The notes under the pieces: model-generated
What the model was told of the DNA's origin: nothing
What the model saw: only the letters and a program-made list of their open reading frames with translations
Database searches by the model: none
Shown here: in pieces, positions 1 through 11,165 of the stretch
How the letters are laid out: each line of letters begins with the position of its first letter
Position numbering within the stretch: the stretch's first letter is position 1
Source of the DNA: an uncultured archaeon
Lineage (GTDB): Archaea; Asgardarchaeota; Lokiarchaeia; Sigyniarchaeales; SOKP01
Direction of reading: 5' to 3'
Assembly (NCBI GenBank): GCA_964388035.1
Contig: CAYLZE010000127.1
Coordinates: 2,530 to 13,694, forward strand
Length of the DNA: 11,165 nucleotides
Program-made: the position numbers and the translations under genes

Positions 1-16
1 TTTCTTTCTCCGACAA
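1..16 (-). CDS. Possible 5' end of a gene running off the left edge (TTG-start MSEKE...)
   Basis: TTG TCG GAG AAA GAA at 16..2 on the minus strand, with a TTTAAATA box ~50 nt upstream (67-74), the same spacing as other genes in the window. Only 5 codons are visible. Confidence 0.3.
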
Positions 17-132
17 AATTCTGTCAAAATATTCAAAGAATTATTCTCTAACTAAATAAAATAATGTATTTAAAACTATTTTAATTAAAAAAAAGATTTG
101 ATCCTTAGTTAAAATGATAGAAAAGTTTTTTT

Positions 133-1413
133 TTAATTTGCATTGAGATTTTCAATAACTGTAGCTACACCTTGTCCTCCTCCACAACAAGCATTAGCAC
201 AGCCAAACCTTCCATTTTTATCTCTTAAAATGCGAGCAAGAGTGCCGGGAAGCCTGATCATTGTTGAACCTAATGGATGTCCGATAGCAGTCGAGCCTCC
301 CATAACATTCACCTTTTCCTCGGGGATATTAAATTTTTCCATACAATTCATCGTGACTATACAAAAAGCTTCATTTATCTCCCAAAAATCGATATCGTTT
401 GGCTTGAGTTTCGCATATTCCAACGCTTTTTGAGTCGCCGGAACTGGTCCTCTTCCCATGACGGAAGGATCTACTCCAGCCCATCCAATTGAAACAATTC
501 TCGCCATTGGGTCCAATCCCCTCTTTTCAGCCTCTTTAGCTTCCATTAACACTGCAGCTGTTGCTCCAGCATTCAAGGGAGAGGAGTTTCCAGCGGTTAT
601 TACTCCTTCACTAGTACCTTCCCTTTCCATGTAACCCCTTTTTCCCCCATTTTTTTTTAAATAAAAAGGTCTGGATAATCGGGGTAATTTGGAATGTGAT
701 TCTAAATTAGATTTTCTAGCATTCATATCTTTATCCACAAGCATCTTTTCCTTAATATTACCTTCCACGTGCCCCTCGATGGAAATTATTTCTTCATTAA
801 ACCAACCATTTTCTTGATTCTTTACGGTTAAATTATGACTTCTTACTCCAAATTTATCCATGTCTTCTTTGGTGAATTTGGGTATTTCTTCTTCATACAT
901 TTTCTGTGCCGTTTGGAGCATATTTAAAGCTGTGATTATATCCAAGTTCTGGCGATAAAATTTGCTTTTATTATTGGTCATTGCTAAATTTGGCATCATT
1001 CCTTCATTTCTAACGCGTGTCATGTGTTCAAATCCCGTGGAAAGGACACATTTGCTATTACCCGTCATAATTTCCATTATTCCAACATGCATTCCCGAGC
1101 CTGCAGAACCACATTGACGATCGATGGAAAAAGCAGCCACATCAGTAGGTAATCCTGCTAAAAATAAAGGAATACGGCCCCCAAGCGTCCAATTTTCTAA
1201 TACACCATTTGCGCACCCCACCGAAACTTCTTCAATATCCTTCTTTTCAATCCCTTTATTTTCTAATTTATTCTCAAAAAATTTTATCAAGAGCTCTGCT
1301 AATAATTCATCCCCCCTAATTTCTCCAAAAACATCCCTTTCAGGTTCTTTTGGCCTTGATCGTGAGAATGCAGTACGGGCATAATCAATGAGCCACACTT
1401 CTTTTAAATTCAA
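133..1413 (-). CDS. Acetyl-CoA C-acyltransferase (thiolase, FadA/AtoB family)
   Basis: 426 aa. Motifs: N-terminal IDYARTAF, nucleophile Cys in IDRQCGS, TAGNSSPLNAGA, GVDPSVMGRGPVPA, EINEAF, GHPLG and C-terminal CCGGGQG. TTG start. Confidence 0.95.
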   Translation of the reverse strand: MNLKEVWLIDYARTAFSRSRPKEPERDVFGEIRGDELLAELLIKFFENKLENKGIEKKDIEEVSVGCANGVLENWTLGGRIPLFLAGLPTDVAAFSIDRQCGSAGSGMHVGIMEIMTGNSKCVLSTGFEHMTRVRNEGMMPNLAMTNNKSKFYRQNLDIITALNMLQTAQKMYEEEIPKFTKEDMDKFGVRSHNLTVKNQENGWFNEEIISIEGHVEGNIKEKMLVDKDMNARKSNLESHSKLPRLSRPFYLKKNGGKRGYMEREGTSEGVITAGNSSPLNAGATAAVLMEAKEAEKRGLDPMARIVSIGWAGVDPSVMGRGPVPATQKALEYAKLKPNDIDFWEINEAFCIVTMNCMEKFNIPEEKVNVMGGSTAIGHPLGSTMIRLPGTLARILRDKNGRFGCANACCGGGQGVATVIENLNAN

Positions 1414-1767
1414 ACAATTTTACCTTTTTCTTCTTTTATTTTGGTTCAGAACATATAATAAATTCAATTACTTGCCACATATTTTAGATGAGAAAAAAGT
1501 ATTAACCTCATCCCATACTTAATAAAAAATTAGTGGCAATAATATAAAATGTAAAAAATAATATAAACTTTTATAACTAGAATATCATAAAATATTGTAT
1601 ATTAATAGTTATAAAAAATGATAGAAATAATTGGTTTTAGAAAAAAAACTAACGAATAGTGCAGAAATAGCTTAAGATTAATTAATTTACAAGTGCTCCC
1701 TAATAATCAGCAATGATGTTAAGAAATAATTTAATTAAAAAAGAATAGAGATTAAGAAAATTAATTT

Positions 1768-4359
1768 TTATATTTCCATGTGTTCGGTTCGAGAGATAAT
1801 TTCATCTTGCATTTCCTTCCCTAAATCAACAAAATAAGCACTATATCCCCCAACTTTCACTATAACGTTCCTATATTTTTCACGATCAAGTTGTGCTGCC
1901 TTTAATACTTCTGTAGAAACCACGGTAGGTTGAATTTGTTCTCCACCTAATTGAAAATAAGTCTTAATTAATGAAATCCACTTTTTTTTTGCTTCTTCAG
2001 TTTTACCAATTCCAGAAGGATGCATTCGAATATTAACAGCACATCCACAGACATGTTCATAGTCAAGCGCGGCGACAGATCGTAAAACACCCGTTGGTCC
2101 GTTCTTTTCGACATTATAGGGATTACAACTCGCAGCAAAGGGTTTTCCTGCCAATCTACCATCAGGGGTTGCCAAGGAAATTCGTCCATCATATGCATGT
2201 ACCGTCATGCTAATAATAAATGGTACATAAACCCCACCTCTATAAGTTTTATACTTATAGGTTTCTTCAAATAGATGGGTGGTAACTTCTCGGGCAAGCT
2301 CGTCACATTCTGGATTTCCATTCCCCCATTTACCCTCTAAGTCTGTAATTAAATGATGAATCCATTCATACCCACCCGTGAAGTTTTTATCCATGGCATC
2401 AACGAGCTCTTTTAAAGAGAACTTTTTTTGCTCAAAAACTAACTTTTTAATCACATAAAGTGAATCAACTAAATTGGCAACACTGCTTAAATACAAGATT
2501 CCTTCTGCATCATATTTGGCTCCACCATTAGTAACATCCTTTTTATTCTCTAAACACCCTTGTATAAACGTAGATAAATAAGGAGAAGGCAAATAGTCAG
2601 CATATATTTTATCTCGAATCGTGGTAGCATCCACTATTTGGCGGAGAACATTTTCAGATTGCTTATAGAACGCGTCCAAGAATTCCTCGAACGTGGTAAA
2701 TGAATCTAATTCACCCGTTTTAGGTCCGACATTTTTTATCAATCCTGTTAGTGTATTGGCATCACCATTTCGAAGCGTCGTGTCTAGGGTATGACATAAC
2801 ATTTGGGCAGAAAAACTTATCCCACCTGTTTTTCCAGGAGGTGACATATCCACGCATCCCGTAATACTATATACTTGAGCGTCTTTTTTGGAAACACCCC
2901 GATTCGTTAAAGCTTTAATGGAAATAGTATCATTTAACAGGGAAAGACTTGAGACACCTTTATAATTAAGATCAGCTATCTTTAAGTACAAATCTTCTGG
3001 GGTTTTATCATGAAATCTCACTGCAAAATTAAGGCAAGCCCTTGAACGTTCAACAGCATCCAGAAAAACATAGGTTAATTCATTCGTGGCATCTTCACCT
3101 TCATCAGTAAGACCTCCCAATGTAATTGGTTCTGATCCTTCATATCTCTGACTAAATTCTGATATAGCATCTGAATAAGGCCTGATGTTATGACTCATTA
3201 CTTTTAATATCAACTCTTCCAAGAGTTCACAAGCTTCATCTCGAGATATTCTCCCCTCATCAATATCATGCTTATAATAGGGATACAGGATTTGATCAAG
3301 ACGTCCCGGTCCGTGAACGTTAAATGGAAGTGCTAAATCAACAGTGGTTTTGATAATCCAATATAATTGCACGGCCTCCCTAAAAGTTTTCGCTGGTTTT
3401 GATTTAACATTCTCACATATATCATGCATTTGCGCTAATATTGCCTTCTGCTTGGGATCATCACACTTCATTACTTCTTCTTGAAGTACTGCAGCAAGTC
3501 TATTAGCAAATATCATGATGCCTTCAAGCGCAATGTTAAGGGAATTAAGAAATTCCACTTCTTTTGTTGCTAAATTATTGTTTTTCTGTAATTCCTCTTG
3601 AATCTCTTTTTGCATGACTAAAAAGCCTTTTTTAAGGGCGGTTTCGTGATCAAGGATAATATGCCCTTGCCATCCACCAATAGCTGCATTGGGGGATATA
3701 ATTGGTTGATCCTGGGATTTCTTAATAGGCACCTTATTAATAAACTCATAAAATTCACCTTTATAGACATTTTTTTCTAATAGAGTTTTATCAATTAAAT
3801 CTGCAATAGTTTTTCCCTTCCAGTATGGGAGCAACTCGTTTAAAAGAACTTCCTTATCTTTTCCATTCATTTGAAAGGAATTTACCGTTCTTTCCTCTAA
3901 AGATTGAGTGCCCAATGTTGGTATGGCCGTACCCAACTTCTTAGTATCTTCAATGAATTTTATGAGATCTATTCCTCTATCGCTCATGTATTTTATAAAG
4001 GATTTGTTAAATTCTTTCTCAAACTTTTTCATTGATTTCTTATCGATTTCATACTCGAGTATTCTATTCCACATACCACGTTCTATATCAATAGGGATCC
4101 CCAAGAAGCTTTCTGTCCAATTGCCAGCAATTCGGTCATCTGGATCGATGTTGATTTGCATTTTTTCAAATACATTTTTCATGGAGAGAGCGATCCTTTC
4201 ATTAACTGATAAATTAGCGTTCTCTGTTTCTACCCAATTTTCCGTATAATAGCGTGCTCTTTCGACCGAAATTAAGGTCTTATCATCTAAAAATCTCCTG
4301 CGAATCCGCTTTATTCGTTCACTGGCAGAATCAAAAATTTCAATTCTATGATTTAACAA
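1768..4359 (-). CDS. Glycyl radical enzyme (PFL-like family), substrate unknown
   Basis: 863 aa. Motifs: SVERARYYTE, GPGRLDQILYPYY, ITLGG..GEDATNELTY, single-Cys loop GCVD (Cys502), KWGN, ATPDGRLAG, KNGPTGVLRS, glycyl loop IVKVGGYSAYF (Gly838) and C-terminal QDEIISRT. Confidence 0.93.
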   Translation of the reverse strand: MLNHRIEIFDSASERIKRIRRRFLDDKTLISVERARYYTENWVETENANLSVNERIALSMKNVFEKMQINIDPDDRIAGNWTESFLGIPIDIERGMWNRILEYEIDKKSMKKFEKEFNKSFIKYMSDRGIDLIKFIEDTKKLGTAIPTLGTQSLEERTVNSFQMNGKDKEVLLNELLPYWKGKTIADLIDKTLLEKNVYKGEFYEFINKVPIKKSQDQPIISPNAAIGGWQGHIILDHETALKKGFLVMQKEIQEELQKNNNLATKEVEFLNSLNIALEGIMIFANRLAAVLQEEVMKCDDPKQKAILAQMHDICENVKSKPAKTFREAVQLYWIIKTTVDLALPFNVHGPGRLDQILYPYYKHDIDEGRISRDEACELLEELILKVMSHNIRPYSDAISEFSQRYEGSEPITLGGLTDEGEDATNELTYVFLDAVERSRACLNFAVRFHDKTPEDLYLKIADLNYKGVSSLSLLNDTISIKALTNRGVSKKDAQVYSITGCVDMSPPGKTGGISFSAQMLCHTLDTTLRNGDANTLTGLIKNVGPKTGELDSFTTFEEFLDAFYKQSENVLRQIVDATTIRDKIYADYLPSPYLSTFIQGCLENKKDVTNGGAKYDAEGILYLSSVANLVDSLYVIKKLVFEQKKFSLKELVDAMDKNFTGGYEWIHHLITDLEGKWGNGNPECDELAREVTTHLFEETYKYKTYRGGVYVPFIISMTVHAYDGRISLATPDGRLAGKPFAASCNPYNVEKNGPTGVLRSVAALDYEHVCGCAVNIRMHPSGIGKTEEAKKKWISLIKTYFQLGGEQIQPTVVSTEVLKAAQLDREKYRNVIVKVGGYSAYFVDLGKEMQDEIISRTEHMEI

Positions 4360-4626
4360 AATAATTTTTCCCCGATTATTTTCTTAATATATATATTATT
4401 TGTATTCATTTAAAATCTTTGATAAAATCGAATTAAAATTTAACTTACATCCAACGTGTGAAAATAGTATCCTCATAAAGAAAGAATGCTTATCTAAATA
4501 CTAAGGCAGAAGAAAAAAGAAGTCAAAACAAAATTTAAAATAGTGATTTTCCGTGTTATATTATCTCATTGGGAGTTAATTAGAAAACGGGGAATTTGAA
4601 GATTTTAGGAATCTTAAATTATTAAT

Positions 4627-6078
4627 TTACTTCTTCATCAGCTTTGGAAAATTGACTCCCATCATCTTACTGATCTTAATCTGGGTCCAAGGGGTTAAGG
4701 GATGGTCCCGAAACGCTAACTGTCTTGCCCATTGTTTTCCAAAATTCCAAACATCCTTCCGTAAAGCTTGGGCAATTTCGGGCTCTTCATTAATAAGATT
4801 TATTTTTTCTTCGGGATCTTTAATCATGTCATATAATTCATCAACACCATTGTTATCACCTCTATTATCGATGAATTTCCATCTCCAAGTTCTGCAACCT
4901 GCTCTAATCTGAAAAGCTCCCATAAAAATCATGTCATGAATCGCATCCTCTGAGGAATTTTTATCCTTGATCGAAGGAAATATTGAAAGAGCTTCCATGT
5001 CTTTATGGATTCTCATGCCCGCGAGTTCTAAAAAAAATCCAGAAATATCGGGTGTGGTAAGTAATGCATCTATTTTCCTATTCTTATCGAATCCTGCGCC
5101 TTTCACTATGAAAGGAATTTTAGCCAATTCATCATGGATAGGAGTTCCATATTTTCTGATGGTACCGTGTTCCCCATAAGGCTCGCCATGATCGCTAATG
5201 ATAATGAATATTGTATTGTCTGTTAATCCTAACTCTTCTATTTTTTGAATTACCCTTCCGACTTCCGTGTCAACCTCATGATTCGTTGCATGCACGTGCG
5301 CCAATAAATTTTTCATCACTCCAGGGGGATATAAGGAAGCATCAGCCGATGGCATGGGACAATGTCCTGCCGTTTCATCCATTAAATGGCGAAATGGTTC
5401 CAAATAATATTCTGATGATAGCCACGGTTCATGGGGTTCAAAATGATCTATCCATAAAAAGAAAGGAGAATTACCTTGATTCATACCATCAAGCCATTCT
5501 AAGGCCCAATTCGTAACTAATTCCGCTCGCCTTACACCTTGTTCCTCTAATAAAGAAAGTTCGTTTAATCTCGTGTATAAAAAAAGCCCTTGCTCGATCT
5601 TGAGTAATTGTTCCCCACCAAATTGTTCCTCATCAATTTTTGGTTCCACCCAATAATAATCATTGAGATTGACCAAGCTCGTATCAGATTTAGTACTCTT
5701 TAAACTAACCTTTCCGAAGTGGGAATGTTTAAACGTCTCAAACCCTAGATGACAGTTAAAAACTTCGGTAGTCATCGGGCTATCTCCAAATAGTGCAGTT
5801 TTATATCCCTTTTTACTGAGTAATTCCGGAACATGAAGTTCATAAGGACTCATTGGCTTCCATGAGCGATTTGTATGCGTGTAGATCCCCGCCATTAAAG
5901 CAGTCCGTGTTGGAATCGTAATGGGATATTCCGCATACGCATTCTTAAAGATTAACCCATTTTCTGCTAATTTATCTATATTTGGCGTGAGGGCCACCTT
6001 ATTCCCATAACAACCCAGATGGTCCGGACGCAAAGAATCCAGCATGAAAACAATAATGCTTGGCCTTTCATTCGACAT
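4627..6078 (-). CDS. Sulfatase-like hydrolase (alkaline phosphatase superfamily) with a TxPxR active site
   Basis: Motifs: IIVFMLDSLRPDHL, TPNIDKLA..G..F.NAY, TIPTRTALMAG, PHEP, SDHGE..GEHG, ELYDM..DPEE..NL. Start set at ATG 6078 (MSNERP); the upstream GTG at 6087 lies within a GTGA Shine-Dalgarno-like sequence. Confidence 0.9.
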   Translation of the reverse strand: MSNERPSIIVFMLDSLRPDHLGCYGNKVALTPNIDKLAENGLIFKNAYAEYPITIPTRTALMAGIYTHTNRSWKPMSPYELHVPELLSKKGYKTALFGDSPMTTEVFNCHLGFETFKHSHFGKVSLKSTKSDTSLVNLNDYYWVEPKIDEEQFGGEQLLKIEQGLFLYTRLNELSLLEEQGVRRAELVTNWALEWLDGMNQGNSPFFLWIDHFEPHEPWLSSEYYLEPFRHLMDETAGHCPMPSADASLYPPGVMKNLLAHVHATNHEVDTEVGRVIQKIEELGLTDNTIFIIISDHGEPYGEHGTIRKYGTPIHDELAKIPFIVKGAGFDKNRKIDALLTTPDISGFFLELAGMRIHKDMEALSIFPSIKDKNSSEDAIHDMIFMGAFQIRAGCRTWRWKFIDNRGDNNGVDELYDMIKDPEEKINLINEEPEIAQALRKDVWNFGKQWARQLAFRDHPLTPWTQIKISKMMGVNFPKLMKK

Positions 6079-6150
6079 TGTTATCACATCTATATATAAT
6101 GAAAAACAATCATGAAGTATTTTAAAGACTAGATTTGTTTTTAATCATTA

Positions 6151-7500
6151 TTATGAAATCCGTACTTTTAATTCTTCTTGAATTTTTTCTATGGAAGGCA
6201 CCATTATTTTCCTCATTGTGAGTAATATAATGAAAGCTGGAATATCAAAAAGGATAAAAAAGAAAAAAGTAAGAGCATAATTGCCATTCAATAAATCAAT
6301 GCAAATTATAGCATAAAGTGGAACCATAATAGCTCTACCAATGGTGATCAATAAAAAATTAATTGAATTGGCAGTTCCTCTCACTTCAGGGGGATTCACT
6401 TCTGCTAAAATGGCTCCGACAGAAGGAATTGCACCTACCTCAAAAAAAGAGCCAATAATAAGAACACCAGCAAAGAGAAAAAATAATGCTAAGCCGGTAG
6501 TGGTTTGAAAATTAAAGGGGATCAAAAAAACCCATGGAACAAAAAATAAGCTAAGTCCTAATGTTTTAATCATCACTTGAAGGTGTCCGTCTTTCCTGCT
6601 CTGATAAGCTATATCACCTTTCCTGCCGAAATAGACTTGCCCGATCAATTGAATTCCAAAAAGAGCAAACATTACCTCAGTCGCTGTTAATTCATTAAAT
6701 CCATGAGTGACAATAAGAAATGTGATGAAATAAGTTCCCAATATGGCGTGTCTTATGCGCAAGAAAAATTCGAACAAAAGAATTCGCCGATTAATGGGTT
6801 TTTTGATAAAATCTTTTGCCCCTGCGAAAGTAAGAGTATATTCATAAGAGCCCCCTTTTTCGTATAATTCCCGTAACCCTTCTTCCTGAATCCCTCGATG
6901 TGGCTCTTTTATTAGCAATATAAGTCCTGCAAAAATAAAACCTAATACGGCATCAAATATATAAGGAAACCATAAAGGAAATTGGGGACCATAGATTATG
7001 CTGGGAATTATACCAGATACTAAATATCCCAATCCAATTGCAGCAGTTCCAGAAATTCCCAACCAAGCAATGATTCCCGCTCTATTACTTGGGGGAACAT
7101 AATCGACTAAAAGGGAAAATATTGCGGGACCTATCGCAGCATTCATGGTTGCCGCTAATATCCCAAATAAGGCAAAAAATATGAAATTTAGCTCTGAAAT
7201 AATCACGAACGCCATTATTACACTCACCAGAGCCCCGCTTAAAACCGTAAAAAATATAATCAAGATTCTTTTTAATTTATCTGCCATGATTCCAAATATA
7301 GGAATCAATAATGCAGGGATCAAGGTCATCAATGAAATGTACAAAGAAATTTGTATCAAAGATACCCCAAACACAATCATCATTTTAGAAATTAAAGGAG
7401 CTAAGAATCCGGCATCCGTGGTAATCACAATATTCAAGTTTATGAAATAAAGCAAATGTAAGATCGTGAATTTAGGTTTTGCTAAATTTGGATTGGCCAA
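6151..7500 (-). CDS. MFS transporter, Spinster-like
   Basis: 449 aa with ~12 hydrophobic segments. MFS motif A (FGIMADKLKR), DYVPPSNRAG, EPHRG after TM6 and EVNPPEVRGTA. Confidence 0.9.
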   Translation of the reverse strand: MANPNLAKPKFTILHLLYFINLNIVITTDAGFLAPLISKMMIVFGVSLIQISLYISLMTLIPALLIPIFGIMADKLKRILIIFFTVLSGALVSVIMAFVIISELNFIFFALFGILAATMNAAIGPAIFSLLVDYVPPSNRAGIIAWLGISGTAAIGLGYLVSGIIPSIIYGPQFPLWFPYIFDAVLGFIFAGLILLIKEPHRGIQEEGLRELYEKGGSYEYTLTFAGAKDFIKKPINRRILLFEFFLRIRHAILGTYFITFLIVTHGFNELTATEVMFALFGIQLIGQVYFGRKGDIAYQSRKDGHLQVMIKTLGLSLFFVPWVFLIPFNFQTTTGLALFFLFAGVLIIGSFFEVGAIPSVGAILAEVNPPEVRGTANSINFLLITIGRAIMVPLYAIICIDLLNGNYALTFFFFILFDIPAFIILLTMRKIMVPSIEKIQEELKVRIS

Positions 7501-7551
7501 TTAATTCACATTTTTTTTGAATGCCTTATAATTGTAATTGATCTAAAAAGC

Positions 7552-7571
7552 ATATTTAAATTTTTTTATCA
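7552..7571 (-). promoter_or_regulatory. Putative archaeal BRE/TATA promoter of the MFS gene
   Basis: TGATAAAAAAATTTAAATAT, with the TTTAAATA box ~53 nt upstream of the TTG start. Near-identical to the motif at 9062-9079. Confidence 0.55.
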
Positions 7572-7607
7572 GATCGTTTTAAAAGAAAAACATCAAGAAA
7601 ATGTCCG

Positions 7608-7677
7608 TTCTTTCCCTTGTTTTTTCGAAATAAAAATTATATCTTAAATATATTAGTAATATTCTCTTAGGATTTTT
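7608..7677 (+). repeat. Degenerate direct repeat, copy 1 (copy 2 at 10039-10107)
   Basis: Identical 16-mer TTTTTTCGAAATAAAA (7620-7635 and 10051-10066) plus collinear blocks TTCTTTC, ATCT, GTAAT, TTCTCTTA and ATTTTT. Confidence 0.6.
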
Positions 7678-7688
7678 GCTTTGATACT

Positions 7689-7712
7689 AATCAATCAAAC
7701 AATCAATCAATA
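7689..7712 (+). repeat. (AATC)n tetranucleotide tandem repeat
   Basis: AATC AATC AAAC AATC AATC AATA. Confidence 0.7.
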
Positions 7713-8134
7713 AAGAATTGTTTTCTAGAAGAGACTTTCTTGAAAAGCTATGAAAGTTTCTTCTTAACTGATGAATCATTGGTGAAGGATGGGTCGTTGA
7801 TAATGTTAGAGAAAAAAGTACCCTAAGCTCCTTCGAAAGAAAAAATCTATTCGAAAGGTTAAGGATGCGAGAAAATTAATGCTCGAGATCCACTTAGTGG
7901 CTTAACTCATTGCAAATAAATGTAGTACAAGGATAGATAAGGATAGCAATTCAATGAACGGATGTTTTTCCATTACTCAACCGGAAGAATTACTTAATCC
8001 GATTCGGATTTCGTTTGTAATTATTTTTCTCAACTGCAAGATAATTTCATTGGTATTTTATCAGTTCGATATTTTAATTTATGAACTAATAGCGATAGAT
8101 TTATAATAATGAAAAATTGATTTATTATTATCCA

Positions 8135-8989
8135 ATGAATGTGTCAGCCCCTATCTCCATTCAAGTTATTTGTCCTTTCTGCGGAAAGAAAGGTCAAATA
8201 ATAATTGATAAAAGTAAAGTATATAAAAATGAAAAAGGCATAACAACCGTCAATATTTTACCGGGTTTGGTTTGTGAACATTCTTTTTTGGCATATATCG
8301 ATAAGCATTTTTCTGTTAGAGATTGTTTTGGGATTGATTTTAATATAGAAATACCTCAAATCCAAGCAGATATGCATGATAATTTGCAAGCGCCAGAATT
8401 TGATATAGATATTATAAAATATAATTTAATTCCTTCCTTAATGGTTAATGTGTTAATAGGAGTTTTAAGCAAGGCGAAAGTAATTATTTTAAACGATTTT
8501 GATTATTTAAATGAAATATTCTTGAAATTTTTTGATTACATTTTTAGGAGTTCATTCGAATTTGAAATTCATCTTATAACTTCATTAGATTATAACAAAA
8601 ATAAAAAATTATATAGAAATTCTTTAGTGTTAAGCGGAAATAGAATATTATCGGATAATAAAAATATAATTGATACTAAAAGTACAAAAATTGAAAATGC
8701 AATCATTCAGAAGTTTTTCTCTCAAATTGATAGCCAAAATGGATTCATACTATTTAAGAATGAAATAACTAAGCTCTTTACATTATCCAAAGAGATCATT
8801 GAAATCAATGAAAATCTTAAGGAAAATGAGGATTTTACTTCAAAAAATGCCATTACCTATATTAATAATAAATATAGTACTAAAATTACATATCCATATT
8901 TTAACTTTCTAAGTAACATAGCTGAACATTATTTTAACGTTGTCTTGAAAAAAGCATCAGATTCCGTAGATATCCTCGGATTAATGTAA
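8135..8989 (+). CDS. Hypothetical protein with N-terminal Zn-ribbon (CxxC...CxH), Lokiarchaeia-like family
   Basis: CPFC...CEHSFLAYIDKHFSVRD N-terminal module. ATG 8135 is preferred over TTG 8117 because a TTTATAA box at 8100-8106 sits ~29 nt upstream, which fits a leaderless mRNA. Confidence 0.8.
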   Translation: MNVSAPISIQVICPFCGKKGQIIIDKSKVYKNEKGITTVNILPGLVCEHSFLAYIDKHFSVRDCFGIDFNIEIPQIQADMHDNLQAPEFDIDIIKYNLIPSLMVNVLIGVLSKAKVIILNDFDYLNEIFLKFFDYIFRSSFEFEIHLITSLDYNKNKKLYRNSLVLSGNRILSDNKNIIDTKSTKIENAIIQKFFSQIDSQNGFILFKNEITKLFTLSKEIIEINENLKENEDFTSKNAITYINNKYSTKITYPYFNFLSNIAEHYFNVVLKKASDSVDILGLM

Positions 8990-9061
8990 AAAACCTTTTA
9001 AACTGATTTTTCGGGTTTTATATTCCACTGATTTCGTATTTAGAGTCTATTTAGATTTATG

Positions 9062-9079
9062 TGATAAAAATTTAAATAT
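9062..9079 (+). promoter_or_regulatory. Putative archaeal BRE/TATA promoter of the 7TM gene
   Basis: TGATAAAAATTTAAATAT, with TTTAAATA at 9071-9078 ~54 nt before ATG 9132. GGTGA Shine-Dalgarno at 9124-9128. Confidence 0.6.
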
Positions 9080-9131
9080 ACTAAAATGCCACTATTTTTA
9101 TATAAGAAATTAAGTAATTAAGTGGTGAAAT

Positions 9132-9875
9132 ATGCCTTTAGAACCAGTGGATTATGTTAATGGAGTTATGAGTTCCATTTCTTTTTCCGTTTCGATTTTT
9201 GTTGTATTCTTGATCCTTTATAAATATACAAAATTCAAAAATAAACAATTGATCTATATTGCTATTTCGATGTTTGGGATAATGTGGACGTATAGTTCTA
9301 CGGTTGCTTCGTTTTTTACCTTGTTACTTACTCAAAATCCCTTACCTATGGAAATTTATTTCATTTTGGGTAATGGTATATTTCCCTTTACCCTAGCATG
9401 TTGGATTTACGTGGTTTTTGATTTAAAAAAGTCAAATCGCGCTAAAATATATGGTCTAACCACGTTGATTATCATGGGTTTTCTTGATTTCATTTACATT
9501 TTTCTGGTATTTACTCAACCGAATTTAATTGGTATGAGCGAAGGAAACGTTGATATTAGATATACGGGTTATGCGCAACTTTATTTAATAGCCTCTCTAT
9601 CGTTTGTTTGGATAGGACTAATTGTTTTTCTTAGAGACGTATTTAAATCCTCTTCGTTAGTTCCAAAAGTAAAAGGAAGTTTAATTCTTGTTTCACTTGT
9701 GATCTTTTCAATTGCTTCCAGTTTTGATGGCTTTTATGAATTAGATATTCTACAGTTAATTATAGTTAGATCGTTTGTGATTATCGCAAGCATTTTAGGC
9801 TATATGGGATGGCTTTTACCCGAATCGATTAAACGATTACTTGAAAAAGAGAAACCGGTAATGAAAGTTGAATAG
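9132..9875 (+). CDS. Stand-alone 7-transmembrane membrane protein of unknown function
   Basis: 247 aa, seven hydrophobic segments separated by short, often Lys-rich loops. GGTGA RBS. No soluble output domain. Confidence 0.85.
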   Translation: MPLEPVDYVNGVMSSISFSVSIFVVFLILYKYTKFKNKQLIYIAISMFGIMWTYSSTVASFFTLLLTQNPLPMEIYFILGNGIFPFTLACWIYVVFDLKKSNRAKIYGLTTLIIMGFLDFIYIFLVFTQPNLIGMSEGNVDIRYTGYAQLYLIASLSFVWIGLIVFLRDVFKSSSLVPKVKGSLILVSLVIFSIASSFDGFYELDILQLIIVRSFVIIASILGYMGWLLPESIKRLLEKEKPVMKVE

Positions 9876-10038
9876 CTTTAATATTCTTAAGTTAAAATCA
9901 AGATTTTTTTTTCAATTTTATTTAATTTTATTAATTAGAAAAGTATAAACTATTTCTTGAGATATTTAAGAAGGAAATTCAACTAAAGTAAAGTATGTTC
10001 AATGATTAGATAAATAATAATGTTAATCAAAATTCTAC

Positions 10039-10107
10039 TTCTTTCGTTTCTTTTTTCGAAATAAAATGAGATCTCAAGGTAATTGTAATGTTTCTCTTAA
10101 TATTTTT
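10039..10107 (+). repeat. Degenerate direct repeat, copy 2, just downstream of the tRNA 3' end
   Basis: Aligns with 7608-7677, sharing the 16-mer TTTTTTCGAAATAAAA. Confidence 0.6.
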
Positions 10108-10135
10108 ATCAATTCTTTAATATTATAAGCAATGT

Positions 10136-10140
10136 AAAAA
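10136..10140 (-). terminator. Oligo-T tract after tRNA-Pro
   Basis: TTTTT two nt after the discriminator A73; typical of archaeal oligo-U termination. Confidence 0.4.
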
Positions 10141-10156
10141 GTGGGAGAGGGGGGAA

Positions 10157-10186
10157 GTGCTCTCTCTTCAAGAGGTTTTCAGAGAT
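10157..10186 (-). other. tRNA intron 3 (30 nt, non-canonical position 58/59 in the T-loop)
   Basis: BHB: central helix GTTC/GAGC, bulges AA|A and AC|T, intron helix TCTCT/AGAGA, outer helix GGGG/TCCC. Confidence 0.88.
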
Positions 10187-10207
10187 TTGAACCCCCGACC
10201 ACTCGGC

Positions 10208-10235
10208 TTCTGGTATGGCTGCAATGCAGAAATAA
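10208..10235 (-). other. tRNA intron 2 (28 nt, canonical position 37/38)
   Basis: Strict BHB: central helix CTGG/CCAG, bulges GG|T and AA|G, intron helix TAT/ATA then CTGC/GCAG, with the anticodon stem as the outer helix. Confidence 0.92.
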
Positions 10236-10245
10236 CCCCAGCCGA

Positions 10246-10277
10246 TTCGACTTAGCATGAAGAAATCTCAATGTAAC
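10246..10277 (-). other. tRNA intron 1 (32 nt, non-canonical position 27/28)
   Basis: Central helix TGAT/GTCG, bulges AC|G and AA|T, intron helix starting TTA/TAA. The exon-side helix is not directly stacked, so this is a relaxed BHB/BHL motif. Confidence 0.8.
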
Positions 10278-10332
10278 GTATCATACCAAGCTAGACCACC
10301 CTCCCTGTCATTAATGCGGCATATATGACGCG

Positions 10333-10345
10333 TTATAATTATTTC
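10333..10345 (-). promoter_or_regulatory. Putative BRE/TATA of the tRNA gene
   Basis: GAAATAATTATAA on the minus strand, with TTATAA ending ~28 nt upstream of tRNA G1. Confidence 0.5.
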
Positions 10346-10515
10346 ATATTATCAAATACCATTATGAAATTTCTTTTTTCATATCATTATATGGGAGACA
10401 ATTAATCTAATTAAACGTGTTAAATAAAATTTATTTCCCGAAATGTTATGGAATATACTCATAATTTTTAAATCTTTTAGAGGGTTTTAATAAATATCAA
10501 ATTTTTAGAATTCTC

Positions 10516-10806
10516 ATGAGAAGTAGAAAACCTTTTTATATTTTTTGGCCGCAATATTTCGAAGCAAAACGAACTCGAAAAGAAGGAAGGCGTCTTGCTA
10601 AGAATTTAGCCTTGGAGAAAGTTTCCATGGGGGAAATAGCTAAAGCAGCGAAAAATTTAGGGTATCAAGTGGAAGTAGACGCGATAAGCCGGTATCCCAG
10701 AACGTGGTGGGATTCTCCGGGCAGGGTTTTGATAGAGACTAAGGGCAAGCAGAAGGCGAGAGTTATTAAAGAAATAGCCAAGGAATTGCGAAAGGCTAAG
10801 TCTTAG
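10516..10806 (+). CDS. srp19: Signal recognition particle protein SRP19
   Basis: 96 aa with IFWPQYF..KRTRKEGRR, EIAKAAKNLG and YPRTWW..GRV motifs, typical of archaeal SRP19. Confidence 0.95.
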   Translation: MRSRKPFYIFWPQYFEAKRTRKEGRRLAKNLALEKVSMGEIAKAAKNLGYQVEVDAISRYPRTWWDSPGRVLIETKGKQKARVIKEIAKELRKAKS

Positions 10807-10836
10807 ATGAAATTTATACGGTATTGAGGATTATCG

Positions 10837-11165
10837 ATGCATGAATTTTCTTTTGCCATGAATATTTTCAAGGTTGCTGAAGCCACCGCTAAGAAATACA
10901 ATGCTAAAAAGATAACGGAAGTATATTTAGAGATAGGAGAGCTCACGTTAATAGTCCCCCATTTACTGAAGCAATCTTTTAAAATGGCTACCACGGGTTC
11001 GATTGCCGAAGATGCGGAATTGAGAATCGAGATTGTTCCCGGGACAATTCGGTGCCGAGAATGCGGCAAGACGTCTACCGTGACGCTCAGCGAAGAAGCA
11101 CAGTTAACGGGGCTTCAGTTATTTCAATGCCGGCATTGCGAAAGTAAAAATACGGAAATAATAAG
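10837..11165 (+). CDS. hypA: Hydrogenase maturation nickel metallochaperone HypA (3'-truncated by the window edge)
   Basis: Not in the ORF track; translated by hand: MHEFSFAMNIFKVAEATAKKYNAKKITEVYLEIGELTLIVPHLLKQSFKMATTGSIAEDAELRIEIVPGTIRCRECGK...FQCRHCESKNTEII. It has the N-terminal MHE Ni site, two CxxC motifs and a GAGGA RBS at 10826-10830. Confidence 0.95.
   Translation, partial: MHEFSFAMNIFKVAEATAKKYNAKKITEVYLEIGELTLIVPHLLKQSFKMATTGSIAEDAELRIEIVPGTIRCRECGKTSTVTLSEEAQLTGLQLFQCRHCESKNTEII

Follow-up and report, generated by a model that had tools for sequence, protein, structure and literature searches.

We find that the minus strand at positions 10305..10142 of the 11,165-nt stretch of DNA analyzed here (the window) carries a tRNA-Pro(GGG) gene of 164 nt, made up of four exons and three introns. 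The locus is a real proline tRNA gene in four pieces, separated by three short introns of the bulge-helix-bulge (BHB) type, and we consider it very probable that it is the single functional tRNA-Pro(GGG) gene of a Lokiarchaeia-type Asgard archaeon, in which the three introns are removed by EndA and the exons joined by RtcB. The exons measure 28, 10, 21 and 15 nt and the introns 32, 28 and 30 nt, the latter placed at tRNA sites 27/28, 37/38 and 58/59, and introns account for 90 of the 164 nt (55%). The first-pass annotation of this DNA had proposed these lengths and positions, a 74-nt product and an intron share of 55%, all of which we reproduced exactly on the reverse complement of positions 10142-10305.

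All parts of the gene lie on the minus strand. Exon 1 (10278..10305) covers tRNA positions 1-27, including 17a, and supplies the 5′ strand of the acceptor stem, the D-arm, position 26 and C27; it is identical to the start of the gene in the same-genus genome (L001/L024). It is followed by intron 1 (10246..10277, 32 nt, site 27/28), by exon 2 (10236..10245), which holds positions 28-37 with the anticodon GGG (34-36) and G37, and by intron 2 (10208..10235, 28 nt) at the canonical 37/38 site. Exon 3 (10187..10207, positions 38-58) contributes the 3′ strand of the anticodon stem, the variable loop, the 5′ strand of the T-stem and the T-loop as far as A58, where intron 3 (10157..10186, 30 nt, site 58/59) interrupts the T-loop. 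Exon 4 (10142..10156, positions 59-73) completes the T-loop and adds the 3′ strands of the T-stem and acceptor stem and the discriminator A73. The assignments of exons 2, 3 and 4 follow ARAGORN, which calls the joined 74-mer tRNA-Pro(ggg) with a full cloverleaf, in agreement with the anticodon and proline identity first proposed. Its drawing has an acceptor stem of 7 bp, an anticodon stem of 5 bp and a T-stem of 5 bp that is G-C paired, together with U8, A14, G18-G19 in the D-arm, U33, the anticodon GGG, G37, the T-loop motif GTTCAA, A73 and the G1-C72 pair. Of these, the anticodon GGG, G37, A73 and the G1-C72 pair are presumed proline identity elements. CCA is absent from the gene sequence. 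A BHB-excision solver run on the locus returned one clear best solution, with a score of 72.5 against 52.5 for the next.

On the same strand, a run of five T (10136..10140) lies one base past the gene and is a likely transcription stop, and a TTATAA hexamer (10333..10338), spotted by eye 28-33 nt upstream of the mature 5′ end, is a possible archaeal TATA box. A coding gene for SRP19, recognized by Pfam, lies 210 nt from the tRNA gene on the opposite strand. Two plus-strand open reading frames just upstream of the tRNA locus, at 8117-8989 (290 aa) and 9132-9875 (247 aa), had no Pfam match at E <= 0.001.

The splicing motifs were assessed as a 4-bp helix (H) between two 3-nt bulges, with the cut after the second nucleotide of each bulge. 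At the register given above, H is paired at four out of four positions in all three introns, and no other register within 4 nt in either direction gives four pairs. The strands of H are UGAU/GUCG in intron 1 (bulges ACG and AAU), CUGG/CCAG in intron 2 (bulges GGU and AAG) and GUUC/GAGC in intron 3 (bulges AAA and ACU). Introns 2 (h of 4 bp, h′ of 3 bp) and 3 (h of 4 bp, h′ of 5 bp) have flanking helices on both sides and are strict hBHBh′ motifs, and intron 1 (h of 0 bp, h′ of 3 bp, two G-U pairs in H) is of the relaxed HBh′ type. The 4-bp helix and cut register described for each intron in the first-pass annotation thus stand, with the refinement that intron 1 is relaxed, contains two G-U pairs and lacks an exon-side helix. 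When the introns were shuffled with the exon flanks held fixed (20,000 trials per intron), motifs as good as the observed ones arose in 0.3% of trials for intron 1, 0.06% for intron 2 and 0.005% for intron 3, and all three exact registers together would be expected by chance at about 1e-10. A loose BHB rule is satisfied by 25 of the 9595 start-end pairs within the 164 nt, so that loose motifs as such are not rare; the evidential weight lies in the exact coincidence of the motifs with independently defined junctions.

Such junctions are provided by relatives. These were reached through SRP19, after which 60 related genomes were searched with a pattern for the 5′ exon and every match within the family was retrieved, a search blind to genes that are interrupted within their first 26 nt. 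It recovered tRNA-Pro(GGG) in 31 of the 36 family genomes. In one of these (L061, family genome G027) the gene is uninterrupted and identical to our predicted product at 73 of 74 positions, and we took the covariance-model score on this natural orthologue in place of the joined 74-mer: it reaches 58.2 bits on Rfam RF00005, for which the cut-off is 29. Because uninterrupted orthologues are identical at 73 of 74 positions, the junctions are proved without recourse to any splicing motif. In a further orthologue, L018, all three predicted junctions are contiguous and a single intron is located elsewhere, at 43/44. The orthologue in Promethearchaeota archaeon Meg22_1012_Bin_233 (L001, same genus) has exons that are 100% identical to those described here; it has no intron 1, and its 30-nt introns at 37/38 and 58/59 differ in sequence from those of our gene. 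GATAC and TCGG, the sequences on either side of intron 1, are contiguous in L001, L018 and L061.

Comparison of intron presence among orthologues neighboring srp19, as the first-pass annotation had proposed, showed that the tRNA gene is upstream of srp19 in L001 and that the srp19-adjacent position is kept in L001 and L003. Across the family, tRNA-Pro(GGG) has no intron in 8 genomes, one in 16 and two in 7, and three introns are seen in the present genome only. The introns occupy seven sites (21/22, 25/26, 27/28, 37/38, 43/44, 52/53 and 58/59) and almost all measure 28-32 nt. This series of zero, one, two and three introns over 31 relatives and seven sites offers material for studying intron gain and loss.

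In the unspliced window, neither ARAGORN nor the Rfam library at gathering scores reported anything, and no Rfam tRNA match covered the locus even at E up to 10; the expectation that standard annotation would miss the gene held for ARAGORN and the Rfam tRNA model. The genome is a metagenome-assembled genome (MAG) of 5.47 Mb in 211 contigs, with 33% G+C, 96.7% completeness and 7.3% estimated contamination. Over the whole of it ARAGORN in intron mode made 22 tRNA calls, and Rfam had 19 over the cut-off. Two of the ARAGORN calls, both of which we rejected, concern special tRNAs: a 'tRNA-Stop(tta)' at C19:22275-22377 proved to be tRNA-Pro(UGG), whose intron at 25/26 measures 29 nt, and a 'tRNA-Pyl(cta)' at C7:54735-54839 to be tRNA-Gln(CUG), whose intron at 37/38 measures 32 nt. 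More than half of the tRNA set of this genome escapes the common tRNA finders, which also make false calls, and calls of suppressor or pyrrolysine tRNAs in such genomes are not to be trusted.

We took a census of the tRNA genes by anchoring on the acceptor stem and T-arm, excising BHB candidates and scoring the resulting cloverleaves with a scorer of our own; ARAGORN was too permissive for judging candidate spliced products. This ad hoc and incomplete census yielded 29 high-scoring tRNA genes, among which 5 have no intron, 12 have one, 8 have two and 4 have three, or about 1.4 introns per gene. At least 24 tRNA genes other than tRNA-Pro(GGG) are interrupted in the same way, and interruption is the normal state of tRNA genes in this genome. 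Three introns were also found in the genes for Gly-CCC, Pro-CGG and Ser-GGA (at least three besides Pro-GGG). A T-loop intron of 28-31 nt at 58/59 or 59/60 is present in at least 15 tRNA genes, and 27 of the 40 reconstructed tRNA introns measure 28-32 nt, a sharp peak in length. Examples of heavily interrupted loci are C7:63947-64113, C29:6079-6239, C59:18457-18618 and C59:10413-10627, the last a tRNA candidate of 215 nt that may hold four or more introns. The proline isoacceptors are separate genes, with three introns in GGG, three in CGG and one in UGG. A search of this 96.7%-complete genome for another tRNA-Pro(GGG), also suggested by the first-pass annotation, found one locus, the one described here.

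The relatives from the same genus and the same family are named Promethearchaeota archaeon or Promethearchaeia archaeon, and Promethearchaeia is the class to which the Loki-type Asgard archaea belong. On this footing the host is a Loki-type Asgard archaeon, which the first-pass annotation had considered only as a condition. Conserved synteny with relatives argues that the contig belongs to the lineage in spite of the contamination estimate. Two EndA paralogues are encoded, one of 202 aa (C146:8038-8646) and one of 200 aa (C33:37574-38176); both contain the two EndA Pfam domains, and the PDB matches of both are archaeal EndA chains. The 202-aa paralogue comes nearest to the catalytic subunit of the Aeropyrum pernix EndA heterotetramer (3p1z_B, 1e-35), with an end-to-end alignment. 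RtcB is also encoded (553 bits). Judged from these similarities, the EndA pair fits the two-subunit, broad-specificity architecture that has been assigned to Asgard archaea (PMC5829648).

The layout, the BHB geometry, the near-identity of the product to orthologues that lack introns and the enzyme genes are all observed; that the gene is spliced, and in what order, we infer. Transcription of the whole unit would yield a precursor of about 164 nt, EndA would cut at six sites, inside the two 3-nt bulges of each intron, RtcB would join the four exons of 28, 10, 21 and 15 nt into a tRNA of 74 nt, and CCA would be added after ligation. Because introns 1 and 3 draw on nucleotides of the D-stem and T-arm for their motifs, these motifs and the mature fold are mutually exclusive. 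Relative to the minimum-energy fold, the penalty for imposing a motif is 2.4 kcal/mol for intron 3, 5.1 for intron 2 and 9.4 for intron 1, which suggests that introns 3 and 2 would form their motifs more easily than intron 1. The motif of intron 1 competes with an 11-bp helix that the minimum-energy fold forms between the D-arm (gene positions 15-25) and the middle of intron 1 (positions 46-56; window 10253-10291, minus strand). As the cost of the intron 1 motif falls to 4.8 kcal/mol once introns 2 and 3 have been removed, the folding predictions hint that intron 1 may be removed last.

Three other readings of the locus were weighed. The cloverleaf and its motifs could be a product of chance, obtained from three freely chosen deletions, and the frequency with which the loose BHB rule is satisfied within the gene would seem to allow for this. 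The uninterrupted orthologues, however, set the junctions independently of the motif, and three exact registers would have to have coincided with them at the joint chance given above; the comparative data refute this reading, and we regard its probability as negligible. The locus could alternatively be a decaying pseudogene in which the inserts are junk that is never removed, with tRNA-Pro(UGG), or a copy that the assembly lacks, serving the codons CCU and CCC. That standard finders make no call at the locus, that the assembly is a draft in 211 contigs and that the motif of intron 1 is relaxed all speak for decay. Yet the exons are 100% identical to those of the same-genus orthologue while the introns have diverged, all three inserts are in exact BHB register, introns are found at the same positions in many relatives, and at least 24 other tRNA genes of this genome are interrupted likewise, so that interruption is normal here; we therefore find a pseudogene very unlikely.

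The remaining reading concerns intron 1. EndA might splice introns 2 and 3 only, the insert at 27/28 being recent and cut poorly or not at all, which would leave an impaired copy. The absence of intron 1 from the same-genus genome would agree with this, as would its missing h helix and two G-U pairs in H, and the 9.4 kcal/mol by which its motif lies above the minimum-energy fold. Against it, introns of 30 nt at 27/28 are present in at least nine other family genomes from several genera, mostly with the same relaxed layout of H and a long h′, and this type of site has thus persisted in what is usually the only Pro(GGG) locus recovered there. The two-paralogue EndA set has moreover been linked to the cutting of relaxed motifs (PMC5829648). 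We accordingly think it very improbable that the copy is impaired, and favor a functional gene from which all three introns are removed.

Intron 3 and the L001 intron at the same site are both 30 nt long and about 60% identical by eye (z 4.2), and differ by a double change from C-G to U-A in h′ and a change from G-U to A-U in H. Identical exons beside a diverged intron with a compensatory change in h′ are the pattern to be expected if the intron is spliced and its structure constrained. The introns that the orthologues in L001, L059 and L070 carry at 37/38 resemble intron 2 (z 3.4-5.1). The resemblances of intron 1 are weak, the best having z 3.7, and intron sequences evolve too fast for them to tell gain of this intron from loss. 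We hold it possible, if rather doubtful, that the genus is now accumulating uniform BHB introns of about 30 nt and that the 27/28 intron arose once this lineage had parted from its congener, which has identical exons but is without that intron. If true, nature would here offer one gene in its states before and after an insertion, from which to learn how introns of this sort come into the genes of close relatives of eukaryotes.

Some likenesses extend across tRNA genes. The first 14 nt of intron 3 (10157-10186) are shared with the 58/59 intron of a tRNA-Pro(CGG) from another genus (L086, G036:C10; z 7.0), which could mean either that the intron predates the split of the isoacceptors or that it was exchanged between them. 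In the present genome, tRNA-Ser(GCU) at C10:6453-6566 and tRNA-Leu(GAG) at C23:25334-25470 have the same T-stem sequence and T-loop introns of 30 nt that are nearly identical (z 7.4), and this cross-isotype pair suggests copying or gene conversion between tRNA genes. It is among the 4 similar pairs out of 510 intron pairs in the genome. A blastn-short search of the same genome for copies of the three tRNA-Pro(GGG) introns returned none beyond chance.

Several studies have described interrupted tRNA genes in Asgard archaea. In Atabeyarchaeia and Freyarchaeia, introns are found in 92-95% of tRNA genes, with several introns in more than half (Valentin-Alvarado et al., 2024, PMC11291895), and a preprint on 90 Asgard genomes reports genes with as many as five intervening sequences, a preference for BHB sites and under-calling of Asgard tRNA genes by tRNAscan-SE (Goswami et al., 2026, bioRxiv 10.64898/2026.10.13.758758). 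Undetected disrupted tRNA genes had been predicted in Asgard archaea along with their broad-specificity two-subunit EndA (PMC5829648). Our gene resembles those of PMC11291895 and of the main text of the preprint in its Asgard host, in having several short BHB introns that tools under-call, and in combining the canonical site with sites on the D-arm side and in the T-arm. It differs in that the two papers center on Atabeyarchaeia and Jordiarchaeia/Freyarchaeia, whereas this gene comes from a Loki-class genome, and in that intron length peaks at 28-32 nt here against medians of 22-23 nt in the main text of the preprint. That main text never names Lokiarchaeia or Promethearchaeia, and a literature search, which covered the preprint by its main text, found no paper on Loki-class tRNA introns specifically. 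The first-pass annotation, in which Thermoproteales were the home of multi-intron tRNAs, was incomplete on this point, as non-canonical multi-intron genes of Asgard archaea have been published in these two sources, and it overrated the novelty of the gene, having itself named such prior description as an outcome that would lower it.

Intron 2 is like the canonical 37/38 intron of archaea and eukaryotes in that its motif is strict hBHBh′ and its central helix includes the paired anticodon, whereas introns 1 and 3 do not fall within the anticodon loop and their motifs borrow nucleotides from the D-stem and T-arm. The Thermoproteales (Sugahara et al., 2008, as cited in PMC11291895 and the preprint) share with our gene up to three BHB introns per gene, non-canonical positions and a two-subunit EndA, but they belong to a different phylum, and related introns recur there over many tRNA genes, which the summary in the preprint ascribes to transposition; the introns of our gene, by contrast, have no detectable copy in their genome, in which only the 4 of 510 intron pairs noted above are similar. 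Splicing of many non-canonical tRNA introns had already been published for Asgard archaea, and our gene leaves that picture unchanged. In conclusion, heavily interrupted tRNA genes are already known from Asgard archaea, and the gene described here adds an example from the Loki class, a clean and fully resolved tRNA gene that is more intron than exon.
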